Made by a program: the position numbers and the translations under genes
In this document: positions 1-32,000 of the stretch, piece after piece
Position numbering within the stretch: position 1 is the first letter of the stretch
Layout of the letters: each line of letters opens with the position of its first letter
Assembly (NCBI GenBank): GCA_031256725.1
Contig: JAIRQE010000008.1
Location: 1-32,000 of the forward strand
Reading direction: 5' to 3'
Length of the DNA stretch: 32,000 bases
From: Propionibacteriaceae bacterium
GTDB lineage: Bacteria; Actinomycetota; Actinomycetes; Propionibacteriales; Propionibacteriaceae
The notes under the pieces: generated by a model
What the model saw: the letters and a program-made list of their open reading frames with translations, nothing else
Told to the model about the DNA's origin: nothing
Databases searched by the model: none

Positions 1-339
1 TCACACCGAATATAGACACCATCATCCACCCCTCCCATATATCAGGTACTAACCTGAACTCTCCACCAAACCCACACCACCTGTCAACACCCATCCCACA
101 TACCGAAACAAACAACGCCTTTCGTTTAATGACATCTGTTTTTCTGCTGGGCGACCACCCCCCACAACCCACAAGCGAGGGACTTTCGGTTGAATCCGAA
201 AACAGTGACCGTCCCCACAGCCAACTGGCCACCACCTCTCGGCGATGGCCAGTTTGAGGAAAGGAGGAATGACGTTCATGGTCCAGAACTGAGGTCGCGG
301 TCTAACTAGGATGAGGTGAGCGCGACCCCAGCCTGGAGA

Positions 340-1830
340 CTAGAACCCTCGTGCTAATCGGTAATACGCGGCGTTCCAGCGCAGGAGGTCCTCGAAACCG
401 TCGCGTGTTGTAGATTCATCAATGAGGGCGAACTCCGTACCCGCCATGCGGGAGAACTCACGGAAATGGGCAGCGGTCAAAGCAGTAGACATCACAGTGT
501 GATGTGAGGAACCTGCAGTTAACCAACAGGCTGCCGAGGTATAGAAATCGGGATCTGGAACCCACATGGCCCGGCCCACAGGAAGATTAGGCATAAGTTC
601 ATCGGGGGGAACGACAGTGACCGTATTGGCGGTCAACCGGAAGCGATCACGCATATCCGACAGACCCACGACGATGCCACGACTACGGTCAGCATCGAAG
701 ACGAAACGTACAGGATCCTCCTTGCCGCCAATCCCCAAAGGATGGATCTCAACCCGAGGGGTACCCTTAGTCAAACTCGGGCAGACCTCAAGCATATGGG
801 CACCCAGGATCTTCTCCTTGCCAGGAACCAGATGGTAGGTGTAGTCCTCCATAAGCGAAGCACCACCATCAAGACCGGCACCCATGACCTTAGCGGCACG
901 AACAAGGATGGCTGTCTTCCAGTCCCCCTCGGCCCCAAACCCATAGCCATCAGCTTGGAGACGCTGTACAGACATACCTGGAAGCTGGCGAAGATCACCA
1001 AGATCCTCGAAGTTGGTGGTGAATGCCTTCGCATCATGGGCTTCCAGGAAACTGCGCAACGCGATTTCGAGCTTGGCCGAATAGATCAGGGAATCATAGC
1101 GATCCCCACCCTTGCGCAGATCGGCGACAACGTCGTACTCATCCTCGTAGGCTCCAGCCAAGATCTCAGCTTCTAAGTCGCCGACCTGAGCTACTGCCTC
1201 GACGAGATCGTTGACACCGTAGGTGTTCACTGATGTACCGAAGATATGCTCGGCCTCGGTTTTATCCCCCTCAGTGACAGCGACATTGCGCATGTTGTCA
1301 CCGAAACGTACGAGGTTCAACTGGCGGGAGGCTGCGTATCCAGCAGAGGCTCTCATCCATATATCGACCTGAGCCTGTACCTGTGGGTTCGAGACATGGC
1401 CGACCACTGTGGTACGCGCAATCCCAAGGCGGGACTCGATATAGGCGAACTCGCGGTCTCCGTGGGCGGCCTGGTTGAGGTTCATGAAGTCCATGTCTAT
1501 GGTGGCCCAAGGCAATTCCACATTGGCTTGGGTGTGGAGGTGAAGGAGAGGCTTCGCCAAACCATCAAGGCCAGCAATCCACATCTTGGCTGGAGAGAAG
1601 GTGTGCATCCAGGCGATGACACCAAGACATTCATCATCCCCATTGGCTTCCAACATGATGCGGCGAATAGCATCCTTGCTAGTCAACACGGGTTTCCAGG
1701 TCACAGGTATCGCTAACCCAGCACCATTCAACTCAGCCACGATCTGCTTGGAGTTGTTGGCAACCTGTACTAGGGTCTCCTCACCATAAAGGTGTTGAGA
1801 ACCCGTGAGAAACCAAATCGTGGGTGACAT
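340..1830 (-). CDS. araA: L-arabinose isomerase
   Basis: 496-aa ORF. The N-terminus [20 protein letters not shown] and the overall length are typical of AraA. It is the last gene of an araB-araD-araA array. Confidence 0.92.
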
Positions 1831-1851
1831 TGTCTGCCTTTCATTGTGGGC

Positions 1852-2520
1852 CTATTGCCCATATACATTCTTGTAGCGGTCGTAGAGTCGGTCAATGTCT
1901 GCCTGGTCGATCAGATGGGGATCACCCAAGAGGCGAGCCATGTGTACAGTCTTGGCAACCTCCTCACACATGGCTGCCGTTTTGACTGCCGCCCGAGCAT
2001 CCTTGCCAATAGTGAAGGGTCCGTGATTAGCCATGAGTACAGCTGGAGATCGTGAAGCCTTGAGGGTTTCCACGATCCCGCGTCCAATGGAATCATCCCC
2101 AATGAGGGCAAAGGGCCCCACAGGGATCTCTCCCCCAAACTCATCACCCATCATCGTTAAGACACAGGGAATCGACTCACGACGAGCCGCCCATGCAGTG
2201 GCATAGGTGGAATGTGTGTGAACAACCCCGCCCACTTCCGGCATGTGCTGATAGACGTACCCGTGGGCAAAGGTATCCGAACTTGGGGAATAATCCCCTT
2301 CGACAAGATTCCCCTTGAAGTCAGTAACAACCATGGATTCAGCCGTGAGATCCTCATAGGCAACACCGGAGGGTTTGATCACCATGAGGTCTGCCCCAGG
2401 TACCCGTGCAGAGATGTTGCCTGCTGTCCACACAACCAGATCCCACCGAATCAATTCACTATGGAGTGCTGACACCTCCGCCCGCAGACGAAGGATCTGG
2501 GTGGCCACATCTGTACTCAT
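1852..2520 (-). CDS. araD: L-ribulose-5-phosphate 4-epimerase
   Basis: 222-aa class II aldolase/epimerase-like ORF (..GNISARV.., ..VVHTHSTYATAWA..). It lies between the kinase and the isomerase. Confidence 0.9.
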   Translation of the reverse strand: MSTDVATQILRLRAEVSALHSELIRWDLVVWTAGNISARVPGADLMVIKPSGVAYEDLTAESMVVTDFKGNLVEGDYSPSSDTFAHGYVYQHMPEVGGVVHTHSTYATAWAARRESIPCVLTMMGDEFGGEIPVGPFALIGDDSIGRGIVETLKASRSPAVLMANHGPFTIGKDARAAVKTAAMCEEVAKTVHMARLLGDPHLIDQADIDRLYDRYKNVYGQ

Positions 2521-2531
2521 ATGTGCTCTTC

Positions 2532-4091
2532 CTAGGAGGTTTCAACTGCCGTACGCAGAACAGGGATGGCTTTCTCATAGGCTTCCAGGAACCTTGTATA
2601 ACCTTCGACATCGTCAGGATCGGGTGCGATAGTCTCAATCTGAGCATCAGCAAAGACCACACTTACCAAGAAATCAGCGAGACTGAGTTCCCGGCTATCC
2701 AGTGCATAAGAAGCAAGGACTGCCATCCCCCATGCGCCACCCTCGGCTGCAGTTTCACCAACACTGACTGGGGTTGATAGTGCGGCTGCCATCAGGGATT
2801 GGGCCACACCCTTGGTGGCGAAGATCCCACCATGGGCGAACATGGAATCGACCTCAACATTCTCAGATTCGAGGATGCGCATTCCTAGGCTCAAGGTACC
2901 AAAGGAACTCATGATCAGTGTTCTCATGAAGTTTGCGAGGTTGAGTTTCGAGTCCGGAGTACGCAGAATCAGCGGTCTACCTTCCTCCAAGCCTGTGATC
3001 GGCTCACCTGCGAGATAGTTGTATGCGAGGATCCCCCCGCCGTCCTTATCACCGTCAAGTGCTGCCCCGAATAGTGTCGCAAAGACCTGGTTGGTGTCGA
3101 GTTCGCATCCGGCCTTCGCCGCAAACTGACTGAAAATCTGAGCCCAGGCATCAATCTCCGATGCGCCATTATTGCAATGCACCATGGCGACAGGATCCCC
3201 TGCAGGTGTGGTCACCATATCGATCTCTGGATGAAGATCAGCCAACTCTCGTTCGAGGACAATCATGGCGAAGATAGAGGTACCCGCCGAGATATTTCCG
3301 GTACGCGGGGCCACTGCATTGGTGGCAACCATTCCCGTACCAGCATCTCCTTCAGGGGGACATAGGGGAATACCTGCTTGAAGGACGCCAGCTGGATCAA
3401 GGAGGAGCGCTCCTTCGGCGGTCAAGATTCCTGCGTCTGCGCCGGCGTCGCGTACCTCTGGAAGGATCCCAGCCAGGGTGATACCGGCACCTGCTGCATC
3501 CAGCTTGGCTTGGGTTTTTCCTAAGCGCGGCCCATCCCACCCATGGGCCGCATCAATGGGAAAGACTCCCGAAGCATCGCCCACTCCTAGGATTTTCTCG
3601 CCGGTCAGCTTCCAATGGACGTACCCAGACAAGGTGGTCAGGAAACTAATCTGCGAAACATGGGGTTCGCCGTTCAGTACAGCCTGATAGAGGTGGGCGA
3701 TCGACCACCTTTGAGGAATCGTGAACCCAAGTTCCTTGGTCAACTCCTCACTGGCATGGTGAGTGATGGTGTTGCGCCAAGTACGGAAAGGCACCAAGAG
3801 TTCACCTGTTTCATTGAAGGCAAGGTACCCATGCATCATCGCGGAGATTCCAATAGTGGACACCGAGGTGAGGGCTGTTCCTGTGGCCTTCTTATACTCC
3901 TCGGCTAGGCGAGCATACGCCTTCTGTACCCCTGCCCAGGCATCCTCTAAGGCATAGGACCAGATCCCGTCAACCAAGTGGTTTTCCCATGTATGGGACC
4001 CCACCGCAATGACATCCATAGACTCATTAATGATCACAGCCTTGATGCGAGTCGATCCGAACTCGATACCCAGTGAATACCGCTCAGTCAT
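2532..4091 (-). CDS. araB: Ribulokinase (FGGY carbohydrate kinase family)
   Basis: FGGY-type N-terminus (YSLGIEFGSTRIKAV) and first position in the ara operon. I moved the start to MTERY (ATG at 4091) because GGAGG sits 5 nt upstream; the track start is 4103. Confidence 0.85.
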   Translation of the reverse strand: MTERYSLGIEFGSTRIKAVIINESMDVIAVGSHTWENHLVDGIWSYALEDAWAGVQKAYARLAEEYKKATGTALTSVSTIGISAMMHGYLAFNETGELLVPFRTWRNTITHHASEELTKELGFTIPQRWSIAHLYQAVLNGEPHVSQISFLTTLSGYVHWKLTGEKILGVGDASGVFPIDAAHGWDGPRLGKTQAKLDAAGAGITLAGILPEVRDAGADAGILTAEGALLLDPAGVLQAGIPLCPPEGDAGTGMVATNAVAPRTGNISAGTSIFAMIVLERELADLHPEIDMVTTPAGDPVAMVHCNNGASEIDAWAQIFSQFAAKAGCELDTNQVFATLFGAALDGDKDGGGILAYNYLAGEPITGLEEGRPLILRTPDSKLNLANFMRTLIMSSFGTLSLGMRILESENVEVDSMFAHGGIFATKGVAQSLMAAALSTPVSVGETAAEGGAWGMAVLASYALDSRELSLADFLVSVVFADAQIETIAPDPDDVEGYTRFLEAYEKAIPVLRTAVETS

Positions 4092-4234
4092 GAAAACCTC
4101 CACAATGCCCTTGTCGATATCCTAGTCACCATAGACCCTATTTTCCCCATGTGTCTGGATTCACGACCCTACGTGGATCTGCATAGATCAGCCCACATGA
4201 CACAGTAGTGCAGAACTCAACAATTCTTATCTTA

Positions 4235-4250
4235 ATGTTAACGCTAACAT
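4235..4250. promoter_or_regulatory. Candidate LacI-family operator (imperfect 16-bp palindrome ATGTTAACGCTAACAT)
   Basis: 14 of 16 positions are self-complementary around a central CG. It lies in the divergent araB/regulator intergenic region. Confidence 0.55.
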
Positions 4251-4380
4251 GTCTGAAGTGTCAAGAGAATTCCCATGAAGCATCCTGGAGTTTTCACCTG
4301 CCGACAAGGAGATTGAATCATCAGCACAGTGATCGTGAACACTGCCCCTATTCTTTCCAAAAAAGTCCTAAACTGAAGGT

Positions 4381-5394
4381 ATGGAGGCATCTCGCACATC
4401 ACCTACAATTGCCGATGTCGCGGCCCTGGCTGGGGTCTCCCACCAGACCGTATCTCGGGTACTCAACAACCATCCCTCAGTGTCGGCGAAGACCCGCCAC
4501 AAAGTGAGGGAAACCATTGCAACCTTGGGGTATCGCCGCAACCTCGCTGCACGTACCCTCGCCACGGGGAATAGCCGCATTATTGGTGTCATGGTTACGA
4601 GTACCCATCTCTCCGGCCCGTCAGGATCCCTGCTCGCTATCGAGCAGACAGCGCGAGCACAAGGATATTGGGTCTCTATGGCAGGCATTCAAGGAGGGGA
4701 ACCAGATGAGGTACTTGAGGTCATCTCCCACTTTATTGACCAGGGAGTGGATGGGATCATCGCTGTTGTCCAAACCCAAACAGCAGTCGATGCCACCATC
4801 AAGGCATCCGGCGGGATGCCCACTGTACTGGTCACCTCCGGCGTTGTGCCAGACAACCTTCCCTCAGTGGATATCGACCAGTACACAGGCGCCAAACAGG
4901 CGATGACCATTCTCAAAGGCCTAGGTCACACAAATATTGCCCATGTCTCGGGCCCGTGTGATGACCTCCATTCAGAGTTACGTGCAGCCGCTTGGCGAAG
5001 TTCCCTGCCTCCCAGCGTCTCCAATCAAGGGATCATCTTTGAAGGGGATTGGAACTCATGGTCAGGATACTGCTGCACAATGTCACTACTGGCCCTAGAA
5101 GAACTGCCTACTGCTATCTTTGCTGGGAATGACCACATGGCCTTCGGGGTTCTTCGAGCCCTCAACGAACGTGGAATGAAAGTACCCCAAGACATATCAG
5201 TTGTTGGCTTTGATGATATCGGCGGAGCCGACTGTTCGATCCCTCCCTTGACAACCATTCATCAGGATCATCACGCTTTGGGACAAGCAGCCATGGAACT
5301 CGTATTAGAGGCCATTGATGGTCGGCCTGCACGCTCGGTGAAGATTCCTACTCAGTTGATTGTACGATCCTCGACTGGCGTACCTAGTCGCTAA
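4381..5394 (+). CDS. LacI-family transcriptional regulator, probable arabinose repressor
   Basis: N-terminal HTH (TIADVAALAGVSHQTVSRVLNN) followed by a periplasmic-binding-protein-like sugar-binding core. It is divergent from araBDA. Confidence 0.85.
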   Translation: MEASRTSPTIADVAALAGVSHQTVSRVLNNHPSVSAKTRHKVRETIATLGYRRNLAARTLATGNSRIIGVMVTSTHLSGPSGSLLAIEQTARAQGYWVSMAGIQGGEPDEVLEVISHFIDQGVDGIIAVVQTQTAVDATIKASGGMPTVLVTSGVVPDNLPSVDIDQYTGAKQAMTILKGLGHTNIAHVSGPCDDLHSELRAAAWRSSLPPSVSNQGIIFEGDWNSWSGYCCTMSLLALEELPTAIFAGNDHMAFGVLRALNERGMKVPQDISVVGFDDIGGADCSIPPLTTIHQDHHALGQAAMELVLEAIDGRPARSVKIPTQLIVRSSTGVPSR

Positions 5395-5456
5395 ACGACC
5401 CTTCATGTGGTCTCGTGTCCCCCTCAAGGGGTTATCCCGCACCTCACCTCATACAT

Positions 5457-6293
5457 TTATGGGGTGACCTCAAAGGTGATCTCTGGGTTGAAGGCGGCCC
5501 GTCGTACTGTTCTTCTGAAGGCAGCCAGAACAGGCAGGCCTACGAGAACGAGAAGGACTGAATTTGTGATGGCTCGACCGGTATCCCATACGGCTGTTGA
5601 GGTGATGAGGGAGAAGACCAGGAACCTGCGGAGATTGTCGATCAGTGAACCACCTGGGATATAGGCCAGTTCGGTTGTACCCACCATGGAGGGGCCGATC
5701 AGATAGGGCCAGAACCACAGGTTCATGATCATTCCGAAGAAATACGCTGTGAAGATACCATAGATCACGAGCATGAGGATCTCCCATTTCCCGCGAATCA
5801 TCCGCCCAAAGATGGAGTTGGGCAGCAATCCTGCACCCATACCGATCCATGCTGAGGCAAGCATCTGGAAGGGCATCCAGGGTCCAACACCAGCAGTGAG
5901 TAGTGCGGAAGCGAACAGGGAGGTACATCCCAAAACAAAGCCGAACCCGGGGCCAAAAACCCGTCCAGCAAGGATAAGCAGAAAGAAGACGGTCTCTATT
6001 CCACCTGTACCTGCTCCCAAGGGTCGAAGGGCAGCATTGATCGCGCTTAGTACCCCCAGGATCGCCAACGCTTTAGCATCCATCCCCTTTTCGGAGATCT
6101 GAGCCAGTACAAGGAAAACCAAGAGCGGCAAAATAGCGATGAAGATAAATGGGGAGGTGGAGACCATCCCATCCTCGACCCGTACAGGAATGAGCAAGGG
6201 CCACGAGAACATAGCCAGCCCTGCCACCGTGAGGATGGTGAGCATGAGGGCAGACTTCCACTCAAGGGGTACTGGGTTATGGATCTGGTTCAC
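5457..6293 (-). CDS. ECF transporter substrate-specific (S) component, substrate unknown (corrinoid inferred from context)
   Basis: 278-aa polytopic hydrophobic protein. It is the last gene of the operon and overlaps the ATPase stop by 4 nt. Confidence 0.75.
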   Translation of the reverse strand: MNQIHNPVPLEWKSALMLTILTVAGLAMFSWPLLIPVRVEDGMVSTSPFIFIAILPLLVFLVLAQISEKGMDAKALAILGVLSAINAALRPLGAGTGGIETVFFLLILAGRVFGPGFGFVLGCTSLFASALLTAGVGPWMPFQMLASAWIGMGAGLLPNSIFGRMIRGKWEILMLVIYGIFTAYFFGMIMNLWFWPYLIGPSMVGTTELAYIPGGSLIDNLRRFLVFSLITSTAVWDTGRAITNSVLLVLVGLPVLAAFRRTVRRAAFNPEITFEVTP

Positions 6294-8029
6294 CAGGAGA
6301 CCTCAGATTCATACCCTCTGGGATCGTGTACGCCGTCATCATGGGAGTCTTCCAAATTCAGTGCTTGACCAACCTGATAGGCAGTCAACCAGCGCTCTGG
6401 ATATAACACCTTGGCAACCTGGGGTGCGAATAAGGCCGAGGTACCAAGTACCTCAGGAGCCGTACCAGATTGGATCACCTCCCCGGCAGCCATGACAATG
6501 ATCTGGTCTGCAACCTCAGCAGCAAATTCCACATCGTGGGTCACTACCCCAACACTTCTCCCCTCCCAGGCCATCTCCTCAAGGATCTGGGCCAGTGATG
6601 CCTTGGCGGGGTAATCAAGTCCGCGAGTGGGCTCATCCAAGAGGATCACATGGGGCCGGGCTGTGAGTTGTATCGCGAGCACCAAACACAGTTGCTGACC
6701 CTGGGATAGATCCCTCGGATGGCTTCGAGAATCAACCTGAGGAGCCAGAGCATCAAGGATTTGCCGACACAACCCCGACTCGCATCCCGATTCCCTATCG
6801 GCAGCCTGGCATTCCTCTTCCACGCTTGACAGGTACAGCAGGTCACACGCGGTTTGAGGTACAAGACGTACGAGGTCACGTACCTTGTCTGGCCCCTTGT
6901 TTTCCAGGTCAATCCCATCGACGGAATACCGACCGGAGTCCATCTTTTGCACCCCTGTCAAAGCCCACAACAGACTGGACTTTCCTGAACCATTTCGACC
7001 CATGATGACAGTGATCTTGCCTGGGGGGAGGCTGAGTGAGACATTATTAACCGCGCATGTATGTCCGTACATTATCCGTACATTCTTAGTGGTGAGACCA
7101 TCCGATTCGATGGCCTCCAGTCGCTGGGTACCTGATGGTTTCAATGAAGGATCAGCCAGACGTACAGAGGATCTCCCCTGGGCAGGAGGGACACGGCGAA
7201 AGCGACCAGGGTCCTTCGTGACCAGTGCTGCGCGTATCGGATCAGCCATCCGTCGGGCATCACGTACCGATAAGGGGACCTCAGGAAAGGAGGCTATTCG
7301 ACCCAAGGCAACCACAGGTGGTACCAAGGAACTCGCCTCCATGATCAAGCGGGTCTCCCCCTGGGTAACCCCACCACGCCCATCAAGGAGGAGCATTTGA
7401 TCAGCATATCCAGCAACCCTCTCCAAACGATGCTCGGCGATGATGACTGTGAGACCAAGATCATGGACCAGCCTCAACAAAGCAGCAAGTACCTCCTCCG
7501 ATGAGACCGGATCAAGGGCCGACGTGGGCTCGTCAAGAACAAGTACCCTTACTCCCGTAGCGAGAACAGAACCGACGGCGACCCGTTGCTGCTGACCACC
7601 TGAGAGGGTTCTCAAAGGGCGATTGCGAAGATCGGCAAGACCAAGAATGTCAAGAGTCTCCTCCACCCGTGTCCTCATCTGTTGAGGATCAATCCCAAGC
7701 TGCTCCATTCCATAGGCCAACTCCTCCTCCACGATGTCGGTCACGAAACCAGCGAGAGGATTCTGATTGACAACCCCAATCACATGGGCCAAGTCACGGG
7801 GAGGATGCTGGGCAGTATCAAGCCCCTCAACCTCGACGCGACCAGTCACAATCCCACCAGTGAAATGGGGTACATGCCCATTGATGGCACCCAGGAGGGT
7901 GGATTTCCCTGACCCAGTACGACCCGCCACAAGGATGAGTTGACCATCAGCCAACTCCAAGTTGATGTCACGGATCACAGGCTCCTGGTCGACCCCATAC
8001 CGTATTGATACAGAATCAAAGCGAATCAT
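6290..8029 (-). CDS. Fused ECF/ABC ATPase (EcfA-EcfA' type, two ABC cassettes)
   Basis: Two Walker A motifs (GRTGSGKST, GRNGSGKSS), two signature motifs (LSGGQQQRV, LSQGQQLCL) and two Walker B motifs (LVLDEPTS, ILLDEPTR). Confidence 0.9.
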   Translation of the reverse strand: MIRFDSVSIRYGVDQEPVIRDINLELADGQLILVAGRTGSGKSTLLGAINGHVPHFTGGIVTGRVEVEGLDTAQHPPRDLAHVIGVVNQNPLAGFVTDIVEEELAYGMEQLGIDPQQMRTRVEETLDILGLADLRNRPLRTLSGGQQQRVAVGSVLATGVRVLVLDEPTSALDPVSSEEVLAALLRLVHDLGLTVIIAEHRLERVAGYADQMLLLDGRGGVTQGETRLIMEASSLVPPVVALGRIASFPEVPLSVRDARRMADPIRAALVTKDPGRFRRVPPAQGRSSVRLADPSLKPSGTQRLEAIESDGLTTKNVRIMYGHTCAVNNVSLSLPPGKITVIMGRNGSGKSSLLWALTGVQKMDSGRYSVDGIDLENKGPDKVRDLVRLVPQTACDLLYLSSVEEECQAADRESGCESGLCRQILDALAPQVDSRSHPRDLSQGQQLCLVLAIQLTARPHVILLDEPTRGLDYPAKASLAQILEEMAWEGRSVGVVTHDVEFAAEVADQIIVMAAGEVIQSGTAPEVLGTSALFAPQVAKVLYPERWLTAYQVGQALNLEDSHDDGVHDPRGYESEVSW

Positions 8030-9311
8030 CGTTCCCCCTCACGCAAATCTCCCCACTGTTCACCCCAAGCGGTGAAAACCCCCTCAAAACCATCGCATTA
8101 TGATGCTGAGTGACGGAAATGGATGGGTTTTCACCCCAATTCTCGCCATGATGCAACCCAAACCCACCATTTTGTGTATCCGCACCCAGAAAACCGACGG
8201 ATTTATGGGGGTTTTCCACCACTCGCGTTGAAGGAGTCTCAGCAGGGGGACTCATGAATGCAGGAAGAAGGAGCACAACGATGGTACCAATGGCGAGAAT
8301 ACTCACATCCGGCCATCCAAGAGGAGACACAGGAGGGAAGGCCACCATCGGTTGAAAGATACCAAGGATGAGGATCCCCACACAGGCAGCTACCCCCGAC
8401 CCGAGGACCAACCACTCAGCAGCCAGCATCGTGTCAGGACGGTACCTACTCCTGACGACTCGCCGACCTGAGAGTCTCAACCCAACCAGCCCAGCAACAA
8501 GACCAAAAACCACCATGGGTACCCCCATCCACAGTGGCGTGAACCCGGTATCCAACAATCCATAGGCACCCACACACAATGCCAGGGATGACACGACAAG
8601 CAGCACAGATGTCAACCGTCGAGAGAACACCGACACCGCCATTGACCTCCCATAGCCACGCGAATCCATGGCAGCAGCCAGGACCAGGGAGCGGTCCAAC
8701 CCATCCGAGAGTACAGGCATCGCCACGTTCTTGATCAGATGGGCCCCCTTTCCTGTCTCTGCACGAAGTTGTCGGGCCCTTCGTACCCTTCCAAAAGACT
8801 CAGCCAACTGGGGAAAGATCGATAAGGCGATGACCACCACTGTCCCCCACTCATAGAGCGCACCTGGTACGGCAGCCAAAAGTCGCTTCGGGTTCGCCAA
8901 AGCGTTCGCAGCACCAATAGCCACAACCATTGCCGCCAACTGTAGAGCCGAGATTCCAGCACCCAAGAGCGCCTCCGCAGAAACCGGACCAAAGAGTCTG
9001 ACAGAATCCAGAATTCCTGGAAGAGTCAGTGTTGGAAGATGGAAGAGAACAGTGGGTCCCTGCGCCGAGAACACGATCCTCAACAGGATACGTATAGTCA
9101 CAATGAAGCATGCAAGATAGACATAAAGCCTAAAAGCCATAGCCCAGGGCGCACTTCCACGACGCAGGATCACCGTCAAAAAAACGACAGAGATAAGCAG
9201 CCCAAGGATCGCTGGATTTGTTGTACGTGACGCGACGACCGCGCATCCAATAGCCCATGCCCACCATGCACCTGGGTGCAAGGATCTAGGAGTAAGGAGT
9301 CGAAGGGCCAT
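8016..9311 (-). CDS. ECF transporter transmembrane (T) component, EcfT/CbiQ family, with an unusual C-terminal tail
   Basis: Multi-TM protein with the coupling-helix motif AAMDSRGYG. I moved the start to MALRLL (9311), which removes a 91-nt overlap with the upstream gene; the track start is 9407. The last ~75 aa are non-hydrophobic and rich in G, H and N. Confidence 0.8.
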   Translation of the reverse strand: MALRLLTPRSLHPGAWWAWAIGCAVVASRTTNPAILGLLISVVFLTVILRRGSAPWAMAFRLYVYLACFIVTIRILLRIVFSAQGPTVLFHLPTLTLPGILDSVRLFGPVSAEALLGAGISALQLAAMVVAIGAANALANPKRLLAAVPGALYEWGTVVVIALSIFPQLAESFGRVRRARQLRAETGKGAHLIKNVAMPVLSDGLDRSLVLAAAMDSRGYGRSMAVSVFSRRLTSVLLVVSSLALCVGAYGLLDTGFTPLWMGVPMVVFGLVAGLVGLRLSGRRVVRSRYRPDTMLAAEWLVLGSGVAACVGILILGIFQPMVAFPPVSPLGWPDVSILAIGTIVVLLLPAFMSPPAETPSTRVVENPHKSVGFLGADTQNGGFGLHHGENWGENPSISVTQHHNAMVLRGFSPLGVNSGEICVRGNDDSL

Positions 9312-9316
9312 GGTAG

Positions 9317-10258
9317 TTATGCTACGCCCGAGCGACGTCGATACCACACGATGCCCGCTACCACACCGTTTGCCAGGATCAACCCCAGGGCAAGGATCAC
9401 ACCCCACGGTACTCCCCCAGACTTCTCATCAGGAACCTCAGTTTCTCTGGGCGAAAGTTGGGCAGAAGAAGGGGTACCAGCAGTCGAGGCAGTGGCAGTC
9501 ACCACGCTCGGTGACACTGAATCCGTTGGAGTCTCACGAGACTGGGTTGGATGATCGCCTGCGGTTGTATCTGAAGCTGGTTTAGCTCCCTGGGTACTTG
9601 ATGGCTTCACCACAGGTGGATGAGAGGTCACTGGGGGCGGCGGTGGCGGTGGCGGTGGGGCTTCGGTGGTCGGAGGCTTCGGAGGATCCGCCCAGAATGC
9701 AGGAGAAATCCCTGGTCTCGGTCCAGAGCCAAAGGCAGCACCAAGGGCAAAAGACCATCCCTCGTAGCTTCCGAACTTTACACGTCGACTGTTCGCTCCC
9801 TGACTCGAATAAGTCCAGGATCCTCCTGCATCCGCATGCCAATAGACCCAGTAAGCTGACCCAGGAGGTGTGTTCACGCAGGACTCCATGTAGGACTCAC
9901 CATTGGGCAGGGTTATCGACTCTGAAGGGCCTGGGCGGTTGTTGATCCGGCACACGAAACTGCCTCCATCATGGGTGGTCCCCTGAACAGAAGCAACCGT
10001 TCTCAAAACATCCATACCCGTAGAACCATTCGCCAGATTTGAGACACAGTACTGCAAGGTTCCCCCACCAAGACTCTGGTAGTCGATCACTATAGAAACC
10101 GCATTCGCGTCATTGGTCAAGCATGGACCTGTACGTACGCTTGCCGCCGAGGCCTGGGGTACAACCTCCCAAGCCTCGGACACAAAAAGGGTACTGGTGG
10201 CGACCATGATAGTCGCCACCGTACCTAGAAGGATTCTTCTCACGGAAGTACGACCCAC
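9317..10258 (-). CDS. Secreted, C-terminally membrane-anchored protein with a DUF4430-like domain
   Basis: Signal peptide (MGRTSVRRILLGTVATIMVATSTLFV..ASA). The globular domain (AVSIVIDYQSLGG..YWVYWHADAGGSWTYSSQGA..GSYEGWSFA) is followed by a poly-Pro linker and a Ser/Thr/Pro-rich stalk. The C-terminal TM helix is followed by RRRS. Confidence 0.6.
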   Translation of the reverse strand: MGRTSVRRILLGTVATIMVATSTLFVSEAWEVVPQASAASVRTGPCLTNDANAVSIVIDYQSLGGGTLQYCVSNLANGSTGMDVLRTVASVQGTTHDGGSFVCRINNRPGPSESITLPNGESYMESCVNTPPGSAYWVYWHADAGGSWTYSSQGANSRRVKFGSYEGWSFALGAAFGSGPRPGISPAFWADPPKPPTTEAPPPPPPPPPVTSHPPVVKPSSTQGAKPASDTTAGDHPTQSRETPTDSVSPSVVTATASTAGTPSSAQLSPRETEVPDEKSGGVPWGVILALGLILANGVVAGIVWYRRRSGVA

Positions 10259-12012
10259 CTCCGCAAGGCGACCCCCATCAGGATGAATCCTAGGGCTGTC
10301 ACAATGCCTGGATTACCCATGGAAAGGGAACCACCTGTTGAAGCACTAGGTTTCGACACCTCCGGTTTTGAGGAATTGGCACCAGACTGCGGTTTTGAGG
10401 AATCGGCACCAGACTGGTTCCCGGTCGGTGGGTCCAGGGTGGATGAAGGATCAGCCGGAGGATCAGACTCGCAGGATTCCCTCACAGGGAGATCTGTTTC
10501 AATCCCCTCAGCAGTCAGATTTTCAAAGCCAGGCCCGCCCAATCCAAGAACTGCTTGAACAGTGGCACGTACGAATTGGGATGTACTCGATTCGATGCCC
10601 TCATCCACACCTTGAGAAAAGGTTTCTGGATTATACGCAATAGCGCCGAGGTCTGCTTCGGTGAGTTTTCCTGTACTTGCTTCGATTGATGTACAACTCA
10701 CCTGAAGGGTCCCAATGAAGCGGACAGCCCCCTCAAGGACAGCAGTATTTCCATGGAGTGCTTGGGATCCAAGACCCGTACTATTCGCATTGGGCGCACC
10801 AAAGGCTGAGAATCCACCCGAGGATTCCTGCTTGGAGATGAGCCATTGTTCAGCCATAGCATATTCGGGAGAACCCGAGGCACCCGAGGCTTGTAGCGCC
10901 TGAAGTACCATAGCTGTCATATCAATATCGGCTCCGCCGCAGCCTGAAGACCAGCCAAAGGAACCGTCGGTGGAGCACTGTCGACCAAGGATCCACTGAG
11001 TTGCCTGAACGGGTACACCACCATCAGTTCTCGCCAAGGCCAACATGGCCAAAGAATGATTGAACGAGGAATCCGATCCAGGATTACCGAAAGACCCGTC
11101 AGCATTCATAACTGAGCGAATCTCGAAGAGCAGGTTGCGACCATCGAAAGATGTGGGGTCCTCACCAGCCACCATCAAGGCCAAGGCCACTTTGGCGGCC
11201 CGCGCCCAGCGTGTACCAATCTCGGAACTGCTTCCAATGTAGGCCGAGCCTGAAGCCTTGAGCTTGGCGGCAGTCTTCGAAAGTTGGGTACCACCCACCC
11301 CAGCTGAGGCTAGAGCGAAGATAGAATCGGTGGTCAACTCCCAGTCAACCCCTGAAAATCCTGGAATGACATCGTCGTTGTCTGCGAGTATCTGTCCCAA
11401 CCATGCTACTGCTGTTACAGCGTCGGCTGATCCTTTCGCTGTGGCTGGTGCGACCGACTTCACAGTCACACCACGATTCAGCTCGTTAAGCTTCGGGGTT
11501 GGTTCACATCGTGACGGATCATCAAGCTCCCAGGTTGGATCATAATCGAGCATCATACAATCCCAGGAATCGGCAGCTCTTAGCAGATAGGCTTGATCGA
11601 CTTTCAGTGGACCATCGCCGCCACCAATCTGGGCAAAGGTCCACGATGTGTCTGCGGGACCCGCAGCGGTACCTGTTGTTGTTGATGTGAACATCTCCCA
11701 GTAGCCATCCCAGCTACCGTAGATCTTAGATGGGTTCACACCATCAATCTCGGTAACGAATCCGCTTGCATGGGTGACAGTGAACCCTGCTCCAGTTACG
11801 GCATCAACGATACTTGGCCATGTACCAGGGGCACATCGTACCTCTACGTCAGAGCCATTCGGCGAATAATCAACAATGACAGTCACACCCTGACCGGGCT
11901 GACATGCTGCTCCACGAACAGCATCAGCGTGGGCGATACCTGGTATAGTGAAACAGAAGAGGGAAAAGAAAAGGGCGGTCGTAATGCCGACGGCCCCCAA
12001 ACGAGTTTTCAT
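10240..12012 (-). CDS. Secreted, anchored protein: DUF4430-like N-domain plus prenyltransferase/terpene-cyclase-like alpha/alpha-toroid repeats
   Basis: From MKTRLGAVG.. (12012) the N-terminus is a clean signal peptide ending AHADA. The N-domain reads VTVIVDYSPNG..GYWEMF..WTFAQIG. Repeats of the type WILGRQCSTDGSFGW and WLISKQESSGGFSAF follow. The C-terminal TM helix ends in RR. The track start at 12072 would run into the riboswitch. Confidence 0.65.
   Translation of the reverse strand: MKTRLGAVGITTALFFSLFCFTIPGIAHADAVRGAACQPGQGVTVIVDYSPNGSDVEVRCAPGTWPSIVDAVTGAGFTVTHASGFVTEIDGVNPSKIYGSWDGYWEMFTSTTTGTAAGPADTSWTFAQIGGGDGPLKVDQAYLLRAADSWDCMMLDYDPTWELDDPSRCEPTPKLNELNRGVTVKSVAPATAKGSADAVTAVAWLGQILADNDDVIPGFSGVDWELTTDSIFALASAGVGGTQLSKTAAKLKASGSAYIGSSSEIGTRWARAAKVALALMVAGEDPTSFDGRNLLFEIRSVMNADGSFGNPGSDSSFNHSLAMLALARTDGGVPVQATQWILGRQCSTDGSFGWSSGCGGADIDMTAMVLQALQASGASGSPEYAMAEQWLISKQESSGGFSAFGAPNANSTGLGSQALHGNTAVLEGAVRFIGTLQVSCTSIEASTGKLTEADLGAIAYNPETFSQGVDEGIESSTSQFVRATVQAVLGLGGPGFENLTAEGIETDLPVRESCESDPPADPSSTLDPPTGNQSGADSSKPQSGANSSKPEVSKPSASTGGSLSMGNPGIVTALGFILMGVALRRWVVLP
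10364..10417. repeat. 27-bp tandem duplication inside the CDS (2 copies, 2 mismatches)
   Basis: GGTTTTGAGGAATTGGCACCAGACTGC followed by GGTTTTGAGGAATCGGCACCAGACTGG. These encode the QSGADSSKP/QSGANSSKP stalk repeats. Confidence 0.9.
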
Positions 12013-12084
12013 GAAGAATCTCTCTATGAGCGATCCGAAAGGAACGCCAAGAAAACTCAGACGCCCCTCCACAGACCTCGATGG

Positions 12085-12235
12085 ATGGAAACGCTCCTCA
12101 CCACACAGGCATCGGACTCATCAACAATCGTTGATCTACCGTTGCGGGTCAGTGTCGGGCTTTGACCGACTTCCCCTGAATGGTTCGGTATTCAATTGTG
12201 CCGCTCACTCTAGCACAGTACAATCCCACGCAAAA
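12085..12235 (-). promoter_or_regulatory. Cobalamin (B12) riboswitch
   Basis: The minus strand reads CAGGGGAAGTCGGTCAAAGCCCGACACTGACCCGCAACGGTA (12139-12180). This matches the conserved GGGAA..GGT..AA..CC..CTG.CCCGC core. A variable hairpin ATCAAC/GTTGAT follows. A B12-box-like GAGTCCGATGCCTGTG (12103-12119) sits directly upstream of the operon start. The outer boundaries are approximate. Confidence 0.72.
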
Positions 12236-12538
12236 CAATCACAGGATGTTGATTCAATTTAAATATCAGTAATAGCAATTGGGGTAGGTCCCGCAAGCTC
12301 CTCACTATGGATCGATTCCCTGTCACACATGGGCATTCGTACCGCAAAGCCAGTTACTACGATACATCGTTTACTCTTTCTATTGCGATGCACCCAATCA
12401 TTAAATATTTATAGCATTATTGGAAATTGCTCCTTTCGGCTTCTAGAAAGCACAAAATTCACTAGCCGAAAGATGCATATTGCGAAGAAAAGTAACTAGG
12501 CTTGTTAACGAACTCTTAGCATGTACATCATCACCATC

Positions 12539-12553
12539 TTCTCACGACAGCAT
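12539..12553. repeat. 15-bp direct repeat flanking the IS (left copy), probable target-site duplication
   Basis: TTCTCACGACAGCAT is identical to 13883-13897 and directly abuts IRL. Confidence 0.7.
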
Positions 12554-12562
12554 TGTCTTGGT

Positions 12563-12631
12563 TCGGGACATAGGAAACCCCTGTCTCGGGACATAGGAAA
12601 CTGATGTGTCGGGACATAGGAAACGCGACGA
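12563..12631 (+). repeat. Three tandem 23-bp units, each carrying the 16-bp IR core TCGGGACATAGGAAAC
   Basis: The core sits at 12563-12578, 12586-12601 and 12609-12624. Only one copy is present at the right end (13858-13873, inverted). Confidence 0.9.
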
Positions 12632-12638
12632 TGGGTGA

Positions 12639-13847
12639 ATGTCTATCGCGAAACTAGTCATCACTGCCGTCATTGTTCAAGGACTCACTCAGTCTGAAGC
12701 CGCCAGCAAGTACGGGGTCTCAAAAGGATGGGTGTCCAAACTGATGGCCCGATACAGAGCGGAAGGCGAGACTGCATTCCAGCCGAAGTCCACGCGTCCT
12801 CACACCTCACCCAACGTTACATCCGACACCACGACCACAACCATCGTCACGATCCGAACCGACCTTGTTAACAGAGGTCTCGACGCTGGACCAGAAACGA
12901 TCCGTTGGCACCTGGAACATCACCACCACATGATCGTGTCCAGAGCGACGATCGCAAGGATCCTCACCCGCGAAGGTCTCGTGGCACCCGAACCCAGGAA
13001 ACGTCCGAAAACCTCGTACACTCGTTTCGAAGCCGCTCAACCCAACGAATGCTGGCAATCCGACTTCACCCACTACAGGCTCACCCACCCAGACGGACAA
13101 CCCGGCCCCGACACCGAAATCCTCACCTGGCTCGACGACCACTCCCGCTACGCCTTATCCGTCACCGGACACATCCGAGTCACCGCACCAATCGTCTTAG
13201 CCACATTCCGTCACACGATCAGCCTCTACGCTCCACCAGCGTCCACCCTGACCGACAACGGCATGGTCTACACCACCCGATTCTCCGGTGGGAAAGGCGG
13301 ACGCACCAGCTTCGAGAAAGAACTCCAGAAACTCCACATCATCCAGAAGAACGGGCACCCCAACCACCCTCAAACCCAGGGCAAAGTCGAACGATTCCAA
13401 CAAACCCTGAAGAAATGGTTACGCGCTCAACCGCACCAGCCCGCCACACTGACCGAACTACAATCTCTTCTTATTGCTTTCACTGATGAATACAACAACC
13501 GGCGCCCGCATAAATCATTGCCCCACCACCAGACTCCCGCGACCCGATACACCACCGGGATGAAAGCCAGTCCAGCCAACAACCCACCACCCGAATCTCA
13601 CAACCGTGTCCGCTACGACAAAGTCGACACATCCGGACGAGTCACCCTCCGCCACGCTGGACAACTCCACCACATCGGCATCGGACGAACCCACACCGGA
13701 ACCCTCGTCACCATGCTCATCCAAGACCTTCAGATCACAATTATCAACACCGCCACTGGAGAAATACTGCGCGACCTCATCCTCGACCCCACCAGGGATT
13801 ACCAACCCCACACCCAAAAACAACAAACCAGCGAACCCGCAATCTGA
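12639..13847 (+). CDS. IS481-family DDE transposase (rve integrase core)
   Basis: N-terminal HTH (GLTQSEAASKYGVSKGWVSKLMARYRAEGE) and rve-type catalytic region (WQSDFT.., LDDHSRY.., LTDNGMVYT.., HPQTQGKVERF). Confidence 0.9.
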   Translation: MSIAKLVITAVIVQGLTQSEAASKYGVSKGWVSKLMARYRAEGETAFQPKSTRPHTSPNVTSDTTTTTIVTIRTDLVNRGLDAGPETIRWHLEHHHHMIVSRATIARILTREGLVAPEPRKRPKTSYTRFEAAQPNECWQSDFTHYRLTHPDGQPGPDTEILTWLDDHSRYALSVTGHIRVTAPIVLATFRHTISLYAPPASTLTDNGMVYTTRFSGGKGGRTSFEKELQKLHIIQKNGHPNHPQTQGKVERFQQTLKKWLRAQPHQPATLTELQSLLIAFTDEYNNRRPHKSLPHHQTPATRYTTGMKASPANNPPPESHNRVRYDKVDTSGRVTLRHAGQLHHIGIGRTHTGTLVTMLIQDLQITIINTATGEILRDLILDPTRDYQPHTQKQQTSEPAI

Positions 13848-13882
13848 GGGTTCACCGGTTTCCTATGTCCCGAGACATCACA

Positions 13883-13897
13883 TTCTCACGACAGCAT
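13883..13897. repeat. 15-bp direct repeat flanking the IS (right copy)
   Basis: TTCTCACGACAGCAT is identical to 12539-12553 and directly abuts IRR. Confidence 0.7.
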
Positions 13898-13993
13898 CAA
13901 TCAGACCCTCAATCCGATCAAGGTACAAAGGGCGAGGAACTAAAACCATGAAGACTCCTCCAATGGTGGCGAGTATAACCGCCAGCCACAAAC

Positions 13994-15079
13994 CTACAAT
14001 CGACCAGCAGCGGTCTCAATCCGCTCATCGGTCGCAGTTAAGGCGATGCGGACGTGATGAGCCCCAGCAGTACCATAGAAGTCGCCAGGGGCTACTATGA
14101 TTCCTCGTTCGGCCAGCCAGTGGGCAGTGGTACGACCGTACTCACCCTTGGTGGCCCATAGGTAGAGTCCTCCTTCGGAGTGGTCGATGATGAAACCGGC
14201 ATCCATTAAAGCCCGCGTGAGGATCTCGCGGCGGGATGAATAGCGTTGCCGTTGCTCATCAACATGGATCTGATCACCCAACAACACTGTCATTGCCGCT
14301 TGTACAGGAGCAGGAACCATCATCCCGAGGTGCTTGCGCAGGCCGACAAGATCCATGACAACCTTCTCGTCACCCACGACGAAACCGGCTCGATACCCAG
14401 CAAGGTTGGATCTTTTCGATAGGGAGTAGGCCCCGATGAGTCCTTGAACAGTACCACCGTTCACACGGGCATCAAGGACGGATACAGGTTCAGTATCCCA
14501 CCCAAATTCTCCGTAACATTCATCAGCAACCAAGAGGGCATCCTTGGCGCGGGCGTACTCAACCCAGGATCGAACTTCCTCAAAACTGTCGATGCGCCCA
14601 CTGGGGTTGGCTGGCGAATTGGTCCAGATGAGAGCAGGGTTTTCACCCTCAATCTCAGCCGGAGTCAATGCAGTGACCACCCGTGCTCCCACCATTGCGG
14701 CCCCCACTGCATAGGTGGGATAGGCGACCTCAGGAATCACGACTGTGTCGTCAGGGCCTAGACCCAGCAGGGTCGGAAGCCAGGCAACAAGCTCTTTCGT
14801 ACCTACCACTGGCAGGACAGATCTCTCAGTCATCGAAGCAGCCAACCAGCGAGTGGTCACGTACTCCAGCATGGATTGGCGTAGGGCAGGTGTACCCCAC
14901 ACCGTAGGATAACCATGGGAATTGGAGGCTTGGATTAATGCCTGTTGGCCAATCTCAGGAGTGGGATCAACAGGGGTACCCACACTCAAATCGCACACAC
15001 CCTCGGGATGGGATTTCGCTAGGGCAACATCATCAGCGATAGTGTCCCATGGAAAATCAGGCAGTATGCGCCCAGCCAT
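13994..15079 (-). CDS. dapC: Class I/II aminotransferase, probable N-succinyldiaminopimelate aminotransferase
   Basis: 361-aa PLP aminotransferase fold (..YSLSKRSNLAGYRAG.. carries the PLP lysine). It sits immediately downstream of fdxA, as in the conserved actinobacterial ferredoxin-aminotransferase pair. Confidence 0.7.
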   Translation of the reverse strand: MAGRILPDFPWDTIADDVALAKSHPEGVCDLSVGTPVDPTPEIGQQALIQASNSHGYPTVWGTPALRQSMLEYVTTRWLAASMTERSVLPVVGTKELVAWLPTLLGLGPDDTVVIPEVAYPTYAVGAAMVGARVVTALTPAEIEGENPALIWTNSPANPSGRIDSFEEVRSWVEYARAKDALLVADECYGEFGWDTEPVSVLDARVNGGTVQGLIGAYSLSKRSNLAGYRAGFVVGDEKVVMDLVGLRKHLGMMVPAPVQAAMTVLLGDQIHVDEQRQRYSSRREILTRALMDAGFIIDHSEGGLYLWATKGEYGRTTAHWLAERGIIVAPGDFYGTAGAHHVRIALTATDERIETAAGRL

Positions 15080-15087
15080 GAAAGAAC

Positions 15088-15405
15088 CTAGTTCTGTGGG
15101 GGCAGCGCAGCAATAGTCGGATGATCCTTGTCGACTGGCCCAAGACGTGAAGCTCCCCCTGGAGTACCCAGATCAGCAAAGAATTCCGCGTTGATTTCTG
15201 CATATTCCGCATACTCTGCGGGAAGATCATCCGCATAGAAGATCGCGTTTGTTGGGCAGACGGGCTCGCAGGCCCCGCAATCGACACACTCATCTGGATT
15301 GATGTACAAGCTACGAACACCCTCATAGATACAGTCGATGGGGCATTCCTCAAGACAGGCTTTGTCTTTCACATCAACGCAGGGTTGGGCGATCACGTAA
15401 ACCAT
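15088..15405 (-). CDS. fdxA: 7Fe-type ferredoxin
   Basis: MVYVIAQPCVDVKDKACLEECPIDCIY...CVDCGACEPVCP, showing the classic [3Fe-4S][4Fe-4S] cysteine pattern. Confidence 0.9.
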   Translation of the reverse strand: MVYVIAQPCVDVKDKACLEECPIDCIYEGVRSLYINPDECVDCGACEPVCPTNAIFYADDLPAEYAEYAEINAEFFADLGTPGGASRLGPVDKDHPTIAALPPQN

Positions 15406-15495
15406 AAGTTTCCTTTCCTGAAACTACGCCAGAATCATACCGGGTACGAGCATCTGGTAGCCACTTGGCCTCACGGGAACCTGTACCCTTAATCT

Positions 15496-16677
15496 ATGCA
15501 GTTAAGTCGCAAGCTAGAGCAGCAGATTGCCGTATTTGGTGAAAGTGGTTCGGGAAAGACCGTTCTGATCTCCTCGTTTTATGGTGCCACTCAAGAACCG
15601 TATTTCCTTCAGAAAAGCTTGTTTGATGTTATCGCTGATGATTTCGGACAGCGTGCTCATCTTCACCAGAATTACCTGGGGATGAAGAACTCAGCAAAGC
15701 TGCCCATGGCTACACGTTTTCGTGGCTCCTCTTATTCCTTCACAGTGAAACTGAAAGAGTTGCCGGGTGGGAAGTCGAGCAAGAAGCCACCGAAACAGTT
15801 ATTTGATGCCCTTCGACTGGTGTGGCATGACTATCCGGGGGAATGGTTCGAACAAAACCTCGTGGATCCCGAAGAAGCCCAGCACAGGGTGAATACTTTC
15901 AGATCTTTGGTGGGATCTGATGTTGCCTTGCTGCTTGTGGACGGACAAAAGTTGCTGGATAACGCCGGCGAGGAGGAAAGGTACCTCAAGTCGCTGTTCA
16001 CCAACTTCCGTAATGGCCTGCTCAGCCTCAAAGATGATCTTCTTGAAGGGGGCAAACCCCTTGTTGACTTCCCGCGTATTTGGGTACTTGCCCTATCCAA
16101 ATCGGATCTACTCCCTGATGTCGATGTGTTTCGTTTCAAGGAGCTTCTCATTGAGAAGGTTGCAGGCGAGATCGTAGAACTGCGCAATGTTCTTGCTGGA
16201 TTTGTTGACTCCAGCGATGCACTCTCAGTGGCTGAAGACTATATCTTGTTGTCATCAGCAAAGTTCAATCCAGACAAGATCGAAGTCAGTGAACGTGTGG
16301 GAGTGGCAGCAATTCTTCCTTTAGCCTCCATCCTTCCTTTTGAACGCCATCTTCGTTGGGTACAAACAAAGAAAGCGGTCGGAAAGGTCGCCGAGAGTCT
16401 TCTGAGCGTGGCTGGTATCTTCGCCACAGCAATGATCGGAGGCAAACTGAAGAGCTCCACAAAGGAGAAGAAAACAGGAAAGCTCTCAGGCCTTGTTAAA
16501 CTGGCTGGAATCGTGGATGTCGCGGTTGAAGCAGTGAAGCTTGCTGGGGAGAAACTTCGTATTCTCAATGAACAGGCCATCAGCCAGGGCGACACTCTTT
16601 CTGCTGTACTCACCCAGTTCCAACTGGATTTGGAAAAGTGTGAAGAGGACCGAGTCCTTCATAGGAGCATAGGGTGA
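15496..16677 (+). CDS. Uncharacterised P-loop GTPase (TRAFAC-like G1/G3/G4) with a C-terminal hydrophobic/amphipathic region
   Basis: G1 GESGSGKT (aa 15-22, nt 15538-15561), G3 DYPGE (aa 112-116) and G4-like SKSD (aa 201-204, nt 16096-16107). The C-terminus has two short hydrophobic segments (VGVAAILPLASILPF, LLSVAGIFATAMIGG) and a Lys-rich stretch. Confidence 0.75.
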   Translation: MQLSRKLEQQIAVFGESGSGKTVLISSFYGATQEPYFLQKSLFDVIADDFGQRAHLHQNYLGMKNSAKLPMATRFRGSSYSFTVKLKELPGGKSSKKPPKQLFDALRLVWHDYPGEWFEQNLVDPEEAQHRVNTFRSLVGSDVALLLVDGQKLLDNAGEEERYLKSLFTNFRNGLLSLKDDLLEGGKPLVDFPRIWVLALSKSDLLPDVDVFRFKELLIEKVAGEIVELRNVLAGFVDSSDALSVAEDYILLSSAKFNPDKIEVSERVGVAAILPLASILPFERHLRWVQTKKAVGKVAESLLSVAGIFATAMIGGKLKSSTKEKKTGKLSGLVKLAGIVDVAVEAVKLAGEKLRILNEQAISQGDTLSAVLTQFQLDLEKCEEDRVLHRSIG

Positions 16678-17024
16678 AACTCATATGGGCCACCCGGGGA
16701 AGAACCTGGGGATTTCGGTTCCTGAAAAAGGCAGGATTCGCTGATCCTCTGCCTGAGTACGAGAAAGCCTTCTGTCACATTGAGGAGGAACCGGAGATCT
16801 GGCGTCGACTCGGCAGGGTTGTCGCTGTTCGTTTTTCTGACCCTGAGGCCCGGCAAGATCAGTCGGGCAGAGTCATCCCCCATGAGTTTGTTCTCTATGG
16901 CGTTCTGGGAACACAAGTGAACTCAGTCAGTGACGCATTAACACTGGTATGGCCCTTGGTAAGCGACGAATTTGATCGGATCTGGGATCAACAAGATCCC
17001 CTCTCAAACCGTGAATCAGACTAG
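16674..17024 (+). CDS. Hypothetical 116-aa protein, translationally coupled to the GTPase
   Basis: The GTG start overlaps the upstream TGA (GTGA), and AGGAG sits 6 nt upstream. I recognise no family for it (MKLIWATRGRTWGFRFL...). Confidence 0.55.
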   Translation: MKLIWATRGRTWGFRFLKKAGFADPLPEYEKAFCHIEEEPEIWRRLGRVVAVRFSDPEARQDQSGRVIPHEFVLYGVLGTQVNSVSDALTLVWPLVSDEFDRIWDQQDPLSNRESD

Positions 17025-17068
17025 ATGACTTCGTCATCTGATGTGAAAATCACGTATCCTTGAATCTA

Positions 17069-17770
17069 ATGGATTCACCGTATTCAAATACCCAAGGTCC
17101 CAGAAGATCTGCTCCAGGCCCGCAAACTCACCATGCGAGCCCTCCTCGTCGTGCCTATACTCCAGACGAAACCGAACCGATCATGGCTGGGTACACCTAC
17201 ACACCAGGTAACACCTCAGTACCCATGGACCCTGCTTCAGCCAGCCCGCTTGTACCCACCCTTGCGCCTGGTGACTCCATCACGAACTACAAACCCCACA
17301 ACAGCACTGGGTGGATCATCACTTTAGTCGTACTCCTGGTTGCTGGCATCGGGGGAATGATTCTTGTGAACAATCTTCCCCAACCCGAGGTCATAGTTAC
17401 TGAGACTCCTCCACCACCTACGAGCTATACCACTGAATCTCGTACCGGTGGGATGGCTTTCGCGGAGAAAGATCTGACCGGATATTGGCGGATCACTGAT
17501 ACCAAATGGGGCACGAGTGGTGTCACCCTCACCGTGGAGGTGATGGTTGACACAGGCATTCTCTTCTATGACTTCTACGCTTACGCTGTTGATGACCTCA
17601 CGCAATTGGAGCAGATCCTGACCTCCCCCACCGACCTTATTCCTGGGTTTGTTGGCCCTGGGGAATCCATCACGGGTACAGTCACCTTTGAAACATCCCG
17701 TCAGTCTCTCCAACTCATCATGGTCAGTCGTGGACAAACACAATTATCAGCTTTACTGGTGGATGAGTGA
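17069..17770 (+). CDS. Pro-rich N-terminus, single TM, DUF4352-like extracytoplasmic domain protein
   Basis: TM helix WIITLVVLLVAGIGGMILV followed by a beta-rich C-domain (..VTLTVEVMVDTG..PGESITGTVTFE..). I prefer the ATG at 17069; the track uses an alternative start at 17060. Confidence 0.65.
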   Translation: MDSPYSNTQGPRRSAPGPQTHHASPPRRAYTPDETEPIMAGYTYTPGNTSVPMDPASASPLVPTLAPGDSITNYKPHNSTGWIITLVVLLVAGIGGMILVNNLPQPEVIVTETPPPPTSYTTESRTGGMAFAEKDLTGYWRITDTKWGTSGVTLTVEVMVDTGILFYDFYAYAVDDLTQLEQILTSPTDLIPGFVGPGESITGTVTFETSRQSLQLIMVSRGQTQLSALLVDE

Positions 17771-17875
17771 CACAAAACTGTCTCATTTCCTTCTCATAAA
17801 CGCGATGCAGTGTGCATGATCCTTCAGCGTAGGGTAGCGTTACCTACGGGACCGTAAGTTAAGGGAGGTACCCAT

Positions 17876-19561
17876 ATGCTGAACTACGCACAGTTCTACC
17901 AACCAGGTGTGCCAACTCACATTGAGTTACCAACCACTTCACTCGCAGACATGTGCGAAACCGCCATCGCCCAATCCCCCGACCGTATCGCTTTAGATTT
18001 CTTTGGCCGGGCCACCACCTATGCCCAGCTTGGTGACCAGATTTCCAGGGTTGCCGAAGGCCTCAACCGTCTTGGTGTACGCGCTGGCGACAGGGTGGCA
18101 CTCATCTTGCCGAACTGCCCACAACATGTCATCGCCTTCTATGCCATCCTAAGACTCGGGGCCATTGTCGTTGAGCATAACCCTTTGTACACCTCCCGCG
18201 AACTCCGCCACCTCTTCGAGGATCACGCCGCAAGGGTTGCCATCGTTTGGGATGCCGCAGTCGAGAAGCTGCAACATCAACCCGAAGACATTGAACTGAA
18301 ACACATTATTTCGGTTAACATGCTCAGCGAATTCCCCCTCTCGAAGCGTCTTGCGCTCAAGCTCCCCCTTCCCACACTGAAGGCAACACGAAGCAAGCTC
18401 ACCGCTAAAGTTTCTGGCACCATGGAGTGGAAGGACCTGCTCAAGCATCGACCACTCAAGAAGTCACACCCACGCCCCAAGGTGAGTGACATCGCAGCGA
18501 TACAGTACACCTCAGGTACCACTGGTCAACCTAAGGGTGCGATCTTGACCCATCTGAACCTTCATTCCAATGCCCGCCAAGGCAAAGCTTGGATGCCTGA
18601 AACCAAGCTGGGACACGAAGTCTTCTATGCCTTCCTCCCCTTCTTCCATGCTTTTGGTACCACAGTCCTGTTGGTGTACGGCATCCTCCAGCAGGCTCGC
18701 ATCCATCTCTTCCCCACCTTTGACCCCAGTCTTGTCCTCGCCGCCGCCAAGAAGGATCCACCAACGGTACTCGTCGGTGTACCTCCCATCTTTGAAGCCC
18801 TTGCTATTGCGGCAAAGAAGCGAAAAATCTCCTTCAAGACCGCGAAATTCTGTCTGTCTGGTGCGATGAGTCTGCCCCAATCCACGATGGAGTCCTGGGA
18901 GACGATTGCTGGAGGGTACCTCGTTGAGGGGTACGGCATGACCGAATCCTCTCCAGTCAGTCTCGGCAACCCCTTCCACCATACTCGTCGTCCAGGAACA
19001 GTGGGTCTGCCTTTCCCGTCAACACAGATCAAGGTTGTTGAAGCCGACAATCCCAACCAAGAGGTACGCCAGGGCGAGCGCGGGGAACTCCTTGTTCGGG
19101 GCCCGCAGGTTTTCCAAGGCTATTGGAACAACCCGGAAGAGACTGCGAAGACCCTTCTTCCAGGTGGTTGGCTGGCTACTGGCGACATCGTGATCCAAGA
19201 TCCTGACGGGTTCACTGCCGTTGTGGATCGAAAGAAGGAACTTATTATCACCTCGGGGTTCAATGTTTCCCCAACCGAGGTGGAGATCATCATGAAGTCC
19301 CATCCAGGGATCGCTGATGCTGCCGTGGTGGCTCTGCCCCATCCCTATTCTGGCGAAGAGGTAGTCGCTGCAGTGGTCATGAACCCTGGGGAGACTCTGG
19401 ATGTTCAAGAACTACGAACCTTCTGCAAGGCCCGCTTGGCTGCTTACAAAGTACCTCGTCGTTTCTTCCCAGTCGAGACTTTACCCAAATCGGTGATCGG
19501 CAAGGTTCTTCGTGGTCAGGTACGTACTGACCTTATGGGTGAGGCTAAGAAGGCCGAGTAG
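17876..19561 (+). CDS. fadD: Long-chain fatty-acid--CoA ligase (AMP-binding enzyme)
   Basis: AMP-binding motif IQYTSGTTGQPKGA, a downstream GYGMTE motif, and GGAGG 6 nt upstream of the ATG. Confidence 0.87.
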   Translation: MLNYAQFYQPGVPTHIELPTTSLADMCETAIAQSPDRIALDFFGRATTYAQLGDQISRVAEGLNRLGVRAGDRVALILPNCPQHVIAFYAILRLGAIVVEHNPLYTSRELRHLFEDHAARVAIVWDAAVEKLQHQPEDIELKHIISVNMLSEFPLSKRLALKLPLPTLKATRSKLTAKVSGTMEWKDLLKHRPLKKSHPRPKVSDIAAIQYTSGTTGQPKGAILTHLNLHSNARQGKAWMPETKLGHEVFYAFLPFFHAFGTTVLLVYGILQQARIHLFPTFDPSLVLAAAKKDPPTVLVGVPPIFEALAIAAKKRKISFKTAKFCLSGAMSLPQSTMESWETIAGGYLVEGYGMTESSPVSLGNPFHHTRRPGTVGLPFPSTQIKVVEADNPNQEVRQGERGELLVRGPQVFQGYWNNPEETAKTLLPGGWLATGDIVIQDPDGFTAVVDRKKELIITSGFNVSPTEVEIIMKSHPGIADAAVVALPHPYSGEEVVAAVVMNPGETLDVQELRTFCKARLAAYKVPRRFFPVETLPKSVIGKVLRGQVRTDLMGEAKKAE

Positions 19562-19582
19562 TCCTCTTGAGAGCGTGGTCGT

Positions 19583-21172
19583 CTACAGACCGATGTCGAA
19601 AGAAATCACGGAGTTCGACATGGATCCGACTCTGAAATGGGAACCTTGGGGAGCCTCAACGGGGACCTGGTAGACGAAGATACCTTGGACACTATTCCCT
19701 GGTTGAATGGTGAGAACCCAGAAGGTGTTCTTTGTACCATCAGGCGCAGAAATGGCCATGGTTCCATTGGGGTTCGGTCGATAGGCGACACCATCGCCTG
19801 CAGCCAAGATCGAGTCAGAGACCACATGTACATAGGTCTGCGAGCCAGAGAAACTCATTTCAATGGGTACTGCAACAAAAACCATTCCAGGCGAAGGTGT
19901 CGTTGACCCAATCTCGGTGAGTACCTCTGCTTGATCAAGGACAGTGAAGGTCACCAATCCGGATTCGACCTTCATCGACACCGGCATACCAATGGGTACT
20001 AATGTTCCTGTTGGTGGCCTAGATTCTGGAGGCGGTTGATTCAAAGGCGACTCCACTGTGGAGGTACCACCAGGATTTGTTGACCCTGATACGGAAGAAC
20101 CAGTACCACTACTGCCTGGAGTACCTGAGGTGAGCATCCATGGCACCCCTCTGATGCCCACAAGAATTCCAGCAGCCACAGCTACAAGAATGGCGACAAT
20201 AAAGAGTATTACCAATCCTGGACTTACCTTACGCTGAGGTTTCTTCTTGTGCTGAGACTTCTTCTTGGGTTGTACAGGGGGGTGGGGAACAGAAGTCCGG
20301 TGCTCGCCCACTGGAGGTATAGGTTCAGTAAGCATAGGCCAGGCTGGCAGTGGTACTTGCTTAGGTTCTTCCTGAGGCAGATCCGCCATAATTCCAGGAG
20401 GCCAGGCAGGTACAGTTTCAGGCGGCTGCAAAGGTTGATGGGACAGCAATTCGGGATATGACATCGGGATGGGGGAAGTAATCTCAACTGGTAATGGTTC
20501 TGGAATTACTGACTCAGATGTCTCGGGAGCTGGTGACTGCGGCGTCACTCCTGGTACTGGAGTGGGCATCCATATCGGTGGCTGGTACTGAGTTTCCAGT
20601 GCGGGAGACTGAGGCTCAAGGAGTTGAGGTGTCGAGGGCGGTACTGGCGCAGACTCCAAAGTTGGCACAGACTCTACAGTTACTGGATCTTGAGGCTGAA
20701 GTACCACTGGGGGTACTGTCGCTGTCTCAGAAGTTGCGGGTGCCTGAGGTGGCTGCGGCATGGACTCAGGTTGAAGAGGCTCAAGCGGAACTGAAGGTAC
20801 CGATGTTTGAAGAAACTCGGCTGGAACTGAAGATTCTAGTGGTTGTGTATAGTCGGGGACCTGAGGAGGCTCAGGTGGTACTTCTGGACGCGGGCCGTAG
20901 TAACCAGCGTACTGACCCTCATTCAGATGCTGACCATCCGGCGGATACGGCCCAGGCGCACTGAGTCCTGGATAGGGGCTCGAACCAAAATCGGGTAAAG
21001 GCTCAGTCTGAATCTTGTGGGATTCCGCTGAAGACTCTGGTTCAAGGCGCGGATCAATCTCCTCCTTGTCTGGAGGAACTGTACCTAATGTAACCCATGC
21101 CTCCACTGTCTGGGGTCCATTTACAGGACTCTCGCTCACAAGACTAATCGTACCCCTGAAGATCGAAAACAA
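19583..21172 (-). CDS. Large Pro-rich, single-TM protein with a DUF4352-like C-terminal domain
   Basis: About 300 aa of low-complexity P/E/Q/V-rich sequence, a basic stretch (KKKSQHKKKPQRK), the TM helix LVILFIVAILVAVAAGILVGI, and a beta-rich C-domain. Confidence 0.7.
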   Translation of the reverse strand: MFSIFRGTISLVSESPVNGPQTVEAWVTLGTVPPDKEEIDPRLEPESSAESHKIQTEPLPDFGSSPYPGLSAPGPYPPDGQHLNEGQYAGYYGPRPEVPPEPPQVPDYTQPLESSVPAEFLQTSVPSVPLEPLQPESMPQPPQAPATSETATVPPVVLQPQDPVTVESVPTLESAPVPPSTPQLLEPQSPALETQYQPPIWMPTPVPGVTPQSPAPETSESVIPEPLPVEITSPIPMSYPELLSHQPLQPPETVPAWPPGIMADLPQEEPKQVPLPAWPMLTEPIPPVGEHRTSVPHPPVQPKKKSQHKKKPQRKVSPGLVILFIVAILVAVAAGILVGIRGVPWMLTSGTPGSSGTGSSVSGSTNPGGTSTVESPLNQPPPESRPPTGTLVPIGMPVSMKVESGLVTFTVLDQAEVLTEIGSTTPSPGMVFVAVPIEMSFSGSQTYVHVVSDSILAAGDGVAYRPNPNGTMAISAPDGTKNTFWVLTIQPGNSVQGIFVYQVPVEAPQGSHFRVGSMSNSVISFDIGL

Positions 21173-21244
21173 CGAATCATGTTTGAAATATGCATAACTA
21201 CTTCAGAATCTGCGTTGTTTCTAGTGAGTTATTAGCCCACAATG

Positions 21245-21345
21245 GACCCCGGATCGGCCGACGGGCTGGGGGGAAACCCGCCGGCCGACCCTCATGATCC
21301 CACAGGACGGATGCCCAGAGGGGGGGAACTGAGCAGTCCTTCACG
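21245..21345 (-). ncRNA. 6C-type small RNA (two hairpins with C-rich loops)
   Basis: Minus-strand hairpin 1 (21305-21339) has an 11-bp stem interrupted by a 3-nt bulge and the loop UUCCCCCCCU. Hairpin 2 (21251-21290) has a 12-bp GC-rich stem and the loop UUUCCCCCCAG. The ends are not defined and no clear terminator U-run is present. Confidence 0.55.
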
Positions 21346-21526
21346 TACGACGATGAGGTCGTAGGCCCCTCCGATGGTGGATCTCCCATCGGAGTCGCTG
21401 AAGATCAGCTTACCATACACAATCGATTGACTCAAAGCATTGTGGAAATCGCATGAACCATTGCATACAGCCCGGAGACTAGGACTAGAATGTCCTCAAG
21501 CAGATTTCGATCACCTGGGGGGTGAC

Positions 21527-22582
21527 ATGCCAACTCGCGTTAGTCAACGACCCACGCAGCGACAAATTGCTGCCCAAGTGGGGGTAAGTGTAACCACCGT
21601 TTCTCGGATTCTTAATCCAGAAGAGACCCATCCAGAACGATGGGCCTCCCCAGAAACCGTTGAAGCGATCCGAAAAGCCGCCTCCGACTTAGGTTATCGA
21701 CGAAATGCGCTAGCAGTGTCACTTCGTACCTCCCGATCCCAAACTGTCGGTGTCCTACTGCCCATGATCGGGGACTATGTTCTCGCCACAATCTTTGCGG
21801 GAATTGATGAGGTTGCTCGCGAGAATGGCGTCATGGCCATCACAGCATCCACCCTTGATGAACCAGCTTTGAGAGCAGAGCGTACCTTCAAGATGCTTGA
21901 CCATCTTGTTGATGGGATGATCTTCGCTGATGCCCACCTGGATGAGCATTTCCTTGATGGTATCGAGGCTCAGCGCGTACCCTTCACCCTCGTACACCGC
22001 CGCCACTCACGACACATCTCTGTTACTGCAGATGATCGAGCTGCCGGACGAATGGCTGCCGAACATCTCATCAGTCTTGGAAGAACCCGCCTAGCCATGG
22101 TCACTGGACGCCGGTACATGTCCACGGGTACAGATCGAGTCGAAGGCTTCGTTTCAGCCGCTCTTGAGGCTGGATTGCCTGAACCAACGATCTACGACAA
22201 TGGTTTTACAGTACGTGCAGGCCGCGATGCTGCTGTGGCGATGCTTGCTCGACCCCCCTATCCTGATGGACTATTCGCCTTCCATGATCTGGCGATCCTC
22301 GGAGCAGCAAGCGTCTTCCGCCACCATGGATTGCGAGTACCTGATGACATCGCCACTGTGGGATTCTATGACTCCCCCATGGCTTGGGCCTCTGACATGA
22401 CCTCCATTGGAGTGAACCTCCAAGATATGGGTCGTCGATCCCTGGAATTACTCCTAGATCGCCTATCGGGCAAACCTATAGAGTCGGAAGTCTTCCCAGT
22501 GACCCTCACGGTACGCCACTCCACCGATCCTTCGCGGCCCGTGGGATCCCCCATGGAAGCCCCCATCGCCAGAGCCCTTTAA
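21527..22582 (+). CDS. LacI-family transcriptional regulator (orphan, effector unknown)
   Basis: HTH QRQIAAQVGVSVTTVSRILN plus a sugar-binding-like core. I moved the start to MPTRV (ATG 21527), which is preceded by GGGGGTGA; the track start is 21440. Confidence 0.83.
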   Translation: MPTRVSQRPTQRQIAAQVGVSVTTVSRILNPEETHPERWASPETVEAIRKAASDLGYRRNALAVSLRTSRSQTVGVLLPMIGDYVLATIFAGIDEVARENGVMAITASTLDEPALRAERTFKMLDHLVDGMIFADAHLDEHFLDGIEAQRVPFTLVHRRHSRHISVTADDRAAGRMAAEHLISLGRTRLAMVTGRRYMSTGTDRVEGFVSAALEAGLPEPTIYDNGFTVRAGRDAAVAMLARPPYPDGLFAFHDLAILGAASVFRHHGLRVPDDIATVGFYDSPMAWASDMTSIGVNLQDMGRRSLELLLDRLSGKPIESEVFPVTLTVRHSTDPSRPVGSPMEAPIARAL

Positions 22583-22992
22583 AGGTACAACCCTGCGTGC
22601 TCCTCATCGAGACGGGTCGTTGCAACCGCATGAAGGTCGCGTTCCCTCAAAAGAATGTAAACCTCAGCTCTCAATTCAACCTCGGCAACCTCGTCAGGGT
22701 TGAAAAGGACACGATCCCCCACCTTGACCGACCGTACATTCGGGCCCGTGGCCGCAACAGTTGCCCATGCAAGACGGTGACCCATCTTCACGGTTGCGGG
22801 GATGAGAATCCCTCCACCTGAGCGGCGCTCCCCCTCAGTTTCCGAGGACACCAGAATGCGGTCATGAAGCATGTGAATGGGCAAGGGCTCAGCGGGAGCC
22901 TTCTTCGATGCTTTCGGTCGCTGGGTGGGTTCCGACTGTGTTTCTTTCGTTGTATCACTCACGTCAAGGGGCTCACTTTTTAGCCAAAACAA
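22579..22992 (-). CDS. GroES/Cpn10-like family protein with an N-terminal extension
   Basis: ..LHDRILVSSETEGERRSGGGILIP..VKVGDRVLF..EVYILLRERDLHAV matches the GroES pattern. The start is uncertain because the ORF overlaps the upstream gene by 20 nt. Confidence 0.6.
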   Translation of the reverse strand: MFWLKSEPLDVSDTTKETQSEPTQRPKASKKAPAEPLPIHMLHDRILVSSETEGERRSGGGILIPATVKMGHRLAWATVAATGPNVRSVKVGDRVLFNPDEVAEVELRAEVYILLRERDLHAVATTRLDEEHAGLYL

Positions 22993-23275
22993 TCACTGCA
23001 AGAACAGCAACAGCAACACCAGCAGCTGCTACGGGTACAGGCTTCCACCCCGAGTCGTCTTTGAAAAAGCTCATAACAAGATGTCCCGTGTCCTTGAGTT
23101 TTTCCTTACCCTTGTCTATCCCCTGCTTCACTTTGCGTTTATTCTCCTGAATAGCACGATGGGTGACCGCACGAGGATGAACCTCAGTTATCAATTGGGA
23201 GATATTCTCGGCAAGACGTTGCCGGGCATCGGCGAGATCCCGCTCAATAGCTTCCGCTGTACGCTCTAATGCCAT
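22973..23275 (-). CDS. DUF3618-like small membrane-anchored protein
   Basis: 100 aa: an N-terminal helical region (IERDLADARQRLAENISQL) and a C-terminal TM helix (PVPVAAAGVAVAVLAVIVLAKK). Confidence 0.65.
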   Translation of the reverse strand: MALERTAEAIERDLADARQRLAENISQLITEVHPRAVTHRAIQENKRKVKQGIDKGKEKLKDTGHLVMSFFKDDSGWKPVPVAAAGVAVAVLAVIVLAKK

Positions 23276-23345
23276 GATTCCTCCTTAGACTCGGCAGGAC
23301 AAGTTTAGCGGTTTTCGAGAAACACTAGGGATTAGGGGCTACGAT

Positions 23346-23852
23346 ATGTATATGTCTGAATTGGTTCGCGGTGATGCTGCCCCTGATTTTCGTCTCAAGG
23401 ACTCGCAAGGATCCTGGGTTTCATTCTCCGATTTCCCAAACAGGAAGCTCGTGCTCTATTTCTATCCCCAAGCACTGACACCCGGATGTACCGTCGAAGC
23501 GATCGATTTTTCACAGTACACCCCCAAATTCCGTGACGCGGGGTACACAATTATTGGAGTCTCCCCCGATGAGCCCGAAACCCTAGCCACGTTCATAGCC
23601 AAACATAACCTCACCATCACTTTGCTCGCAGACCCTGATCTTGTGACCATTAAGGAGTACGGCGCCTGGGGTGAGCGTATGTTGTGGGGCAAAACCTTCA
23701 CTGGACTCCTGCGCTCAACCTTCGTCCTTGAAATAGACGCCCAAGGCAAGGGTACGGTCGTGGATGCTCAATACTCCATCCGAGCCACCGGCCACGTAGA
23801 AAGACTGGCAAAGAGCCTAGGAATCTACGACCCTTCTGCGCGTGATGCCTGA
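23346..23852 (+). CDS. bcp: Thiol peroxidase / peroxiredoxin, Bcp type
   Basis: AhpC/TSA fold with the active-site context YFYPQALTPGCTVEA. Confidence 0.87.
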   Translation: MYMSELVRGDAAPDFRLKDSQGSWVSFSDFPNRKLVLYFYPQALTPGCTVEAIDFSQYTPKFRDAGYTIIGVSPDEPETLATFIAKHNLTITLLADPDLVTIKEYGAWGERMLWGKTFTGLLRSTFVLEIDAQGKGTVVDAQYSIRATGHVERLAKSLGIYDPSARDA

Positions 23853-23875
23853 GCTCTGCGCGTGATGCCTGAGCT
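23836..23875. repeat. Perfect 20-bp tandem duplication spanning the bcp stop codon
   Basis: CTGCGCGTGATGCCTGAGCT occurs twice (23836-23855 and 23856-23875). Confidence 0.95.
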
Positions 23876-24155
23876 CCCTCTACACCAGCCAGGATAACTT
23901 CATCAACCTCAACTCCAGCGCGAAATACGGTTATCGACCCATCTCCTTCCACGATAGCCCGACCTGCCTGCGATAAACGCCCACTACTGCCAACCAGTTA
24001 TACCCAATTGTTCCCACAGTGCTTCTTTCATAGACCTAGACTATCTATTTGATGGAATATCTTGATACTACATCTGTTGAGGGCTCTGGGACTGGGAAAC
24101 CCTGGGTTCCCCATCTTGGTAGAGGAACGCGGTCTCTTGTACACTTGTTCAGCCA

Positions 24156-24237
24156 GCCGGAGTGGTGAAATTGGCATACACGCAGGTTTTAGGTACCTGT
24201 GCCGCAAGGCGTGAGGGTTCAAGTCCCTTCTCCGGCA
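24156..24237 (+). tRNA. tRNA-Leu (anticodon TAG), class II with a long variable arm
   Basis: Manual cloverleaf: acceptor GCCGGAG/CTCCGGC, anticodon stem CAGGT/ACCTG, loop TTTAGGT, 13-nt variable arm, T-arm GAGGG-TTCAAGT-CCCTT, discriminator A. No CCA is encoded. Confidence 0.85.
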
Positions 24238-24339
24238 CCCATCACGGTAACATCATTCCATCACATTTACTCCAGATTCCGATGACGTCCATTCGATGGA
24301 TATAGATTCGTAGTTACCGTACTCGTGATACTCTGCTTT

Positions 24340-24648
24340 AAACCGTTGATAGGGAAGTAAAACCGGTAGCGCACTTACAGAGAGTCAGGGATGCTGAGAT
24401 CCTGACAGAAAGCGGGTCGGAAAAATGGGCCCTTGAGGGCTGAGGCGAAAGGCGCGAGCTTAGTAGTTTCAGACGTGTACTCACGTTACAGAGTAGAGAT
24501 GTGCTAGCATCTTAATGAGTGGGCAGCGTTCGCTGCCAAGCAGTGGTGGCACCGCAGGAGTTCAGGCTCTTGTCCCTGCAGAACAGTAGGAGACGAGGGT
24601 CTTTTTTCATTCCCGCACTCTCCTGAAGGCTCGCGAAAGGAGAGAACA
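24340..24648 (+). promoter_or_regulatory. T-box leader (apparent Trp/UGG specifier) controlling trpB2
   Basis: AGAGAG (24379-24384), distal GCTGAGA (24393-24399), GAAAAA-UGG-G (UGG at 24426-24428) and an AGTA box (~24462). The T-box sequence is CAGTGGTGGCACCGCAGG (24541-24558). A hairpin (24565-24574 paired with 24592-24601) plus T6 (24602-24607) follows, then the SD AAGGAGAG. Confidence 0.7.
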
Positions 24649-26031
24649 ATGAGCCAGAATGTACCGTACAAAACCTATCTAACCGAAGACGAGTTGCCCA
24701 CGCATTACTACAATGTGAGGGCAGACATGAAAGTCGGTCATGCCCCAATCCTGCATCCCGGCACCCTGCAACCTGTCACCGTCGCTGATATGGAGCCGAT
24801 CTTCTGTACAGAATTAGCCAAGCAGGAACTCAACACGGAAGACCGCTTCATCGAGATCCCCGAGCAGGTGCGGGCCTTCTATCGCATGTATCGGCCTTCA
24901 CCGCTTGTACGCGCCTATCACCTTGAGAAGGCACTCGGCACCCCAGCCAAGCTTTACTATAAGTACGAGGGTGGCAACACGTCAGGCAGCCACAAGCTCA
25001 ACTCAGCTATTGCCCAAGCCTATTATGCGAAAGAGCAAGGGCTAACTGGCTTGACCACCGAGACGGGCGCGGGACAATGGGGCAGCGCCTTGTCGATGGC
25101 CTGCGTGTACTTTGACCTTGAGCTTGAGGTGTACATGGTACGTGTGTCGTCCGAGCAGAAGCCCTACCGTAAGGTTCTCATGGAAACCTACGGAGCTCAG
25201 GTCATTGCCTCACCAAGTGATACGACCAGCATCGGGCGCACGATGCTCGAAAACCCCGAAAACCAGGGTGGCTCACTGGGCACAGCGATCAGTGAGGCAG
25301 TCGAGGTTGCGGTCACATCCGAGGGCAAGCGTTATGTCTTGGGTAGCGTTCTCAACCAGGTTCTCTTACATCAGTCGATCATCGGTATTGAAGCCAAGAA
25401 GGCCCTGGAGAAACTTGATGAGTATCCGGACATGGTCATTGGATGCGCTGGTGGCGGCTCTAATCTTGGCGGACTCATGTCCGCCTTCATGGAGGACAAA
25501 CTCGCAGGCAGAACAGCACCCCATTTCATTGCTGTCGAGCCAGCCTCGTGCCCGTCAATGACTCGTGGGCGTTTCGCGTACGACTTCTGTGACACTGGAC
25601 AGGTGACACCGCTTGCCAAGATGTACACCCTGGGACATGCGTTTATGCCCTCCCCCAGCCATGCTGGTGGATTGCGTTTCCATGGAATGAGCCCCATTTT
25701 AAGCCAGCTCTTCCACGATGGTTTCATCGACGAAGCTCGTGCTGTTGATCAGGTCTCGGTATTCCAGGCAGCAGAAATCTTCGCGCGCGCCGAAGGTACC
25801 TTGCCTGCCCCCGAGTCGTCTCACGCGATCCGTGCAGCCATCGACGAAGCACTCAAGTGCAAGGAAACCGGCGAGCAGAAGACAATCCTGTTCGGCTTGA
25901 GCGGCAACGGGTACTTCGACTTGGCTGCCTACCAGCAATACAACGAAGGTACCCTCACCGACCGTGTACCCACAGACGAAGATCTGGAACGCGGCCTAGC
26001 CACTATCCCCTCACTGCCAGGCATCCAGTAA
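24649..26031 (+). CDS. trpB2: TrpB-like PLP enzyme, TrpB2 subfamily (tryptophan synthase beta-like)
   Basis: 460 aa with the long N-terminal extension typical of TrpB2. The PLP-lysine context is NTSGSHKLNSAI; GGGSN and TETGAGQWG motifs are also present. Confidence 0.85.
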   Translation: MSQNVPYKTYLTEDELPTHYYNVRADMKVGHAPILHPGTLQPVTVADMEPIFCTELAKQELNTEDRFIEIPEQVRAFYRMYRPSPLVRAYHLEKALGTPAKLYYKYEGGNTSGSHKLNSAIAQAYYAKEQGLTGLTTETGAGQWGSALSMACVYFDLELEVYMVRVSSEQKPYRKVLMETYGAQVIASPSDTTSIGRTMLENPENQGGSLGTAISEAVEVAVTSEGKRYVLGSVLNQVLLHQSIIGIEAKKALEKLDEYPDMVIGCAGGGSNLGGLMSAFMEDKLAGRTAPHFIAVEPASCPSMTRGRFAYDFCDTGQVTPLAKMYTLGHAFMPSPSHAGGLRFHGMSPILSQLFHDGFIDEARAVDQVSVFQAAEIFARAEGTLPAPESSHAIRAAIDEALKCKETGEQKTILFGLSGNGYFDLAAYQQYNEGTLTDRVPTDEDLERGLATIPSLPGIQ

Positions 26032-26049
26032 GACTGAGGCAAGTATCCC

Positions 26050-26094
26050 CCGTCGAAACTGAGTGAATCCATTATGTTCACTCAGTTTCGACGG
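26050..26094 (+). terminator. Perfect 18-bp-stem hairpin downstream of trpB2
   Basis: CCGTCGAAACTGAGTGAA, loop TCCATTATG, TTCACTCAGTTTCGACGG. The trailing tract is only weakly T-rich. The loop contains the ATG of the next ORF. Confidence 0.5.
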
Positions 26095-26519
26095 AATGTC
26101 TTTATTGGATCCACCTTCTGCCTCTTCAACGTCTACTGGGTCTTGGGGTACCTGGGCATTGGATACGGTCTTCGATCCCAAGGCCGATCCCCTACCTGAC
26201 ATTATGATGTCTGTGATGAATGATGTCTGTGATGAAAATCGGTGGAGCGTTCTTGAACCTGATTGCCGTCGCATCTCTGTCACGACTACTCCCACCTCGC
26301 CTGAGGAAGCTCATACGTGGTCTGGGATGGTCTGCCGTCATTATCCTGGCCTTGCGAACCATCCCAGGTCTCATAGTCAATCTTCTGGGTGCGCTCACCA
26401 TCATCTCGGTCTCAAGTCCGAGTTGGTTCTGGAACACCTGGTTCGCAGCATGGCTTCTCGCTTTCTTTCCAGCCATGAAGCTCTCCAGGCCCACACTTGA
26501 CCAGAATGGCCCTGTTTAG
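26074..26519 (+). pseudogene. DUF3995-like membrane protein, apparently frameshifted
   Basis: The N-terminal 41 codons (26074-26199: MFTQFRRNVFIGSTFCLFNVYWVLGYLGIGYGL..) carry the family-like xVYWxLG motif and then hit TGA. The hydrophobic C-terminal 99 codons (26220-26519, with WFWNTWF) are in another frame. Confidence 0.45.
26204..26235. repeat. Perfect 16-bp tandem duplication (ATGATGTCTGTGATGA twice)
   Basis: Read directly at 26204-26219 and 26220-26235. The length is not a multiple of 3. Confidence 0.95.
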
Positions 26520-26640
26520 ATTAAGAATTCACCAAGATGTGCCGACCGTCATAGTCCATCTGGTAAATCGTCTGCATCAGATGCTGAGTTCCTGCTAGGC
26601 TTATTCCGTTGTTGGCTTGCACACTTCAAAGGGGCGTGAC

Positions 26641-27681
26641 ATGAGCAAACGGAAGAGCACGGCTGGCATTATCGTGGCGGGGGTGCTACTCGGAGGCACT
26701 TTGGTGGCTGGCTCCTTGGTGGGTCAGGCATGGTGCGCTCGTACTCTTGAACCGCAGGCCGAGGCGGCCTTGCAAGAGGCAGGCATCACCGACATTGATG
26801 TGTCATTCCAAGGACGTGAGGCATTTCTCAGCGGATCTGAGAAAACCCAGGCTCAACTCGACGAGGCTAAGGCTATCGTTGAGGCGGTCGATGGTGTCCG
26901 ATGGGCGAAGATCACTGGAGATATCGCGCCTGAACCTCTCCCCCAACCTGAGGTACGCGTAGCCACCAATTCCACTGGTGTCGTGCTCTCGGGAACGGTG
27001 TCCACACAGGCTGAGGCTGACGTCCTTGCCGCAGAGATCGAGAAGGTCTTTGGCGGGCCGGTCACCAATCAGATGACCGTGGATCCCAAGGTTGAGTCTG
27101 CTGGCTGGGTGAGTGAACTCACTGATGCCCTTGAAACATCACCGCCAGTTGCAGGCGGCTCACTGAACGCAGGTACAGAAGAAATCACCGTTACTGGCAC
27201 GGTCACTAGTGAAACTGATCTAGCAACCCTTGAACAGGCTTTCGACAAGATCTCTGTACCCGCGACAACCGATGTGACTGTGAGTGCTCCTGAACCAGAG
27301 CCAGAACCTGAACCGGAGCCCCAACCCGAGTTGACCCAAGATGAGATCAATACGGTCAATTCAGCATCGGTACGTTTCGGCCAGGGGCAGTACACGCTCA
27401 CCGATTCTACAAAGCGACAGATTGATTCGATCATTCCTCTACTCAAGAAGTCGACTTCAGCACTCACTGTGAAAGGGTATGTTTCTGTACCCCACAGCGA
27501 AGGCAACGAGATACGGGACTCTAAAAAGCGCGCTCAAGCCCTCGCTGACTACCTCATTTCCCAAGGGATCGACTCTTCACGGATCACCGTGGAGGGACGC
27601 GGTACAGCCGATCCCATCGCATCCAACAATACCGAAGCGGGCCGCCTCGCCAACCAACGAGCGACCATCACGCTCGCCTAG
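26641..27681 (+). CDS. Membrane-anchored BON-domain / OmpA-C-like peptidoglycan-binding protein (ArfA/OmpATb-like architecture)
   Basis: N-terminal TM, two BON-like segments (..REAFLSGSEKTQAQLDEAKAIVEAVDGV.., ..VVLSGTVSTQAEADVLAAEIEKVFG..), a PEPEPEPEPEPQPE linker, and an OmpA-like C-terminus (VRFGQGQYTL..NQRATITL). I prefer the start at ATG 26641 (MSKRK). Confidence 0.82.
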   Translation: MSKRKSTAGIIVAGVLLGGTLVAGSLVGQAWCARTLEPQAEAALQEAGITDIDVSFQGREAFLSGSEKTQAQLDEAKAIVEAVDGVRWAKITGDIAPEPLPQPEVRVATNSTGVVLSGTVSTQAEADVLAAEIEKVFGGPVTNQMTVDPKVESAGWVSELTDALETSPPVAGGSLNAGTEEITVTGTVTSETDLATLEQAFDKISVPATTDVTVSAPEPEPEPEPEPQPELTQDEINTVNSASVRFGQGQYTLTDSTKRQIDSIIPLLKKSTSALTVKGYVSVPHSEGNEIRDSKKRAQALADYLISQGIDSSRITVEGRGTADPIASNNTEAGRLANQRATITLA

Positions 27682-27705
27682 AACCAACCCAAGGAGAGAA
27701 TAACA

Positions 27706-28848
27706 ATGTCTTGGTTTACCACTGGTGAAATCCTAATCTGGTTAATCCTGGCCGCCCTGCTCGCATTCCTTCTCGGCTGGCTCATTCGTGGCCTTGGGTA
27801 CGGGCGCAAGATCGCCAAGCTCAAAAACGAACTGAAGGATCTACGCAAGGAAAACGATGATCTGCGTGATCGACTCAGGGACTGCCGTTGTGGACTGAGG
27901 TCCTCAGCCCATGGTTCTTATAGGGTGGCGCAGACCCTTGAGGTGGACACCTACCCAGTAAAAGATGTCCATGATCCCGAGCTTGACACCGATTTGGATG
28001 CTGATCCTGAGAACGACTACGAAGATTTCGACTACTATGACGACTTCGAGGGTAACCTGGAAGGTGACCTTGAAGAAGATTACGCCGACTTTAACGACTC
28101 GGATGAGACTGACACGTCGGCTGAGGATGCCTCCAAACTCGCCGCAGCAGCAAGCATCGCTCGAATCAAGTCTGCCAGCAGGGACTCTGACATAGAATCG
28201 GAGACTTCCGAGATAGTTTCGTCAACACCTTCACACTTCGAAGACCTGGATCTGTCTGAGATCTCAAATGCGCTTGTCAAGGCACCCGTACAACCCAGTT
28301 CAGCTGCAGCCAGGGAAGCTGCTGCAGCCATCAAGCGGATCAAAGCGGAGACAAAGGCAGCTCACGAAGCTGACGTCAAGGCAGCCAAGGCAGCCGCAGC
28401 TAAGGCGGCTAAGGCAGCCAAGACAACAGCCACCAAGTCACCCGCCAAGGGAACCAAGACTGCGACCGCCAAGGAAACCAAACCGAAGGCCAGCACGTCT
28501 TCCAAGGGTTCCAGGTCAAAGTCCACGCGTAGTACAACTGCTCCCTCCACGCAGGAAGCCCGCAAGATGATGGTTGATATTGCCGCTCGTACAGCTGGTA
28601 CGAAGCCTGTCGAAAAGGATGACCTCCGCGATGTCCACGGTATCGGTGAGGTCCTGTCGAAGCTGCTCTATTCTATGAACATCACAAGCTTCCGTCAGGT
28701 TGCCCGCTTCGAGGCCGACGACATCGAAACTATCGCCAGTGCCTTGGAATGCTTCCCTGATCGCATTGAGCGTGACGACTGGATGTCCTCGGCTCGTCAA
28801 CTCCATATCGATAAGTACGGCGATGACCCCCTAGATGAGGATTCATAA
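27706..28848 (+). CDS. Membrane-anchored protein: coiled coil, acidic region, Lys/Ala-rich region and a C-terminal HhH-like domain
   Basis: N-terminal TM (ILIWLILAALLAFLLGWLI), KLKNELKDLRKENDDLRDRL, a D/E/Y-rich block and AKAAKAAAAKAAKAAK. The C-terminus DDLRDVHGIGEVLSKLL..FEADDIETIA..RIERDDWMSSARQL resembles the extension seen on some NuoE and other proteins. Confidence 0.7.
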   Translation: MSWFTTGEILIWLILAALLAFLLGWLIRGLGYGRKIAKLKNELKDLRKENDDLRDRLRDCRCGLRSSAHGSYRVAQTLEVDTYPVKDVHDPELDTDLDADPENDYEDFDYYDDFEGNLEGDLEEDYADFNDSDETDTSAEDASKLAAAASIARIKSASRDSDIESETSEIVSSTPSHFEDLDLSEISNALVKAPVQPSSAAAREAAAAIKRIKAETKAAHEADVKAAKAAAAKAAKAAKTTATKSPAKGTKTATAKETKPKASTSSKGSRSKSTRSTTAPSTQEARKMMVDIAARTAGTKPVEKDDLRDVHGIGEVLSKLLYSMNITSFRQVARFEADDIETIASALECFPDRIERDDWMSSARQLHIDKYGDDPLDEDS

Positions 28849-28873
28849 TCTGGGGTCACCCCTCATAACCTCT

Positions 28874-28911
28874 GAGATCCACCTTCGACACCGAGGGTGG
28901 ATCTCTTTTTT
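28874..28911 (+). terminator. Rho-independent terminator
   Basis: 10-bp stem GAGATCCACC/GGTGGATCTC, a 12-nt loop, then TTTTTT (28906-28911). Confidence 0.8.
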
Positions 28912-28951
28912 CCTTCCACGAAGACCCTTGAGATGACCTAACCCGATAATT

Positions 28952-29146
28952 GTGAACGATGATCGTGTGGCTATCCGTATCACTTCACGACGCGGCAATG
29001 CCGTACTCCTATCAGAGGGAGACTATGACTCCCTTGAAGAGACTGCGTACCTGTTCCGTTCCCCTGCTAATGCTCGTCGCTTGATGGAAGCTGATGCAGC
29101 GCTGAGACCTGGTGAAGGTGTGACCACCGATCTGGATCGTACATGA
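28952..29146 (+). pseudogene. Phd/YefM-family antitoxin, N-terminally truncated
   Basis: The central and C-terminal YefM pattern is retained (..RRGNAVLLSEGDYDSLEETAYLFRSPANARRLMEADAAL..). It lacks about 20-25 N-terminal residues, stop codons lie just upstream, and the start would be GTG. Confidence 0.6.
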
Positions 29147-29226
29147 ACATCATCTTCGCTCCACAAGGTTTCGAGGATTATCACTACTGGCAAAACAATG
29201 ACCGTGCAATCCTACACGGAGACTAG
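29143..29226 (+). pseudogene. YoeB/Txe-family toxin remnant (27 codons)
   Basis: MNIIFAPQGFEDYHYWQNNDRAILHGD* matches the YoeB N-terminus (MKLIWSEESWDDYLYWQETDKRI..) and then stops. Its ATG overlaps the antitoxin stop (ATGA). Confidence 0.6.
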
Positions 29227-29588
29227 GAGCTCTTCTGTGTGGCTAGAAGGTCGCGGATCTCCACGAGTACGTCCATCTCGGTCACAGCGACCTCAGGCTC
29301 CTCTTTGCGGAATCGCTCACGTAGCGCAGACATAGGCTTGACGATACACCAGTACAGCACACTCGCGATCAGCAGGAATGCAATCAGAGAACTGATGAAC
29401 TCCCCTATGTTGACTCCAGCGACAGTCACTGTCGAGAAATCGGGGGTACCACCCAGGATCCTCGAAATGATGCTCATGATGAGATCGCTGAAGGATTTGG
29501 TGAGGTCACCAAAGGCTGCGCCCATGATGAACGCAACGGCCAATTCCAACAGATTGCCACGAACCAGAAAGTCCCTGAACCCTTTCAT
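29223..29588 (-). CDS. mscL: Large-conductance mechanosensitive channel
   Basis: MKGFRDFLVRGNLLELAVAFIMGAAFG.. is the canonical MscL N-terminus. I moved the start to this Met (29588); the track start is 29639. Confidence 0.9.
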   Translation of the reverse strand: MKGFRDFLVRGNLLELAVAFIMGAAFGDLTKSFSDLIMSIISRILGGTPDFSTVTVAGVNIGEFISSLIAFLLIASVLYWCIVKPMSALRERFRKEEPEVAVTEMDVLVEIRDLLATQKSS

Positions 29589-30112
29589 GTCTCTCCTTAC
29601 ATAGAGTACCTTGCCCTGGCAGCCTATGCTGCCCCTCACTCAACGTACTCAAGCGGTCAGTATTTGGGCAGTCTCTGTTGGAGTTACCGAATCACCCCTC
29701 AGTTTTTGCTCACACCCGCATTCTGTGCTCACATACTCTCATTCTACGCTCTCACCGCGTCATTCTGCGTGGAGTCGAAGAATCCAGGAATATTGTTTTT
29801 GCTATGAAAATGTGGGGAGAGTGGGATTATTCCAAACACATTCACGCAGTTGTTTCCCTTGGAAACAACTCCTCCATTCGGGAATACGGCCTTGACCAGT
29901 TGGTGGATCGATTTTACCCCACTGCACTTCCGAAAGAACCCTGGTTGGTTGATCCAATGACGTGGGCTTAACCCTGAGCTGAATAGAGGATGTCGATCAC
30001 GAAGACGGTCACGGTCCTGGACAGATGTATTCCACTCTCCCCAGTCGTTGATACATCAATGGTTTGGTGGTCGGCATTCAAGGGAGGATGAGAGGACGAC
30101 GGAAATAAGTGG

Positions 30113-30820
30113 CTAGAGTCCGGCGGTTTCCAGGGTGGACTCGTCAGCGAGTAATCCAGTACCGGAATCCTCGACTAGTTTTCCTTTTTGCACTAGGAGT
30201 ACACGTGTACACACCTGCTCAGCGAAGGAGAGGTCATGGGTGGCAATCAACTTGCCTTGGGGTAGTTCACCCAGGATTGAGGTGAGGTTTCGCCGAGCCC
30301 TGGGATCCAGGAAAGCAGTGGGCTCATCGAAGAGAAGGAATGTGGGTGAGAGTGCCAGGACTGTACCAATGGCAGCTAAGCGCTTCTCCCCAGACGAGAG
30401 TTTCAGGGGGGAACGTTCCCCCAAGTGTACTATTCCTAATTCTTCTAGAGCTGAGGTGACCCGTGATGCAGTCTCGGCCTCGTCGTACCCGAAACTTCTG
30501 GGGCCGAAACCAATGTCCTCCCCAATGGTGGGCATGAACAATTGGTCATCGGGGTTCTGGAAGACCAAGCCGACCTGGGAGCGAATCTGGCGAAGGTTGT
30601 CTTTAGATAGGGGAAGATCGTTGATGAGGATCTCGCCGCTGGCGGGGGTCAGGATTCCCACAAGGGAAAGCAGGAGGGAGGTTTTGCCAGCACCATTGGC
30701 TCCGATGAGGGCAACGTTTTCTCCGGCAGCGACAGAGAAACTGAGGCCATCGACCGCTCTCGTACCATCGGCGTAGTCGATGATGAGATCCTTGACGTGA
30801 AGCACAAGACACCTACCCAA
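30113..30820 (-). CDS. cbiO: Cobalt/nickel ECF transporter ATPase (CbiO/EcfA type)
   Basis: Walker A GANGAGKTS, signature LSSGEKRLA, Walker B LLFDEPTA. It follows cbiQ with an 8-nt overlap. Confidence 0.82.
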   Translation of the reverse strand: MGRCLVLHVKDLIIDYADGTRAVDGLSFSVAAGENVALIGANGAGKTSLLLSLVGILTPASGEILINDLPLSKDNLRQIRSQVGLVFQNPDDQLFMPTIGEDIGFGPRSFGYDEAETASRVTSALEELGIVHLGERSPLKLSSGEKRLAAIGTVLALSPTFLLFDEPTAFLDPRARRNLTSILGELPQGKLIATHDLSFAEQVCTRVLLVQKGKLVEDSGTGLLADESTLETAGL

Positions 30821-31589
30821 TCACAATGAAGCGTAGTAGAACGGTTGGCAAGCACACCAAGGCTAGCGCAAACAGATCCACCCCGCCGAGCTTGCGCGGC
30901 GCCCTGGGAATCTCGTGAAGGGAGTACCCACGACAGCTCATGGCTGCGTGTACCCTCTCTGCCCTGTCGAAACTGCGTAGAACAAGCTGACCAAGGAAGG
31001 ACCCCATATGCTTCATTTCAAGGGCCTTTCGATTCCCGGATCTGAGGCGATAGGCGGTCATCATCGAGTGGACTTCCTCCAGGAGTACCGCGATGTAGCG
31101 GAAGGTCATCTCGAAGACCATCACGAAAATCGTGGGTACTCTCAGTCGTCGCAATTGGGTTGTCAGGTCAATGAAGGGCGTTGTCGCGACAAGGATGAGG
31201 ACAGCCATCACACTGAGGTACATCTTCACAAGGATAGTTGCGAGAGAAACCATGCCGAGGCTGACGGTCACTGATCCGATGGTGAAGGCCGGCCCCCGGT
31301 CGAAGATCACATTCGAAATCCCCCCAAACAAACAGAAGGGCAAGGCGATGAGTACCCGTGACAGCATGAGTTTGTACGGCAGTTCCGCAATAGCCATCAT
31401 CACGAAGGGAAAGAAGAGGTAGATCGTGAGCCCGGCAAAAGAGTACCGGGAGCAGGAGACCACAAACACAATGAAGACAAGAGTGTAGATCAGTTTCACG
31501 AGAGGGTGGAGACGGTGAATGACTGTTCTACCCGCGGCAAGGTTTTCGAGGGCTCGAAGTTCGTGGACGCGTGCGCCGATGTCAGGCAT
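30813..31589 (-). CDS. cbiQ: Cobalt/nickel ECF transporter T component (CbiQ)
   Basis: Multi-TM protein with the AMSCRGYS coupling motif, in a cbiQ-cbiO arrangement. Confidence 0.82.
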   Translation of the reverse strand: MPDIGARVHELRALENLAAGRTVIHRLHPLVKLIYTLVFIVFVVSCSRYSFAGLTIYLFFPFVMMAIAELPYKLMLSRVLIALPFCLFGGISNVIFDRGPAFTIGSVTVSLGMVSLATILVKMYLSVMAVLILVATTPFIDLTTQLRRLRVPTIFVMVFEMTFRYIAVLLEEVHSMMTAYRLRSGNRKALEMKHMGSFLGQLVLRSFDRAERVHAAMSCRGYSLHEIPRAPRKLGGVDLFALALVCLPTVLLRFIVIG

Positions 31590-31992
31590 CGGTCTCGACA
31601 GATCTACGCTTCTTCACCCTTGAGATGATGATACCTGTAGCAGCCGCAACAAGGAAGGTGATTCCTGCCCCGACTAGACCAGCGACTGTTGTACCGAGGG
31701 AGTTATCGGGATCAGCCCCAAACCCATAGTCGGGCAGGATGGATGTCTTCTCTTGGGCCTCAGCTGCGCCTTCATGGATGACCCCCGAGCCCTCCAGTTC
31801 GGTTTCTTCACCAAGACTCTGCTCGGTGGTTTTCCCGATCGCCCACTCCAAACCATCAGGATGGGTGGATGCGACCAAGGAGAGCCCGCCAGCAATGATG
31901 ACAGTCGAGATGGCCAGGGCGATCAGTACCTTCCTGGTTGACCCCCCGATGGGTTTGCCAAGAGACTGGGCTTCAATAATCTCAGCTCTCAT
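31582..31992 (-). CDS. PDGLE-domain membrane protein (CbiN-like accessory or C-terminal part of a CbiM fusion), possibly 5'-partial
   Basis: Contains STHPDGLEW between two TM helices. The frame stays open upstream of the Met to the window edge, so the true start may lie outside the window. Confidence 0.55.
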   Translation of the reverse strand: MRAEIIEAQSLGKPIGGSTRKVLIALAISTVIIAGGLSLVASTHPDGLEWAIGKTTEQSLGEETELEGSGVIHEGAAEAQEKTSILPDYGFGADPDNSLGTTVAGLVGAGITFLVAAATGIIISRVKKRRSVETDA

Positions 31993-32000
31993 GGAGTAGA

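Follow-up and report, generated by a model that had tools for sequence, protein, structure and literature searches.

Scavenging of vitamin B12 by bacterial surface proteins encoded beside transporter genes was already predicted computationally in 2007, so the idea is not new: the available text of Burroughs, Balaji, Iyer and Aravind (2007, Biol Direct 2:4; PMC1796856) proposes it for surface proteins combining SLBB and alpha/alpha-toroid domains within CbiO/CbiQ operons. An analogous operon of L. sakei, lsa1836-1840, is tied experimentally to the uptake of heme, not B12, in the accessible part of the preprint by Verplaetse et al. (bioRxiv 10.1101/864751). A characterised ECF-type vitamin B12 transporter is ECF-CbrT of Lactobacillus delbrueckii (Santos et al., 2018, eLife; PMC5997447).

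The window analysed here, a 32-kb stretch of DNA from a Propionibacteriaceae bacterium, contains a minus-strand operon of five co-directional ORFs (5457-12012) downstream of a short cobalamin-riboswitch aptamer. The operon probably serves B12-repressed capture of corrinoids at the cell surface and their import by an ECF transporter (rough probability 70%). Its gene set and the domain folds of its products were established as follows:

12083-12215, minus strand: cobalamin-riboswitch aptamer, short form with minimal P6 extension (Rfam RF00174 and the window-free model R2)
12013-12082, minus strand: leader between aptamer and g1 start codon, putative expression platform (terminator scan, fold stability)
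10240-12012, minus strand: gene 1 (g1), 590 aa, secreted and membrane-anchored; signal peptide and beta-grasp (SLBB) domain precede an alpha/alpha toroid, a linker and a C-terminal transmembrane (TM) helix (gene calls, AF2)
11563-11925, minus strand: N-terminal beta-grasp domain of g1, aa ~30-150, paralogue of the g2 domain (hhalign, AF2)
10453-11430, minus strand: alpha/alpha toroid of g1, aa ~195-520 (family profile, Foldseek)
10252-10305, minus strand: C-terminal TM helix of g1, aa 570-587, between SASTGG and RR (AF2)
9317-10258, minus strand: gene 2 (g2), 313 aa from GTG, with signal peptide, SCO2322-type beta-grasp, Pro/Ser/Thr-rich stalk and C-terminal TM helix
9734-10141, minus strand: beta-grasp of g2 with transcobalamin-beta-like fold, aa ~40-175 (Foldseek on the AF2 model)
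9407-9703, minus strand: proline/serine/threonine-rich low-complexity stalk of g2, aa ~186-284 (sequence; low pLDDT, 49-62)
9329-9406, minus strand: C-terminal TM helix of g2, aa 285-310, followed by RRR (AF2)
8016-9311, minus strand: ECF T component (CbiQ/EcfT; PF02361), 431 aa, with ~200 extra residues of C-terminal membrane region
6290-8029, minus strand: fused ECF A-A' ATPase, 579 aa (two ABC_tran domains, E 2.5e-50)
5457-6293, minus strand: ECF S component (PF12822), 278 aa, a distinct family kept across Actinomycetota

All five ORFs were reproduced when genes were called independently on this contig, in agreement with the first-pass annotation, which had described a five-gene minus-strand operon with tight or overlapping junctions. 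The junctions are tight: g1 and g2 overlap by 19 nt or are separated by 32 nt, depending on the choice of the g2 start (the gene caller prefers a 296-aa product starting at 10207), g2 and T are 5 nt apart, T and A overlap by 14 nt, and A and S by 4 nt. An IS481-family transposase with terminal repeats was found at ~12554-13885, about 340 nt upstream of the riboswitch element and outside the aptamer.

The element upstream of g1 is a cobalamin riboswitch. At the Rfam gathering threshold no cobalamin riboswitch was found in the window, the RF00174 match at 12090-12213 (minus strand) reaching 25.4 bits (E 2.6e-4 in a local E-value search) against a gathering score of 31.5. However, covariance model R2, built only from leaders of homologous operons with the window sequence left out, gave a single match in all 32 kb, at 12083-12215 on the minus strand (99.8 bits, E 4.9e-31). 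Rejection by a covariance model had been named beforehand as a possible refutation of the riboswitch call; R2 does not reject the element. Elements that lie upstream of homologous operons and pass the gathering score align with the aptamer core in every column, all 15 modelled pairs can form, and the conserved core is intact; among 39 related elements pairing holds in 97.6% of cells, and compensatory changes occur at 11 of the 15 pairs. Further short-form leaders of homologues also fall below the Rfam threshold, yet clearly belong to the cobalamin clan. The riboswitch probably acts translationally, because no intrinsic-terminator-like site was seen in the leader (12013-12082), whose fold is no more stable than that of shuffled sequences (z -0.71). 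An in-frame GTG at 12072 would lengthen the g1 ORF, but the gene caller and signal-peptide logic prefer the ATG at 12012.

Comparison with 79 related loci from Actinomycetota genomes revealed near-universal linkage of riboswitch and operon, in answer to the co-occurrence test proposed for this phylum. A same-strand cobalamin-type riboswitch precedes the g2 homologue in 75 loci, and in three of the remaining four the upstream DNA is missing. Rfam was run on nine of the loci, and the leaders of L004, L005, L019 and L033 pass the Cobalamin/AdoCbl gathering score (90, 34.5, 37.2 and 54.1 bits, respectively). The order g2-T-A-S, with all four genes co-directional, recurs in 59 of the 79. A toroid gene is absent within 8 kb in about one-eighth of the loci. 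Toroid genes encoded apart have cobalamin riboswitches of their own: in Amycolatopsis (L019) a divergent element at 4275-4406 (minus strand; 48 bits in Rfam) precedes a toroid gene at 3240-4355 (minus strand), and in locus L013 from Tessaracoccus toroid genes follow a second riboswitch (12553-12621). Moreover, one relative (P0173) is a fusion of an ECF S component with a homologous toroid. The design of riboswitch, surface proteins and ECF transporter is common in Actinomycetota.

Genes 3-5 encode a complete ECF module, as first proposed. The T component matches PF02361 (CbiQ) over residues 10-222 of 431 (34.6 bits, cut-off 25); its homologues in L004 and L033 have 394 aa. The best NCBIfam models for the fused ATPase are ECF_ATPase_1 (275.6 bits) and ECF_ATPase_2 (269.2 bits), both below the equivalog cut-offs of 315 and 330. 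The S component fits PF12822 (ECF_trnsprt; 33.6 bits, cut-off 30.7) and is 53-70% identical to its homologues in 59 loci. A profile of 19 members of its family matched none of the solved S components, CbrT included, and no CbiM/CbiN-type match was found in Pfam or NCBIfam.

Both surface proteins carry an apparent signal peptide (...IAHA/DAV in g1 and ...QASA/ASV in g2) and a C-terminal TM helix in the AF2 models; neither has a literal LPXTG, as originally noted. Tails of the g1 family share xTGG as a recurring motif together with a hydrophobic stretch and RR; LSATG, LPITG or LAATG is present in distant members. The AF2 model of g1 has a pLDDT of 87 and a pTM of 0.80, and a protein identical to g1 (P0121) comes from a Propionibacteriaceae MAG. 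The beta-grasp domains of g1 and g2 are paralogues: hhalign of g1 residues 30-190 with g2 residues 40-185 gave 99.0% probability (E 4.5e-18). The g1 domain is modelled in the order b-b-a-(b-b hairpin)-b-b-b, and the g2 domain has pLDDT above 90 across residues ~40-175 and conserves C46, C71, C103, C127, W137, Y139, W140, W148, Y150, W168 and F170. In a Foldseek search of the PDB the best ten matches of g2 were all transcobalamin or intrinsic factor (e.g., 7qbe_A, E 0.033; 2bb6_A, probability 0.95; the isolated beta domain 5no0, TM 0.61), with weak E-values (0.03-0.45) and ubiquitin-like beta-grasp folds close behind.

The first-pass annotation had called this domain DUF4430-like. The relation between the two proteins and the transcobalamin-like fold stand, but the Pfam name does not: DUF4430 was undetected by Pfam in g1 and g2 even at E<=10, and g2 carries instead a precomputed assignment to PF28005 "SCO2322". 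The shared domain is a sister family with a transcobalamin-like beta-grasp fold, and its links to DUF4430 are indirect. Window proteins score below the cut-offs of Pfam DUF4430 and of NCBIfam SCO2321 and SCO2322 (g2 against SCO2322_fam, 32.4 bits, cut-off 85), and no Cobalamin_bind (PF01122) match was detected in a window protein. The N-domain of a relative, P0146, approaches DUF4430 (20.9 bits, cut-off 23.8), and the protein in the gene-1 position of L004 combines a bona fide DUF4430 (42.8 bits) with a toroid weakly resembling Cobalamin_bind.

The prenyltransferase/squalene-cyclase-type toroid proposed for g1 was recovered by the family profile, which matches squalene-hopene cyclase 1gsz at E 4.9e-32; the window protein alone is sub-threshold for Prenyltrans (19.2 bits against 26.5 in Pfam). 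Foldseek matched the toroid to single-barrel cyclases (8pak, E 2.9e-5), RabGGTase beta and transcobalamin (7qbg_C, E 1.4e-3), terpene cyclases and prenyltransferase beta subunits resembling it more than transcobalamin does. Its D362-I-D364-M-T-A corresponds in the alignment to D374-V-D376-D-T-A, the SHC motif. The suggestion that a two-domain logic is split over two proteins fails at this locus: g1 alone has both beta-grasp and toroid, and g2 is an additional solo paralogue. In other genera the two domains truly occur on separate proteins.

In the proposed mechanism, low intracellular cobalamin would permit expression of the five genes through the leader riboswitch, and sufficient B12 would switch the scavenging system off. 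Protein g1, exported and kept at the membrane by its C-terminal helix, may sandwich a corrinoid between its beta-grasp and toroid. A second beta-grasp, displayed by g2 on a proline-rich stalk of ~100 residues, could capture ligand farther out in the wall or relay it inward. The ligand would then be handed to the dedicated S component and imported by the energising module of T and A-A'. To our knowledge, ECF transporters classically need no extracytoplasmic binding proteins, which counts against reading the surface pair as a capture device, and experimental binding or transport evidence for SCO2321/SCO2322 family members was not found in the literature that could be searched. Still, the original proposal of surface corrinoid capture feeding an ECF importer survives the computational tests (fold, toroid, riboswitch linkage), while its domain name, split logic and novelty do not.

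A cobalt-ion ECF importer under a B12 riboswitch, as in CbiMNQO, with the surface proteins as metal-binding or wall accessories, would account for the CbiQ and CbiO matches of T and A, but these are generic to every ECF module. Streptomyces, Amycolatopsis and Propionibacteriaceae are groups known for B12 production, and many hosts here, such as the first two, would as producers need cobalt. Cobalamin riboswitches also often govern cobalt transporters, e.g., in C. difficile (PMC11477304). However, the S component fits a generic vitamin-type family and not CbiM/CbiN, the accessory folds are transcobalamin-like rather than metal-site folds, and cobalt import is quite unlikely. Import of heme or another tetrapyrrole, also unlikely, would liken the surface pair to that of L. 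sakei, where, as the available text reports, a mutant and an overexpressing strain altered cellular heme content, and the proteins Lsa1839 (beta-like) and Lsa1840 (alpha-like) are of transcobalamin type (bioRxiv 10.1101/864751). Against it, cobalamin-clan riboswitches head almost all such actinobacterial operons as well as the separate toroid genes, no heme-responsive element was seen, and the likeness to L. sakei is one of architecture, not of established orthology.

That g1 is instead an extracellular enzyme (class II terpene-cyclase-like or a "peptidase") with a lipid or glycan of the envelope as its substrate, co-transcribed and not binding corrinoids, is suggested by its cyclase and prenyltransferase best matches in sequence and structure, by two of the three Asp of DxDDTA being kept (D362 and the invariant D364), and by relatives named "terpene cyclase/mutase" or "peptidase" in databases. 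Yet the enzyme is very unlikely: g1 is a secreted single barrel that has lost the third catalytic Asp, its toroid and transcobalamin-like beta-grasp form a fusion, a pairing that in transcobalamin binds B12 according to the text of PMC1796856, stand-alone toroid genes have cobalamin riboswitches of their own, and P0173 joins a toroid to an S component. Finally, the upstream element could be a decayed, non-functional relic in this genome, as its Rfam score and the nearby IS481-family element might suggest; its intact core and pairs, its R2 score, the likewise sub-threshold leaders of homologues and the position of the IS outside the aptamer leave this highly improbable. Corrinoid capture and import remains the preferred reading.

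Many hosts of this gene set belong to groups of B12 producers. The hosts described in the available text of Burroughs et al. (2007), by contrast, mostly lack B12 synthesis (PMC1796856). As far as that text goes, those systems are alike in having signal peptides and surface anchoring, an alpha/alpha toroid fused either before or after the beta-grasp, another SLBB paralogue encoded in the operon, and an adjoining CbiO-like ATPase and CbiQ-like membrane protein; they differ in their DUF4430-type seeds, in examples mostly from low-GC Gram-positives and archaea, and in that riboswitch linkage was not used as evidence (PMC1796856). The domain of the window proteins, PF28005 SCO2322, is missed by the DUF4430 HMM. 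The L. sakei operon likewise has five genes, for an S component, a fused A-A' ATPase, T and two extracellular transcobalamin-modelled proteins, but its beta-like and alpha-like halves lie on separate proteins, whereas here g1 has both and g2 is an extra beta-like protein; its likeness to the window genes is architectural, its link is to heme, and a riboswitch goes unmentioned in the accessible text (bioRxiv 10.1101/864751). ECF-CbrT, too, is an ECF importer, for cobalamin and cobinamide, with S component, EcfT and two ATPase domains, but it employs a group II S component on a shared general ECF module and accessory surface proteins are not described (PMC5997447). The window module is dedicated, its T is ~200 aa longer and its ATPases are fused; its S component could not be related by sequence to CbrT or any other solved S component. 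BtuG and BtuH of Bacteroides, surface lipoproteins capturing corrinoids with high affinity and encoded with a riboswitch-controlled B12 transporter, share the functional idea with the window system, but have unrelated folds (BtuG is a beta-propeller) and work at a Gram-negative outer membrane with TonB-dependent BtuB and no ECF importer. Animal transcobalamin, intrinsic factor and haptocorrin share the two-domain logic of alpha/alpha toroid plus beta-grasp. In the structural comparison that had been proposed, g2 is matched best by the beta domains of transcobalamin and intrinsic factor, and transcobalamin also matches the g1 toroid; the domain order in g1 is reversed relative to transcobalamin, and the animal carriers are soluble, whereas the window proteins are membrane-tethered putative corrinoid binders.

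The five minus-strand ORFs that occupy 5457-12072 are best read as an operon for surface capture and import of corrinoids, a mechanism that we consider the most likely one at a probability of roughly 0.7. Expression of a surface pair of proteins (here g1 and g2) would be repressed by B12, and the pair would capture corrinoids and feed a dedicated ECF importer. The proteins predicted by a separate gene call of this contig are 590, 296, 431, 579 and 278 aa long. The operon and its neighbors are as follows.

12532-13897, plus strand: IS481-family insertion sequence, separated from the riboswitch aptamer by about 340 nt on its upstream side
10240-12012, minus strand: g1, first surface protein
9317-10258, minus strand: g2, second surface protein
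8016-9311, minus strand: T component (EcfT)
6290-8029, minus strand: fused A-A' ATPase
5457-6293, minus strand: S component
4381-5394, plus strand: LacI-family regulator gene, on the downstream side of the operon and in opposite orientation
Beyond the LacI-family gene, minus strand: araB/araD/araA-type genes

The gene junctions are short or overlapping, so that co-transcription is the natural reading, and since the plus-strand LacI-family gene and the ara genes lie on one side and the IS481-family element upstream, the operon is well bounded. The window stems from a metagenome-assembled genome of Propionibacteriaceae, and its g1 protein is 100% identical to the protein P0121. The insertion sequence contains a transposase gene (12639-13847; NF033577, 226.7 bits). 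Sub-terminal repeats of 23 nt (TCGGGACATAGGAAAC...) stand three times in tandem at 12563-12631, with a single inverted copy at 13853-13885, and a direct repeat of 22 nt, near-identical in its two copies (12532-12553 and 13876-13897), flanks both ends. The native promoter of the operon may have been pushed away or substituted by this element. A promoter scan of 5200-12800 found nothing promoter-like near the leader, and its sole sigma-70-like match was inside the S gene (5725-5753). Elsewhere in the window (24156-26031, plus strand), tRNA-Leu (anticodon tag; 24156-24239) is directly followed by a T-box leader (24337-24580, 99.9 bits), with the gene of a TrpB-like PLP enzyme (24649-26031; NF009057, 671 bits) downstream of it.

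At the Rfam gathering threshold, the whole window yielded T-box and tRNA matches only and no cobalamin riboswitch. In E-value mode over 11900-12800, the best match by far was RF00174 Cobalamin at 12090-12213 (minus strand), with 25.4 bits versus the gathering score of 31.5 (E 2.6e-4, a significant local value); at the latter score the element stays outside RF00174 (clan CL00101; RF00174/RF01482). In the RF00174 alignment, the P6 extension of the window aptamer comprises 8 nucleotides versus 62, and so short a P6 may indicate class-II-like selectivity. For comparison, a pattern scan of a one-genome-per-species collection gave at least 578 relatives, and 79 homologous loci (L numbers) were kept. 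Nine of these 79 loci with g2 homologues were checked against Rfam, and four have, ahead of the operon and on its strand, a Cobalamin/AdoCbl element that exceeds the gathering score (L004, 90 bits; L019, 37.2 bits; L005, 34.5 bits; L033, 54.1 bits), a divergent element of L019 scoring 48 bits. A re-run in E-value mode, which covered four of the five loci lacking a gathering match, found sub-threshold AdoCbl/Cobalamin leaders upstream of the g2 homologue in L007, L010 and L013 (E 3e-4 to 0.014) and no match at E<=0.1 in L012. The window aptamer core, GGGAAGUCGGUCAAAGCCCGACACUGACCCGCAACGGUA, aligns with the elements above the gathering score across the whole conserved core.

A covariance model built from these elements above the gathering score (R1) found 116 elements in 1.22 Mb, and a second model (R2), rebuilt from 39 elements with the window excluded, has exactly one match in the window, at 12083-12215 (minus strand; 99.8 bits, E 4.9e-31). 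Within the 39 related leaders, 97.6% of the cells are paired and double (compensatory) changes occur in 11 of 15 pairs; none of 500 shuffles attains the observed pairing and covariation values, which collapse in slid registers. The element lies on the same strand as the operon, in the 5' leader of B12-related genes, with the g1 ATG 70 nt past the aptamer end. The upstream cobalamin riboswitch claimed in the first-pass annotation fails as a strict covariance-model call, being below gathering, and stands on the local RF00174 match and on R2. From alignment and covariation we conclude that the predicted element is a genuine short-form cobalamin-clan aptamer, under-called by the Rfam threshold. 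Scanning of the leader revealed no terminator-like hairpin, and its MFE folding is no more stable than that of shuffles; we would guess that the riboswitch acts by translational control.

Genes 3-5 had been proposed to encode a complete ECF module, and they do contain PF02361, two ABC_tran domains and PF12822, all above cut-off. The T component matches PF02361 (CbiQ) at residues 10-222 (34.6 bits, cut-off 25) and has about 200 extra C-terminal residues (8016-8650) with several hydrophobic segments and, in the window copy, a hydrophilic tail too; the T homologues in L004 and L033 have about 394 aa, the extension being conserved in length. The 579-aa A-A' ATPase has two ABC_tran stretches, its best NCBIfam matches (ECF_ATPase_1, 275.6 bits; ECF_ATPase_2, 269.2 bits) both falling below the equivalog cut-offs. 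The S gene overlaps the ATPase gene by 4 nt, and its product scores 33.6 bits with PF12822 (cut-off 30.7). The operon thus has the components of a group I ECF transporter, namely a T component, two ECF-type ABC ATPase domains and an S gene. In 59 loci, drawn from many families of actinobacteria, homologues of the S component share 53-70% identity with it, and typical S components are shorter than the 278 aa of the window copy. No solved S-component chain in the PDB, CbrT included, was matched at E<=10 by the single sequence or by a 19-member profile. Judged by sequence, T, A-A' and S form a putative dedicated ECF importer with a novel S family.

The g1 protein starts with MKTRLGAVGITTALFFSLFCFTIPGIAHA/DAV. 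Its high-confidence model (pLDDT 87, pTM 0.80) consists of a beta-rich N-domain (~30-150), an all-helical barrel (~195-520), a disordered Ser/Pro-rich linker and a terminal helix (570-587), in this order. Window g1 alone stays below the Pfam thresholds for Prenyltrans and SQHop_cyclase_C. A profile of 52 g1 relatives matches squalene-hopene cyclase (1gsz, E 4.9e-32) in the PDB, as well as complement and A2M thioester domains, and Foldseek returns single-barrel cyclases and RabGGTase beta first (probability 1.00), which confirms the alpha/alpha toroid proposed earlier for gene 1. As transcobalamin (TC) follows only from rank 25 (E 1.4e-3 to 5.7e-3), the toroid fold by itself is not a specific pointer to B12. 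PF01122 (Cobalamin_bind) has no match in window g1 at E<=1 and matches weakly in relatives only (E 0.11, 0.008 and 1.8e-4). The beta domain of g1 precedes the toroid, the reverse of the toroid-then-beta order of eukaryotic cobalamin-binding proteins. NCBIfam NF053823 (SCO2321 family membrane protein) covers the toroid only, with 47.4 bits (E 1.3e-12) versus a cut-off of 300, and g1 is related to this family without being an equivalog.

In common with class II terpene cyclases and prenyltransferase beta subunits, g1 has an alpha/alpha toroid with QW-type repeats, and D362-I-D364-M365-T-A (aa 361-366, ~10915-10932) aligns with the catalytic D374-V-D376-D377-T-A of SHC. All 52 relatives share D364, and almost all of them D362 and T366; conservation in the family consensus does not extend to the third Asp, which leaves no intact DxDD(T/S)A general-acid motif. 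The D362/D364 motif could have been left over from a cyclase ancestor or could serve as a ligand contact.

Tails of the g1 family (window 10252-10330; relatives P0122-P0146) share a recurring xTGG (VSTGG, PTGGS; SASTGG in the window), a hydrophobic stretch and RR, and in more remote members the place of xTGG is taken by canonical LSATG, LPITG or LAATG. Instead of simply anchoring g1 in the membrane, its tail may serve as a sorting signal of the sortase type (class E, LAXTG-like), in a degenerate or alternative form. Sortase anchoring via LPXTG was considered for window g1 and g2 and rejected, the motif being absent from both, as had been noted at first reading.

The second surface protein, g2, starts with MGRTSVRRILLGTVATIMVATSTLFVSEAWEVVPQASA/ASV, and its model has a compact domain (~40-175, pLDDT >90) followed by a low-complexity Pro/Ser/Thr stalk of ~100 residues, a helix (285-310) and RRR. 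In a Foldseek search of the PDB, the best ten matches of the g2 model were all transcobalamin or intrinsic factor, with weak E-values (0.03-0.45), and ubiquitin-like beta-grasp folds came next; the isolated TC beta domain (5no0) gives a target-normalized TM-score of 0.61 with the g2 model. The g2-family sequence profile matched the PDB through its low-complexity linker only. The predicted order is E54-59, E67-73, H81-88 and a hairpin (E91-94/E98-105) in g2, and E42-48, E56-62, H68-74 and a hairpin (E79-82/E85-89) in g1, each followed by later strands, so that both predicted structures comprise two strands, a helix, a hairpin and three strands. The transcobalamin-like clade of the SLBB (beta-grasp) superfamily is defined by Burroughs et al. 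(2007; PMC1796856) as having a beta-hairpin inserted after the helix. With the reservation of the weak E-values, the modelled g1 and g2 domains fit this core definition, and the contexts of the clade are present as well: surface anchoring, a fused or adjacent toroid, a second SLBB paralogue and CbiO/CbiQ neighbors.

Trimmed family profiles of the g1 N-terminal domain (g1N) and of g2 match each other in hhalign with 99.0% probability (E 4.5e-18), and the pattern that the first-pass annotation saw in both proteins is therefore real paralogy. A search of 1.84 billion clusters gave 629 representatives of the g1N-type domain at E<=1e-3; the partners of this domain include CWB2, SLH, Ig-like, DUF4214, RCC1-propeller and LPXTG modules, all of them surface contexts, and it occurs in both orders relative to the toroid. 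In P0234 (1293 aa) and one further distant representative, an SCO2322-type beta-grasp domain is fused to an RCC1-like beta-propeller. The B12-capture protein BtuG of Bacteroides is a propeller; the likeness may be coincidental.

The label DUF4430-like, given at first to the shared domain, had to be dropped. PF14478 (DUF4430, transcobalamin-like C-terminal domain; gathering 23.8 bits) matches neither the isolated g1 and g2 domains nor the family consensus sequences even at E<=10; no match was obtained in all 113 g2 relatives (E<=1) or in 117 distant representatives taken from an exhaustive g1N profile search (E<=0.01). The closest approach is the N-domain of the g1 relative P0146, at 20.9 bits (E 4.8e-4) versus 23.8; for scale, human TC beta, the query being identical to 5no0_A, scores 29.1 bits. 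With g2 alone as the query, 205 proteins were found at E<=0.001, and because most among the matches listed are annotated as PF28005 (SCO2322), g2 is clearly homologous to this family at the sequence level. PF28005 is present in the precomputed annotation of window g2, flagged "weak", and NCBIfam NF040672 (SCO2322) gives 32.4 bits versus a cut-off of 85.

A bona fide DUF4430 domain (42.8 bits) is found in L004 (Propionicimonas), in a 1393-aa protein at the gene 1 position, whose gene is preceded by a Cobalamin riboswitch of 90 bits and followed by the g2 homologue and the ECF genes. FIVAR domains, Ig-like domains and a toroid weakly similar to Cobalamin_bind are further parts of this protein. 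In HMM and hhalign comparisons, the g1N and g2 profiles align with its DUF4430 region in a colinear but non-significant way (hhalign E 0.013-0.054). Alignment with human and rat TC beta, a template of two sequences only, was not significant either; a homologue search with human TC beta gave 22 mostly fragmentary mammalian matches, the collection being almost devoid of eukaryotic sequences. In our reading, the window domain family is a sister to DUF4430 and not a member of it, the transcobalamin-like beta-grasp fold being common to both.

At the species level, at least several hundred genomes of Actinomycetota have an operon of this type, among them those of Streptomyces, Amycolatopsis, Micromonospora, Tessaracoccus and Propionibacteriaceae. 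The expected co-occurrence of such operons with cobalamin riboswitches across the phylum was borne out: a same-strand cobalamin-type element lies upstream of the g2 homologue in 75 of the 79 loci, the exceptions being two with less than 1.3 kb of upstream DNA (L030 and L041), one where the contig ends within the upstream toroid gene (L065) and a stand-alone paralogue without ECF genes (L061). In 59 loci the g2 homologue is followed on its own strand by T, A and S genes; several of the others are truncated at contig ends. Toroid genes were detected in 69 of the 79 loci in variable arrangements, either fused to the beta-grasp domain as in the window or within multidomain first genes of 900-1400 aa, or apart from the operon. 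At least two cobalamin riboswitches occur in many related loci (L019, 4275-4664; L013; also L012, L015, L017 and L078). In L019 (Amycolatopsis) they form a back-to-back divergent pair, one element (4275-4406, minus strand) preceding a solo toroid gene (3240-4355, minus strand) and the other the beta-grasp and ECF operon; in L013 (Tessaracoccus), a second riboswitch (12553-12621) stands after the S gene, ahead of toroid genes. We argue that both modules probably work in corrinoid physiology because each keeps a cobalamin riboswitch when they are separated, and this is the strongest evidence for it. Moreover, the metagenomic protein P0173 (627 aa) is a fusion of an ECF S component (residues 32-177; PF07155, PF12822) to a toroid from residue 206 (PF13243) homologous to that of g1, which speaks for a physical link between toroid and transporter.

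Two Propionibacteriaceae MAGs (L007, 7336-8800; L010, 7350-8440) have a tRNA, then a cobalamin-type riboswitch, then a g2 homologue, and no T, A, S or toroid genes in the following ~4 kb (L007) or ~8 kb (L010); the surface beta-grasp protein can thus be riboswitch-controlled alone.

Import of heme or another tetrapyrrole would have a precedent in L. sakei, but the riboswitch linkage contradicts it, and we regard it as improbable. Cobalt-ion uptake, at odds with both the type of S component and the accessory folds, is more improbable still. An enzymatic role of g1 is suggested by the retained D362 and D364 of the cyclase motif; g1 is, however, secreted and has lost the third Asp, its riboswitch and fusion context also speaks against catalysis, and we rank this role below cobalt uptake. 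Least probable of all is that the leader element, sub-gathering in Rfam and matched by R2, is a decayed riboswitch. Within B12-repressed corrinoid capture and ECF import, a joint reading for Actinomycetota ECF systems, tentative and somewhat short of even odds, is a two-tier capture: g1 would be a circularly permuted "bacterial transcobalamin" clamping the corrinoid between beta-grasp domain and toroid, and g2 a solo beta-grasp protein, mounted on a stalk, that relays the corrinoid through the thick wall to a new B12 class of S components. If so, the B12-binding beta-grasp domains would have a second lineage in the SCO2322 family, one not linked to them before, and the presence of this family even in B12-producing genera would point to widespread corrinoid salvage or competition.

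B12 capture at the Gram-positive cell surface is poorly understood, and ECF importers are defined as functioning without extracytoplasmic binding proteins. If the surface proteins bind corrinoids, then ECF transporters can use extracytoplasmic capture proteins, and human transcobalamin has a functional analogue, which may even be a relative, in bacteria. A testable function would then be available for SCO2321 and SCO2322, two curated families to which none is assigned and whose Streptomyces coelicolor members are the counterparts of g1 and g2; it would bear on how cobamides are shared and competed for in soil and gut communities.

No study of the actinobacterial SCO2321-2325-type system was found in a literature search that lay outside Rodionov et al. 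(2009) and RegPrecise. The operon is a well-supported instance of a computationally predicted kind, with a putative function. Burroughs et al. (2007; PMC1796856) described prokaryotic SLBB proteins of the transcobalamin-like type: they have signal peptides and anchors of the Gram-positive kind, with a toroid fused before or after the SLBB domain, and their operons also encode a second SLBB paralogue, with CbiO/CbiQ as neighbors; B12 scavenging was proposed there, as was acquisition of animal transcobalamin from Gram-positive bacteria. As the idea has been in print since 2007, the principle itself is not new, and the value of the operon, a good experimental target, lies in direct testability in a genetically tractable group. 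A comparable set in L. sakei (lsa1836-1840), as presented by Verplaetse et al. (bioRxiv 10.1101/864751), comprises S, A-A', T and beta-like and alpha-like transcobalamin proteins and is linked to heme uptake. The only biochemically characterized ECF importer of B12, CbrT, moves cobalamin and cobinamide, with hemin being no competitor, and no accessory proteins have been described for ECF-CbrT (PMC5997447).

Follow-up and report, generated by a model that had tools for sequence, protein, structure and literature searches.

A mobile GTPase and partner gene pair in Actinomycetota, a candidate anti-phage system

Introduction

The DO-GTPase/GAP1 systems have been described as 'GTPase-centric' conflict systems (Kaur, Burroughs, Iyer & Aravind 2020, eLife; PMC7159879), and the DO-GTPase family is predicted to be the switch of conflict systems that work near the membrane. 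Their hallmark is a three-domain GAP1 protein (GAP1-N1 or GAP1-N2, GAP1-M, and GAP1-C) that is encoded downstream of the GTPase or fused to it. Companion genes encode GASH (N1 type) or FNIII-repeat (N2 type) proteins and variable effectors. N-terminal zinc ribbons or transmembrane segments are frequent but non-universal traits, and there is often a second paralogous GTPase. The Pfam family DO-GTPase2 (PF19993) represents the GAP1-N2 subtype, which is mainly actinobacterial and occurs in mobile neighborhoods (PMC7159879).

Longin and Roadblock domains occur in other systems to which a GTPase and a small neighboring protein can be compared: MglB-MglA, Ragulator/LAMTOR, the FLCN-FNIP and GATOR1 longin GAPs, and the conservon. 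The actinobacterial conservon includes a Roadblock protein, CvnB, and a GTPase, CvnD.

Here we describe a pair of genes in a 32,000-nucleotide stretch of DNA from a Propionibacteriaceae bacterium (assembly GCA_031256725.1, contig JAIRQE010000008.1, positions 1 to 32,000 of the forward strand), which we call the window. No description of the pair was found in the literature searched. We predict that it is a variant of the DO-GTPase conflict systems, and its features make it a credible candidate anti-phage system.

Results

Gene pair

The GTPase gene (15496..16677, + strand) is an ORF of 393 amino acids with an ATG start, and the partner gene (16674..17024, + strand) is an ORF of 116 amino acids with a GTG start. 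The partner GTG at 16674 and the GTPase stop codon TGA at 16675-16677 form a GTGA overlap. The partner gene has its own AGGAG ribosome-binding site (16663..16667, + strand), located within the 3′ end of the GTPase gene and separated from the GTG by a spacer of 6 nt. Both ORFs, the overlap, and the ribosome-binding site are as first predicted from the sequence. The original prediction also proposed obligate co-expression of the two genes and raised the question of whether their homologs always co-occur. The partner gene lies immediately 3′ of the GTPase gene in 83 of 83 loci. Of the 54 loci in which the gene caller detected the partner, 52 have the 4-nt overlap. Both counts support this proposal. 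There is no third conserved gene; the top neighbor cluster is limited to 11 of 81 loci, and its positions there are scattered. The pair is a real, self-contained, translationally coupled two-gene unit.

The 90-nt intergenic region between the divergent fdxA and GTPase genes (15406..15495, + strand) is the presumed promoter region, based on its position. A scan found neither a sigma-70-type promoter nor a convincing terminator, but it does not cover actinobacterial promoter types and is uninformative for this host. The GC content of the pair is 50.1%, compared to a mean of 53.9% (sd 1.5) in windows of the same size, which places the pair in the lowest 1.5% and agrees with the AT-richness first estimated from short samples.

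In pre-filtered sequence pairs, the GTPase has dN/dS values of 0.05-0.23 and the partner values of 0.08-0.36, which indicates that purifying selection acts on both genes. The identity matrices of the two proteins are correlated (Mantel r=0.65, reached by 0 of 999 permutations), and the GTPase and its partner co-diverge. Conservation is star-like, with 55-67% identity between almost any two lineages and an omega of ~0.1. Such strong conservation is unusual for fast-evolving immune sensors and counts against a conflict reading.

GTPase

The ordered G1, G3, and G4-like motifs originally reported for the 393 amino acid protein can be read directly from its translation. The G1 (Walker A) motif is GESGSGKT at residues 15-22 (15538..15561, + strand), with the catalytic lysine K21. 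The G3 (Walker B) motif is DYPGE at residues 112-116 (15829..15843, + strand), and the G4-like motif is SKSD at residues 201-204 (16096..16107, + strand). An alignment of 32 GTPase sequences has 97 invariant columns, which include G15, G18, S19, G20, K21, and T22 of G1, the residues from W110 to G115, and S201, K202, and D204. Glu116 is found in 28 of the 32 sequences and is replaced by Q or D in the other four; a Walker B Glu is a trait of the DO-GTPase family (PMC7159879). The P-loop begins at residue 15, so the GTPase does not have an N-terminal domain.

The original prediction could not place the GTPase in any family. This no longer holds, as the protein scores 32.8 bits (E=7.1e-8) with Pfam PF19993 (DO-GTPase2), above the cutoff of 27. 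The match is partial, and its best stretch aligns residues 108-169 with profile positions 91-143 of 226. We found ~2000 homologs of the GTPase, nearly all of them labelled PF19993; the distant family members P0340 and P0383 do not carry the precomputed label. The family is compact: a search of 1.84 billion proteins gave only 318 representatives at E<=1e-3. These matches and the intact nucleotide-binding motifs place the protein in the DO-GTPase2 family, as a TRAFAC-type P-loop GTPase. A weak, sub-threshold Pfam match to YcjX-like DUF463 was also found.

Assignment of the pair to a catalogued defense system was considered and rejected. The PADLOC-DB v2.0.0 models do not match the GTPase or the partner at E<=1, the NCBIfam search with both proteins returned only sub-threshold P-loop noise, and sequence searches of the PDB with both proteins gave nothing useful.

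The AF2 model of the GTPase has low confidence (pLDDT 57.7). Its top PDB fold matches are a bacterial dynamin pair and atlastins, with weak TM-scores (0.26-0.30) that are to be read with the low model confidence. The GTPase resembles Eleos LeoA/LeoBC and B. subtilis DynA in that these are large GTPases that are extended by C-terminal helices and may have a membrane-proximal role in defense islands. However, it is much smaller and has no evident stalk or paddle, and there is no dynamin match in Pfam or PADLOC.

The C-terminal residues 264-393 (16285..16674, + strand) form a conserved helical region, recognized by its conservation in the alignment of 32 sequences and by its hydrophobicity. Two of its helices are moderately hydrophobic and another, which is conserved, is amphipathic; the region also has a variable linker rich in Lys and Gly. 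The two hydrophobic segments (residues 264-282 and 298-316) and the Lys-rich stretch (~residues 317-345) had been noticed in the original prediction and taken to suggest membrane insertion. The segments are present, but insertion is not supported. Their best 19-residue windows have a Kyte-Doolittle hydropathy (KD) of 1.3-1.6 and a predicted membrane-insertion free energy (dGapp) of +3.7 to +9 kcal/mol, outside the dGapp range of transmembrane controls in the same run (KD 1.5-2.8, dGapp -3.1 to +1.8 kcal/mol). A classical transmembrane anchor was rejected based on this lower hydrophobicity. The AF2 model is unreliable for residues 294-393 (pLDDT <50). The C-terminus may associate with the membrane peripherally or conditionally, and we consider residues 264-393 a candidate output or membrane-proximal part. 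Neither protein has a recognizable effector domain.

Partner protein

Conservation of the 116 amino acid ORF had been raised as a question with the original prediction. We found 678 homologs, and an alignment of 32 sequences (~55% identity) has 22 invariant columns, with the invariant motifs WATRGRxWGF, DPLxxY, RFxDP, and GRVIPHEF; together with the dN/dS values given above, this supports a conserved gene under selection. No Pfam domain was found in the partner at E<=1, including the Roadblock and longin models, and a search of its profile against PDB sequences gave only a chance-level match to kinesin (E=0.7).

The AF2 model of the partner is confident (pLDDT 87.7, pTM 0.82). It is a small alpha/beta domain with the order bb-a-bbb-aaa, which fits the bb-a-bbb-a(a) order of longin and Roadblock domains, whose antiparallel sheet of five strands is packed between helices. 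The top Foldseek matches are FNIP2, Npr2/Nprl2/3, the Lst4 longin domain, LAMTOR, Sec22b, and MglB, and longin or Roadblock domains make up the majority of the top 50 PDB fold matches, with marginal scores (best E 3.5e-3, TM-score 0.37-0.43, rmsd 5-8 Å). In its predicted structure the partner therefore most resembles, though weakly, the longin/Roadblock regulators of GTPases. As in the longin/Roadblock systems, a small alpha/beta domain is encoded beside a P-loop GTPase and presumably acts on it. The pair differs from those systems in that its GTPase is a 393 amino acid DO-GTPase rather than a Ras-like small GTPase, and in that the structural scores of the partner are marginal and there is no Pfam or PDB sequence-profile match.

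Partner proteins of three distant branches end in a transmembrane helix. In one of these branches, hhalign clearly shows an N-terminal domain like the partner, and in the remaining branches the partner domain is supported by motif and alignment. In these distant branches, the domain is fused to a transmembrane anchor. The RGR hairpin might have supplied an arginine finger, but the distant branches do not conserve R8 and R10, and we make no claim for one. D56, D62, R66, and H70 are kept in these branches.

Distribution and mobility

A relative of the pair was found in ~306 of 185,579 species genomes (~0.16%). The copies closest to that in the window are from Leucobacter, Cryobacterium, and Micromonospora (65-67%), and other Propionibacteriaceae copies rank only 39th to 68th of 81 in similarity to it. 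The similarity among copies does not follow taxonomy. A second copy of the GTPase within 10 kb is present in 1 of 81 loci.

In the window, the genes on one side of the pair encode a Fer4 ferredoxin and an Aminotran_1_2 protein (named succinyldiaminopimelate transaminase by NCBI), and those on the other side a single-transmembrane protein and an AMP-binding (FadD-like) ligase. The housekeeping neighbors of the original prediction are confirmed. It had also been asked whether the pair is conserved at this locus in related genomes. The pair is missing from the syntenic fdxA-dapC locus in contigs of the four nearest relatives, and one relative has a DUF5615-type toxin-antitoxin pair in the equivalent variable slot upstream of fdxA. 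The context of the window was not found elsewhere, as neither fdxA nor dapC is near the pair at any other locus. A conserved locus with a housekeeping role was rejected based on these comparisons. The proposal of an insertion-like context holds in part: the relatives do not have the pair at the fdxA locus, but the flanks contain no insertion boundaries, no notable direct or inverted repeats, and no adjacent tRNA. The distribution and the empty loci show that the pair is accessory and moves horizontally between Actinomycetota.

Gene neighborhoods

Several loci have genes for restriction or defense beside the pair. The neighbors in Agromyces include McrBC, Dcm/Vsr, MZB, and helicases, those in Arthrobacter include NERD, a PLD-helicase, and GmrSD, and a Streptomyces locus has GmrSD. 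The M. abscessus copy is in the region of a conjugative element, together with Fic, an AAA_15/21 ATPase, a resolvase, and Mrr. In a set of 300 flanking genes, GmrSD, Mrr, PD-(D/E)XK, RAMA, TIR, NERD, type I R-M, ResIII, SspE, and transposases recur. The flanking genes are diverse, with 130-143 Pfam families per 150 proteins, and the top families do not include GAP1, FNIII, GASH, tubulin, or GrpE. Homologs of defense genes were found in at least 13 of 79 loci by BLAST with a 16-protein reference set, a lower bound given the limited set and a count rather than an enrichment test. None of six annotated bacterial contexts of the pair contains phage structural genes. Restriction, defense, and mobile-element genes frequently adjoin the pair, which bears on the original question of whether its homologs sit in variable or defense-island contexts.

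Many loci have only ordinary metabolic neighbors. This observation, the lack of a recognizable effector, and the lack of a PADLOC or NCBIfam model match count against a conflict reading.

Phage copies of the partner domain

The partner matches phrog_38171 (E=2e-14). The Arthrobacter phages Nightmare and Tokki encode the partner domain without a GTPase, and the structure of Nightmare gp8 matches that of the partner with a TM-score of 0.86 and an rmsd of 2.3 Å. Gp016 of Rhodococcus phage ReqiPepy6 carries a divergent copy. Only three phage species, with four GenBank records, were found to have the domain, compared to 678 bacterial clusters. The phage copies keep the core RFxDPxGRxDxxGRVIPHE and have an altered first hairpin, in which W5 is replaced by H and W12 by R or K. 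The phage proteins have an additional DUF7211 N-terminal motif and a transmembrane helix, and the gene sits in a polymorphic DUF7211 array in the terminase-portal interval. Given this motif and position, the phage copies may be delivered with the virion.

GTPase relatives were not found in the 2.9 million viral contigs of IMG/VR. Among 50,697 phage records, the sole match to the GTPase is an 'UNVERIFIED' contig with bacterial flanks. This apparent phage-borne pair ('Bacteriophage sp.' MT835574) is flanked by SdhA-like, DUF1846, and NERD-UvrD genes, so it is treated as a bacterial fragment.

Since phages encode the partner domain alone, these copies provide independent support for a role of the pair in host-phage conflict, and they may be used for counter-defense. 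They can be compared to phage antitoxin mimics and decoys, as phages of Arthrobacter, a host genus rich in the system, carry a regulator-like domain without the GTPase. They differ in the extra DUF7211 motif and transmembrane helix, and they were found in only three species. The phages might instead use the domain for their own purposes.

Discussion

Compared to the DO-GTPase/GAP1 systems, the pair has a GTPase that passes the PF19993 threshold, with TRAFAC motifs and a Glu after the Walker B glycine. It also has a co-evolving, conserved gene directly downstream of the GTPase, and it is mobile and sporadic (~306 of 185,579 species genomes), with contexts that vary among loci. It differs in that the downstream gene encodes a single domain of 116 amino acids, in all 83 loci, and no GAP1 family is among the top flanking Pfam families. 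The pair also has no zinc ribbons, FNIII or GASH proteins, variable effector genes, or second paralogous GTPase. With GAP1 and these companions all missing, a canonical DO-GTPase/GAP1 system was rejected.

The explanation that we favor, with modest confidence, is that the pair is a horizontally mobile two-gene conflict module built on a GTPase switch, most likely with an anti-phage or abortive-infection function. In the mechanism that we propose, the partner, with its longin/Roadblock-like fold, would bind the GTPase and hold or set its nucleotide state. It may do so in the role of GTPase-activating protein (GAP), of nucleotide-dissociation inhibitor (GDI), or of antitoxin-like regulator. A cue of infection at or near the membrane would disrupt the pairing, and the GTP-locked GTPase would self-associate. 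Its conserved C-terminal helical region would then act on the membrane or another essential target, and the infection would be stopped. Copies of the partner encoded by phages would stand in for the regulator and keep the GTPase switched off. A more specific form of this explanation is a minimal immune switch, in which a longin/Roadblock-like regulator controls a DO-type GTPase at the membrane and is countered by membrane-anchored actinophage copies; we regard this form as rather doubtful.

The tight two-gene operon with its 4-nt overlap is also what would be expected if mobile elements used the pair for addiction, in the manner of a toxin-antitoxin module. The toxin that arrests growth would be the GTPase, with its C-terminal helices, and the partner its antitoxin, and the main role would be stabilization of the element rather than immunity. 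The M. abscessus copy beside a Fic/HTH pair in a conjugative-element region and the DUF5615-type pair in the equivalent slot of a relative are consistent with such a module, and the phage copies would fit phage-encoded antitoxin mimics. We consider it unlikely, as the large gene comes first and the small gene second, the partner is a well-folded domain of 116 amino acids rather than a typical labile antitoxin, and the majority of loci are chromosomal with no obvious element. Addiction overlaps with abortive-infection defense, and the two are not cleanly separable.

The pair could also be a non-conflict accessory module of a GTPase and its regulator, involved in stress of the membrane or envelope or in signaling during development. 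Models for this are the actinobacterial conservon, with its Roadblock protein and Ras-like GTPase, and the E. coli YcjX-YcjF pair. The best fold matches of the partner are GTPase regulators (MglB, LAMTOR, and longin-domain GAPs), both genes are under very strong purifying selection, and many loci have metabolic neighbors. The weak DUF463 match points the same way, and a DO-GTPase has been noted beside psp envelope-stress operons. However, the pair is present in only ~0.16% of species genomes without following taxonomy, and relatives do not have it at the syntenic locus. Restriction systems and mobile elements lie beside it repeatedly, partner homologs occur in phages, and the Pfam Roadblock and longin models miss the partner, which together make this an improbable explanation.

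It is very unlikely that the partner domain was originally a module of the phage life cycle and that the bacterial pair is a domesticated form or prophage remnant (used, for example, for superinfection exclusion), since, although the partner matches a PHROG family and the phage copies lie in a polymorphic DUF7211 array between terminase and portal, no GTPase relative was found in 2.9 million viral contigs, the only GTPase match among 50,697 phage records has bacterial flanks, three phage species stand against 678 bacterial clusters, and the six annotated bacterial contexts have no phage structural genes.

If the pair does defend against phages, no other of the DO-GTPase conflict systems predicted by computation would be as simple. 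The literature searched contained no published experimental test of such a system, so the pair would be the easiest entry to how these GTPase switches detect an infection and either kill or protect the cell. Its source phylum, Actinomycetota, is under-sampled for defense systems. The solo partner copies in the Arthrobacter phages Nightmare and Tokki provide, together with a host system, a ready genetic test pair. If these copies are used for counter-defense, a first function could be assigned to one member of the DUF7211 protein arrays that are widespread in phages. The minimal immune switch, if true, would add a new class of anti-defense protein and would mean that prokaryotes use, for immunity, the GTPase-longin logic of eukaryotic Rag/FLCN/GATOR signaling. 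Confirmation of a longin/Roadblock-like regulator of an immune GTPase would tie bacterial immunity to a logic that is central to eukaryotic membrane signaling.

A conserved pair of overlapping genes

The genome, a Propionibacteriaceae metagenome-assembled genome, encodes a 393-aa P-loop GTPase (15496..16677, +) and, overlapping its end, a 116-aa partner with a GTG start (16674..17024, +); both open reading frames were confirmed where the original prediction had placed them. The GTGA overlap and separate AGGAG reported for the partner are borne out by the junction, in which the Shine-Dalgarno AGGAG (16663-16667, +) is followed by a 6-nt spacer, the GTG at 16674 and the GTPase stop TGA (16675-16677, +). 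The claimed GTPase motifs are all present and almost invariant across the family: G1 GESGSGKT (residues 15-22), G3 DYPGE (residues 112-116), and G4-like SKSD (residues 201-204).

Both genes are real and constrained. There are about 2000 detectable homologues of the GTPase and 678 of the partner, and an alignment of 32 partner sequences has 22 invariant columns at only ~55% identity, with conserved motifs WATRGRxWGF, DPLxxY, RFxDP, GRVIPHEF, and VWP. The GTPase has dN/dS values of 0.05-0.23 and the partner values of 0.08-0.36 (Nei-Gojobori, 30 locus pairs, one nearly identical pair being noisy); the small reading frame, which might have proved unconserved or free of purifying selection, is neither. 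Family-wide, pairwise identity is oddly flat (median 62%; GTPase alignment A2 and loci L005-L083): almost any two lineages, from Acidimicrobiia to Streptomyces, are 55-67% identical, with omega ~0.1.

The neighbours in the window match their earlier description, with a Fer4 ferredoxin and a succinyldiaminopimelate transaminase on one side and a single-TM protein and an AMP-binding ligase on the other. The pair is AT-richer, as proposed, though modestly: its GC content is 50.1%, whereas windows of equal size average 53.9% (sd 1.5), which ranks it in the lowest 1.5%. The ligase gene, fadD, is flanked by two genes for proline-rich single-pass membrane proteins (17183-17770, +, and 19583-21172, -). 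The 529-aa protein has a weak DUF4352 domain at its C-terminal end, slightly under the Pfam threshold. The gene for the 195/236-aa protein lies directly 3' of the pair and is placed outside the module because it adjoins the pair in no other locus. An IS481-family transposase (Pfam rve, rve_3, LZ_Tnp_IS481; 12639-13847, +) lies ~1.6 kb from the pair, between dapC and a 610-aa surface-protein gene; these two genes are adjacent in relatives, which marks it as a lineage-specific IS insertion.

Distribution and mobility

The GTPase and partner are one self-contained, mobile two-gene unit. Relatives occur in about 306 of 185,579 genomes (scan of one genome per species), almost all Actinomycetota. 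The partner is directly downstream of the GTPase in 83/83 loci examined, the 4-nt overlap recurs in 52 of the 54 loci where a simple gene caller recovered the partner, and the identity matrices of the two proteins are correlated (Mantel r=0.65, matched by 0/999 permutations). The copies closest to the window GTPase are from Leucobacter, Cryobacterium, and Micromonospora (65-67%), and the other Propionibacteriaceae copies, four in number, come 39th to 68th of 81 (57-61%). In contrast, the best matches of the window DapC are all from Propionibacteriaceae.

No other locus compared has fdxA or dapC near the pair. In the nearest available relatives (DapC 73-76% identical), the dapC side of the same chromosomal locus is syntenic and the interval upstream of fdxA is different in each, never containing the pair. 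This variable slot, between an oligopeptide ABC transporter and fdxA (related Propionibacteriaceae loci L084, L086, and L087; window 15406-15495), is empty in one relative. Another has an HTH protein, a methyltransferase, and a 76-aa + DUF5615 toxin-antitoxin-like pair there, and a third an IgGFc_binding/Flg_new surface protein. Beyond fdxA, the window chromosome is rearranged and without the opp transporter. We looked for insertion scars and a nearby tRNA around the pair and found neither.

Neighborhoods in other genomes

Based on Pfam labels, the pair in Agromyces is near McrB-McrC, Dcm, Vsr, MZB, and large helicases. In M. abscessus the neighbors are a TraG-like coupling protein, Fic/HTH, an AAA_15/21 ATPase, a resolvase, and Mrr. 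Directly upstream in Arthrobacter are NERD, a PLD-DEAD-DUF3427 enzyme, and GmrSD, and the context in Micrococcus luteus is uninformative. The Streptomyces pair has DUF6119 and GmrSD upstream and, downstream, an HSP70-like cluster and a lanthipeptide cluster.

The 300 nearest flanking genes in the bulk scan are very heterogeneous (two sets of 150 proteins, with 130 and 143 Pfam families). Recurrent families include GmrSD (six proteins), Mrr, PD-(D/E)XK, RAMA, TIR, NERD, ResIII, type I R-M subunits, UvrD-type helicases, SspE-like proteins, TrwC relaxase, and transposases, interspersed with ordinary metabolic genes. Defence homologues were found near the pair in at least 13 of 79 loci (BLAST, with 16 defence proteins as references). 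From these neighbor inventories, an association with defence genes is recurrent and suggestive.

The genes directly downstream of the Streptomyces pair (loci L003:11997-20457 and L004:10273-18626) form an opposite-strand four-gene cluster of an HSP70-like ATPase and three proteins without a Pfam match, followed by a cluster with LanB-like dehydratase (Lant_dehydr_C) and LanC-like genes. HSP70 themes are described for DO-GTPase systems (Kaur et al., PMC7159879), and anti-phage lanthipeptides were reported in a 2024 preprint.

Family placement of the GTPase

The GTPase, which the original prediction could not place, passes the Pfam threshold for PF19993, DO-GTPase2 (E=7.1e-8, 32.8 bits, cutoff 27), matching part of the profile only. 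Its clade is compact, with only 318 representatives at E<=1e-3 among 1.84 billion proteins. DO-GTPases were defined as a TRAFAC family with a Walker B Glu and predicted to be the switch of mobile conflict systems, many near the membrane (Kaur, Burroughs, Iyer and Aravind 2020, PMC7159879). The defining components of these systems are a three-domain GAP1 protein, a GASH or FNIII-repeat protein, and variable effectors, and often the GTPase bears zinc ribbons or has a second GTPase beside it (PMC7159879). The pair has none of these further components, and the gene downstream encodes a single 116-aa domain without a Pfam match. GAP1, FNIII, and GASH are not among the top Pfam families flanking the pair, no third gene is conserved across the compared loci, and no effector was identified.

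Neither protein has a model in PADLOC v2.0.0 or NCBIfam, and full-text literature searches found no paper describing the pair. The GTPase family is already catalogued, with a computational conflict prediction. In the sources searched, we found no description of the two-gene architecture, of the partner family and its TM-anchored variants, or of the partner's phage homologues.

Partner fold and membrane link

The AlphaFold2 model of the partner is confident (pLDDT 87.7, pTM 0.82; secondary-structure order bb-a-bbb-aaa). Foldseek against the PDB returned almost only longin/Roadblock domains (FNIP2, Npr2/Nprl2/3, the Lst4 longin domain, LAMTOR subunits, Sec22b, and MglB). Such domains are classic platforms and GAPs of small GTPases. 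Because the scores are marginal (best E-value 3.5e-3, TM 0.37-0.43) and sequence-profile searches with the partner returned nothing, a longin/Roadblock-like GTPase regulator is our best lead on how the partner may work rather than a family assignment.

Membrane insertion by the GTPase C-terminus, as first proposed, is unsupported in its simple form. The hydrophobic segments (Kyte-Doolittle 1.3-1.6, predicted insertion free energy dGapp +4 to +9 kcal/mol) are below the level of TM controls (1.5-2.8 and -3.1 to +1.8), and the AlphaFold2 model of this region is unreliable (pLDDT <50 from residue 294). Three distant GTPase relatives (~31-32% identity) on short metagenomic contigs are each followed by a 209-242-aa gene (L089:1693-2322, L090:2106-2786, L091:1818-2546), with a 4-nt overlap in two. 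These partners have an N-terminal half resembling the partner, then an unassigned middle, and at the C-terminus a predicted TM helix, strong in two and marginal in the third (dGapp +1.8). In one, homology of the N-terminal half to the partner is clear (hhalign 88.8% probability, E=2.5e-6), a second has an N-terminal motif match only (15% probability), and the third retains the invariant partner residues in a multiple alignment. At least some branches of the family thus have a membrane-linked system, in line with what was predicted for DO-GTPases in 2020 (PMC7159879). The L091 pair is next to an AAA_15/AAA_21 ATPase and a 180-aa gene.

Phage homologues of the partner

The partner matches the phage protein family phrog_38171 (E=2e-14). 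In Arthrobacter phages Nightmare and Tokki (Gordonvirus), gp8 (203-204 aa) is encoded between the terminase and portal genes and combines an N-terminal DUF7211 motif with a TM helix and a domain resembling the partner (41-43% identical). Predicted structures of the partner and the phage domain superpose (TM 0.86, rmsd 2.3 A), and Rhodococcus phage ReqiPepy6 gp016 has a more divergent copy. The phage copies retain the RFxDPxGRxDxxGRVIPHE core and the WP motif and are altered in the first hairpin (W5 to H, W12 to R/K). Nightmare and Tokki have no GTPase homologue, and Arthrobacter is among the richest host genera for the pair. Most simply, phages would have acquired the regulator and use it as a decoy; alternatively, the domain may have another use for the phage.

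In these phages, three tandem genes are found between terminase and portal (Nightmare gp8-gp10, L092:5301-7338; Tokki, L093:5270-7324; ReqiPepy6, L095:3001-4516). Each encodes an invariant N-terminal VDxFLxHYGVKGMKWG motif (Pfam DUF7211) and then a differing C-terminal domain, an arrangement suggestive of a polymorphic cargo array. Phages of Arthrobacter, Gordonia, Streptomyces, and Rhodococcus share the motif in 119 actinophage records, and the literature searches returned nothing on it.

A single record in the phage collection, MT835574.1 (L094; 'UNVERIFIED: Bacteriophage sp.', 86 kb), carries the whole pair. We rejected it as phage-borne: the flanks encode a succinate-dehydrogenase-like flavoprotein, DUF1846, a NERD-UvrD helicase, and an Exo_endo_phos protein, and the examined end of the contig looks bacterial rather than viral.

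Proposed role

Taken as a whole, we lean modestly toward a conflict module, and we hold each single step of its mechanism with considerably less confidence. The analysis shows the paired architecture, its coupling and co-divergence, mobility and genomic context, TM-anchored partner variants, and phage homologues; for the physical binding, direction of regulation, trigger, and output we infer the following. In an uninfected cell the partner would be bound to the GTPase and fix its nucleotide state. This control may be broken by an infection-related event close to the membrane, and the activated GTPase would oligomerise. Its conserved C-terminal helical region may then act on the membrane or another essential target, which would abort or block infection; gp8-type phage proteins would restore the 'off' state.

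A toxin-antitoxin-like addiction module, which overlaps with abortive infection, seems improbable. We also consider it unlikely that the two proteins are a GTPase and its regulator serving envelope stress or development rather than conflict. Their very strong, star-like conservation favors this reading, but the sporadic distribution, the genomic contexts, and the phage homologues speak against it. Conservation this strong and star-like is uncommon among defence genes, and no proposed explanation accounts for it. A phage-derived module is very unlikely; no GTPase relative was found among 2.9 million viral contigs. The pair, with a function that is predicted, is a good candidate conflict module that can be tested cheaply.
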